Source: Cetorhinus maximus
Lineage: Eukaryota
Assembly: GCF_964194155.1 (NCBI RefSeq)
Contig: NC_135891.1
Location: forward strand, 14,012,001-14,076,000
Reading direction: 5' to 3'
DNA: 64,000 bases
The number at the start of each line of letters is the position of its first letter. The stretch's first letter is position 1. This document shows positions 1-64,000 of the stretch, piece by piece. The position numbers and the translations under genes are program-made. The notes beneath the pieces are model-generated. The model ran no database searches. It was not told the origin of the DNA and was given only the letters and a program-made list of their open reading frames with translations.

Positions 1-469
1 AAGAGATACTTCCAATATGACTGATGTTCCCAGGCTTTGCTGCGTTTTTGGAATAGACGGATGCTTAAGCAGTGAAGCAAATAGTCTGAATGTATTGGCC
101 TTGGGATCGATCTTATAGAACCAGATATGAAGGCTTATGCCCAATTTTACAGCTCTGAAGATGCAGTTGATTGCAACTTGTGGTTTGTGACAGTTATTCC
201 CCCATCTCCCCATCTCTGCCTCACTTCTGGCTGCCTTACCCCAACCTTTGGCCAAGGAAGGTTTGCATAAGCCAACAATCGGACAGAGGTTCGAGAGTGG
301 TCAAACACTTGTTCAGTTTGAAAGCAAAGGTGAGGAAACTCTTCCACTGTGACATTGCTGGCACCCACTCTGACTGCGCCTACGCTCACTTTTGACTTGT
401 ATTTTCCTCCAGTGGATATAGCCCAACACATATTCTTCAACTTTAATAATTAGGAAATTGCAGGCAGTG

Positions 470-1180
470 GCATCCCAAATATGTTGCTGGTCACTGACGT
501 TCCTGCTAGCAAGGTTGTCTTGTAAAATTGCTTCTGCTTCATTCAAATTTGGACATTGACATTTAGTTTTCCATTTTCCAAGCGCAAGGCAGAGCCATGC
601 ACAGGCTTGCTCAGTCAGCCAAGTCTCATTTTTGCATGTGGATGTGGTGAGCTCTTCGATAAGAAATTGTACATTAAAAAAGGTCTGCTTTCGGACTATC
701 AGGTTTTAGCACCTGCAGATGAACCAAAGGAGGCATGCCCGATAGATTAGCTGGCACCAGAGCCAGGCTGCTTGCACCTACCAACATGCTAACAAGAATA
801 TTTAAACAGAAAGGGTTTCTGTGCCACAAATCTGCAGCTGAACCACTGATCGGAACTCAGGATCATGCAGGGCAATGAGCACTCCCAGGCAACAGGCACA
901 GTGTTATCATTCAAAGACAGTTATTTGGAATGCTATTGTATAAAGAATGTGACCTTGGACTACCAAGACTACCCTACAGCCATGGCGCATGAAACCCTTG
1001 TAACACTGTAACTGATGCTGAGCCCACTTGCAAGGAAACCCATGCAGTCACTGGGATCATTACTTGCATTTTGAAGTAGCGCTTCAGCTATCTCCACAGA
1101 TCAGAAGCGCATTATAGGTGCAATTCCCCTAATGGGGTCTTCATCGCTAGCTGCTGCATGTTCCATAACCCTGCCACACA
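470..1180 (+). pseudogene. Heavily decayed PIF/Harbinger DDE transposase remnant
   Basis: Manual translation gives YLNRKGFCATNLQL (about 799-840; cf. YxNRKGFHSINVQL), PLQPWRMKPL (cf. YPLxPWLMTP) and ILK*RFSYL (cf. LKxRFRCL), with stops and frameshifts. Boundaries approximate. Confidence 0.6.
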
Positions 1181-2497
1181 AACAGATGAGGAGGGGATAG
1201 AGCTTTCACCAGAATGCAGAGCAGGACTCAGTCAATCTGACTGAGCACATTGTCACACGAACATCTTTCTGGTAGGAAGACTATTGGATCTGCAATCTTT
1301 GTTAGCAAATAGGCCCTGTGATGTCCACACCCCTAGGCTGTGCAGCTGAGGAAGAGAACAAAGATGTCTCTCCTGCTCCTTTATTACAGCTTCCACTTTC
1401 TGTTCCTGTTGCATGCACTATGACGTAATAGGTGGTCCATTCTCAAATTCTAACTAAATCCTCTGGGCAAACACAGCTGTCCTGGTGACATTAGTGAGTG
1501 GCTCAGAAGTCTGTGAAAGGCCAGTGGTTTTCCACAGTACTGGAGCAGCATAAAACTGGGCAGCGAGCCAACAAAATAAAAAAGGACCTCAGCTGGAAGC
1601 GGTCGTGTCCTGCTCACTGAGAAGATTCCCCCTCTGTTCCTGTCCATAGTACAGATAACATGGAGGCCCTAGCTTTACATTGCTTCCCCACACCTGTAAG
1701 CTAAATGCTCAGTCTCCCTTGCATCTCTTGACAGACAGTGGAAAAATGGCAGCATCGGTTTCTGGAGGCTGCTTCTGTATTGTTGCTGAGGTGGTCTGGC
1801 TTCATATACTTTACATTAAAGCCAAGCCTGTTGGTAGTGATAAGGCTGTATGATACAGGGTGGTTTGATTTTGTGGGGTAAGGTAATGATGTTGAGGTAT
1901 AGCTTAGTACGGTGTTGACAAAACCTATATAAATGTTTTGTGGTACATCAGACATTGGCACCAAGTCAATGGCATTGTTGGGGCTGTTTTTAAAAAATTC
2001 CCATTTAAATTTTGGAATTTAAGTCAACTGTAACAGACTCCAATATGAAATCCTCATTACAGTACACCCACTGTGCGCAGGGTCTGGGATCTTTCCTGCG
2101 ATGGGATTATTCCTCCTCTTTGTGCTGATCACACATTGGAGGATGTCAATGCTGGGGAATGGAGCACTCTTCCATGTTGAGCAGTCAGTGTTGGTAACAA
2201 ATATTCCGAGCTCACGTACTGTCTGAGCAGATGTAGAGTAGAGCTATTTCTCATCCTCCCTACCATACATTCTATTCTTTAATTGCAGCTTAATTGTGGG
2301 TTGAAGGAAATCATTTATGCACAGAGGAAAAAATCATTCATCCTCCAATCCACCCTAACTCCAATCTGATTCTTCACTAGACCATCATGAATGGTTCTAT
2401 TCCTCACACCAAAATAACCAATGCTTTCTCTGAGTGAGCCATCAATTTAATGCTATATAATGAACAGTTTTTTCTTTACTTGCATGCTAGGTTGAGA

Positions 2498-2775
2498 CAC
2501 TTTTTAATTCATTTTTGGGATGTGAGCGTTGGTAGTAGGGCCAGAATTTATTCCTCATCACTAATTGCCCTTGACCATTACAGTCCATGTTGTATGGATA
2601 AACTCGCAGCATTTTTAGGGAAAGAGTTCCAGGATTTGGATGCAGCGACAGTGAAGGGACAGCGACAGAGTTCCAAGTCAAGTTGGTGTGTGGTTTGAAG
2701 GCAGAATTGCAGCTGGTGGCCATCGCATGCGTCTTCTGTTTGTGTTCTTTTAGCTGGTAGAGGTTGTGGTCTGTG
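2498..2775 (-). mobile_element. 3' fragment of L2/Crack-like LINE
   Basis: Reverse complement resembles the 3' end of the 28947-31145 element (SKSWNS motif, CACATCCC..AATGAAT..A tail). Confidence 0.7.
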
Positions 2776-4187
2776 CAAAACCAATAGTTTAGTCATTGTC
2801 AGACATGGCCCAGTTCCTGTTAATAAATTGAATCAGCCACGTGTGGTGGAATTTTCCATTCTGGAGACTAAGTCTGGTGGTGGGCAAGAAAGTCAGCATG
2901 ATACCCGCTTGGCGGCAGGGCGGGTGAACAAGCACAATCTTCCGCTTTTCAGATCAGTAATTTTGCATCAGTGAGGAGCTTGACAAAACTCGTGGCAGGG
3001 ACAGGCAGGAAGTCGCCTATCCTGCACTTGTCTCATTGGGTCAGAAGTCCTGGCGCCATTTCTAAAGGGCACCTGGGCAGACATTCGCTCACTGCAGTCC
3101 AGGAGCTCTGCATTTCTCCTACATAGTCCTTGCAGCCGCAGCTCACATTGGAGAAGCTCACAAATGTGAGCAACAACATCCTGGGACATAGAAGGGCACC
3201 TTTGGCATTGCCTTTCCCTCATCTCTAGGTAAGAGCACTGCCAGCGATACGCCCATGGCCGGGCCAATGCTCAATGTTTCAGTGGTCCATGTTCACCAGC
3301 CTTTTGACCTTTTAAAGGCTCTGCTGCCTCTTGCGGCTCAGGCCCTTGCTCCTCCTGGTCCTGTGCCAACCAGTGATGGGTCCTCCTTCTCTTCATCTGG
3401 ATAAGAGCCATTACCACGGCAGGATTGCCTGCAGCCTGTATCATCAACGCCTCAGTGGATGTGTGAACGAATTGAAGTGATACATTTAGTGAGCACGTCC
3501 TTTACAGGTTTACCTCCATCTCAAAACCAGCAGGCAAGTACTGGCCTCCATCTAGACATGGCATCTCCAACCCAAACCTTCCAGGGAAGGACATCCTGGA
3601 GGACCAGAGATTGATGTTCCTCCTGTTCATGATGTGCGTGGAGACATTGCTTTTTGACCAGGGTGATGAGAGCCATGTGCAAGAAGCCTCACGTGACACT
3701 TTTCCATTTGTCTCCACCACCCTCGAGACTCTACAGAGAGACCATTGCCTTGCAGTATAGAAAGGCTAACCGCATGGTCCCTTTGTAGCCATTCTGCATG
3801 ACCATTCACCCAGCAGGATGGAGGTTTGGAGTTGCAAGATGGCTGCCCTCCATCCATTGTGCCCCTTGCAGGCATTCCACCTCCCTTCATCTCTGCCTCT
3901 GACTGCGGTCAATGGCAAATGGCACAGAATGAACGGCAGCTCCACACCTTGCTGGGGTCTTGTTATTATGAGATCAATGAGTCGGCAAGAAACCTGCTGC
4001 TGTGAGGGCTTCACGATAAAGAGGGGAACACAAGTGAGCATCTTTGACATCCAGTTCCCTCATAATTATTATGGCATCCCTTTAGTCAGCCACTTGTGCT
4101 GACCTTGAACTCCACCCACCCGCAAAGACCCTCCTCCCACCTCGAGAGATCTGACTGACTGACTAACTGCGAGGTCAAGGTCAGATT

Positions 4188-4495
4188 TTAGGGATCCATA
4201 ACCAGGGGGCATAGACTTAAGGTAAGGGGCAGGAGGTTTAGAGGGGATGTGAGGAAGAATTTTTTCACCCAGAGGGTGGTGGGAATCTGGAACTCACTGC
4301 CTGAAAGGGTGGTAGAGGCAGAAACCCTCATAACACTTAAGAAGTATTTGGATGTGCACTTGTGATGCCATGGCATACAAGGCTATGGGCCTAGTGCTGG
4401 AAAATGGGATTAGAATAGTTAGGTACTTGTTTGACTGGCGCAGACTCGATGGGCCGAAGGGCCTTTTTCTGGGCTGTAGACCTCTATGACTCTAT
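4188..4495 (+). mobile_element. 5'-truncated CR1 LINE 3' end
   Basis: Encodes [31 protein letters not shown] and ends in GACTCTAT repeats; highly similar to 9700-10011. Confidence 0.9.
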
Positions 4496-4559
4496 GCGAT
4501 TGGGAAAATGATGCACGTCACCTTTCAAACTCGCTCCGCCACCTTCTACCCTCGCGCTG

Positions 4560-5065
4560 TGACCCACCAACTTCCCCACATCAGCCTTGACACACAATAT
4601 CACCTCTCCCTTCTGTCACCCTTGAACCTCTCCCTGTCACCCTGGACCCGATCACGGTCCACCTCGACATGCCTTTTCTCTCTTCACTGTCAACACCCTT
4701 TACCCATCCCTATGCCCACCCTATCCCTGCCACCTCTCGTTATCTGAACCACCTGTCTTGTCCCCCTCCACGACCCACCCAATGAAACCTTCACCAACCG
4801 AACTCTCACCCTGGACCTGCCACCCTACCGCATCCCACTCCCCGACTCTGACTGTGACTCTTCCCTCCTATCTCCAGTACCCTAAGTTGTCCCCTGAGGG
4901 CCCAACCATCGACAGCACCGACCCTGTCCTTTAAGACCCTTCCTCCCCTTCCCTGAACTCTCTCCCCACCCTTCTCCCGTAAGACTTGCTCCCCTGTCCA
5001 GCCTTCGCTCCACCCGTTCACCCTACCACCCCCTTCCTGCCTTCGCCTGACCCCCCTTGTCCAGC
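4560..5065 (+). repeat. C/T-rich low-complexity tract inside the Harbinger element
   Basis: Recurring ACCCT/CCCT motifs with strong pyrimidine skew. Confidence 0.7.
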
Positions 5066-5820
5066 CTTTGCGCAGCATTTGCAAACATCACTCGAATGAA
5101 GTTAAGTCGGGTCCCAAAGAAGGAGAAAGCAATATCTACGGACCTCAAACTTGTGGGAGGAGTGAAGCTCGCCTGGCGCACGCCACTTATAGCCAGTCGT
5201 AAAACTGAACATTCTGAATTCCCGCTGGTGGGAAACTTAATTTGGACAGCGAATTTAATTCCAGTGAGCTGGCCTTTTAATGAGCATGCATGAGATGCTA
5301 ATACATGCAAATGGGGTGCCCAACATTGTTTGTCAGGAAGCTCGACCTGCCTTTAACCCGTCTTGAACGTCGGGAGAGCAAAATTCCAACAGTTTATCCT
5401 GCCGTCGGGAAACAGAGTTTTGCCAAATTAAGGACCCCTGTCTGTCACAATTCTTGCTGCTGGTGGGACTGGGAAATTCCACCCTGATTGCTGTTCATTT
5501 GACTTTTAACACGGGAAAATTTCAGATAACTGTAGTAAGGCAACACCTTTAGACTTTGTGGAAGCGAATGGCTCTTAACCCTTCGGAAAGCCTTTTTTTA
5601 TGTGATTTTATCTAATCATTGATTAACAGGCAAGAGCAGAGTGTGGGACAGTAAATGATCCAAGGTCACTGGACAGGGGGCAAAGTTTTCTCAGTAATAC
5701 TGTTCACTCTCAACAAGAGATTACAGCTTCAATAATGATTGGGGATGGGAGGGAGACCCATGCAGGGAACAAATGCCGACAGATATAGAGACTGCTCTTA
5801 GTGGAATTGAAGCCTACTAT

Positions 5821-7099
5821 TGTGACAGATGTGTTTTGGATTTGACCCAAGCTCTCCAACCACTATAAATTCTATCCCAATTATGAATTTCAAATCAGCA
5901 CTGAGGTACATGAAGCTCTATTGCTACAGGCAGGGGAGATAAGGGGGGATGGTTCTCCCTTTCTCCACCTCTCGACTGGCCACAGAAAAATATGTTTTTT
6001 TTTAAAAGGAAAGAGTGTTTTAACCCCTTGAGTGCTGTGACTCTCAACAACCAAACAGAAGACCAGTTTTCTCATAAGTTTTTAAAAAAGGAAGAGTAAA
6101 TGTTTATTTCTCAACACCCAAATGTATACGCAACAGCACCCACTCACACACACACACACACACACATAAGAAAAGGTGATTACAAAAGAGGCAGGATGCA
6201 CTTAGATTTTTTTTTAAAGTTCAAAAAAATCGCTGCTTTCTTGAGTCTTACCCAATGGAAGCTTGTAACATTGCAGGCCTGATGATTCACTTTTGGTTCA
6301 CTGAGGAAATGGAGGTTGGAAGTTTCCATCGATGAATTCGCAGTGGTTTACTACTTGCAGCAGCAGGTTTCCTGCTTTCTGGCATGAGTCATGCTGCAGT
6401 CGAGCTCCTGTAGCAAAGATCTGGCTGTGTTCTTCAAATTGGTAGGCGAAACGCTAGCCTCACTTCTCCGCCTGCTAATTCTAGTGGATTCTAGGCAAGG
6501 TCCTTCCTTTGCTGGGTGGGATCTCGTCCCTCTCTTCCTCTGTCCCAGGCTGACTGACATGAGGCTTCTTTCAAAATGTATGTTAATAAATGTTCCTTAT
6601 CACAAGCTGTTTTTTGTCAGATGGCCATAGTATCTGTTTTTCCATTGTCTACGCAAATGGTCCCTGATGACTTAAGCATTGGCACACAATAAGGTTTGAA
6701 TTTTGGCCATTCTCATCTCATGACAGAATGGCTTCTGGTCACACCCATTCTGTGGGATTCCCTTCTGCATCCAGGAAGTCTACAGAGCCATTGTGCACTA
6801 AGTTCTGCAGTTAAATTGGCAATAACGGGCCATTAAATCCACAGGAAAGATCTGTTGCATTTTAATGTCTTTTCAATGGAACATCCCAAAAGATTGTTTG
6901 CATTTTAAGGTCCTGATCAGACAAACAAGCTAAATTCCAACCTGGTGCAGTTTCATGCATGTTGGCAGCTAAGAAAGGAGGACACCTGACTTCTCGATTC
7001 CACCTTGTTTTAACACAAATTGTCCCTTCTCCATTTTGTGTTTAAACATAAAAGTGTCCATTTCCATAAATCTGCAAGTATAACTGCGTGGGTGCGACA
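5821..7099 (-). mobile_element. Probable solo LTR (reverse orientation)
   Basis: TG...CA ends with CTAT/CCAT flanks. Minus strand has (TG)n, then AATAAA, then TTTAAAAACTTA, the same layout as 10826-10935. The right boundary is tentative. Confidence 0.35.
6139..6166. repeat. (CA)n microsatellite
   Basis: Direct observation. Confidence 0.9.
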
Positions 7100-8435
7100 C
7101 CATTCCAAGGTTGGTACCAATTAAAAAAAAACTGATAGATACATATTAAGGCTTCTGAATTGATGCTCCCTTTTCCCTTTCTCTGTTTCACTACTTTTTC
7201 CCACCATATAGCCTGCAACTCACCTAATACTGCTGTTGACTCATGTCAGACCACTTCCACTCTCCTTTGCTGATCATAGACAAGTTTGTATGCGTATACA
7301 CATACTTTTATAGCTTTTTAAAATACAACAAATTTTAGTGTCACTAAATAAGTATATAAATGCTTGTTGTTGTCTAAGATTGATTAGTTTATCGGTAACT
7401 GTGGTTTATAATGAAACAATTTATTTGGAGACTTGATGCCTTATTCCAAATCCATGAAGTGTATTTGTTTGAATGGACTATTGGATTTGTTAGTTCGTAC
7501 AAATGGGGAAACTCAATTTAAATATTGAGCCAGAATAGTTTCAGTGTAAATGCTGATCAATTCTTTCAGATAATCAGACTGATACTGAGGTACCTTTAAC
7601 ATCACCAAAACTGAGTTATTTTCATGCTGTAAAATATTTGCCAGCAATTCCCACTTGTCTTTTGTCCCTGAAGTACTATATCTGACCTAGGAGTGCATGG
7701 AAGTAACAATAGGTGACAACATTTGCAAAATATTTTGCTTCCCACCACTGATCCTTCCACCTGATGAGTACAACATATCAGGTACATTTTATTATTGAAC
7801 CATTCTTTGAATTGCTTTTAATGTTGCATATTTATACATTTATATTTTATAACGTACTTTTGGAAAAGTCTATGATGGTTTCTGGGCACATTTTCTCGAA
7901 TATGTGCAGGAATTACAGTCACACAGGAGCCAGTGTACATTGCCCGTTGATCTAAATTGGGTGTATAATTCACACTTACAGGCAGAAATGTGCACAGCAT
8001 TTTAGTAGATCAGCTGTTGAAACAAAGCTCACCATTCTGGAGGAACGTTGAATATCCCTGATAGTTAAGTATCTGCTCAACGACATTATTACCTTGATGA
8101 GATTAATTTTCTTGTATAAATAAGAGATTTGAGGATGCAAGCCCAATAATCTTAATGATGATAGAAACATTACACCCTAAATAAACCCTGTTTGCCAGGA
8201 GACGCTTTGTATATGCAAAGTGTAGACAGAAGATTCTTCAGGTGAGTAATTGCACAACCTTGTGTCACGCCTCAGTATATTCTGAATTTCAAACCAGTTT
8301 TTATATTTTAAAACTGACCACAAAAGGCTGTAAAAGATGGGCGCCCAAGGGCCACCTAACTTCTTTTGTGGATTGAAACCACTCCCCAGACTCAAGACGG
8401 AACAGAAGAATCATTCCAGACTGATTTTGAATCAA

Positions 8436-8696
8436 AACAAAAACAGAATTACCTGGAAAAACTCAGCAGGTCTGGCAGCATCGGCGGAGAAGAAATCAGT
8501 CAACATTTCGAGCTTTCATGGCCCTTCGGCAGAACTGAAGCATGCTTATGCTTCAGTTCTGCCGAAGGGCCATGAAGGCTCGAAACGTTGACTGATTTCT
8601 TCTCCGCCGATGCTGCCAGACCTGCTGAGTTTTTCCAGGTAATTCTGTTTTTGTTTTGGATTTCCAGCATCCGCAGTAGCTTTTAGCTTTTTGTTT
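8436..8696 (+). mobile_element. Penelope-like element remnant: inverted pseudo-LTR pair (fold-back)
   Basis: 111-bp arms 8433-8543 and 8548-8658 with a 4-nt loop; 14-bp direct repeat TGATTTTGAATCAA at 8422-8435 and 8697-8710; arms are homologous to the pLTR attached to the GIY-YIG fragment at 21765-22361. Confidence 0.85.
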
Positions 8697-8991
8697 TGAT
8701 TTTGAATCAATGCCTTTTCTTAAAACTAATTCAAAAAGATATTATCACTTGAGTGAGTCATTCAAATATGAAAGCACTGTCTGTCTCAAACTCTCAAGGT
8801 GTCAAATGGCGACACAAGTGATCGGAACCAATATATACACCACCCTTTCTTTGGAAAAAGGACTTTGAACTTCTGGAAGTCACATGACGAGGGAGCCATT
8901 TCGTTGTCTGCTTTTAAATCAACTAGAAGCAGAGAGTTCCAACAAAAGCCGTCGGATGGGCTACAAACCATCAAGCAGCCAAGATAATTAA

Positions 8992-10012
8992 CATGGTTCG
9001 GTGCAGGATCCCTTGCTGTTTGTAATGTACATTAACGTTCTAGACATGAATGCAGAAGGTATGATCAATAAGTTCGCAGATGACACAAAAATTGGTGGTG
9101 TGGTAAATTGCGAGGAGGAAAGCCGTGGAATACAGGACATGTAGATGGGCTGGTCAGGTGGGCAGAACAGTGGCAAATGGAATTTAATCCTGAAAAGTGT
9201 GAGGTGGATGCACTTTGGGAGGACTAACAAGGCAAGGGAGTACACGGTGAGTGGTAGGACCCTAGGAAGTACAGAGGATCAGAAGGGTCTTGGTGTGCAT
9301 GTTCATAAATCCTTGAAGGCAGCAGGACAGGGAGATAAGGTGGTTAAGAAGGAATATGGGATACTTGCCTTATTAGTCGAGGCATTGAGTACAAGAGCGG
9401 GGAGGTTATGAAGGAGCTCTATAAATTGTTAGTTAGGCCACAGCTGGAGTACTGTGTGCAGTTCTGGTCACCAAACTATAGGAAGGATGTGATTGCACTG
9501 GAGACGGTGCAGAGGAGATTCACCAGGGTGTTGCCTGGGCTGGAGTATTTCAGCTATGAAGAGAGACTAGATAGACCGAGGTTGTTTTCGTTAGAGCAGA
9601 GAAGGCTGAGGGGGAACCTGATTGAGGTGTACAAAATTATGACTGGCATAGATAGGGTAGATAGGAAGAAACTTTTCCCCTTAGTGGAGGTATCAATAAC
9701 CAGGGGGCATAGATTTATGTTAAGAGGCAGGAGGTTTAGAGGGGATTTGAGGAAAAATGTTTTCACTCAGAGGATGGGGGGTATCTGGAACTCACTGCCT
9801 GAAAGGGTGGTAGAGGCAGGAACCCTCACAACTTTTAAGAAGTATTTAGATGAGCACATGAAATGCCATAGCATACAGGGCTACGGGCCAAGCGCTGGAA
9901 AATGGGTTTAGAGTAGATGGGAGCTTGATGACCAGCCTAGACAGGATGGGCCGAAGGGCCTCTTTCCGAGCTGTAAAACTCTTGACTCTATCCTCTGTGA
10001 CTCTATGACTAT
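8992..10012 (+). mobile_element. 5'-truncated CR1 LINE (RT C-terminus and 3' tail)
   Basis: KFADDTKIG, LVRPQLEYCVQFWSP and WNSLP motifs (ORF 9408-9911); GACTCTAT tail. Confidence 0.95.
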
Positions 10013-10031
10013 GAGCACCTTGAAAGTGTAA

Positions 10032-10588
10032 GAGCAAAATTTTTAGCTCAGCAGGTGGGCAAGTGCCGTTAAAGGGTCAAGTGAATAGAATTTTTCGCTG
10101 CCCGCCCAACCTTACGGTTGGCAGGCAAGTGAAAAGGCCAAGCGGCCTTTGCAGTTTTTAGGAAACCTCATCCACAGGCTGGATGAGGTTTCCTCAAGTA
10201 AATAAAAATAAAATTAAAAGTTTAAAAATTTTAATTAATAACATGTCCTTGCCCATGGGACAGAGCCACAGGAGGGGACATGTTTTATTACATTGTTTAT
10301 TTATTTATTTTAAGTGTTTCATTTCCCTGAGGCAGCTCTATGCCTCAGGGAGATTACGAATTGCGCGCTCGTGTGCACGTGTGAAGGTCATGCTCACCCT
10401 GCTCGCACTCCCCCCCCACCCGCACAGGCAGCGCTGAGCACTGCAGCTCTCGTTTCACGCTGGGCGGGCCTTAATTGGCCCACCCAGCGTGAAATCACCT
10501 TACGGCCTCAATTATGGGCGGTGGTCGGCTTCCCAACCGCCCCACCTGCCCCCCACTGAGCCTGCCCGACAAGGGTGAAATTCTGCCC
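10032..10588 (+). mobile_element. Harbinger-type MITE, family A
   Basis: TIR GAGCAAAATT ... AATTCTGCCC; 3-bp TSD TAA (10029-31 and 10589-91); shared internal hairpins. Confidence 0.85.
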
Positions 10589-13409
10589 TAAGGTTCTAAC
10601 AGAGAGAAGGACCCCCCCCAACCCGTTCCAGGTAAAGTTCACCTGAGAACCACCCTCCTGGAAATTTGACTACAAGAGACCTCACAACCTGCTGATAATC
10701 TTTTGCTTTACAAAGTTGTCACTTTGACTTTAAAGCATCACCTGCAACTAAGAAACTAAAGGCCTGAAAGAGACTGAGATACTAATAAGCTGAAACAGTA
10801 CATTACCATCGCCTGTATCTAATCTTTGTGTGTGTGAGGGTGTATGTGAGGTAAGTGTATGTGAGTGAAGCATTGCATCATTTCGGGGTGAGTCTGTGGT
10901 AATAAATTACTTTCTTTATTTTTAAACTTACAAAACACTTGCTGCTGGAATTATTTAATTGGGACACTCAATCTGAGTTAAGAAAATACTTACCTCTTAC
11001 ACAAACATACTGATCACGGGCAGTTGAAAGGAAACACATAAATTCTGTCCGTGACAACTGGCAACAAATATGCATTCTGTAGCTATGTTCCAATGGCAGG
11101 CGCCATGGTAAAGTAAGTATAAAAGATATCCTGTCCACTCCAGAGACCTGCAGCTTGTCTATGTGAACTATGGAAATTCTGATCAACTCCTGTCTTATCA
11201 TTGTAATGTAAAATAATCATTATAACATTGACCAGATTGGAGGGGAGGATGAAGACTGTTCAATCCAGAATGATACTGTGTTTTACACCTGGCTTGCATA
11301 CAAATCAGAATTTTTACAGAATAATCTAGAGTTTGGCAGCATGTACCAACAATGCGCTCTGGAACAGATTAAGGGACTCAACCCTCGCTTTTGTTTACAG
11401 TAAAACTGAACAGATTCATGTTTAACAGTAATAATCAATTGTTCACCAATTTGTCAGAACAGCCTAGGATATATATTGCATTTCACATTGTTAGCCTTCC
11501 AAACCCATCCAGCAAATGTAAACCAGCACGTCTCTAAATGAATAAGCACCTTCTCTTGACTATTGGTGCCTCTTGTTTTTGGAGTGTCCCATGAATTGAT
11601 GCCTTAGCCATTGGACAATCAGTTTATTGCTTAAGGAGAGTGTAGTGGGGGGGTCTAGAATCTGAAATGAGGTTTTAGCAAAAGGACATATAGCTGCTGA
11701 AATTTGCAAAAGATATATCAAACAAATGAATACAAATTAATTTAAATCAAGACTAAATGCTCTCCGTTAGTCCAGTTTAAAACCCCAATTACCAAATATT
11801 TTGGAGAAAAATAATTTATTTTCAAAGCTGGGGAAAGCTTTTAGCTGATGTCGACATTATGTAATTACCAACATATCAAGTCTGTAGAAACGGCCTTTGA
11901 GGTTTGTTTCTTGTGGCAGAAGTGATGGTGTGTGTCAGTGTCTATTACTGTAACCTTCATGAAAACGCTGTCTGATAGACTGTTTCATTTTCACTGCAAG
12001 CGGAACAAAGGCTAGTTGACTTGTTGCTCAATCTCCAGTTTTATGGAGCCATTTGCTTTCTGGCCCACCTTTGGTTGTTTTGGAGGCAGCTGATTCCACC
12101 ACAGGTTTCTGCCAAAATCCATGATGTCTGGAAAGACTTAACGTCCCTAAAGCCGCACTGCTGCATGTAGCTACACGATCACAAGGACTGACATAGGGAC
12201 AGAAGGTGCAGGCAGAGTTGATTTTAAAAGAAACTTTTTTTTTGTGTTGGTCACATGAGGTAAAGACTGTATCGGTATGACGAGATGTTGCAAGAATTTT
12301 CTCTCTGCACATACCTATATCGCAGGCGATGAATAAGTGTGCATATTATACAGAGAACCAAAATCAAATTGGTGTTGAGGAGTCTTACGGGAAGGGCTAA
12401 AAATACAATGCTGCAGATGGTGACATTTCTCTTAAAGCAACATGGCATTAAATGCATATCAACTGACAGTTAGAAGGGAGTAAGTTATTTCTGCTCTTTG
12501 ATTACTCTTGGTAGTGGTGTCTTAGCAGCAAAGCCAATTCGAAAGAAGTTGACTTCCACATTCTTCCAATTCTGGCCTCCTGTGAATCCCCTACTTCCAT
12601 TGGCTCACCATTGGTACCCATGCCTTCAGCTGCCCAGGCATTAAGCCTTTTGTTCTGCCTCTAATCCATGCTGAATATGACCAGGCACTGTTACAGGGCC
12701 AATGTAGGGGAACTCTGCTTCCAACCCCTGGTTTGTCGTCCCATAGAAAGGTTTGCTGTTTGTGCTAAGTACCGAAATGTTTTATTCTTCGTGTATCAAC
12801 ATCTCTCAGAAGCACAAAAGTTGTAATAAAATGTATTTCTTCACCGCCCAATGAGTTTGAAGCTGTCATGTCTAATGATGGGCTCTATTCCCCCATGTGA
12901 TATCTCTGCACTGATGCCTAACGTTTATTGGGAGTGCAATGGGAGGTGAGGTACAGAGGAGAATTAGATTTCAAAAAGACATGATACAATTTGAAGATAT
13001 AGCTTTTATTCGAAACTTTCTGTGAATTTTGCCTTCCTCAAAGTGAAAGGTGAGGGGCGTTAATGGTAGGAAATGGCAGCAGCCTGAGGAAGAATCAAAC
13101 ATGTCCAGACCAGCTAGAACATGGATCAATGTGGAGTAAAACTCAAGTCACTCTGTTCTAACAGTGTAACTGAGCCAAGTCTCTGAAAAACCTCCTATTG
13201 CAATGGTCTCCATGCCTTTTCTATCATGAACTATATAGATGTGTAGCATGACCCTCGGGGGAAATATATAAAGTTTAAATCAGTGTTTGTACTAATGTGC
13301 AGATATCTCCAGTAGCTGCTATTAAATGCTCTTGGATGTTCTAATTAGGAATTATCCACCAGTGAAACAGCAACACTGAAGTCAGTCCTTTCCAATTCAT
13401 CTTTTGAAT

Positions 13410-13706
13410 AACAGGTTAAACTGAAACGCTTCTTGCCCTCACGAGCGGACATACAAGATCCCATGGAACTATTCAAAGAAGATCAGGAACATTCTCCTGG
13501 TCTCCTAATATTTATCTCTTAACCAATATTGTGAAACAGGTTATCTGGTCGTTTATCTCTTTGCTGTTGTAGAGCCCTACCCTGTGCAAATTGGCTGCCA
13601 TATTTCCCTATATTACAACAGGGGTTATATTTCGGTGGCTGTGAAGCACTTTAGAATGTCCTGAGGTAATGAAAGGCACTATATAAATAGAAGGTCTTTC
13701 TTTCTT
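13410..13706 (+). mobile_element. DeuSINE-like (SacSINE/AmnSINE-type) SINE body and tail
   Basis: AAGATCCCATGG.ACTATT, TTATCTGGTC, GCAAATTGGCTGC and AAAGGCACTATATAAAT..TCTTTC motifs; homologous copies elsewhere in the window. Confidence 0.7.
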
Positions 13707-14097
13707 TAAGCTCACAAAATAAGACATTAGATATTGCATGAGAAATGAAGGATGTTGACATAAGTATGTTATTGGCGTGGCCTGGAGAATCTCACACAGA
13801 TATTCATCAAGCAGAAGTGAAACCGAGAATCAAAATCTGATCTCTTTTAAAACGATTTTAATCAAAAAATTGTCTTAAAGCTCATCAACTTTAATGTAAT
13901 TGATAACTTAGGAAGATCACTTGGTACTAATACGCCAGGGAGTTAATTGAATATCAGACTCAACAAGAGCCCAACATTAACCTAGCTGATATACATTAAA
14001 CCCAATAATTTGGAACAGTAATATAACCCCAACCCCAGCAATGACCAAATAAAATAGCTTAACATCAGTCCTAACAAACCACCAATCAATTTTAAAT

Positions 14098-14440
14098 ATA
14101 ACATAGGAACATAGGAAATAGGTGTAGGAGTAGGCCATTCAGCCCCTCAAGCCTGCTCTGCCATTCAACTAGATTGTGGTTGATCTCCTACCTTAATGCC
14201 ATTGTCCTCATATCCCTTGATATCTTTAATGACTAGAAATCCAATGACCTCTGCCTTGAAGGTCTCAATGACCAAGCCTCTACAGCCCTCTGGGATAGAG
14301 AATTCCAAAGATTCACTCATCATCTTCTGAGTGAAGAAATATCTTTTCAACTCAGTCCTAAATGGCCCACCTCTTATTCTGAGACTGTGCCCCCTGGTTC
14401 TAGACCCCCCAGCAAGGGGAAACACCCTTTCTGCATCTAC
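14098..14440 (-). mobile_element. CR1 3' fragment
   Basis: Minus ORF ERVFPLAGGSRTRGHSLRIRG..FFTQ; (CATAGGAA)n tail. Confidence 0.85.
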
Positions 14441-15106
14441 CCACAAACAGCAAACATTTGTATGGGATGACAAACCAGAGGTTAGAAGCAGAGTTTCTCT
14501 ACACTGCCTGGTCTCATAATGAGATGGTCAAATGTCAACCAGGACAGTAATGCACCAAAACAACCTAGCCAAAACAGTAACCGAGAAGGCCAACCTAATG
14601 TGAATACTATCAATAACTGAGAGAGACTACAGCCTGGAATTGACTGTTAAACCTAACGCCTTTGGTATTGGATATTACTTATTATTAATTTAGTGAATAC
14701 CGCTAAACACACTTATACCCATTGCCTGTTCTCTGAGTGCAGGGAAATTGCTGAGGACTAAAAATGATTTCCATGCACTAGACAGCGGAAGACATCCCTT
14801 ACCATTACTAACCTTGACTTTGACATAAAGGCTTGTTAACATTAAAGTGTGTCTTATTCTAATGCTGCATTGCAAGCCCTAATAATCCATGTTGCAGCAA
14901 AGGCTACAGTCCATGATCTACAGTGTTTTAGTGAAAGGTAAACTGTTGTGTACTTCAACTGCTACTTGGAGGTTTTTTTGCACATTTATGGAAATGGCAT
15001 TCAGTGGTACACTAGTATTGCATTTGGTGGAAAATGGGCAAGAGCTGAAAGGGCTGCCCAGGAGAACAAATGGAATTTGTCACGACCTGCAGCTATATAA
15101 CACAAT

Positions 15107-16056
15107 GGCCCAGGTTTTCACCATGACAGAGAGGCTCTCCACTATGGCAAAACTCCCAGAAATACCCGAGACTAGAAAATGAAAAATGACCCAACATTCT
15201 AAGTCCCGCCCCTGAACCCAGCATTCCCCACCTTCGCGGGGGTGGGAGCGGAGTCAGGCCGTGTTTCACGCATGCGCGATTCACGGAGGCAGCTGGCCAC
15301 TCGAATCACCAGCTACCTCCACTGAAGTGGGATTTTGGAAGAACGGGATTGTGAAATCCAGAGTGTGCAGAATAGAACAGTTAAGAAGAGGTCTGAACTT
15401 CGATTCATTTGGATAGCTGGGGTACCCTTTTGGAAAGGATATGGTACCCCTTTAGATAGGGTCCCAGGACACCTTTGGGAGAAGCAAGGCACCGTTTGGG
15501 ATTCTTAGGATTAAACATGGTTATGGACTTTTTACGTACAAACACATTGGAACTGTCAAGCTGTCAAAGGATTGTCCTGCTGTCATGGAACTTTCAAGAA
15601 AGTGTCAAAGCTGTCAAGGAAGTGTCAAAGTTGTCGAAGTAGCCAAGGGAGTGTCCAAGGATACTAGGTGAGTTGGCATGGAGTGGATAAGGGTAAAGAG
15701 TGGTGGTGGGGGGTATGGGTTGGCATAGATTGGCATGAATGGGGCATAGGGAGTATGTAGTGAGGTAAAGGGGGGTGGGTGGTGAGGGTTGAGGACTGGA
15801 GGGCTGTTTTTTATTTTAACCTTTTATTTATTTAAATAGGGCCAGTACACAGAGGCAGGCCTTCCACCCACCCTGCCTTTGCACCCAGCAGCCTCCACAC
15901 TTGTTCTGGGGTCACCTGCCCCAACTCCTTTTTCAACAACCTCCCCGCCCCCGACTGAAAATCTGACCTACGGGTGGACATTTCTAAATGTCAGGCTCAC
16001 AGAGCTGGGAAATCTCCCAATTCTGGGCACCTGAACTGGGGACGAAAATCTGGGCC
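15107..16056. mobile_element. Harbinger-type MITE, family B (950 bp)
   Basis: TIR GGCCCAGGTTTTC / GAAAATCTGGGCC (12 of 13 match); flanks AAT/AGT; internal (CTGTCAA)-like short repeats at 15552-15660. Confidence 0.7.
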
Positions 16057-16439
16057 AGTGGGCCTATCATAGCAGAGTCAGTTGCCAGAGGGTGTCAGAG
16101 GAGGTGAGGAAGCTGATTTATTGGGAAAGCTGTGAGAAAGCTGGGCCATCGCTGTGTATCTAAAGCCTGTGCTGAACGTGCAGTGGCCCTCAATTTTACA
16201 ACCAGCTAGCCGCCAACAGCACATAATCATACAAGTGAGTGTCTTCTTTCACAGGGGCTAGAATCATAGAATCATACAGCGCAGAGGGAGGCCATCTTGC
16301 CTGTGTCAGAAAGATCTCTCCAATTAGCCCCACTTCCCTGCTCTATCCGCACAGCACTGCAAACATTCCCTCAATCTTTCAGGATTCAGTGTTTGAGACA
16401 ATTATTTAAATATTTGAAGGGAAAGGAAGACAAAAGGCC

Positions 16440-16836
16440 TCCTTTCTCTGGAGTTTAAAAGAATGAGAGGTGATTTCATTGAAAGATCTATAATTTTTTT
16501 GAAGGACTTGACAGGTTAGATGCGGGCAGGATGTTTCCCCTTGACCGGGAAGTCTAGAACTAGGGTTCACAGTCTTAGAATATGGGATCTGCCATTAAGG
16601 GGTGAGTTGAGTGGAAATATTTTAACTTAAAATGTTGTGAATCTCAGGAATACTCTACTGTGGAATGTTGTGGATGCTGGGTCATTGAGTATATTCAAGA
16701 CAGAGGTCAACAGATTTTTGGATACTAAGGGAATCAAACGATATGGAGACAGTGTGGGAAGATATAACTAAGGTAGAGGAGCAGCCATGATCTTATTGAA
16801 TGGTGCAGCAGGATGGGAGGGGCAGAATGGCCTCCT
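16440..16836 (+). mobile_element. CR1 3' fragment
   Basis: SLEFKRMRGD..SRTRVHSLRI and a CR1 3' UTR; directly abuts a second CR1. Confidence 0.8.
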
Positions 16837-18758
16837 CCTAATTGACAAGGTAATTAGAGTTTTTTGAGGATGTAAGTAGTAATGTAAATAAAGGGGAACC
16901 AGTAGATGTAGTATACCCAGATTTTAAAAAGCCATTGGTTAATGTGCCACACAAAAGGTTGGTAGGTAAGAAAAGAGCTCCTGTGGATGGGAGTATAATG
17001 TTAGCATGGATAGAGGATTGGTTAATAGACAGAAGGTAAAGAGTGGGCATAAATGGGGCATTTTCAAGTTGGCAGGCTGCAATGAGAGGATTGCCACAAG
17101 GATCAATGCTGGGGACCCAGCTATTTACATCTATATTAATGACTTAGATGAAAAGACAAAGGAGTAATGTGTCAAAGTTTGCTGAAGATGCAGAGCTATT
17201 GGAAACTGTTGGGAGGGTACAGAGAGGCTGCAAAGAGATATAGGCAGGTTAAATGAATGGGCAACAAGATAGCAGATGGAGTATGATGTGGAGAAGTGTG
17301 AAGTTATTCACTTCAGTTATAAGAATAGAAAAGCAGAATATTTTTTAAAAGGTGTGAGACTTGTAAATGTTGATGTTCAGAGACACTTGGGTGTGCTTGT
17401 ACAATTAGGAACACAAAGTTAGCATGCAGTTACAGCAAGCAATTGGAAAGGCAAATGGCATGCTGACCTTTATTGCTAAGGGATTGGCGTACACGAATAA
17501 AGAAGCCTTGCTACAATTGTACAAGGATTTGGTAAGACCGCATCTAGAATACCGCAGTTGCATTTGTGTTCTCCACATTTAAGGAAGGGTATACTTGCGT
17601 TGGGGGTGGTACAGTGAAGGTTCACTAAATTGATCCCTGGGATGAGGGGATTGTCCTATGATGAGAGGCTGAGTAAATTGGCTGATATTCTCTGGAGTTT
17701 AGAAGAATGAGAGGCAATCTCATTGAAACATAGGGCAGAATCTTCTGGTCGGCGTGCGGGGGTGGGCCCCACATGCCAACGCGTAAAATGACGGTGCGTC
17801 CCGATGTCACCATGCGTCACTCTGATCTTTAGTTCGGCGGGCACACACCTGAGTCAGGTGCGCGCCTGCTGAACTGTCAAAGGCCTAGTAAGGCCATTAA
17901 TCACCTAATTGGAGTATTTGTCAGGGCTGCCCTTCCAACCTTAAGGTTGGCGGGGGGGCAGGCGAAGAGCCCAGGCGGCCTTCGCATTTTTCATGAAACC
18001 TCATCCGCGGGCGGGATGATGTCTAATGAAGAGTTTATAACTTTAATAAAAATTTTGATTAAAATTCATTGACAGGTCCCAGCTCATGTGACACTGTCAC
18101 ATTTAGGGGACATGTCTGAATAATTTTAAAAATTATTTTCTTCAAGTTTTCACAATCAAATTAGCAGCCTCAGGGAGTTTTTCAGCCGCATTTCTATCGG
18201 GCGCATGTGCAAAAGAGCGTAGGCCCCGACTCTCCCTCCAAACCCCTCCTGCACGGGTAGCGGTGAGCACTTCCAGGTGCCCGTCACACTGGGCAGGCCT
18301 TAATTGGCCCGTCCGTGTAAAATGGCGGCGATCAGCTGCGCGCCCACCTGCTCCCGCCCAGCCCGCCCGACGGGGAGAAAACTCTCCCCATAAAAGACTC
18401 TGAAGAGGCTGGATTGGGTGGACGCGGAGAGACTTTTCCCACTGGTCAGGGAATCTAAAACGCAGGGGCTCAGTCTCAGGATGAGGGGCCAATCATTTAG
18501 GACTGAGGTGAGGAGAAATTACTTCACTCAAAGGCTTGTGAACCTTTGGAGTTCTCTGCCCCAGGTGGTTGTGGTTGCGCTATTGTCGAATACATTTAAA
18601 ACTTGGACAGGCAGATTTTTGGTCTCTCAGGGAATCATGGGATATGGGTGGAGGGCAGGAAAGTAGAGTGTAGAAGCCCAAGATCAGCCAAGGTTGTATT
18701 GAATGACGGAGCAGGTGTGACGGGCTGTATGGTTTACCCTTGCTCCTATTTCTTATTT
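16837..18758 (+). mobile_element. 5'-truncated CR1 LINE (RT), split by a MITE at 17733-18389
   Basis: EFFEDV..VDVVYPDFKK, PQGSMLGP, KFAED, LVRPHLEY, FTQRLVNLWSSLP. Confidence 0.9.
17733..18389 (+). mobile_element. Harbinger-type MITE, family A
   Basis: TIR GGGCAGAATCTTC / GAAAACTCTCCCC; TSD ATA (17730-32 and 18390-92); removing it restores the CR1 LIET-x-K region. Confidence 0.9.
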
Positions 18759-18879
18759 TTCGAAAGGATGGCACTTGAGATCAAAGCCACCGTCTGTAGC
18801 AAAGGCCCTTATATCAAAAATAGATGGAAGTAGAGCACATGTATGGTGAAGCTCATGCTACAACCATTCAGGAAAAAGC

Positions 18880-18981
18880 TGTTCTGTTGAAGAGTCATGC
18901 AGACTCGAAACGTTAACTGTGCTCCTCTCCACAGATGCTGCCAGACCTGCTGAGTTTTTCCAGGTATTTTTGTTTTTATTT
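18880..18981 (+). mobile_element. Solo Penelope pseudo-LTR fragment
   Basis: GAAGAGTC..GACTCGAAACGTT..GATGCTGCCAGACCTGCTGAG; flanked by direct repeat AGGAAAAAGC (18870-79 and 18982-91). Confidence 0.85.
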
Positions 18982-19226
18982 AGGAAAAAGCAATCCTCTT
19001 GGTTGACACCTCACCCACCAATTTCAATATTCGCTCTATCCACTATCAGCAGACCGTGGGCTGCCGTCTATTGTGTACAAGATGTATAGTAGCAAGCTGG
19101 CAAAGCTTCTAGGGCAGCACCTTCCAAACCCCCTACCACTCAGAAGGACAAGGACAGCAGGCGCACGGGAGCAGCAGCAGTTTCAAGTTCCGATCCATGT
19201 CACATGCCGTCCTGATTTGGAGCTAC

Positions 19227-19890
19227 GGGCAGAATTTTGCCCCTGTTGGGCGGGCTCAGGAGCGGCCGCGAAGCTGCCCACCGCCTGCGATCAGGCCCCG
19301 ACATGGATTTCGCGCTGGGCTAGCCAATTAATGGCCAGCTGGCATGAAACGCAGGCCGCAGCACTGCCAGGGTGGAAGCGGGTTGGAATGCGAGCGCAGA
19401 GGCGTGTGCATGTGCACGGGGGGGGTGCGCGCAGTAAAAGCTCCCTGAGGCACGGAGCTGTCTCAGGGAACTGAAGATTTTTGAAAATAAAAAAATAAAG
19501 AATTTAAAAATGTTAATAACATGCCCCCCCTCGTGTGACCCTGTGAGCAGGGACATGTTAGAAATTAGTCTGAAATTTAAAATTTTTAAAAAAAATCGCT
19601 GAACGAAACCTCATCAGGCCCCGTGGATAAAAGGCCCCTTGGCCTTTTCGCCTGCCCGCCAACCATAATGTTGGGTGGGCAGCGAAAAATTTCATTTCAT
19701 TAGAACCTTAACGGCCTTAATAGGCCTGTTAATTGTTGGCGGGTGTGCAGCTGGTTCCCGCACGCGCCCACCGACCGAAATATCACGCGAGTACTCGATG
19801 ACGTCGGGACGCTCGCCCGCGCCATCGCCTGTCATTTTACGCTCGTTGAGGGCGGGCACACGCCCGCACGATGAGCGCAATATCTTGCCC
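19227..19890 (-). mobile_element. Harbinger-type MITE, family A (reverse orientation)
   Basis: TIR GGGCAGAATTTTGC / GCAATATCTTGCCC; internal motifs appear in reverse order relative to 17733-18389. Confidence 0.85.
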
Positions 19891-21764
19891 ATATCACTGT
19901 TTCTTTATTGTCATTGGGCCAAAATTCCCACCTAATAACCTTCACCACAAGAACTGCAGCTGTGAAAGAAGAAGACTCACTGCTACCTCCTCAAGGGTGG
20001 CTACGGATAGGTAACAAATGCTGATCCTGACGTCAACCCCCATATCCCAAGAATGAATATTCAAAAAAACGGTCATCAAATGTACAACTGGAATCTTCAA
20101 GCAATGCTACAATTATCCTAAATTCACTCTGGAAAGAGGCATCACCATGTAGGTCAAAAACAAGGTGGCAAAGCCATGGCACAGCAAGACTGTGAAAATT
20201 ATAGTAAAAGCGATAAGTGTAGAATCAGCAATGCAGTAGAGAAAACTGGTGTGTCAGGCATAAACTAAAGATGCCTTCAATGAGTAACACAGCTCTTGCA
20301 CTTCTTAAACTTGGAAAACACATTAGTCAACTGCACCTGTATAATTTTATCTAAACCCAAGCCGAGTTTTTTGAATACCATTTATTGCCATTTTATGCTG
20401 GACTCTTGCATTCGATTATATGGCTTTGGGGGTGGTTGGGTTGTTGGCTTTGGGGGGAAGGGAGTGTTTAATTATGATGCTCAGGCCATCGTTTCGGGGA
20501 TAGGCTTGGTAGACCAGCTGGTCTTTCGCTGCCTGCCAAATTTTGTATCTTTGTTGACATTTACTCTGCACAACATACAAATCAAAGGCAATGTCTATAT
20601 TTCAACTGATGTGCGATGTGTGAATCAGACATTGTAGTTGTGCAGTTATGTGTTACCTAACATCCCCTTGGAGTCCGCCTGGGTGAGGGTCACACAGACA
20701 CACAGATAGGATTGTGTGCTGGTCATTGAGAAGGCCTTGGAGCTGAGGTGGCCATGCCTAGAAACACTGCTGGCTGATTATCCTCCCTGTTTTTGGCAGT
20801 TCCTTCTATCCCTGCTGCACCAGGGTGTCATTTTTAGGGACAAATCTCAGGGGGTGAAAAGCCCTTAGCGCCACTGTGTGAAACAGCCTCATAGTGAACT
20901 GGCAGCTGATTTTTCACCGCGCTTAACCTTCTTTTCACTGATAGCTCAAACTCTTTTTGGAGACTCGTTTCCTTGCCTCACTGCCTCTTTTACTTGGTTT
21001 GAAATGAAAAATCTTGGCAATATTTTCCAAGTCAATGGAACTATAACAGCCGGCTTGGTGAAAAATCAGTGCCAATTTGCTACCAGTCTGTTTGCACCGT
21101 TTGCAAAGCCTCGTACAGTATGACTCAACCCACTCTGGGTTTTTTCTTTATCAGCGCTTCCAAAATCTGGACAGTAGCTGTGCCTTCTGTCACTTGCTAG
21201 TTCCCCATTCTAAAGCAGTTTTGTTCATTTAACAGCTACCCTGGTTTAACCAAAGCTATTTTAGTTGTCCAAATCCCTCCATATTGCAGTGATAAGTTGT
21301 ATTACTGCTTCTGAGTCAGTGGCCAGTGTACAAATGTTAATGTGCATTTTTCCATCCACCTACTGAAATAGTAAAAACCATGTATTAAGTAGATTTCTTT
21401 TGCAACCTTAATTTAACCCCTTATCAGTGTGCTAAATTTAATTTTCAGGTTAATATTTCTGCTTACTGTTATAAATTGTCAATGCGCAGATCAGCCTATG
21501 TTAATAACTGAAAGGGTTATGAATTCACTCACTTTAAGCAAAGCTTTGCCTCACTGGGAGTGCACAACAGGAGTTTGGACTTGCACTCCCAACAATTGTT
21601 CATTCAATGGATGGAAAATCATGGGCAGCATGTACTTGAATTTCCAATATGTGATTTAGGCAGATGAGGCCCTAACACACCTTTTTGAGAAGAGAGACGC
21701 CTCATTCATGAAGTTCGCAAATGCAGAGATGAAACAGATTCTCCTTTTCAACACCCAGGTGCAA

Positions 21765-22361
21765 GAAATAAAAAAACTCAGCAGGCCTGGCAGCAGTTGT
21801 GCAGAGAGTAACAGAGTTAATGTTTCGAGTCAAATATGACTCTTCTTCGGAACTGAAGGTAGGTAGAAATGTGATGGGTTTATGTTGTTGAAAGGGGGGA
21901 GGAGAAGGTAGAACTAAAGGGAAAGTCTGGGACAGGTTAGAAATTACAAAGATGTCCTGGAACAAAAGCAAAGGGAGTGGTAATGGTTGTAGTAAAGAAA
22001 CAAAGCATTAGTCCAGAGTGAGTGGTAATGGCAGAATAATGAACAGCTCTGTCTGAAAACAAAAACACAAAAACAACTTACAGACTGGTCCTTGGCTAAA
22101 ACAAAAGTATCAAAACGGAGGACAGAGTTTTTGGTCTGAAATTGTTGAACTCAATGTTGAGCCTAGAAGGCTGTCAACTGCTTAATTGGAAGATGAGGTG
22201 CTGTTCCTCAAGCTTGCGTTGAGCTTCACTGGAACACTGCAGCAGGCCGAGGATAGAAATATGAGCGTGAGAGCAAGATGATGAATTAAAATGGCGAGCA
22301 ACCGGAAGTTCAGGGTCACGCATGTGGACTGAGCAGAGGTGTTCCACAAAGCGGTCACCCA
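21765..22361 (-). mobile_element. Penelope-like element 3' part: GIY-YIG endonuclease C-terminus and pLTR
   Basis: Minus ORF GDRFVEHLCSV..PELPVARHFN..HAHISILGL..QRKLEEQHLIFQL (RxxEH / PVAxHF / E..I..L motifs of PLE endonucleases), followed by the pLTR. Confidence 0.9.
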
Positions 22362-23714
22362 TGTGTAAGAGTGTGGTGGGGGTGAGGGGTAGCAGTGGGC
22401 AGACACATTCAACACAAACTTGGGTACAAGATCTTCACAATTTTGTGTCCATTCTGGATGGAAAGTTGGGAGCACCTTGGTGCATGAGTTTGTAATAAGC
22501 TATTCTCCACCAAATGCTAATGCTCTGGCACTAAAGAGCAAAAGCTGCCCAAACATATAAATGGAGCCTCTATCTGTAAAGCAAGTCTGTAAAGCAATCA
22601 ACTTTACAAAGAGGTCACCTTTCTAGAAGAAAATCACCACCTGCGTGGAGATACCACAATCGGTGAGAGCTACCGCTAAATAGGAGGTCCTCAGTTTCTC
22701 TGGACTAAAGAAGGAGAAAAGTGATTAAGGTATTTGCTCCTGATCACTGTTGAATGAACTCTGTTGGAAAAGTGTTGCGAGTGTTGAATGAGCGGACAAA
22801 TAAAGCTTGGTTGTGATTCCCTCATGATTAAGATTTACTCTTTCAACTCAGACATTAAGAACAGGCACTGAAGGATAAAAGTGGGAGCTGTACAAGAGCC
22901 CACCTCCACAAGAAAGGAGGGAGCGCACATGAAAGGATAAGGCAGGGGAAGAAAAAAGGGCTGCGCACTCCCCTTCCACCCGACCATGCTAGCCAGAGAG
23001 ACTGATAACAGAAGTGGCTGGAGCTAATGATGGTGACATAATTCTGCATCACATCTTCATTTGCTAACCCACAAACAGGAAATCCTCTGGACACTTAAAG
23101 ATGATGCATTCCACCACACTGCTTGCCACCGCTTGTTCCAGCAGTTAGCCAAGCAACCAAAATTGTTCCAAAAAATAGTTTTAGCAGAACTTTGCATTTT
23201 AATGCACTACTGGAATTCACTTTGATGATAAAAACAGTAAACATTCTTTGTATGTACAAATGGGCGCTGCTCCTCTGCACCACTCAAAGACATTTTTTTA
23301 TTTTAGCTGAAGCCTGTTTTCTTCAACCAATACTTCATCTTTCTTTGTCATTTGCTGTCACTCACAGCCCATCTCTGTTCCCTTTGCACGGTTTCATTGT
23401 GACTCACGAGAGATAATGGGATGTATCTGTTCAGTAATAGAATGTGTTCCCAAGAACACTTAACGTCAAGCAAAGGAAACGCAAAAGAACAGAATAGGTT
23501 TTCTGTTTCAAAGAGAAGTTTGAGTTCCTTAAAAAAAAATGTTTCTATCAGTTATGTGACCTGTCTGACTATCAGTCACAGTGTTCTGACAACGTAGTCC
23601 GAAGATTATCATCTTGAATTTTTGGAAAAAATGACCTGCGTCATCGTCTTGAAAATTGTTCATTTTTAGGCAATTGTAATGATTAAACTGGCGCGTAAAA
23701 TCCAGACTAATGCT

Positions 23715-23920
23715 CCCAGAGCAATACTGAGGGGTGCCGTCTTGCTTGGTTGGGTGAGATGTGAAACTGAGATCCCTGTTAGCCCGTGAAGGTGGATTTA
23801 AAAAAAAATTGCATGCAAAGTTTTCCTCGGTGCCCTGGCCACCATTCCTCCCTCAGCCAATGGCGTCAAAAAACAGATTCACTGTTCAAGTGACATTGCC
23901 GTGCAACAAAATGGACGACA
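23715..23920 (+). mobile_element. Decayed DeuSINE-like fragment
   Basis: Similar to 13410-13706 and to the reverse complement of 49520-49945. Confidence 0.5.
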
Positions 23921-24583
23921 GCATTGGAATTTAAGGCAGAGGAGGGGGCGGTAGACCCGCGCTCGGATGAAGAGTTGGAGGTGAGCCCACCTCCACTTGG
24001 TCGGGCCACCCCGCAGCCACTGGGCTGTTAATTGGCTCGAGGCGGAACTTCCGTCCCCGTCTATGAGGTCCCACCTCTGAGATGGCAAATCAAATAGCTG
24101 GCTAGATCTCTAGTCCCAGCAGTGCCACTAGGAATAGTGGCCACTGCTGGGACAATAGGCAGTCCCGGAAGAGGAGATACCATGGACCCGGACGTAGGAT
24201 ATAGTCCGGGGTTTTGTCAGGGCCAGGCTGGCAGGCACCAGAGAGGGGTTTGGGGGCCAGGTTCAACAGAGTGAGAGGTAGAACTACGTGGGGCACAGGG
24301 TGCCCAAGTAGAAGGCACTCCCCTACCCACCCCCCAATCCAGCAGGCGGCCTGGGCACTTGACTCTAACTCGCTGCTGTAGGTAAAAACCCAGTGGTGAC
24401 AGGAGAAGGTTCTTAAATGGCCATTAATTGGCTACGTAAGGGCCTCAATTAACCATGGAAGTGCCTCCCCCACCAGCAGGTAAAATCCCAGTGGAGGTGG
24501 ATAGGCGCCAAAGCTATAGACCACCAAATTTTATGGCACCCTGACTGCCAACCCACTCATGGGAAGGGCATAGAATTTCGGCC
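23921..24583. mobile_element. Harbinger-type MITE, family C
   Basis: Right end GGGCATAGAATTTCGGCC matches the reverse complement of the start of the 57917 element; shared GTCCCAGCAGT motif; left end degenerate. Confidence 0.55.
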
Positions 24584-24591
24584 AAGGTTTC

Positions 24592-24634
24592 TTTCTCACT
24601 GTCTTTCTCTCTCCCTCTCTCTCTCTGTCTCTTC
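24592..24634. repeat. (CT)n microsatellite
   Basis: Direct observation. Confidence 0.85.
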
Positions 24635-24683
24635 TAACCATTTTGTGCAACATTTGCAGAAGCATTGAAAATGTCCAAAACTG

Positions 24684-24975
24684 TGTGGTAATCTGGAGTG
24701 TAATACATCTTTAAGAGACTGTGAGCAGATTAACCACGTTACTGTAAGACCCAATAGCTGTGTAGCACGGGCTACCAGGTTAATGTTAGTCTAGAGTAGG
24801 GTCTGGCCGGAGAAGCGCACATCACGTTAATGCTCTGTTGTTTGTGTAAATAAATAGTATGTGTTTCATTTCATATTGGTCTCTGCATCTGCCGTATATG
24901 GTAATTGACTCGCCTGCCGACAGATAAGCCTGCAACCGGTTCACGAACAAAGCGACCCATAGATAAAACATAACA
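24684..24975 (+). repeat. 5' LTR
   Basis: Ungapped direct repeat of 27366-27657, about 35 mismatches in 292 by manual count; contains AATAAA. Confidence 0.95.
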
Positions 24976-24977
24976 AC

Positions 24978-24988
24978 TGGCAACGAGG
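24978..24988 (+). promoter_or_regulatory. Primer-binding site, probably tRNA-Ser(GCU)
   Basis: TGGCAACGAGG lies 2 nt after the LTR and is one mismatch from TGGCGACGAGG, the complement of the ...CCUCGUCGCCA 3' end of vertebrate tRNA-Ser(GCU). Confidence 0.7.
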
Positions 24989-25126
24989 CAAAACATCACC
25001 AGTCGACGACACCAAGGAAAGTCGCGAAAACTCAACAGTACTGAAGTAACGGTGTCTGCAGGCTGATTGTATGCACATTACAATTGTAAACCCTCACCGT
25101 AGTGGTCTAAGCCATCACTCTTCAAT

Positions 25127-26896
25127 ATGCCACAATTTGGCTGCATCGAACCGTTTGATCAGACCACTGAAGAATGGTCACATTATACTGAACACCTCGC
25201 GTTTTTCTTTTTGGCCAATGACATATTGGGGGAGGAGAAGTGGCGGGCGATCCTCTTGCCGACATGTGGCAGTAAAATGTACGGCCTAATTTGTAGTCTA
25301 TCGGCACCCAATGTCCCAGGTTCCAAGAGCTTTGATGAGTTGGTGAATCCAGTGAAAGGTTATCTCCAACCTCGGTAACAGCGCAGTGTTTTACATTCAA
25401 TTCGAGGTGTCACCCCCCTTGGACAGACAGTCGCTTGCTATGTGGCAGCCTTAAAACAACCGACAGAGCACTGTGAGCTCGGGACATCGATTAACGACAT
25501 GTTAAGAGACAGATTAGTGTGTGGATTAACGAAGATCTCATTCAAAAAAGGTCGGCTCTCTGAGACAAATTTGGATTTCAGCAAAGCCCTGGAGTTGGTG
25601 CTCGCAATGGAAAGCGCAGTCAGGGACTCAGAAGAAATCAAGGGAGCACAAAATGGCGCCGATCTTCTCATCGGGAGGGAGGCATCGGCTAGAAATGGCA
25701 CAGAAGTTCAGAGTCCGCGGAAAGGCGGGAAACAGCTGCAATTAACAGACCAGCAAAAAGCAATAGCTTAACGGATAAAAACCACATTCACAATAGCAGA
25801 ATTGGAACCAGATAGCCTACAAACGAATGATAATTTAAAAGAACTGAGTGCTTCTACTGTCATTGCAAAGGGCACATTATGCGATATTTTAAAGAAAGAT
25901 TGAAGTCAAAATTCAAACAAAAAGGCAGAAGTCATGAAATTTATATAATAGAGGAACCAGAAGAAACAGAGACAGTTATTTACTTTCTACACAATTTAAA
26001 AATGGATAAAACAGAGCGAACCTATATGGCAGTAGAAGTCAACAGAAAACCCCTTCATACGGAAGTAGATTCAGGCGCATCCACAACAGTCATAAGAGAA
26101 CACGTTTAAGTATCTGAATGGAGGAGGCTACTCACTAAAGCTGGAAAACTCAGATCCCAGACTAAAGACATATACTGGTGAAAACATATGAGTGAAAGGT
26201 AGATGCAAAATTCCAGTACAATATGAAAGCCAGTCTGCAAATCTGCACATCATGGTGATAGCAGACAGAGGACCCAGTCTCCTTGGAAGAAACTGGTTAA
26301 GAGAGATCAATCTTGAGAGATTACTGAGATCTCATTCAGAAGCAGGAAATGTTACTGTTTGGAAAAAGGGGTATGTAAAGACTCAACAGAAGGAACTCAT
26401 AGAGCTGATGCTTCAGGACAGAGTTTGAGTTGAAGTCAGTAACCTCCAAAAATACAAAGAAAACCTGCTGAAGGGCTTTCGCATATTGCAAGATTCCCTC
26501 AGACCCCAATTTGTACCTCTAAAAAGGTATGAGGAAGGACAGAAAGAATTCCGCATACCTCTGGCCAAGATGAAGAATCAGTTAGCCGAGGAAGCCCAAC
26601 AGTACTTAATTCTCCAGGAAACAACCAACAAGTCTAAAAAAGAAATGGAAGAACTGAAGAACCAGCTACGCGGAAGCCAAGAAGCCTTACAAATAGAGAC
26701 CCCTGAGTTTTCAAAGGAGCTGACAGATGAGGAAATGTTGGAAGACTCGACTACCAAGTTCACTCAAGTCGAGCTTATACCCGAGTCCAGTCTAGCCAAT
26801 AGGGAAGTTGAAGAGGAAACCGAGATGAAAGCCAGCGCAGCCAAGAAGAAAACCCATCAAAAGAAGCCACGTAGGAAGAGAAAGCAAAATTACTAA
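25127..26896 (+). pseudogene. Disrupted gag - zinc knuckle - aspartic protease - coiled-coil polyprotein
   Basis: FD..EEW..Y, RAILL..CG, MLRDRLVCG, CFYCHCKGH knuckle, VDSGAS, LKTYTGE, GPSLLGRNWL; the same frame continues through one TGA (26426) into a K/E/Q-rich coiled coil ending KKPRRKRKQNY*. Confidence 0.85.
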
Positions 26897-27065
26897 CAAG
26901 GCCCCAAAATTTTTTTTTTTACACAACAGGAGGCTGATCGTTTTGTGTTGAATTTAGCCTTGCCCAACATCCTGATTCTCAGAACCTGCCCGACAGTTGC
27001 CCTTCATATTGTTGAATTAGGAGGGGAGGGGCAGCAGGAGTGCATGCGATGAGTCCCAAAAGAGT

Positions 27066-27302
27066 GTGAAAGTATTCCCTTTGGAGCCTACACCACAGAC
27101 AGAAAGAACTCCTCTTGCTTTGGAAGTTCTTGTAGGACCCATTGAGCCTGAGAGTGTTGAAGAGGCAAACTTGCAGGTGCCTGCTGGGGAGCCTAGTGGA
27201 CAGATAACTCCTGAGATGGAGGCCTCAGATAAACTATCTGAAATCTTGGAACTACGACAGTTGACACATTTGAAAAAGCCTCCTGAGAGTCTAAATTTGT
27301 AA
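27066..27302 (+). pseudogene. Remnant of the post-integrase pol C-terminal tail
   Basis: P/E-rich linker ending LRQLTHLKKPPESLNL*, resembling the LRRSxRxxKPPxRL ending of Gypsy pol. Confidence 0.6.
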
Positions 27303-27348
27303 ATAGTTAATTTTTCTAAATAGTTAATATATTGTGAGATGTACTTTC

Positions 27349-27365
27349 AAGTAAAGGGGGAGGGA
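27349..27365 (+). promoter_or_regulatory. Polypurine tract
   Basis: AAGTAAAGGGGGAGGGA immediately before the 3' LTR. Confidence 0.85.
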
Positions 27366-27657
27366 TGTCGTAATCTGAGGTGTAGTACACCTTTAAGAGA
27401 ATGTGAGCAGATTGACCATGTGACTGTAAGACCCAATAGCTGTGTAGTGTGGGCTACCAGGTGAATGTTAGTCTAGAGTAGGGTCTGGCCGGAGAAGTGT
27501 ACATCATGTTAATGCTCTGTTGTTTGTGTAAATAAATATTATATGCTTCATTTCATATTGGTCTCTGCGTCTGCCATATATGGTAATCGACTTGCCTGCC
27601 GACAGATAAGCGTGCAACCGGTTCGTGAGCATAGCAATCCGTGGTTAAAACATTTCA
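27366..27657 (+). repeat. 3' LTR
   Basis: Direct repeat of 24684-24975. Confidence 0.95.
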
Positions 27658-28946
27658 AGTGAAGCGGTCTTAGAAAATAACATTGTATTCCACTGATCAT
27701 TAATGTATTTTATTGCTTGCAAGAGAGACTATAAATAGCATAAAAAAGTACTTTACTGTCTCAGCTCCTCCATACTCACCTTTAGTTAGAATGCTAGGAC
27801 AGGAGTATGAGATTGCAAAGTCGGTATGTTATTCACAGGCTATTGCTGAATTCGGTGGATTTTTTTTTATTTATCAGAAGCTGACAGATTTAAACATATC
27901 ACGAGTTTAACAGGGATAAGTGAAATCCAAATTATCAGAATCTGTGCAGCTCAATAGAACCAGGGCACAATCAGGGGCTTCCACTGGCTCCATGCTTGAA
28001 TGTTTTAATGGTATTTTCCAGCAGCAAAAATAGTGTAGAGCAAAGCTTTCAGTTTGCCAAAGGAACATGGAAATCCGATAAGGCCTACGACCTACAACAA
28101 CAACAACTTGCATACTAATAGTGCCTTTAATGCAGTGAAACTTTCAGAGGTACTTTGCGGGAGCAGAACCCATTGCTGCTCCTCTGGCCTTGGATCAGGC
28201 GCTCTGGAATTTCAGTCCTAAAGAGGTTTCAGGGGGTGCCTCACTTAGTTTTGATAGGATTGCGTCTGCTTAGGTTTAGCTGTGCTGAGACTCGATCTTG
28301 CCTGGACATAACCTAACTCTGATGGGAGACACTTAATTTAAAATTCCTGCTCAGCAAATATAAAGCTCACAGCTCCAAACAAACTATATACTTTTGAGTT
28401 TTCCTATAAAGTGCTCTGAGGATTCGCAACTCTCCAGATACATTTTCCCAGTACCCAGAACAATGCATCATTTCCACAGACAGCCCAACAAACCAAAACA
28501 TGACCTTATCATTGAAAAAAACTTGAGGTAGCATACCCTGGGAGGATAATAAACCCATTTACCATATGGGGTTTAAATTCCTTAGTGCTCCAAGCTGTGC
28601 AAGCTACCAGCAGTGCACAGTGATATTTCACCAGATTGATGAGTAAAGTTGCCCTCAGGCCTCATCAGAATAAATCAGGTGAGCTGAGAATGCCAGAGAC
28701 ACTCCAATGAAGCTTGCCTGCTGAGGCCTTATAAACTTCATCTTGTGCCAAGGCCCAGCAATCAGTCCAATTTGTGGGCAGGAGGGAGGGGGAGAAGGTG
28801 ATCAGGAACGGTGTGAAGACAGACTGATAGTAGCCCTTTCTGCTCCTTCTGACTCTGCAAAATACAAGAAGATTCCACATTTTTGGGTCTTTCTCAGCAA
28901 TTTTCAGTCATCCATCCAAGCTAACACCGGTTAGGCTGCCTTCACA

Positions 28947-31145
28947 TTAAGGATACCCCCTCCATTCTGTTGTGTGGCACTACCACCGTGCTAAATGGGA
29001 TACGTTTCTAACAGATCTAGCAACTCAAGACTGGGCATCCATGAGGCGCTGTGGGCCATCAGCAGCAGCAGAATTGTACTTGAACACAATCTGTAACCTC
29101 ATGGCCCGGCATATCCCCCACTCTACCATTACCATCAAGCCAGGGGATCAACACTGGTTCAATGAAGAGTGCAGGAGGGCATGCCAGGAGCAGCACCAGG
29201 CATACCTAAAAATGAGGTGAAGCCTGGTGAAGCTGTAACACAGGACTACTTGCATGCCAAACAGCATAAGCAGCAAGTGATAGGCAGAGCTAAGCAATCC
29301 CACAACCAACGGATCAGATCTAAGCTCAGCAGTCCTGCCACATCTAGTTGTGAATGGTGGTGGACAATTAAACAACTCTCTGGAGGAGGTGGCTCCACAA
29401 ATATCCCCATCCTCAATGATGGGGAAGACAGCACATCAATGCAAAAGGTAAGGCTGAAGCATTTGCTACAATCTTCAGCCAGAAGTGCTGAGTGGATGAT
29501 CCTTCTCGGCCTCTGTCTGAGGCCCCAGCATCACAGATGCCAGTCTTCAGCCAATTCAATTCAACTCCACGTGATATCAAGAAACGGCTGAAGGCACTGG
29601 ATACTGCAAAGGCTATGGGCCCTGACAGCATTCCGGCAATAGTACTGAAGACTTGTGCCCCAGAACTTGTCACACCCCTAGCCAAGCTGTTCCAATACAG
29701 CTACAATGCTGACATCTACCCAGCTATGTGGAAAATTACCCAGGTATGTCCTGTACACAAAAAGCAGGACAAATCCAACCTGGCCAATTACCGCCCCATC
29801 AGTCTACTCTCGATCATCAGTAAAGTAATGGAAGGGGTCATTAGCAGTGCTATCAAGCGGCATTTACTTAGCAATAACCTGCTCACTGATGCCCAGTTTG
29901 GGTTCCGCCAGGGCCACTCAGCTCCTGACCTTGTTACAGCCTTGGTTCAAGCATGGCCAAAAGAGCTGAACTCCCGAGGTGAGGTGAGAGTGACTGCCCT
30001 TGACATCTAGGCAGCATTTGACCTAACGTGGCATCAAGGAGCCCTAGCAAAACTGGAGTCAATGGGAATCAGGGGGAAAACTCTCCGCTGGTTGGAGTCA
30101 TACCTAGCACAAAGGAAGATGGTTGTGGTTGTTGGAGGTCAGTCATCTTAGCTCCAGGACATCACTGCAGGAGTTCCTCAGGGTAGTGTCCTAGGCCCAA
30201 CCATCTTCAACTGCTTCATCAATGACCTTCCTTCCATCATATGGTCAGAAGCAGGGATGTTCGCTGATGATTGCACAATGTTCAGCACCATTCACGACTC
30301 CTCAGATACTGAAGCAGTCCATGTCCAAATGCAGCAAGACCTGAACAATATCCAGGCTTGGGCTGACAATTGGCAAGTAACATTTGCAACACACAAGTGT
30401 CAAGCAATGACCATCTCCAAGAAGAGAGAATCCAACCATCGTCCCTTGATGTTCAATGGCATTAACATCACTGAATCCCCTACTATGAACATCCTGGGGG
30501 TTACCTTTGACCAGAAACTGAACTGAACTATCCATATAAATACTGTGGCTACAAGAGCAGGTCAGAGGCTAGGAATCGTGTGATGGGTAACTCACCTCCT
30601 GACTCCCCAAAGTCTGTCCAACATCTACAAGGCACAAGTCAGGAGTGTGATGGAATACTCCCCACTTGCCTGGATGAGTGCAGCTCCTACAACACTCAAA
30701 AAGCTTGACACCATCTAAGACAAAGCAGCCCACTTGATTGGCACCACATTCACAAACATTCACTCCCTCCACCCCCGACGCACAGTAGCAGCAGTGTGTA
30801 CCATCTACAAGATGCACTGCAGGAATTCACCAAGGCTCCTTAGACAGCACCTTCCAAACCATCGACCACTGCCACCTAGAAGAACAAGGCCAGCAGATAT
30901 GTGATAACACCACCACATGGAATTTCCCCTCCAAGCCACTCACCATCATGACTTGGAAATATATCGCCGTTCCTTCACTGTCGCTGGGTCAAAATCCTGG
31001 AACTCCCTTCTTAACTGCAATGTGGATGTACCTACACCACATGGACTGCAGCGGTTCAAGAAGGCAGCTCACCACCACCTTCTCATTGGCAGTAAATGCT
31101 GGCCCAGCCAGCGAAGCCCACATCCCATGAATGAATAAAAAAAAA
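28947..31145 (+). mobile_element. 5'-truncated L2/Crack-like (CR1 group) LINE, ORF2 RT, with stops
   Basis: KAMGPDSIP, NYRPISLLS, QFGFR, GVPQGSVLGP, FADD, YKAQVRSVMEYS; AATG/poly-A tail. Exact clade not resolved by eye. Confidence 0.93.
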
Positions 31146-31151
31146 GACCCA

Positions 31152-33660
31152 TAAATCACAGAATCACAGAATTGTTACGGTATAGAAGAAGGCCATTCGG
31201 CCCATCGTATCTGCACTGGCTCTCTGAGCATTTTAAATTTGTGCCAATCTCCTGTCTTTTCCCTGTAACCCTGCTCATTGTTTCTATTTAAATAATCATC
31301 CAATGCCCCCTTGAATGCTTCAATCGAACCTGCCCCCACCGTACTTCCAGGCAGTTCATTCCAAACCTACTTGCTGGTGAAAAAGTTTTTTCTCACCTCA
31401 CATTTGCTTCTTTTGGAAAACACTTTAAAACTGTGCCCTCTAGTTCTCGATCCGTTTATGGGCAGGAACAGTTTCTCTCTACCTACTCTGTCCAGACTAT
31501 TCATGATTTTGAAAACTCCTGTCAAGTCTCCCCTTCGCCTTCTCCTCTCCCAAGAAAACATTCCCAGCTTCTCCAATCTTTCCTCATAACTGAAGTGTCT
31601 CATCCATGGAACCATTTGCATAAAACCCTTTTGCGCTCTCTCCAATGCGTTCACATCCTTCCTATCGTGTGGCATCCAGAACTGTATACAATACTCCAGC
31701 TGAGGTCTAACCAGTGTCTTATTAAGTTCACCATAACCTCCCTGCTCTTGTACTCCATGCCCCTATTAATAAAGCTGTATGCTTTAGTAACAGCCCTCTC
31801 TACCTGTCCTGCCACCTTTAATGACTTATATACATATACACCTAGGTCTCTCTGCTCCTGCTCTGCTCTCTGCACACCCTTTAGAATAGTATCCTTTATT
31901 TTGTACTGTCTCTCCATGTTCTTTGTACTGAAGTGTATCACATCACATTTCATTGCATTGAACTTCACATGCCACCTATCTGCCTACTCCACCAATGTGT
32001 CCATGCCCTTTTGAAGTTCTACACTGTCCTCCTCACAGTTTACAATTCTCCCAAGTTTTGTGTCATCCGCAAACTTTGAAGTTATCCCCTGCACACCAAG
32101 ATCTAGATCATTTATATATATCAGGAAAAGCAAGGGTTCTAACACCGACCCCTGGGGAAGTCCACTACAAACCTTCTTCCAGCTGGAAAAATATCCATTA
32201 ACCATTACTCTTTGTTTCCTATCCCTCAGCCAATTATGTATCTATGTTACTACTGTCCCTTTTATTCCATGACCTATAAATTTCCTCATAAGTCTGTTGT
32301 GTGACACTCTATCGAACGTCTTTTGGAAATTCATAAACACCACATCAATGGCCTTGCCCTCATCAACCATCTCTGTTACCTCTTCAAAAAACTCCAGCAA
32401 TTTAGTTAGACATGATTTTTCTTTAACAAATCCTTTAACGCTTTTCTGAATCAATCCACATTTTGTCATGTGACTATTAATTCTATCCCGAATAATTGTT
32501 TCTAGAAGTTTCCCCACCACTGACTGGTCTGTGATCGTAGGGCAGATCTTTACAACCCTTTTTTGAACAAGGGCGTAATGTTTGCAATTCTCCAGTCCTC
32601 CAGCACCTCCCCTGAATCCAGAGAACATTGAAAGATTATTGCCAGTGCCGCTGCAATTTCCACTTTCACTTCCTTCAATATTCTTGGATGCATCTCATCT
32701 GGTCCTGGTGCCTTAACAAATTTAAGTACCAATAGCTTACCCAATAACTCCTCCTTAACCATTTTAAACCCTTCTAGTGACTGAGTTTCCTCATCTGTCA
32801 CCAGGACCTGGGCAGCATCTGCCTTGTAGGTAAAGACAGGTGCAAAGTATTCATTTAACACCTCAGCAATGCCTCTTGCCTTTATGTGTAAATCCCCTTT
32901 ATGGTCCCTAATAGGCCCTACTCCTCCTTTTACCACCCTTTTACTATTGATGTGCTTATAGAATACTTTGGGATTTCCTTTTATGTTAGCTGCTTGTCTT
33001 TTTTCATAATCCCTCTTTGCTTCTTGTATTTGCTTTTTCACAACCCTCCTGATCCGTCTGTATTCAGCTTGGTTCTCAATTGTATTTGCTACCCGACATC
33101 TGTCATAAGCACACTTTTTCTTCTTTAACTTAATTTCTATCTCCTTTTTCATCCAGGGAGCTCTGGATTTGTTTGTCCTACCCATCCCTTTTGAGGGAAC
33201 GTACCTTGGCTGTGCCCAAACCATCTCCTCTTTGAAGGTCATCCATTGTTCAGCTAGTGTTTCTCCCCCCAATCTTTGGTTTCAGTCTATCCGACCCAGC
33301 TCTGTTCTTGCCCCATTGAAGTCTGTTCTCTACCAGTTGATTATTCTTATTCCGGGTTGACCAATGTCATTTTCCACCATCATCCTATTTATGATACAAT
33401 GATCACTGCCCCCTAAATGTTCCCCACTGTCACTTGATCTACTTGGCCCACCTCATTCCCAAGGACCATGTCTAGCAGTGCCTCCTTTATTGTTGGACTG
33501 GACATATTCTATTGTAGGAAATTCTCCTGAACACAATCTAGGAATGCCTGCCCCTCACTGCCCCTTATGCTACCAGTATCTCTGTCTATATACGGGAAAT
33601 TAAAGTCCCCCATTATAATTGCTCTATGATGTTTACACGTCTCTGTAATTTCCTTGTGGA
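31152..33660 (-). mobile_element. CR1 LINE (EN C-terminus, tether, RT, 3' tail)
   Basis: Minus ORFs KAPGPDEMHP, DWRIANITPLFKKG, PQGSVL, KFADDTKLG, RTRGHSFK; (CACAGAAT)n tail; tail-to-tail with the L2-like element. Confidence 0.95.
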
Positions 33661-33960
33661 TTTGTTCCCTATAAGTGTCTTTATATTCCTCTATAAATGC
33701 TGGTCGTAGATTGAGCCTCTGACTGGGGCATCCAAATTTAATGGTCCAGGTTTGAAATGAGCCTGGAAGTAAGATGTTCTCTCATTTCAGCTGGACAACT
33801 GACAAAAAAGACCCCCCCACCACCATCAACTTAACAGTGGCCTGCACACTTTATTTCAGGCTAGGGTTCTGAATTAGGTTTATTAAGAAATAAAATTAAC
33901 TAGAAACAAAGACCACGTCAACAACAATGAGTGAATCACAGTATTTTTCATTAGCCTACA

Positions 33961-34312
33961 GTGCAGAAATTTATCATGGGCTTCAGGACATTGATGCCTG
34001 GGTGAAAGCAGGTTCTGAGCCTATACTTGCCAGTGGAGGAACTGGCTCAGTGATTTTACAGCAGGCTGCCTCTTAGCTGGGCATCTGTGGGACTGCTGTC
34101 AATTAAGAATGCCAGGCACTCTCCTGATGCTGTTGGCCCAACCAGAGGACCTCTGTGGAGTGGGCAGCTGATTTGTCTTGCTGTCCACTGCTGGGTAACA
34201 TCCCTGGTGGCAGGACACCGATGGGAACTATCCTGAGATGGCTGCCCACTATTTCACAAGCCCCACCCCCTGCCTCTGTTCCTGCCATTCAGAGAGCAGT
34301 AAAATTCAGTGC
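33961..34312. mobile_element. Decayed MITE-like element
   Basis: Weak TIR GTGCAGAAATTTA / TAAAATTCAGTGC. Confidence 0.3.
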
Positions 34313-35732
34313 AGAGAATCTACAACAACACAGGAGAACATCTTGGGGGTAAAATTGATTTTGGGTAATACTGCAAAGCCGGCATTAGTGAGTTGGCAGC
34401 ATTGACCTGAGGAAAAAGAAAATTAGACAACATGTAAAACAGGCTAATGATTCACTATCATCCATTTAGCACTAAAGCCCCAGACCAATTTCGCCACTCT
34501 TGTCTGTTAGCAGATGTCCGTAGTATCATGATTGCACTTTGGGCTTGTGAAAATCAGATGTCCGTAGGGTGCATCACTAGCCCCAGTTCATTAGTTGTCT
34601 GGTAAAGCAGAGATTCACTGAGGAATGCTTGAGTCAGAGCCCCAATTATATTCACTTTTTTGCTTTGACATCCAGAAGATTACACAAGACTGATAGTGCC
34701 AATTATGTAGCACTGCCAATCAGAGAGCTATTTGGAGGCCCAGGAAGTTGCCTGACACATTTTCCTGATGTACTGTTTATACCTGCGAAACAAAGGAGCT
34801 CTGACAAAGAGGGGGATGTCCATCCTCCCAGTGGGCTTTCCAGCACTAATAATGCCAGTTGTCTCTGGTACTTAGAAAACAATCCAAACTCATCAGGGCC
34901 AGACAAGCTCCTCTACCAGATGTCAAGTCAAGATGTGCATTCCCTCTGATACAGAAGAACAGCAAGTAAGGAAGAGATGTGGATTTATCACAATGCTGAC
35001 AAATTAGCAATTCCCGTAAAGAAAGATTAGAATATCAAACATTTGATTATTTGAAACAAAATAGACCTCAGCCATCATAATTATTATGTACCATTTTGGA
35101 TGGCCACTTTCGAATTGTACCTATAATTACACCAGGGGAATATCTACCAATAAAGGAGATATTCCTGTCATTAGGCCCTTGGTGAATATAACTGAGTGCT
35201 GGTTGGGCAGTTACCTTGTTGCCAACATAAATGGCATAATGGCTAACGTAGGAATAGTACAAAGCATGAAACAAAACTTGAGCCAAGCCCTTTTATCTTG
35301 AACCAAGCCCTGCTTTGCTGATAATTTTTTAAAAATTCATTCATGGGATGTGGGCGTTGCTAACTAGGCCGGCATTTAAGGAGCTTAAATATGGGACATT
35401 AATTAGCCCCATTGCAATTGCTCTTTATAAGGTATAAACATTATTAAGCTTTGTACTAATCACATTAACAGCATTGGTTCTTCAACGAGAAAGGCATTGT
35501 GCATCAATCACAAGGAGCGAACTACAAATAGAAACTTACAGCAGGTCAGTGAATATCTATAAGGAGAGCACACAGGTAATTGATGTTTGGAGTATATAAG
35601 CTCCCCTGCCATCCCTACTGCACCCTCAGCTGCCTAAAGAATAAAAATGAAATTAAGCTAGTCCAATAACTTGAATGCAGGCACATTTTGTAAAAAGAGA
35701 TAATGGACACAGGAGAGACATTTCAGTACCTT

Positions 35733-36458
35733 GGGCTGAATTTTCATTCCCAGATCTTGATCCAGCCATTGGGGATGAAATGCAAGTCGGGAACCCACAA
35801 GTGCAGGTGATGGGATCCAGAGGGTGCTTTTGAAGGATGTGGCCAATTAACTGGCCGTCTCTGGGAGCCCTGTCTAATGAAGGACGGTGACAGGCTCCTG
35901 AGTCTGGAGGGTCAATAGGAGGCCTTCCTGCAGTCAGTGTCAGCAGCCACACTGTCAGAGGTGGGGGCTGCTGAAGTATGTGGAGAGGTGTGAGGTCACC
36001 TCCATTCTCGGTTGCCGACCACAAATCAGCTAAGTGTGGACATCCAGAGGGTTAGGGCCCTCGGAGATCAGGCTCCCCACAGTAATGGGCACTGCCACAG
36101 TTGCAGCCGATATTTGGAGCGGAAGCTTTAAAATATACTGGAGCCTCCAGCTCTGGTGTCTGCCCAGCCTGCTGGTGGTAGATGCCATCGTTTCATGAAC
36201 ATCCTCCTGTTGTGAGGGGCAGCCCAAATGCAGGATTGAAAATCTGGTTGGCATTGGCGAAGTGCCAACAATTAACCCACTGAGGCCTTGAGGGACTTAA
36301 TTGCTTACCCGCCGTGGTTGGGTGGACAACCATTCCTGACGCCAATCCGACTCCTCCCTATTCCTGTGGAAGCTGGAATGTGCCTTGGAGCCTTCCCATT
36401 TTTGGCCCCACCCCTCCACCTCCAGTCCCTCTGCTACATGCCGTTGAAAACTCATCCC
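35733..36458. mobile_element. Harbinger-type MITE
   Basis: TIR GGGCTGAATTTTCA / TGAAAACTCATCCC; GGCCAATTAACTGGCC internal palindrome; TSD not clean. Confidence 0.55.
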
Positions 36459-37048
36459 TCTATCTTTGATGGGAAACTTCTAAAGATTTTCTGTTATGGT
36501 TTAAGATCTTAGCAACACCTCTCCTTGGCATTACTGCTTCAGAATCACTCCTGGATGTCTGTTACTCTTTATAATTGTACCTGTTGTGTGTCTGGATCTT
36601 GTATGTTTCTAAAACACGCTGCTGTGCGTTACCCACCAGAATATGTACATGAGCCACAGGAAAGTTCAATTGGAGCTTAACTAATGGAGAAAACGATGAT
36701 TACACAAAGGCCAAGGGACTTCTTGGTGCAGTTAACCTGATAGTTTCACTTGTTACAGTTTACACAGCAAGGGTGCCTTACCATAACATACAGTATTTCC
36801 TTTGGTTACATGTTATATGGGAGTTACTCTTGTTACAAATTGCAAATTACATGGGAGTATCCTTTGTTAAAACTTGCACAAGAGAAGGGGTCCTTTGTTC
36901 CAATTTTCATCATAGTTCCCTCTGTTCAAGGTGTAGGCATTCTCCTTGTTGAAATTCACATGACAACTTCCCATGTTTAAATTTACATGAGTACCCATCT
37001 TGTTGCAAGAGTGTTTCCCACGTGACACAAGAGCACCTAAAATCCATG

Positions 37049-37719
37049 GGGCAGGATTTTACATTCGGTGTGCAGGGGTGCGCGCCCGACACGCTGGAAC
37101 GTAGTATGATGTGCGTTGATGTCGGGTGTGCGTCCCGATGTCATCGCGCTATCTCGTGATATTTTGCGACAACTGAAAGGCCTATTAAGGCCAATAACAA
37201 ACGAATTAACTCCAAACATACGCTGCCTGTCCAACCTAACAGTTGACGGGCAGGTGAGAAGGCCAAGCAGCCTTTACGTTTTTTTAGGAAATCTTATCCA
37301 CGAGCGGGATGAGGTTTCCTAAAGCTCTTACAAATTAAATAAAAACTTTCTTTCGACGTTAAAAACATGTCCCATCTCATCTCACACAGTCACACGAGGA
37401 GACATGTTTCATTAAATTTTTAATGTGTTTCATAATTTTTTTAAAAATAGCGCTTCAGCCTCCCTGAGGCAGCTCCGAGATTGAAGTGCTCTTCCGCATA
37501 TGCTCGAAAGAGCGCTGGCCCCGACTCGCCCTCCTCCCTCCACCGCCCGCACAGGTAGCGCTACCCAGCTCACGATGCATGCAGGGCAGGCCTTAATTGG
37601 CCCGCTCGCGTGAAATTGCGGCGCGGAGCCGATCGCAGCAGCAGTTGCCTCCGTGACCACACCCACCCGCTCCCACCAAGCCTCCCCCCCCTCCCCCCGA
37701 CCAATGTAAAATCCTGGCC
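37049..37719 (+). mobile_element. Harbinger-type MITE, family A
   Basis: TIR GGGCAGGATTTTACATT / AATGTAAAATCCTGGCC; TSD ATG (37046-48 and 37720-22). Confidence 0.9.
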
Positions 37720-37749
37720 ATGGTTACAACCCACCGCCAATAGGTCCAG

Positions 37750-38620
37750 TGTTGCGCAAGCAGAAATGTTGTTTCCTACACAGATCCCAATAAATGCCGT
37801 GTCATTCAACGTAGGCACTATATTGTAGTTATATTTTGACTGTGTGTGTAAAAAAAACCAGTGACTCCTGCCAACACAAGATGATGCGCAAGATGGCCAC
37901 CGATACCCATCCGCGCGCGCACACTTGTCCACGCAAGCGCAGAAAACCAATGTCTTCATTGGCAGCAAGTGCAGCCTCTTTTTTAAAAAAAAATGAGGTA
38001 AAAGAACACATTTGAAGAAAACAAGAGTCCCGAGATTATAAGACTCAACTCATGGCACACAGTCTCGTTGGATAATAGTCCAGATCGGAAAATCAGATTA
38101 TGGAGGTCAGAGTGCCTGATTTTCTGTTCCACTAAAACCATCTCTAATCTGCATTCTCATCAGGCAAGACAAAATGCCAGGAACCGTCTTGCTGTTTTGG
38201 AGCAATGCTGCAATTCTTCTGCAGATTTTCACACAGGTTTTCCAATGATACATCATAACATAAAAATAAGAATTCTTTCCTCCCCCTCGCCAAGACCTTC
38301 TTACTCAATTTTCACCCCGTCTTCACCCTCCTCTGCTGAAGAGGCTGCCGCTTATCAGACTTCACATTAAAAGAAACAGAGACAGTTTGGTTTCGGTTCT
38401 CGTTATGACTACTGCAAATTTGAATCTTGCTTTAAAAAAAAAACCGAGAAACTAAATGGAGAGGGTGAGCATCACGCTGAGGTTGGAGGGATGAGCAAGA
38501 TTCCTGATCTCCGTGGCTCGGCATGACGTCACAGAGTAAAGCAGCACAACTGTGCATGCGTCGCATTTCCAGAAAACGCAACCGAAGAAAAAGTGCCCAA
38601 TTCCAATAGTCCTATAGCAC
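37750..38620. promoter_or_regulatory. Candidate promoter/enhancer
   Basis: Non-repeat DNA with retained CpGs; perfect CRE TGACGTCA at 38524-31, NRF1-like TGTGCATGCG at 38551-60, YY1-like AAGATGGC at about 37890, two CCAAT boxes at about 38597-38608. Confidence 0.4.
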
Positions 38621-39429
38621 CATTTCACTCTGAATCAAGGAAACAAGTGAATTCTCAAAACTCCAACGCAGCACAGAATGCCCAATTCTCACAGATTGAT
38701 ACATCTAGCTAGAATATATGACATTACGAGCAAATAATACACAAGTCAACAATAAATCAATAATATTTCATGATCCATTTGCTGTCTTTTTTTTTACATC
38801 AAACACAGGCTGAGTTATAAGCTACTTCTTCACAAGGTTGTACTCCACTTGGTTTGGACCACTTGTGAAAAGGACTGACGCTTAAAAGTTCACAAGTATT
38901 ATTTTTATGTGCATCAAGTTTCCCAGGGTGGTCTGGCTGGTATGTGACATCATCGGGAAACAGCTACAATGGGGAGGAATTACTATGATTCTGTTCAATG
39001 ATTATTTTCATCGCAGGCAGTTTGAGGAGTTAATATATGGGAAATTCAAGCGATCTGTGTTGGATTTAGTAAGATTGCGAGGTGATAAATGGCTTTCTCC
39101 AACGCTGACCAGCCAAGTATACTGTTGCCTGATCTATTTCGGAAGACAGAGATCCCAGCTTTTTGAATTAAACTTGCTAATTCTGTGCTATGTATTTTGC
39201 AATGCTAATTTTTTTTTCCCAGGATGTTGTGCCCATTCACCTTGCTTTTGTTGTGAATTCCTTTATCGAGTGTTTTGCTTTTTTAAGGAAAGGAAGTGAA
39301 TATGTGAATGGAGTGCAGCTGACTGAGTGAGTGAGGATTTAGGGTTTGGTGAGAGGGGAGCTTTAAGTGTTAATTTTGTTAGTATGAGGAGCTAGGCACC
39401 AAATTAAGAAGCAGAACCTCAAATATAAT

Positions 39430-42400
39430 AATTTCCGGATTATTATCTGAGCCACGTGCAAATTGGCATAGGGCAAATAAGATTAGAGAAATGAATGTGT
39501 GGCCCAAAGACTGGTTTGGGATAAGTGGGTTCTGGTTTGTGGGGCACTGGCACCAGTATTGGGGAAAGTGGGATCTGTACCATTTGGATGGTCTACACCT
39601 GAACTGTGCTGGAGCTGGTGTCCTCGCGAGCCAACTAAGTAGGGAAGTAGGGAAGGTTTTAAACTGAATAGTTGGGGCAAGGGATCAAATTTGGGATGAT
39701 GTGGTGAACCAAAGAGTAGAGACATGTCAAGGGAGACAGGTATTAATATGGGAAATGATAAACAGACTGTGGCTGGGATTTTCCGCACCCGCCCGCCGCT
39801 GGGATCTTCCGGTCCCGCCGCCAGTCAATGGACTTCTGGCTGGGGGGGCTACCTCGCCCACGATGGGTCCCGCCCGTGACAGGGCCGGAAAATCCCAGCC
39901 TGTGGCAGGAAGGGCCAGAGAGTACAAATCTAAGATTAAATCAGCAGATAAGGCTGGCTGCTACAAAAACAATAAAAGAACAAAACTAAAGGCTCTGTAT
40001 CTAATCCACATAGCATTCGCAACAAAACAGGCGAACTGATAGTGCAAATAGAGATAAATAAGTACAATCTGATGGCCATTACAGAGACATGGCTGCAGGA
40101 TGACATAGATTGGGACCTGGATATTGAAGGGTATGTGACATTTAGGAAGGACAGGAAGTTAGGAAAAGGTGGAGTTGTGGCTCTGTTAATTAATGATGGT
40201 ATTAGCACATTAGGAGGGATGACCTTAGTTCAGGAAGCCAGGATGTAGAAATGGTTTGGGTTGAGATGAGGAATGATAAAGGCAAGAAGTCACTTGTGGG
40301 AGTGATGTACAGGCCCCCTAATTGTAACTACATGGTAGGATAGAGTATAAAAGGAGAGTTAATGGGAGCTTGCCAGGAAGGTACAGCAATATTCATGGGG
40401 GGGTTTAATCTATTTATTGACTGGAAAAATCAGATGGGCAAAGGTAGATGAGGAATTCATAGAATGTTTTCAGGATAGTTTCTTAGAACAGCGCATTCTG
40501 CACCCAGCCAGACAGCAGGCCTGGTATTGAGCAACATGATAGGATTAATTGATAAACTCCTAGTGAAGGCACCCCTAGGTAGCAGTGATCATAATATGAT
40601 TGAATTTTGCATTCATTTTGAGGGAGAAATGAATAAGTCCAAGACCAGTATTTTACACTTAAATAAGGGCAATTATGAGGACATAAAAGCAGCTAAAGTG
40701 AACTGGCAAATGAGGTTAAGGGATATGTCAATAGAAGTTCAGTGGCAGACATTTAAAGGGATATTTCAGAATACTCAGAATATATACATTCCAATGAGAA
40801 AGAAAAATTCCAAGGGGAGGGCCCACCATCCGTGGTTAACTAAAAAAGTTAAAGACAGTATCAAACTTAAAGAAAAAGAATATAACTACGCAAAGACAGG
40901 TAACAGGTCAGAAGGTTGGAAGGAATATAAAGAACAGCAAAGAATGACAAAAAGATTAATAAGGAGGGAAAATGTCGAGTATGAGACAAAGCTAGCTAGT
41001 AATGTAAAGATGCGTAGTAAGAGTTTCTATAGATATTTAAGTAAGAAAAGAATTAACAAAGTGAGTGTTGGTCCTATAGAGTGTGTCTGGGGAATTCATA
41101 ATGGAAAGTGGGGGGATGGCAGATGAATTAAACAGGTATTTTTCTTCGGTTTTCACTATAGAGGACACAAGTAACATCCCAGAAATAGCTGTAAATCAGG
41201 AAATAGAAGGGAGGGAGAAACTTGGGAAAATTACAATCACCAGAGAAGTGGTATTGAGCAAATTGTTGGGGCTGTGGGCTGACAAATCCCCCAGGCCCAG
41301 ACGGACTTCACCCTAATGTCTTGACAGAAGTGGCTAGTGAGATAGTTGATCCATTGGTTTTAATTTTCCAAAATTCCCTAGATTCAGGGAAGGTTCCATT
41401 AGATTGGAAAATAGCAAGTATAACTCCTTTATTCAAAAAGGGAGGGAGACAGAAAGCAGGAAATTATAGGCCAGTTAACATCTGTCATAGGTAAAATGTT
41501 AGAAGCTATTATTAAAGATGTTATAGCAGGGCACTTAGAAAAACTCAAGGCAATCAGACAGAGTCAACATAGTTTTGTAAAAATGAAACCATATTTAACC
41601 AATTTATTGGAATTCTTTGAACGAATCACATGTGCTGTGGATAAAGGGGAACCAGTGGATGGACTATACTTAGGTTTCCAGGAGGCATTTGATAAATTGT
41701 CGCATCAAAGGTTATTGCAGAAAATAAAAACTCATAGTGTAGAGGATAACATGTTGGCATGGATAGAAGATTGGCTAGCTAACAGGAAGCAGGGAGTTGG
41801 CATAAATGGGTCTTTTACTTGTTGGAAGGATGTGACAAGTGGTGTGCCACAGGGATCAGTGCTGGGGCCTCAACTTTTTATAATTTATATAAATGACTTG
41901 GATGAAGGGACTGTAGGAATGTTTGCTAAATTTGCTGATGATACAAAGATAGGTAGGAAAGTAAATTGTGAAGAGGACGTAAGGAGGCTACAAAGTGACA
42001 GAGATAGGTTAAGTGAGTGGGATAAGATATGGCAAATGGAGTATAATGTGGGCACATGTGAAATCGTTCATTTTATCAGGAAAAATAAAAAAGCTTTTTA
42101 TCTAAATGGTGAGAGATTGCAGAGCTCTGAGATTCAGAGGGACCTGGGTGTCCTAATGCATGAACCACAGAAGGTTAGAGTGTAGATACAACAGCTAATT
42201 AGGAAAGCTAATAGAATGTTATCATTTATTGTGAGTGGAATTGATTACAAAAGTAGAGAGGTTATGCTTCAGTTGTACATGGCATTGGTGAGACCATGTC
42301 TGGAGTATTGTGCACAGTATTGGTCTCCTTATTTAAAGAAAGATGTAAATGCATTAGAAGCAGCTCAGAGGTTTACTAGGCTCATACCAGGAATGGGTGG

Positions 42401-42850
42401 GTTGTCTAATGAGGAAAGGCTGGACATGTTAAGCTTGTATCCACTGGAATTTAGAAGAGTAAGAGGCGACTTAATTGAAACCTTTAAGATCCTGAGGGGT
42501 CTTGACAGGGTGGATGTGTAGAGGATGTTTCCTCTTGTGGGAGAATCTAGAACTAGGGGTCACTGTTTAAAAATAAGGGGTCGCTCATTTAAGACAGAGA
42601 TGAGGAGAATTTTTTTCTCTTGGAGGGCTGAGTCTTCGGAACTCTCTCCCTTAAAAGGGGGTGGAAGCAGAGTCTTCGAATATTTTTAAGGCAGAGCTAG
42701 ATAGATTCTTGATTAACAAGGGAGCAAAGGGTTATTGGGGGTGGGCAGGAATGTGGGGTTGAGGTTATATTCAGGTCAGCCTTGATCTTATTGAATGGTG
42801 GAGCAGGCTCGAGGGGCCGAGTGACCTACTCCTGCTCCTAATTCGTATGT
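39430..42850 (+). mobile_element. Nearly complete CR1 LINE (ORF1 esterase C-terminus and ORF2 EN/RT), disrupted
   Basis: ORF1 YWGKWDLYHLDGLHLN (SGNH DxxH); ORF2 AITETWL, MYRPP, LGSSDHN, PWL, VPQGSVLGP, FADDTK, LVRPCLEYC; CR1 3' UTR. Confidence 0.95.
39771..39900. mobile_element. 130-bp MITE
   Basis: Perfect 15-bp TIR GGCTGGGATTTTCCG / CGGAAAATCCCAGCC; TSD TGT (39768-70 and 39901-03). Confidence 0.92.
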
Positions 42851-42994
42851 GAACTGTTTTCTGATGTGCAAACTGGTGCAAATTTAAGTTCTACTTGGTA
42901 TTGTGATTAAGATATTCCAAGGTTAAGTGAATAGTTTTGCAACAAATATCTTATACACAAGATGCTATTTTGCTGAGAACTTGTACTTGGTTGG

Positions 42995-43175
42995 TAAAAA
43001 GAAACAAAAACTACAAATGGTGGAAGTCTGAAATAAAAGCAGAAGAGCTTGGAAAGACTCATTTGGTTGGAATTGGGTGCTTTTGAGTTCCAAATGATTG
43101 GTTATTTATTATGACATGAATCTGTCAGTTATCTGATAAACTCCAGCAGTTCTGATAGATTAAGACTCACTTCCA
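42995..43175. mobile_element. Old Penelope pLTR remnant
   Basis: AAACTACAAATGGTGGAAGTCTGAAATAAAAGCAGAA resembles the reverse pLTR end; followed by CAGTTCTGA. Confidence 0.4.
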
Positions 43176-43319
43176 TTGAACCTGACCTTTATTCCATGGT
43201 GTCCAAAGTTCAGGCCTGTGATATAAATGTAAATTATGCATGTACAATACTTTCAAACATTCAAACCATGTTTTATCTATAAGCACATATGGGATTTTAT
43301 TCATTCCGATTACTACTCC

Positions 43320-43548
43320 TGATTGTCTTGGCCAATCTTTAATCCCTCAATCCAATTTACTGAAACAGATTATCTGACCATTATCACATTGCTGTTTGTG
43401 GGACCTTCCTGTGTACAAATTGGCTGTTACTTTTCTTACATTAGAACAGTGAGTCATTTCAAAGGTATTTTGTTGGTTGTAAAACACTTTTGGACAAACC
43501 GAGGTTCTGAAAGGCGCTATATAAATGTAATTTTGTCCTTTCTTTCTT
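43320..43548 (+). mobile_element. DeuSINE-like SINE 3' half
   Basis: CAGATTATCTG, GCTGTTTGTGGGACCTT, AAATTGGCTG, AAAGGCGCTATATAAATG tail. Confidence 0.7.
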
Positions 43549-44654
43549 ACTTAGGAACTAGGAATGAGAAATACGGCATTCATTCCCTTACCTGACAATA
43601 TCCTCTCAGCCGGAATTTGTCAACCTTAATACTATGTGTAAACTTCTGTACCCCCTAACCCCTTTGGTAATCAGTCGTTTGTTTGCAGAGCCAATTAAAA
43701 ATCCTCAGGACTACTTTTCAAATCTACAAGACAAATACAAAGTTGCATTACCAACTAACCTTTCAGCTATTCTCCATTTGCGGTACAGTTTAGGCAGCGG
43801 TCCTAAACTGTCCTATTGTTTAGTAGAAATGAGAGAAACCCCTTGGAATCGACCCAGTTGAACCAAGCTATTTATTTGGCTGAGACTCTGCACTGCTGGA
43901 TTTTCCTGCTCCAGATGATTTCTTTTGGTCAAATTTCATATCCTTGTACCCTGGGTAGTGGGAGTGAATGGAGAGATCTCTGGATCTGTACTAGCAAACG
44001 AATAATGTGTGAAGTTATTAATTGTGCAGTGTAGGAATGTAATTAGTGCAGTAACTCTATCCTCCCCCATGTGCTGGCACTAAATAACTAAAGACGATGC
44101 ATAATGTGTAATGTCTTACGCAGAAAATCTCACATTTCCACAAACTGGATAGAGCCAAGAATTTAGCTGACGCCCACCTTCCCTTCTACTCCCTTCATTA
44201 CTGCATTCATGTAGGAGCTGGATATGAATGTCACTTAATAGAAAGTAAGTTGGCCATAGTTGAATGAGAAATGATAACTGTGTTAAGGTTTGAGCAGTGC
44301 CCCCTAACCGTATCGAGTGAAAAGTTTGCTGTTGTTCCTGTTTCATTTCTCCTTTGAGTCATGAACTGATGACTTAAGAGAATCTTAGGATTATTAAGAG
44401 TCATTAACACACACCAGATCAACAGAATGGGTAGTTCGCTGCTGTGAGATAACTTTGTTAAACCAAAGTCCCTGTTTTTGGTCTGCGCTCACACTTCTGT
44501 TCTCTGAAAAGGATCAAGTGTACCTCAATCCCAGCATGAATCCCACCCACAATCAGCTTCCAGCAGGCAGACAGAAATACATGGAATGGAAATCAGCTTC
44601 ATATCTGTGGTGAAGGATGACATAGAACAGTGGCAGCTCTCACAAAATAGGGCT

Positions 44655-44815
44655 GACTGAGATAGGGAGGTTTTTGTTAGATAAAGTCATCAAGGGATAA
44701 GGGGGAAAGGCGGGTAAATGGAGTCATGCTTTAGGTCAGCTGTAATCTGATTGCAGGGTAGAATTGAAAGACAAAGCAGGCTCGAGGGGCTGAATGGCCT
44801 ATTCCCGGTTCTAAC
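44655..44815 (+). mobile_element. CR1-type 3' UTR fragment
   Basis: GCAGGCTCGAGGGGCTGAATGGCCTATTCC, as at 42800-42840. Confidence 0.7.
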
Positions 44816-46139
44816 ACTGCTACATTCCAGAGGTTTGGAGGACAGAGGTCTGAGGACCTGACTAGCTTTAATGTGAGAGATGGACGTGAAGAAGGAGACT
44901 GGCAGAATCCTTCCATTATAAATTTCAGGGATGTCATGTAGACGTATTGGATAAATATTGTAAGCAATGATTTCCCACCATGTCTCCTGGTGATGGTGTG
45001 GATATAATTACAATTTTAGGAATGAATAAAATACCACAGGCACATCTCTTAACTTCAGTGGGGTGAGAAATTGCTGCACTGGACTGAAAATGGTAATCGT
45101 ACAACGGCTAGATAGGACTGCCCATCCTCTACTACTCACTTTATGCCCCCACCAAGGTTGAATGTTCTGTCCTGCGTATCAAAGTGCATGGTAAGTGATG
45201 GAACAACCAGGGAGTGACATGATGTGAAATTATTTTCTGACTGGGGTAAACTAGAGTTTGCTGAGATGCGCCCAGAGAATTAGAAAAATTAACCTGGGGC
45301 AAACAGGAAGCTGTCGTGACTTCTCTTCTGTATCTGAAAAGAAAAATCCCGTGGGTGTCACCAAGGTACCTGTCAGCAAGACAGGGAACAAAACTGTGAC
45401 CACGGCCATCAACTAGCCATCTTGTGTCCAAACCACATAAGAATGCCACGAAGTGATTCACTTAAATCGATGACGATCCCTAGTATTTTGGGATTATCAA
45501 TTCGTTTCTTGTGATTTCAAGTTAAAGTTCCAGTCGTTTTGAGTTTCCTCACTTAAATCAATGTCCTCAAGGTCCTTCATCCAAAATTTTAACAAAGTTA
45601 CCAGATTTCTTTATTTATTTCAGTGTAGCCAATGCCAATGTTTTCCTGCTCTTTATTATAATAGCAAATTGAAAAGGAGATGATTCAACTTAGCTGGAAT
45701 TTGACAGGTTCTTTGACAATTAGATACATATAGCAACTGATATTGCAGGTCAATTTGAATCATTAGAATTGATAGAGGACCACATAGAATGTCACGTAAT
45801 GAGGTGGGGCCTGGTAGGATACCAAGTAATTTTGGATGCTAAATCAGAGCAAAATTCCTAACCCTCCATAGGACATATAGCCTGATTTTAATGCCAGGTA
45901 GAATTTGGACATGTGGGTTGTGAGGTGATTTGGTATCTCAGGCTTCATAAATGAGGCCTGAGCTACTTTAACTCTTGAGTCTCATTTAAAACCTGCCAGC
46001 AGACTTCACAACCAGAACAGACTGAAAATCGATGGCAACTTGAGTGGTAGGTTTAGCTTTGGAGGGGGGTGGGGGCTGTCTTATGTTTTGCTTCAGTAAG
46101 CCAGCTGGTAAAAGATAAAACTGGAGCCAATCCTTACAC

Positions 46140-47535
46140 GGTAGGGGGGGGAGCAGGGGTGAGGGGCGAGAAGGGGGAGGGGTGAGGGGGGAGGAGGGGG
46201 AGGGTGAGGAGGGAGGAATGGGGAGGGGTGAGGAGGGAGAAAGGGAAAGGGAGAAGGGTGCGGGGTGAGGAGTGGGGTGAGGGGTGAGGAGTGGGGAGAG
46301 GAGGAGAAGGGAAGGGGGAGAAGGGGAGGGGTGAGGGGGAAGAGGGGGAGAAGGGGGCTGGGGAAGGGGCAGGGGTGAGGGGGAGAACAGTGAGGGGGAG
46401 AAGGGGAGGGGGGGAGAGGTGTAGAAAGGGGAGGGGCGAGGGGGAGAAGGTGGAGGTGTGAGGGGGAGAAGGGGGAGGGGCGAAGGGGAGGGGGAGAAGG
46501 GGAGGAGTGAGGAGGAGAAGGGGAGGGGTGGGGTGAAGAAGGGGGTGAAGGGGAAGGGGTGAGGGGGAGGAGGGGGAGGGGTGGGAGTGTAGAAGGGGGA
46601 GGGGTGAGGGGGAGGAGGGGTGAATGGGAGGGGGAGGAGGGGGAGGGGAGGGAGAGGGGTGAGGAGGGGAGGGGGAGGGGTGAGGGGGGAGAAGGGGGAG
46701 GGGAGGAAGGGAGAAGGCGGAGGGGTGAGGAGGGGGGAAAGAGGGGGTGAGGAGGGGGGAAGAGAGAGGTGAGGGGGAGGAGGGGGAGGGGTGGGGATGC
46801 ATGGGAGGAGGAGGAGGGGGAGTGGTGGGGTTGCAGGGGAAGGGGGTAGGGGTGAGGGGGAGATGGGGGTGTGTGGGGGTGGAGGGGGAGGCGGGGGAGG
46901 ATGAGGAAGGGAGAAGGGGAGGGGTGAGGAGGGGGGAATGGGGAGAGGTGAGGAGGGAGAAAGGAAGGGGAGAAGGGTGAGGGGTGAGGGGGGAGAAGCG
47001 GAGGGGTGAGGGGGCGAGGGGGAGAAGTGGTTGGGGTGAGGGGGGAGAAGGGGAGGTGGAGGCGTGTCGAAGGGGGAGGGGTGAGGAGGGAGAAAGGGGA
47101 GGGGTGTGGGGGAGAAGGGGGAGGGATGAGGGGGAGAAGGGGGAGAGGGAGAATGGGGAGGGGTGAGGGGGGAGAAGGGGGAGTGGTGATGGGGGAGAAG
47201 GGGGAGAGGTTGGGGGGTGAGGGGAGAGGGGAGAGGTCAGGGGAGGGAGGGGAGAAGGGGGAGAGATCGGGGGAGGGAGGGGGAAGGGGGAGGGAGTAGG
47301 GGAGAGGTTAGGGGAGGGGTGAGGGCATGGGGGAGGGCGAGTGGGGAGTGGGGGAGTGGGGGAGTGGGAGGAGGAAGCTGGGGGGGTGGGGAAGGTGAGG
47401 GTTGATGGGGAGGGGGAATAGGGGTGTTGGAGAGGGAAGGGGTTGGGGGAGAGGAGAGGGGAAGGGGAGTGGAGAGAGGGGTTGTTGGTCAGGAATGGGG
47501 GTGGGTGGGCGATGGGAGAGGGGAAGGCGGGAGGG
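46140..47535 (+). repeat. About 1.3-1.4 kb G/A-rich low-complexity tract
   Basis: Degenerate GGGGTGAGGGGGAGAA-like units; almost no C on the plus strand. Confidence 0.95.
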
Positions 47536-48106
47536 GCTACCTCCTTTTTCCTTGCTCCTTGGACCTACAAAGTAGGAAACAAAATGTTTTAGTTTGGGCC
47601 TCTTCAGGCCCTGGCTCCTCCTCACTGCTTCCTCCATCTGGTGGGAAAGCCACAGAGATTTCCTCGCTTGGGGTCTCCAATTAAAATTGCAATCAAGCCC
47701 CGACAAGTCTATGTAAAGTTGGACCTGGCCAGCTTTGTATGCGCATCCTTGCTGCCTACTCAGTTGGGGCAGGTTAAAGTTCAGTTGGGAAAGTTCCTGG
47801 ATGCTTTCCAAAAGCCAAGTGACCTTTGCGATTTTAACTGCCTGATTGCTCATTTTCCACATTACAAAGATTGAACATTCCTTAACATAATATATACTTT
47901 AATATGTTGCCAGGACTGAATATGATACATAATGCACTCAATGCCATTAAACTAAATAGACAGAAAACTATATGCTTACGCCCGCTAAATGCTGGCAGCG
48001 AGTAAGGCTTTGCCTCCTTTCCCACTCCCAACACCATTTCCCCAGAAACAACCCCGAGAAAAAAGCCAAAATTCAGTCAAAAAGTACTGAGGACAGCAAA
48101 TACATG

Positions 48107-48811
48107 GGGCACAATATTGAGGGTGGGGGCAGGGCCCACTTGCCAATGTGGGATGATGTTGGGTGGAACTCCCGATGTCACCCCGCCTCATTTCCATTTT
48201 CAGGTCAGCGGGGGCGCAGCCGAATCAGCTGTGCGCCCGCCGACCTGTCAACGGCCAATTGAGGCCATTTAAAAGCTAATTCAACTAGTTAAAGGACCTG
48301 CCTGTCCAACCTTAAGGATGGCGGGCAGGCCGGGAGCCCTGGCGGGCTTCAGAGAAAGTGTGAAACCTCAACCACGGGCGGGATGAGGATTCATGAGGGT
48401 TTTAAAAAATTTAATGAAAGTTTAATTAAAAGTGATGGACGTGTCCCAACTCATGTGGCAGTGTCACATGAGGGGACAGGTCAGGGAAATTTTATTTTTC
48501 TACATTTAACATTTTTAAATGTGGAGCCGATCTCCCTGAGGCAGCACTTAGCCTCAGGGAGATGAGTGCGCTCTTTCGGGCGCAGGCATGAAAGAGCGCA
48601 CTCTTGGCTTAGGGAATTCCCCCCCATCCCCCCGCTGCCCGCACGGGGAGCGCATAGCGCTTCCTTGCAGACGTCACGCTGGGTGCGCCTTAATTGGCCC
48701 GCCCACACAAAATGGCAGTATGCCTCCAATTGGGGGCACTGATCAGAGTCGCGCCCGTACATGCCCGCTCCTCAACATCCCCCCCCCACCAACAGGGGGA
48801 AAACTCTGCCC
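48107..48811 (+). mobile_element. Harbinger-type MITE, family A
   Basis: TIR GGGCACAATATT / AAAACTCTGCCC; TSD ATG (48104-06 and 48812-14). Confidence 0.88.
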
Positions 48812-49214
48812 ATGAACTTTCAATTCTTCTCCCTTTCAGATCATTAGCAATATATTACTACATGCTTTTTGATTGTTCCATTGTTAAAGGTAGCACTGTA
48901 GGGTGCAGTTAGATGCAGAAAGGCTTAAAGGATTATGTTTAAAATCCAAAATAACCAAACCCTTATTATTGAGGCAACCTGACCCATGATTCATGCTTTA
49001 GATTGAAATGTCAGTCAGCTGTTAACTTGGACATACATTAAACAATATCGGTGAATGTAGGGGCTGTTTTTTTTATATCCCTCCAGCTTTCGTGTTGAGC
49101 TGTTCCAGCTCCTGTCTATTTCTTGAAGGTAAAAGCCAGTGAGACAGTTAATACAAGCTGGTAGTTTAGACCTTAAGGCTGGAGAAATTACCATCCATGA
49201 CATTAGTGATGAAC

Positions 49215-49512
49215 ATTTGGAAAGAGAGAAACTCTTTGCACTGGCAGGGCTGTTCAGGACAAGCGAGTATAACCTTAAAATTAGAGCGGGGCTGTTCAGG
49301 AAGCACCTCTTCATGCAAAACTAAATAGAAATCTGGAACTTTATCCCCCAATAAGCTTTTGAGACTGGGTCAATTGAAAGTGAGATTGATAGATTTTTGT
49401 TTTAAGGGGTATGAAGCCAATGGGGGTGAATGGAGTTAAGATGCAGATCAGCCATGATCTAATTCAATGATGGAACAGGCTCGAGGGCTAAATGACCTAC
49501 CCCTGTTCCTAA
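49215..49512 (+). mobile_element. CR1 3' fragment
   Basis: EKLFALAG..RT..NLKIR and CR1 3' UTR. Confidence 0.75.
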
Positions 49513-49519
49513 TAGGCAT

Positions 49520-49945
49520 TGATACAACGCCTTTCATAATTTCTTAACTTTGTAAAGCTTTTAAGAACCAAGGAATTAATTATGAATTGTAGTCACGTTG
49601 CTATGGAGGTAAACAGTCATGACTTCACACAGCTGCTAACTTCTGCACAACCAAATCTCATAAACAGTAAATGAGATAAATAGCCATTTAATTTGGGGTT
49701 TTTTTTGCGTGGGTGTTTTTTGAGGGACAAAAATTGACCATGCCACCAGGAAAACTATTCTTCTTTCAATAGTGCAATGAGATCTATTTAAGTCCACTTG
49801 ATTTACCTTGTCATCCAAAAGACCACACCTCTGACAAGAGCAGCACTTTATTAGGGACTGCACTGAAGTGTCAGCCGAGACCATGCGCTCAAGTCCTGGA
49901 GTAGAACTTGAGTCCGCAGCCTTCTGACTCACACGCTGACACTGC
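49520..49945 (-). mobile_element. DeuSINE-like SINE with tRNA-like head
   Basis: Minus strand GAGTCAGAAGG.TG.GGACTCAAGT..ACTCCAG (B-box-like), then GCTGACACTTCAGTGCAGT. Confidence 0.65.
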
Positions 49946-50170
49946 CGCACTTTGTAATAAAAACGTCTTAATATTTTTTCTCAACAAGCACACAGATAAT
50001 GTCGATAATGCAGTTGTGTCAGGCATTCATACACCAATATTATTCCTACAATTTTAGGCCCATTCACCAGAACATGCACCTTTTGAATTAATTATTAAAA
50101 TTTATTTATAACAAATCAAGCCTTTTCGTTAGGACAATACAGATTCTGGGGCGATGTGACAGAAGTTCAG

Positions 50171-50748
50171 GGCAGGCGGGCCCACGCCCGGTCCGACTGA
50201 GCGTAAAATGAAGTCGGTCAAGCGTCCTGGCTTCATCGCGCACTCGCGCGATATTTCATTCAGCGGGCGCGCACCAGAATCGGCAAAGCACCCGCCGGCA
50301 ATCAAAAGGACCTATTAAGGCCTTTAAAAAGTTAATTCAAATAAATTTTTCGTTGCCGGTCCAACCTCACAGTTGGCGGGGCAGGCGAAAACGCCAAGCG
50401 GCCTTTGCACTTTTTTTGGAAACCTCATCCACGGGCTGGGTGAGGTTTCCAAAAGCCAATAAAAATAAAACAAAAGCTTTAACTTTTCATTAATGGCATT
50501 TCCCTGCTCAGAGTCACGGGACATGTTTCATTACGTTTTCATTTTTTGAATTTTTTCTTTCACGTGTCTTCATCTCCCTGAGGCAGCTCTCTGCTCGTCA
50601 TGCTCTCCACGCTCGCACTCCTCCCCCCCGCCCAGCGTGAAATTGCCTTCCAGGCCTGATCATGGGCGGTAATCGGCTTCCCGGCCACACCCCCCCCCCC
50701 CCCCACTCGTCCCCGCCGAGCCCACATGCCAAGGGGAAGATTCTGCCC
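50171..50748 (+). mobile_element. Harbinger-type MITE, family A (internal deletions)
   Basis: Right TIR AAGATTCTGCCC; possible TSD CAG; GAAACCTCATCC..TGAGGTTTCC hairpin. Confidence 0.8.
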
Positions 50749-50961
50749 CAGGATTTGAGGCGTCAAGAACAAGTGGCCACAGATACAAAATTAAGAGATT
50801 AAGCAAGAGATTTAGAATAGAGTTGTGCGGTGGTTCATGCAGAAACTATGTCAACCTTACACTTTAGATTGGCTTGGTGAAGAAAGCAAAGGGATTGAAG
50901 GGGTATGGAAACAGGTTAGGAAAATATGATTAGAACTATTTGCCCATGTAAGGGACAGGCA

Positions 50962-51648
50962 ATATCCATCTCCAGCAAACATTCAATGGCATTACCATCG
51001 ATGAATCCCCCACTATCAAAATCCTGGAGGTTACCTTTGACCAGAAAGTGAACTGCACTAGCCACATAAATACTGTGGCTACAAGAGCAGGTCAGAGGCT
51101 AGGAATCCTGTGGCAATTAACACAGGATTCCTAGCCTCCTGACTCCCCAAAGCCTGTCCACCATCTACAAGGCACAGAAAGATTGTGATGGAATACTCTC
51201 TGCTTGCCTAGATGAGTGCAGCAAGAGCCCGCTTGATTGGCTCCCCATCCACAAACATTCTTTCCCTTCACTACTGATGCACAGTGGCAGCAGTGTGTTA
51301 CATTTACACGATGCACTGCAGGAACTCACCAAGCCTCTTTAGACGGAACCTTCCAAACCCACAGCCACTACCACCTAGAAGGGTAAGGGCTGCAGACACA
51401 TGGGAGTACCACCACCTGGAAGTTCCCCTCCAAACCACTCATCGCCCTGACGTGGAAATATGTTCACTGTTGCTGGGTCAAAATCCTGGAACTCCCTCCC
51501 TAACAGCACTGTGGGTGTACCTACACCACATGGACTGCAGTGGTTCAAGAAGGCAGCTCACCACCACCTTCTCAAGGGCAATTAGGGATGGGCAATAAAT
51601 GCTGGCCCACATAAGTGATGCCCACATCCCATGAACGAATATAAAAAA
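50962..51648 (+). mobile_element. L2/Crack-like LINE 3' fragment
   Basis: Homologous to 30410-31145. Confidence 0.9.
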
Positions 51649-52719
51649 ACTGGCACAAGCTGGTTGGGCAGAATGGCCTATTTCCATGTTATAATCCCTG
51701 TGTGTACCTTAAACACCTTCATTTTTTTTTTAAATGGGCACTTTACAATATTTATACAGAATATCAGAATGTGTATGTTATGGGGCACAATGAAAATCTT
51801 TCTGGGATCTAATTATCCTTTCTGTTTCACAATATCTCATATATGAGGACTTTCATCATAAATTATAACTCATCAGATTATGATCACCCTTACATAATTT
51901 TCTGCGTAAGATATTAAACCACACAAGTACATTTATAATGTACAATGTACTGTACATTGAAGACATTCCATACCTCCCTGTAATATATGATGCATGAAAC
52001 ATTGGATCCACATGAGAATTTGGTGGAACCAGTAAAAGGCCAAGTTGTCCTGTACTGAACAGTACGCTGAACCCACACAGTTCATCTTGTACTATCTCAT
52101 GCAGGACAGTGCAATGAACTTTACACCCTGCAAGACCTTGAGAAGGTTCAGTTTTAAAATAAGATGCTATTTTTTTCCAACTATTGTTACTGTTGTCTGT
52201 TCCTAATCACATTACAGAGACCGATGTAACAATACTAGGAAGCAGCGTTGCCAACACTTGGGCTTTTGCTACCAATTTATTAATTTTGCATGAGCATTTT
52301 GATATGCCCTATTCGCACATATAGACTGGAGAAATAGAGAGAGAGTTGATTTTGGCTATTCCTGTTAACCCAGTGCATTGTGAACATTTAAAACCAGCAC
52401 AAAAAAAGGCAATAAATGATAAGCATATTCACAAACATTGTTAATGCTGAGGGAATGGCAGCACGGTGGGAGATGTAATCTATAGAAGCCACTGAAACTC
52501 AAACTTGCTTAATTGGAAAATCAAAGTTTTATGCATCTATCTTTATATTAAACATGATTCTTTATACCATTTTTGTGTATATGTAAAGTAATTAAAACAT
52601 GATAGAAGAAATCTGTTTCCATGTTATGTGAAGCGTTTCTAAATGACTACAATATTAACTTGGAAGAAATTGAAATGTATTGCTGCCTTTTGTTTAAATC
52701 GTAAATGTAGCTTAAATTT

Positions 52720-53045
52720 AACCATAGAAGCTGCAGGGCACAGGAGGCCATTCAGCCCATTGCTTCAGCGCTGACTCTTTATGAGAACAATCCAACGCTA
52801 ATCCCACAAATTTCTTCTCTTCCCAGAGTGCTTTGATACAAACATTCATCCAGCTTACCCCCAATAAATGCAATGGTCTCTACCTCAACCATTTCTAATG
52901 GCAAAGCATTCAATGTTACAATAATAATACTCTGCATAAAGATATTTCTCCTATACACTCTGTTCAATCTCTTAGTGAAAACCTTAAATTTGAGACCCTT
53001 TTGTCATTAATTCACCAACCAGAGGCAATAGTCTTTCCCTATTCA
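52720..53045 (-). mobile_element. Old CR1 3' fragment
   Basis: GGAGGCCATTCAGCCC tail motif; degenerate NALP/VVE motifs. Confidence 0.55.
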
Positions 53046-53057
53046 TTCCATCAGAAG

Positions 53058-54148
53058 GTGCAGGGGCAAAAGGAAGCCCAAGGTGGAAGGGGCCGCAGAA
53101 GACGCCATTATCCTGCTGCCAGGGTTTACAGGCGGCAATGCAGCTACCTCAATATGCCTCTCCAGGGAGACAGTGACCTCCATTTGTCAGAGGATCGGCC
53201 CTGAGATCAGCTCCGACTGCGTGGGTGGACACCCATGCCAGTGGCTCTGAAGGTCACAACAGCCCTCAACTTCTATGCCTCCGGCTCCTTCCAGGGCTCA
53301 GTGGCGGAACCTGTGTGGAGTCTCCCAATCAGCTGTCTATAGTTACATCAAGCTGGTGACAGAAGCTCTGTTCAGGCGTGCATCAACTTTCATTCACTAA
53401 CGTATGGACGAGGTCAGCCAGGCAGAGCCAGCCAGAGGCTTTTCAGCGATTGCTGAGTTCCCCCGCATCCACAGTGCAATTGACTGCACATAAATGGCCA
53501 TCAAGGCACCAGCGGGTGAGCTGGCTGCCTTCGTCAACTGGAAGGGATTCCACTCCATGATCATGCAGATAGTGTGTGACCACAGGATGCAGATTCTGCA
53601 AGTCTGTACAAGGTCCCCTGGCAGCTCCCATGACGCTTACACCCTGAGGCACTTCCAGGTGCCGAGGCTCTTCAGTGCTCCAGCCCGACTGGAAGGATGG
53701 CTGCTGGGTGACAAGGGCTATTCCCTCAAAAGATGGCTCATGACGCCCCTCCCCCGCCCAAGAACAGAGGCAGAAAGCAGTACAACAGGAGCCACGCCTC
53801 CACAAGGATGTTTTGAGAGAGAACCATAGGACTTCTCAAGATGCGCTTCTGATGCCTGGACTGTTCAGGGATGCACTCCAATACCCCCCAGAGCGTGTGT
53901 CACTGATAGTGGTTGCATGCTGCGCTCTCCACAATCTGGCGCTGAAAAGGTGGGGGGGGGACGCAGTGGAGGAAGAAGATCTTGATGCAGCTGCTCAGGC
54001 AACAGACGATGAGACCAGTAGTGAGTCCGAGGACGAGCACGGTCAGGAGAACGCTGAGGGGATAGACGCTGACCTGGGCAACCTCCAGGGAGGCAGGGAC
54101 ACCCGGGACGCTTTGATCCAATGCTCCTTCAGCATGACTACCAAATAA
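53058..54148 (+). pseudogene. PIF/Harbinger (HARBI1-like, DDE_Tnp_4) transposase, frameshifted
   Basis: VYRRQCSYL, VALKVTTALNFYASGSFQ, IDCT, FVNWKGFHS..QIVCD, PGSSHDA, WLLGDKGY, WLMTP, ERTIGLLKMRF, IVVACCALHN, acidic tail. Confidence 0.93.
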
Positions 54149-54479
54149 GAACCACCATCACCACATGCCGGGACTTCAGGCTCCATACTCGATCCCTGAC
54201 AGGACCAGTTCCTTCGTCAACAACATACACTATGTGCCTTTGCAATAAAGTTTAAGGGGAAACACGTCCATCATGATACCTTGGCTTACCCTGCACCTAC
54301 AGAACAAATGAAGCATCCAGAGGCCAGTTGCACAAAACACATTTAATTAACTGGTGCCTGGCAAACATTCTACAAATTAATATTGACAGCTGTTTTCCAT
54401 CACACCAATAAGCACTGAATGGAAAAATGGGGGAAACAAATATCACCAGTGATAAGCCCGTGTTGTGCTTAGGGTGCTT

Positions 54480-55803
54480 TAAGTTTTCACTTGCGGGTGC
54501 TACACCTAGGTGCTCCCTGCTCGCTGGCACTGACATTGGAGACAGCCAGCTCACTCTGCTGTCCTGTTGGCCTCGATGACCTTGGCGGGCATCCTCTGGC
54601 CAGTGGAGCCTGTGCTGGCCCCGCCTGGGAGGGAGCGGCCAGTGCCATGGCTGGCATCTCCCCAGTCGCCGCAGCCTCATCAGATGCCACGGTCACTGGC
54701 AGAGGGGTGGAGGAACTGGTGCCGTCATCCAGAGCGCCCTGAGAGGAGCCGGTAGAGATGACAGGCAGCTCCTGCGCCAATGTGTGGCTGCTCTGGACCT
54801 CCCTGCTCACCATTGATGGACGGGCACCTTGCTGGGATACTGGGTGCCCCATTCATCTCACACATGGACACTGCCCAGCTGAGGTCATTGCCGGTGTGAG
54901 GACTTGCAGGCCTGAGCGCATCCCCAGGAACCCCTGATGCAGCTCCTGGAGGATCCTCTCCATGGGAGTCGCCATTCTCTCCATGGAGGAGGCAGTGCAC
55001 TCGGCCATGAGGGTCATTGCATTGCTCACGCTCTGCAAGGACTCCTCCACAACGGGCACCATGGCCCGCATTCCCTCACGTATCTCCGCCAGATCCTCCC
55101 ACACACCCTGTTATATGTCCAGCACCTGCTGCCTCATGGACGACTCCAGAGGCTCATCATCAGCCATCAACTGAGCATTGTCCAGGCCCCCAGCCGTCCT
55201 CCGACTGCCAGCGCCCTGGGCACTCTCTGCCTCCACCTGCACCTCAAGTGAGTGTGAAGTGCACTTACCAATGTGCACCGAGATACTAGCCAGTGAGCTA
55301 ATGCCCACCGAGGTGCTGGTATCTGAGCTGGCGCCTGCTTGAGAGAGAGGGTGTGACGCAGGTGTGTTCTGATCGGTGTGGTCCTCAGGGGTCAGGGGTG
55401 GGCCTTCAGGCTCCTCATCCCAAAGAGCTGGTGGCAAGCCTGAAAGGAACAACATGGACATGTCATTAGTTGAAGTCATTACACTGCCACTGTGCATGCC
55501 TGGCAGCCTCATGAGACAGAGATCAGGGTGTCCTCATCTTTCGATTATCAATGGGGATTCCAGGTTCGAGGCTCACATCAGTATAGAGACTACACTGGAA
55601 TGGTTGCAATTACCAACAATCTAACCTCGGTACATTGCACTCTTACCTCCCTGTGGCACCTCAACCTCTCCGCGGCTGCTTGACCGAGGTGCATGGCGCC
55701 TCCCCAGCTCCAGGACCTCCTGCTCGTATCGCGAGAGGATGAGGAGGTGTGGGTGTCCCCCGCCAGTCCGTGACCTCTCAACATTGTTATGGAATGTTTT
55801 CTC
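54480..55803 (-). pseudogene. Harbinger Myb/SANT partner gene, downstream exons (convergent with the transposase)
   Basis: Acceptor CTTTCAG before 55803 then EKTFHNNVERSRTGGGHP; second acceptor CTTTCAG before 55439; coiled-coil-like segment and basic C-terminus (PRCSTRK); the Myb exon itself is missing. Confidence 0.75.
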
Positions 55804-55826
55804 CTGAAAGGACAGAGGAGCATTGA

Positions 55827-56305
55827 TTAGTCCAACTCAGGATGGTGCGTGGTTTGGAGGGGAACTTGCAGGTGATGGTGTTCCCATGTGTCTGCTGCCT
55901 TTGTCCTTCTAGGTGACAAAGGTCACAGATTTGGAAGGTGCTGTCAAAGGAGTCTTGGTGAGTTACTGCAGAGCATCTTGTAGATGGTACACACTGTTGC
56001 CACTGTGTGTCAGTGGCGGAGGGAGTGGCTGTTGAAGGTGGTGAGTGGAGTGTTAATCAAGCAAGCTCTTTTGTCCTGGATGGTGTCAAGCTTCTTGAGT
56101 GTTGTGGGAGCTGCACTCATCCAGGCAAGTAGAGAGTATTCCATCACACTCCTGACTTGTGCCTTGTAGATGGTGGACAGGCTTTTGGGAGTCAGGAGGT
56201 GAGTTGCTCTCTGCAGAATTCCTAGCCTCTGACCTGCTCTTCTAGCCACAGTATTTATATGGCTAGTCCAGTTCAGTTTCTGCTCGATGGTGACACCCAG
56301 GATTG
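55827..56305 (-). mobile_element. L2/Crack-like LINE fragment
   Basis: ILGVTIEQKLNWTSHINTVA..YKAQVRSVMEYS. Confidence 0.92.
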
Positions 56306-56504
56306 TGCCCAAGTCCAAATCCCCACACTGTAAACTAAAAGTGGATGCAACACTGACCCCAGGAATATGCCACTTCCAACCTTTATCCAGTCCAAGCAAC
56401 ACCACCCCCTTAACCTAACAATTTGTTTACCCATGATAATCTAGAGTTTGACAAACACAAGCCTATCAGAGGTCATTACAGGCCCATTTTCTTTTTATGC
56501 CTGT

Positions 56505-56640
56505 TTTCTTTAATTCATTCTTGGGAATATGAGCATTGCTGGCAAGGCCCATACTTATTGCCCACCCCTAAAGGCTTTTGAAAAGGTGATGGTGAACCAC
56601 CTCCCTGAACTGCTGCAGTCTATGTGGTGAATGTATCCCA
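56505..56640 (-). mobile_element. L2/Crack-like 3' tail fragment
   Basis: Reverse complement similar to 31020-31145. Confidence 0.6.
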
Positions 56641-57094
56641 GGTCGACTGCCCTCCTATCTTCTAGGGTTAAGGAATTTGGTTTAGACCAGTCACAAATGA
56701 AGATTGGGTTATTTAATTCCCATTGTGGATATTAGCTGGGCCAAGGATACACTCAGTGTATAACACAACTGTAACCATTCGATGAAGACTACTGTATTCT
56801 CCAATTTGATTGTTCCTTGAGATTTTTCTTGCATTAATGGGTTCATAACATTGCAGAAGTGTGTCATTGGTCCTCTCTGGCCCGTGATGTAGATTTTGAG
56901 AGTTTTTAATGTTATATTTGAAGGCTTTCCCTGGTGGGTTAGAATAAAAATCAGATTGTGAATATTTCAATAATCAGCTGTAAAAGAAACCAGCAGACAA
57001 TGTTTCTGGTGCTTAATTCCTAGAGTTAGTCACATAATTTACATCTTAACTAACCATAGAGTGTTTCCAGATAATGTGCCGAGGTGGTTCATGA

Positions 57095-57400
57095 TAAATG
57101 TACTGCCTATTGTGGAATTAGGTAAATAGATTATGAAGGTGTCAGGTTTGATTCCTGATCTGTGGTGAATTCGCTAATCTTGACAGCTCTACAATTGACC
57201 TATGTTTCCCATGTTGACCTATGTGATGAGGAGGGGCCAAAATCAACCAGAGTTTCTACTTCTGTCTGCTAAACAGTGACTCTGCTGGGAAATATGTGTG
57301 TGGAGAATGGAATTGGGTTTTGTCAAGATGCCCCCACCCAATTGCATAGCCTGACGATGCTCAATAGCTTGGCTCACTGACCAAGTGGCTACTTGAGCAA
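57095..57400 (+). mobile_element. Ancient tRNA-headed SINE remnant (LF-SINE-like)
   Basis: CAGGTTTGATTCCTG B-box-like head; body similar to 22700-22830; family name tentative. Confidence 0.35.
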
Positions 57401-58442
57401 GATACTGGAAAACAGCTGGAATCGGACCTATGTTGGACCCTTCAGAAGAGGTGAAAATGCAACAAAAATAAAAGTTATAGTGTACATTATCAATAATAAC
57501 ATGTTTAATGTGGCAATCTCATGGTTCAGAAACTTTCAAAGTCTTTGTGTGAAACCTTTGATCAAGGCCAATGTATATAATTCACTAACAGTATAAGAAT
57601 CCTCAATGTACTTCATTGTGTTTTCTTTAAATTGGTTGTGTAAGAAAGCTAATAGCACTACTCATTTTTCCCCTAGTTTTAGATTTTTACTGCTTTCATC
57701 TTGTAACTGCTTTAGTTATCAGCATGAATGCTTTATGTTATTTGCCAAAGTTAATCATCTCCAGCTGATCTCATTTATTTTCCTGTTGGTGGTTTTGGTG
57801 CATTCTTAGGTAATTGTAGGGGGGGGTTGGGTAGTAAAGGGTTAAAGTAGAGGCTCCTCCAAATGACCTTAAAGGAAACATTTTCTATTATCATTGTTCA
57901 GCGTACAGTGAATGCTGGTCTGGATTTTATGCCCCCTCCCCCTCACCCCCCCACACCGGGCACGTTTCTGGCAGGGGTGGTGGGGAGGGGGCAGGTACGT
58001 TTGAGGGACGACAAGCCCACCACCTTCCCACCCACCTCCGAGCTGTCCCCCATAATACAGTAGGTGGGCAGGTGCCAAAATTGGCAGCCTGTCTGCCATT
58101 TTTACATAAACAAGTAACCCTCAATTGATCCTGTTACCGGGCCAACTGACCCAAATATTGCACTGCCCGTGCCCTAATACAGCTGGAATGGGCAGGCGGG
58201 TGGGAATGGGCAGGCTGTATTTTAAACACAAGGGTTTAAAAGGCGGGAAGTAAGGGGGGATGTCCTTTGTGGGGTGCACTGTGCGCATCGGGGAGCACCC
58301 CACCCCCCACAAGATGTTACCCCGTACTTTGTTACTCTCTGCCTGGCCTCCCACACCCATCCCTGCCCCCTCCCTCCCTAGGCTGCCTAAACCCTCCCCA
58401 CTCTAAAAGCAAGGGATTTACCTGGCTCTAGCATCTATTGAA

Positions 58443-59685
58443 GGGCGGAACCATCCCAGGTTGGCGTTAAGTTTGGGGAAAAAGGACATTTTACCCGCCA
58501 GCCCCAATGGTGTCTTTTCACACCGTACAGCCCACCCCCATTAAATATGCAGCCACAGGAAACATGCCAGCTCACTGGCGGGCATCCTCTGAATCGCCTG
58601 CAAGCCGTTACCTCACCGTTTCCTCACTCCGGACACCATATCTAAACTGCGGCCGCCCACACAGTTCTCAATGTTTGAAGCCCAGGACTGTTCCAGCAAA
58701 GACATGGCCCTGAAAACCAAGGAGAGTTCAGTGACCTGTCATTTTAATGCCTTTTGGAGGCCCATCATGATGTCCTCCCACCCCCGTTCTGGCCGCAGGA
58801 GGTCCAGTGATCTCACCGCTCTGGCTAGGGAGCCGGTGGCAGTGGTGGTCAATGCCAGTGCTGCACAGAAGGGGTTGGCCATCCAGTGCAGAAAGAGGAT
58901 GAATGATCTCATCTGTGCTGCCAGGGTAAGACAACCATCTCATCACTCTAAACCCACACACTCACATTCACTGGCATCTCAAGGGACATCACCACTCACT
59001 GTCTCACACACACCCTCATATCTGCATCTGGCCTCATCCCCTGTGGAGACTGCTTCCTCAGCCCTCGACATCCTGAGGCCACTTGCACAGATCAACATGT
59101 GTCCCCACACGTGCCCTGGGATACCTCCTTTCCCCAGTACAGCCCTCGCCCTCCAGCCTCTTCCTTTGCCTGAGACTCTTCTCCCCCTTCCCCAGCAAGC
59201 CCTAGCCCTGTAGCCATTGAAAAGCCACCCCCGCATTATGGCTGGTCTGGTAGATAGAAACCTGTCAGTGAGCCCCCTATAAAAGTGATGTGGTGCTGCT
59301 TGGAAAGCCTGGCACTGATGACCACGAGTGCTGTCTGAAGCAAGGTCGGCAAACCAACCTCAAAATCCTGAGTGAAGTGCAGCTCACCAGACGCACATCG
59401 TTTATGTACAGTTGTGAAATACGTTGACATGCAGTCATGATGATGTGCCCGGATGATCCAGCATGGGGGGATGATTCCAGCAGCCAGCGATTATAATTAT
59501 GTGCAGATATATTAAAAATGACATTCCCAACGTCTGAGGTCGGGAAACCCGGCCCGCCATTGACAGGTGAAGCGGACGATCGCAAACTGGTTTCACGCAT
59601 GAAACCAATTTTTGGCCTACCCACCATATTGTCTGCTCATGTCCACAATGATGTCCGACGCCAACAGGGACAGAATATTCTGACC
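58443..59685 (+). mobile_element. Harbinger deletion derivative retaining Myb/SANT exon 1
   Basis: Ends GGGCGGAA ... AATATTCTGACC; MALKTK (ATG 58704) ... VAVVVNASAAQK..IQCRKRMNDL, then donor AGG|GTAAG at 58925. Confidence 0.8.
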
Positions 59686-59737
59686 AAAGTTCTTCCTTGG
59701 CCTGTTTGCAGTCCCAGCAGTCCCAGCATTCCCAGCG

Positions 59738-60561
59738 GTCCATGTCCAAATACAGCAAGACCTGGACAATAACCAGGCTTTGGCTGACAAGTGGCAAGTA
59801 ACATTCATGCTACACAAGTACCAGGCAATGACGATCTCCAACAATAGAGAATCTAACCATCGCCCCTTGACATTCAATGGCATTACCATCGCTGAATCCG
59901 CCACGATCAACATTGACCAGAAACTGAACTGGACTAGCCATATAAATACAGTGGCTACAAGAGCAGGTCAGAGGCTAGGAATCGTGTGACGAGTAACTCA
60001 CTTCCTGACTCCCCAAAGCCTGTCCACCATCACAAGGCACAAGTCAGGAGTGTGATGGAATACTCCCCACTTGCCTGGGTGAGTGTAGCTCCCTCAACAC
60101 TGAAGAAACTTGACACCATCCAGGACAAAGCAGCCACTTGATTGGCACCCCATCCACAAACATTCACTTCCTCAACCACTAATGAACAGTAGCAGCAGTG
60201 TGTACCATCTACAAGATGCACTGCAGAAACTCACCAAGGCACCTTAGGCAGCACCTTTCAAACCCACAGGTGCTACCATCTAGAAGGACAAGGGCAGCAG
60301 ATACATGGGAACACCATCACCCGGAAGTTCCTCTCCAAGCCTCCCAACGGCCTGACTAGGAAATATATCACCATTGCTTCTGTTGCTGGGCCAAAACCCT
60401 GGAACTCCCTCCCTAACAGCACTGTGGGTGTACCTACACCGCGGGAACTGCAGCGGTTCAAGAAGGTAGCTCACCACCACCTTCTCAAGGGCAATTAGGG
60501 ATGGGCAATAAATGCTGGCCTAGCCAGCGACGCCCACATCCTGTTGATGAATAATAAAAAA
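59738..60561 (+). mobile_element. 5'-truncated L2/Crack-like LINE
   Basis: ADKWQVTF..NHRPLTFNG..DQKLNW; poly-A tail. Confidence 0.93.
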
Positions 60562-60796
60562 GGCGGCCACAACTGGGGTTCTATTGTTGCTGAGATAGGT
60601 CGTGCTACTGGCCAATCAGATTTGGCGGCAGTGCTGGAGGGCAAGACTTCCTCCCATGAGGGACAGAAGTCCCACTGTCATCCTGTTTAGCTAGCTGGCA
60701 CTGTGTTATGGTTGTGGGGCAGGCTGTTTTTAGGTTCTTCGGCTGCTGTCTGACTCTTGCAATGGGGGGAACATGAAATGGACGTGAAATCCAACT

Positions 60797-60844
60797 ATAA
60801 AAACAAAAAGCTAAAAGCTACTGCGGATGCTGGAAATCCAAAAC
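60797..60844 (-). mobile_element. Penelope pLTR 3' tail
   Basis: About 45 nt identical to the reverse complement of 8653-8697 (GTTTTGGATTTCCAGCATCCGCAGTAGCTTTTAGCTTTTTGTTTT). Confidence 0.9.
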
Positions 60845-61255
60845 CTGTTGCTGCTGTATAGTAGACCATCCGTCGTATGTGGCAGAAGGTGTAAAATTTC
60901 TTTGGTTCTGTTTTTGATATATTGGTCCAGTTTGATTAGTGTATTCTGTGAGACCTCTGCGAGGATCAGGTGGAAATATATCCTGGGTATCATATGTGTT
61001 TTGAGGATTTCAATCCTCTGGATAGGCCGAAGAGCTGCCTTCTTCAGATTCTCTATCCACATACCGATTCTGGGTCCCCATTGCTCCTCAGCTACCCCTG
61101 CCCATGGGTCGATTCTGGCACCCAGGTATTTCTCCGTCTCTCCTGGTGGTATGTAAGAGATCAGACCTCCTTTCAGCTGCCAGTTCGGCCTAGTGTTGTA
61201 CAGGAACGTCTTCTGTTTGTGGATGAAGTGGAAGCCTTTGGTCTTCCCGGCATTC
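60845..61255 (-). mobile_element. R2-clade non-LTR retrotransposon fragment (RT motif 7/thumb), open frame
   Basis: ETEKYLGARIDPW..LRPIQRIEILKT..IPR..LDQYIK..KEILHL.P.TTDGLLYSS matches the vertebrate R2 pattern EKYLGxxxDPW..PLKPxQK..L..IPRL..LD..IR..K.WLHLP..D..LYS. Confidence 0.85.
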
Positions 61256-61263
61256 ATCCAACT

Positions 61264-61585
61264 GCTATGTTTCAAGGTGGCTATGTTTGTTTAGAGATTG
61301 CCATGTTTGCTTATTGGTGGCCGTGCTTGATTATGGCTGTGTTTGTTTAGAAGTGCTTTTTTATGATGGTCATGCTTAGAATGGCCATCTTTGTTTAAAG
61401 ACAGCCATTCTTGTTTTACAGTAGTCATGCTTATTGAGGTAATGTTTGTTTAGTAGTGGCCATGTTTGTTTTACAGTGGCCATGTTTGTTTAGTAGTGGC
61501 CATGTTTGTTTTACATTGGCCATGTTTGTTTTACAGTAGCCATGTTTGTTTAGAGATGGCCATGGTCATTTGGGGAGGCTATGTT
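61264..61585. repeat. Minisatellite, 20-21 bp unit TGGCCATGTTTGTTT(T)A(G/C)..
   Basis: About 15 degenerate copies, best conserved at 61440-61565. Confidence 0.9.
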
Positions 61586-62097
61586 TTTGACAAAGTTAGG
61601 CACAGGTTTAATTTGTCTGATAAAGCATTTGTTTAAAGCTCTTGTGCACCATTTATTTTGATGCACTTTTTAACCTGTTTAAAACCAAATAGATTAACAA
61701 CCGTGTTAGAACAATACACAGAAATTTTATGCAAACACATTCCCTACTAGATGAAAGGAAATCTCAAGCAGTAAAATCAAAGCAGGAAATCAGCACTGAG
61801 ACCTCAGCAACAGCGATTCACCAAGTGCCTTCAGTGTAACTGTACAACTGGTCACCAGAGATTGAGCAAAGAAGCAGGAAGTTAAACCTTCCATTAGTTT
61901 CTATTGAGAGTGAATCTGATGTTTGAGTCTCTGTGGAAATATAATGGAAACTTTCAGTGGAGTAGATACTTCAATTGCCCAACAGTCAGTGTCAGCAATG
62001 ACATGTTCCCTAAGGGTGAGGTGCAGAGATGAACAGAGATGTAGATTGAAGCAGAGTGTAACTGGTGAATTTCCAGCTTGCTTTTCCTTTTTTTTTT

Positions 62098-62255
62098 AAT
62101 CAGAAAAAATGCTGGAAGCCTGAATCAGAAACAGAAAAAAGCTAGAAACACGTAATAGAATCACAAGTCAACATTTCAGATTGGGTCCTTTTACAGAACT
62201 GAAAACTGAAAGATGAATAAGCATTTGATAATATCACAAATGGAGGAGGGAGAAG
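62098..62255 (-). mobile_element. Old Penelope pLTR remnant
   Basis: AATGCTGGAAGCCTGAA..AAACAGAAA..GCTAGAAA and ACATTTCAG..CAGAACTG. Confidence 0.45.
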
Positions 62256-62299
62256 GAGGGAAACTAACACAGGGGGGACTACCAGTTGAATATCTAGTA

Positions 62300-62412
62300 C
62301 CTTTCCCCTACTCCAGCACTTCACAACCAGTGGATTGCTGTTGAAGTGCAGTGTCACTGTTTTTACATAGGGAAATACAGCAGTCAGTTTGTACATAGGT
62401 CCCACAAAGAGC
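62300..62412 (-). mobile_element. DeuSINE-like fragment
   Basis: Reverse complement similar to 43390-43500. Confidence 0.5.
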
Positions 62413-62789
62413 AAAGTACTGAATGATCGGCTTAAAAAGCTCAAGGAGAAAAGCAGGAGATAGGCAGATGATTGAGATAATCTGTACACTGGGCAATAGA
62501 GGGAAGCATTAAAGACACATTAATAACAGTGGAGAAATAATTAACTTAGGCAGAGGAACCCCTGGGAAATAGCGGAGAGCCTGTAGATCAGGTTTGGAAA
62601 TAGAGCAGAAAACGTTGGCAAAACAAAGTGTGACAGTCCCAAGTGCACACACACACACAAAAAAAATCACCAGCTAACATTAAAGTCACACATTTCCCCT
62701 GTTAGTTTTGTGTCCTGACAACATGACTCTTCTCCCCACCCACCCCCCACCATTGTACAGCCACCACTCATGACTGACAGACTCGCACC

Positions 62790-63545
62790 ACATCAGCTAC
62801 GTCCCCGACTGTGAAAAAAATGGGAAGATATGGATATGACCTGAAGTTCATTTTCAGGCCAAAGGGCAGCAGAATGCCCAGAGGAAAAGAAGGTATTGTC
62901 CCTGGAACTGGTGCAGGGCTTCATTGGAACAGAGCAGAAGGCCAAAGATGGAGATGCCAGATTGGAAACGGAGAGGGAAGTTAAAATGCAGCGAGTGTCA
63001 GGCTTGAAGATAGATTGGAGGTTGACAACGAAGCAGGAATCTATGCTTGGTATTGTCATTTTACAGCAGGCCATACCATGAGCTGGGTGTCCAATATACC
63101 AGATTGGAAGAAGTATACTCAAACTCTCTGTCACCTGGAGTGAGCTTTGTGGCCCTGGACAGTGGTTTGGGAGGCGGAGTAGGGATCAAGGTTGTTAAAG
63201 GAGGAGAACAGAATGAGGGCAGAAGCACAAATAATGGGATGGGCTTAGACACGGGTCCTGCCAACCATTACAAAGGGGTCGAGCAAAAAAGTGGACGTTT
63301 CAGAAGTTCTGGTGCAGAAGCTGGAGCAGATAGAAAGGTGAAAGGAATGGTGTGGGTGTGAAAGGAAGCGAGGGGGTGAAGAACCATTATCCAAGTAGCT
63401 GTCATAAGCTCTGATATGGATGACTTGTCACAAGAGATAAAGTTAGAGAAGTACAGGAAAAAAAGAGTCAGAAGTGGGTCATGTGAAAAATGACAGATAG
63501 ATGGACATTGGAAGCCCAGTTAATGAAAGTAACAGGAAGCAGTGC
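62790..63545 (-). mobile_element. Highly decayed L2-like LINE remnant
   Basis: Pyrimidine-rich minus strand with weak resemblance to the L2 EN/tether region; no clean motif. Confidence 0.3.
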
Positions 63546-63554
63546 CAATACTAA

Positions 63555-63895
63555 GGGCGGAATATTCCGTGCCCGTTGGCGTCGGGCGTGTTTGGTGGCA
63601 TGAGTGGACGATATGGTGGGAAGGCCAAAAATTGGTTTCACGCCGTTGTGAAACCAGTTTGCGATCGTCCGCTCTGCAAACCAATGGCAGCTGCCTTTCC
63701 CTCTGCCAGATGTGGGGACTTCATTTTAATACACCTGCATATCATTAAAAGCCCTGCTTGCTCGAATCATCTCCCACATCAAATTTACCAGCCACATTGG
63801 TGGGAAAACACGTCGGTGCAGAACATGTCTTGACAAGCATGACGTGCAGAAGCTGGGACTGACCGTCAGGCCCTTGCTCACGTCGCAGGCGTCCG
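63555..63895 (-). mobile_element. Terminal fragment of the 58443-59685 Harbinger family
   Basis: Preceded by TAA; GGGCGGAATATT...; reverse-complement similarity to about 59430-59685. Confidence 0.85.
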
Positions 63896-64000
63896 AGCAG
63901 CAGTGATGGGGAAAAGAACATAGGTGATTGGGGGAGGGGAAAGTATGGAGGACCTAAAGACATACTTCATCAGTACCATTTTGCAAAATCAAAAGTGAAA

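Follow-up and report, generated by a model that had tools for sequence, protein, structure and literature searches.

We describe a chimeric insertion, real, young and present as a single copy, in a 64-kb stretch of the Cetorhinus maximus genome (64,000 nucleotides, hereafter the window). The unit spans 459 bp (60797-61255, minus strand) between perfect 8-bp direct repeats and joins, in the same sense, about 411 nt of an R2 retrotransposon to 48 nt of a Penelope-like element; the microhomology at the join is 0-1 nt, base 60844 being assignable to either part. Its layout is that of U6/L1 chimeras, with a foreign 5' part, the 3' end of the element, the same sense and one target-site duplication (TSD) around both. 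The unit behaves as a chimeric retrocopy of the U6/L1 type, with a Penelope element as its maker, and is neither an R2 element nor an autonomous Penelope. Taken whole, it differs from an R2 element in having no 28S target site and no endonuclease region or 3'UTR of its own (the R2 homology ends in the thumb). No Penelope RT-endonuclease ORF is found in the unit, which holds the R2 frame only and is hence a non-autonomous product. The features are listed in Table 1.

Table 1. Parts of the chimeric insertion and related Penelope copies in the window
Feature	Position	Strand	Description
Target-site duplication, 5' end of insertion	61256..61263	-	exact 8-bp repeat; R2 homology begins at its edge
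Internal piece of R2 covering the thumb and the end of the RT domain	60845..61255	-	stop-free; without R2 3' end; assigned to shark lineage A
Penelope pLTR tail plus 2-4 nt	60797..60844	-	47/48 identical to 8653-8700 (+)
Target-site duplication, 3' (priming) end	60789..60796	-	exact 8-bp repeat
Reference Penelope copy	8436..8696	+	inverted pLTR arm 8436-8545; forward arm from 8546; tail from ~8656-58 to 8696
Tail-less Penelope pLTR copy	18880..18981	+	ends at inner start site (equivalent of 8656); 10-bp TSD, 18870-79 and 18982-91
Older Penelope copy	21772..22362	-	combines this pLTR type with a GIY-YIG endonuclease ORF end

The repeat ATCCAACT has exactly two copies in the window, one abutting the Penelope tail and the other the start of the R2 homology. 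It is exactly 8 bp long, and is the sole direct repeat of at least 5 nt shared by the two end regions of the unit. Two copies of some 8-mer are ordinary in 64 kb (3.1 expected), but the chance of an 8-mer match within 30 positions of the R2 boundary is about 5e-4; when generous slack was allowed, an 8-nt repeat was found in 268 of 20000 random position pairs. Because a single TSD encloses both parts, we read the unit as one insertion primed at the Penelope 3' end. The initial annotation had described a 459-bp unit between direct repeats, with about 137 stop-free codons ending in LLYSSNR, a tail identical over about 45 nt to a Penelope pLTR end, and no rDNA nearby, and on these points it was correct. 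The frame counts 138 codons (61257 to 60844, minus strand), the repeat is exact on both sides, and the first 45 nt of the tail are without mismatch. No rRNA was detected, as no Rfam family reached its gathering score anywhere in the window, and 28S target motifs occur at chance level only, both at the insertion site and in the window at large.

A further argument of that annotation was not upheld. Removal of the unit was said to restore the right terminal inverted repeat (TIR) of a host MITE next to GCT, matching the GCT of its left flank (57914-16), as independent support for a single insertion. In an alignment with one gap, 13 of 20 positions agree between the proposed right TIR and the left end at 57917, a score reached by 158 of 127022 positions, and position 59685 gives a better inverted match to the same left end (14/20). 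The GCT flank match depends on that alignment gap. For neither MITE end did the window yield a relative that outscores shuffled sequence, and the gain in minisatellite fit obtained by joining both flanks was equalled by 83 of 817 random GCT-ending 20-mers. We rejected the restoration as evidence, the right TIR not being specific; since the MITE argument adds no support, the single-event reading is carried by the TSD.

The surroundings of the insertion are rich in repeats. Positions 57917-59685 hold an element with inverted ends and a decayed frame (58593-59213) without a Pfam match, which we take to be of Harbinger/PIF type, its frame presumably Myb/SANT-like; 59466-59680 is 76% like 63775-63560. 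Nested just left of the host sequence of the insertion, 59734-60562 is 83% like 30313-31146 and 77% like 50979-51648, and is presumably the 3' part of a CR1-like LINE. A minisatellite with a 20-nt period (61268-61564) begins right after the 5' TSD. Farther away, 46001-48000 is a strongly skewed, G-rich stretch of low complexity (GC 0.62, GC skew 0.74).

The R2 frame is stop-free throughout, and its first codon is completed by 1-2 bases of the TSD, which is within chance. Its best matches among solved structures are R2 proteins, namely R2Tg (E 3.6e-26, aligned to the last residue) and BoMo R2 (E 2.4e-6); a Pfam search of the fragment returned no family, and no further R2 sequence was found in the window. 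A first protein search gave nine matches, eight of them to named shark gene models (43-66% identical, seven at 58-66%) and one unnamed. The nearest protein found, P0142, is identical to the fragment at 45 of 50 residues and continues with NGGLG, and relatives of the fragment carry GGL/GLG past the junction point. The continuation expected at the outset, DGGLG, therefore holds for its GGLG, the first residue being N in this nearest relative, which is a trivial difference.

In a tree of the RT region (35 rows, omitting P0010, P0013, P0095 and unnamed rows; the fragment fills 32% of the columns), the fragment falls within a shark clade with support 99/98, as sister to P0012 (100/99). A tree of the fragment region (24 rows) recovers the shark clade at 100/99 and the pairing with P0012 at 94/84. 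Both trees are without a non-R2 outgroup and without Hero/NeSL sequences. Given this column coverage and the lack of a non-R2 outgroup, R2 membership rests also on Table S2 of PMC13188248 (published papers are cited here and below for their available portions). The N-terminus of P0012 is identical to that of the 28S-flanked R2-1_CPu (PMC13188248), to which the fragment is 52% identical. A 22-residue run of the fragment (P0001 34-55) is, by eye, identical to the 28S-flanked R2-1_SAc (PMC13188248). Another clade member, P0005, has zinc finger(s) and a Myb motif by motif search, in a region beyond that covered by the fragment, with a C2H2 match below the cut-off, and its zinc finger-Myb region is nearly identical, by eye, to R2-1_STig (PMC13188248). 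Intact 28S-flanked R2s are known in sharks, and in Table S2 28S sequence stands on both sides in 12 of the 13 chondrichthyan rows examined (PMC13188248).

Judging from these relationships, the parent of the 411-nt piece is a true lineage-A R2 with rDNA-targeted members, not Hero/NeSL. A Hero/NeSL/Utopia origin was rejected because the named sequences nearest to the fragment are R2s that have Myb and include 28S-flanked members, and because GGL/GLG continues at the junction; a wholly non-site-specific shark family as parent was dropped in view of the 28S-flanked members in Table S2 (PMC13188248). The R2 identity proposed by the initial annotation is upheld, and the case it had named against itself, a grouping with Hero/NeSL-type elements that carry this tail natively, did not come true.

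The R2 piece is young and recently left an intact ORF, on the basis of its open frame. In simulations under our own mutation model, with 3000 runs per divergence level, the frame was still free of stops in 1121 runs at 2%, in 214 at 5% and in 16 at 10%. One of 26 conserved columns is altered in the fragment, likely by a CpG transition. Neighbouring CR1-like copies are 77-83% alike. A recently expressed R2 had been proposed for this lineage: the youth of the piece stands, but expression follows only if the template was RNA.

The window contains three related Penelope pLTR copies outside the chimera (Table 1), and the 22-nt tail motif occurs twice in the window against none in 100 shuffles. The reference copy carries a 14-bp TSD (8422-35 and 8697-8710) and a palindrome of 96% identity over 226 nt. 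Taken with its one-sided tail, the near-perfect palindrome and the TSD make 8422-8710 a young textbook Penelope insertion. In e-value mode, Rfam gave only hairpin-driven microRNA matches below the cut-off in 8300-8800; a hammerhead is not among these 20 weak matches, and a degenerate core is visible by eye only. The older copy is 74% identical over 87 nt to 8551-8634. Homologues of its ORF end (62-73% identical) carry RT or weak GIY-YIG matches below the Pfam cut-off, and its own peptide has no Pfam match. Through this related copy, the source of the tail is probably a Penelope-like element whose pLTR is attached to the end of a GIY-YIG ORF. The inverted pLTR and optional tail, both Penelope traits, are seen in the reference and tail-less copies.

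The tail of a Penelope is the stretch between two RT start sites (PMC11167929), and both sites are legible in the window. The inner site is marked by the equivalent of 8655-57, where both the tail-less copy and the inverted arm at 8436 stop; the outer one is marked by 8696-8700, where tailed copies stop. The Penelope part of the chimera begins at 8653-54 and thus comprises the tail plus 2-4 nt, placing the junction 2-4 nt past the inner start site. By a rough estimate the chance of such proximity is a few percent, for one event. Nothing else in the unit is as informative as this placement of the junction at the inner RT start site, a point absent from the initial annotation, though it is one event.

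Between the R2 end and the Penelope sequence that precedes the tail there is no homology, the same score being reached by 221 of 349 R2 63-mers. The parent R2 continues with Asn past the junction, as seen in P0142, and microhomology is therefore at most 1 nt (base 60844). RNA folding at the junction revealed no unusual structure (z between -0.8 and 0.2 against shuffles). A homology-guided switch was rejected, similarity not being above background, and so was splicing as the origin of the AG|GT-looking join, since the Penelope side has no acceptor AG there.

We put at about even the probability that one Penelope target-primed reverse transcription event, with a jump onto R2 RNA, made the whole unit. 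A GIY-YIG endonuclease would have cut both strands 8 bp apart, as the TSD suggests. With a normal Penelope RNA as template, the Penelope RT would then have begun synthesis at the outer start site and reverse-transcribed nothing but the tail, consistent with a 3' end that is the natural Penelope end. It would have stopped 2-4 nt past the inner start site, perhaps because a second subunit was bound there or because the RNA ended, and jumped without homology onto a broken R2 RNA, of which about 411 nt may have been copied before the cDNA was joined to the upstream nick. The product would be a dead, promoterless chimera without function. Several findings agree with such a jump. One exact TSD encloses both parts and touches both boundaries; the TSDs of two other Penelope copies in the window measure 14 and 10 bp, and 8 bp is the length left by a Penelope event in trans described earlier (PMC3846280). 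The 3' end is that of Penelope and not an R2 3'UTR, no 28S target motif rises above chance, and both parts are in sense orientation, yet the latter is a 50% coincidence. Against this, template jumping by a Penelope RT is no more than a proposal, made for other captures, in the available text of PMC3846280. In the initial annotation, the Penelope RT primed on its own 3' end and then switched to an R2 transcript: the Penelope tail and the single TSD support an insertion primed at that end, but the switch is the likeliest of several routes and is unproven.

Read-through, or 5' transduction, would yield the same structure if an earlier Penelope had inserted into an R2 at this codon and the R2-plus-tail transcript had been retrocopied in trans and 5'-truncated. 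Trans-mobilisation of pLTR-adjacent sequence by Penelope has been published (PMC3846280), and R2-like gene models do lie on large scaffolds (8 of the 10 listed in C. punctatum), but two events are required. Moreover, this route presupposes recognition of an RNA that has the tail alone, whereas the protein from Anolis depended on about 150 nt that extend beyond the tail on either side; and Penelope prefers AT-rich targets, a composition that the R2 end at the junction does not show (PMC11167929). In vitro, that protein required RNA from about +20 to +172 of the ORF, well beyond the tail, which disfavours tail-only RNA as a substrate and agrees better with an intact Penelope RNA as first template, with the proviso that this is a lizard element from another species (PMC11167929). 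We consider read-through distinctly unlikely. We judge in the same way a DNA-templated filler, for which a host polymerase would have lengthened a very short cDNA of Penelope during 5'-end joining, with genomic R2 (rDNA or dispersed) as template. Templated filler occurs at retrotransposon 5' junctions, although 411 nt from an unlinked locus would be long for it. As R2 has no introns, RNA and DNA templates are indistinguishable here, and sharks hold many genomic R2 pieces; the presence of R2-like gene models on many large shark scaffolds means that DNA or read-through templates were available. Against the filler stand a microhomology of at most 1 nt at the join and the absence of R2 sequence elsewhere in the window.

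The blunt, homology-free join would also suit a ligation at the RNA level, whereby a cut Penelope RNA and a fragment of R2 RNA were joined by ligation, as by RtcB for U6/L1, and the chimera was copied in one pass. L1 provides a precedent (PMC6789731), and RNA-seq read ends coincide with the Penelope start sites (PMC11167929). Such a route is nevertheless highly unlikely: it demands matching RNA end chemistry, and the product RNA would be without Penelope sequence upstream of the tail. More doubtful still is a reaction driven by the R2 protein, with an off-target nick, priming on Penelope RNA and a jump to its own RNA. R2 RT does jump between templates in vitro, but R2 insertions usually leave no TSD of this kind. 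Non-specific R2 families exist in flatworms (PMC5035012) and apparently dispersed R2 copies in sharks, but the 3' end of the unit is the natural Penelope end, there is no 28S-like site at the insertion, and R2 proteins select their own 3'UTR (PMC13580325). The least probable account, and a barely credible one, is that two separate insertions abut or that the assembly joined unrelated sequences. The region is repeat-rich and the slack-tolerant control above gives such a repeat in 268 of 20000 random pairs, but the repeat lies flush against both element boundaries, self-insertion is impossible for an internal piece of R2 that lacks the 3' end, and the window sequence contains no N.

R2 sequence outside rDNA is not peculiar to this locus. 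Counting from the first protein search and the best 120 of 575 matches of a second, 8 of 10 listed R2-like gene models of C. punctatum (bamboo shark) lie on scaffolds of 0.53-6.4 Mb, each of different length, and the other two on contigs under 5 kb; the two listed for S. torazame lie on 255 and 487 kb. These R2-like sequences (P0002, P0003, P0005, P0007-P0011, P0013 and P0095) are found on many different large shark scaffolds and are close relatives of a 28S-flanked zebra-shark R2; in P0095 the gene model is fused with class-C receptor domains. R2 pieces on large scaffolds seem common in sharks, and the pattern suggests a burst of dispersed copies, with flanking rDNA remnants possible. The available portions of PMC13188248 and PMC13580325 make no mention of dispersed shark R2. 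A side observation concerns the turtle protein P0014, an R2 protein with three zinc fingers that is encoded on a 156-Mb chromosome and named as a phosphodiesterase isoform; here a host gene model may have absorbed an R2.

The single row of the 13 without 28S flank, R2-1_CCar of the white shark, offers a lead (PMC13188248). Compared by eye, the first 400 nt of this record, which do not show the join, look like the end of the Penelope ORF and the body of the pLTR at 21945-22160, with 34 of 42 positions matching in one stretch. Penelope-like sequence stands upstream of R2 in this case. An 11-nt motif of the window matches R2-1_CCar, and also one unrelated mollusc row (Table S2, PMC13188248). This lead is suggestive only, because a random 700-nt flank in the window touches a Penelope copy at 3051 of 63300 positions. 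The tail motif has no match within the first 400 characters of each cell of Table S2 (PMC13188248). In the same table, 28S makes up only about 115 nt of the 'upstream 28S' of R2-1_SCa, and the sequence before it does not resemble the 28S of other rows.

It is conceivable, though unlikely, that shark Penelope RT regularly jumps at the inner start site onto cellular RNAs including R2; tail-only insertions would then be a class of Penelope-made retrocopies accounting for part of the scattered non-rDNA R2, and R2-1_CCar a second case. If foreign sense-strand RNA pieces proved common 5' of tail-only insertions, Penelope would be a source of retrocopies in cartilaginous fishes and a route for site-specific R2 sequence out of rDNA, and conclusions on R2 target specificity drawn from where copies lie in a genome would call for caution. 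Should the shark case prove unique, it is a curiosity without function. The join on the inner RT start site bears in addition on how Penelopes finish their insertion and leave tails and inverted arms.

A literature search, with most subscription journals outside it, found no description of a Penelope-R2 or Penelope template-switch chimera. The mechanism first proposed remains the likeliest but is unproven, and it is less new than had been claimed: the retrocopying of foreign RNAs by Penelopes fits the unit, but Penelope copying of foreign sequence in trans is already published (PMC3846280). That work describes the Pen3a-NRPS locus of Adineta vaga, where Penelope mobilised foreign DNA in trans, the TSD measures 8 bp and the empty site was verified; the shark unit is alike in both the use of Penelope machinery and the TSD length (PMC3846280). 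The rotifer cargo, however, is framed by whole pLTRs and keeps its introns, whereas the shark unit has a 48-nt tail only, on the 3' side alone, and its cargo is an internal piece of another retrotransposon in a vertebrate host (PMC3846280).

Chimeric retrogenes of L1 are known as U6/L1, Alu/L1 and mRNA/L1, and share with the shark unit a foreign RNA copy at the 5' side, a truncated element at the 3' side, the same sense and one TSD (PMC11838501, PMC6789731). The shark unit differs in its driver, a GIY-YIG Penelope and not an APE-LINE, and in a join at the Penelope-specific inner RT start site. Magnaporthe LINE chimeras are reportedly comparable insertions with a foreign 5' part.

The Poseidon/Penelope PAc of Anolis resembles the window Penelope in having two RT start sites split by the tail, tailed and tail-less copies and an inverted pLTR arm; the tail measures about 40-45 nt in the window and 30-40 in PAc, for which the available text of PMC11167929 describes no foreign cargo. 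The source family of the 411-nt piece corresponds to the chondrichthyan lineage-A R2 (R2-1_SAc, R2-1_SCa, R2-1_STig and R2-1_CPu; PMC13188248), from which the unit differs by being without 28S flank, zinc fingers, Myb, endonuclease and 3'UTR and by not being self-inserted. R2NS-1_SMed and R2NS-1_CSi are likewise R2 sequence outside rDNA, but they belong to clades D and C and insert by their own 3' end, whereas the shark piece is without a 3' end and its family has 28S-flanked members (PMC5035012). The shark unit differs from these known cases in its tail-only Penelope part, its R2 cargo and its vertebrate host.
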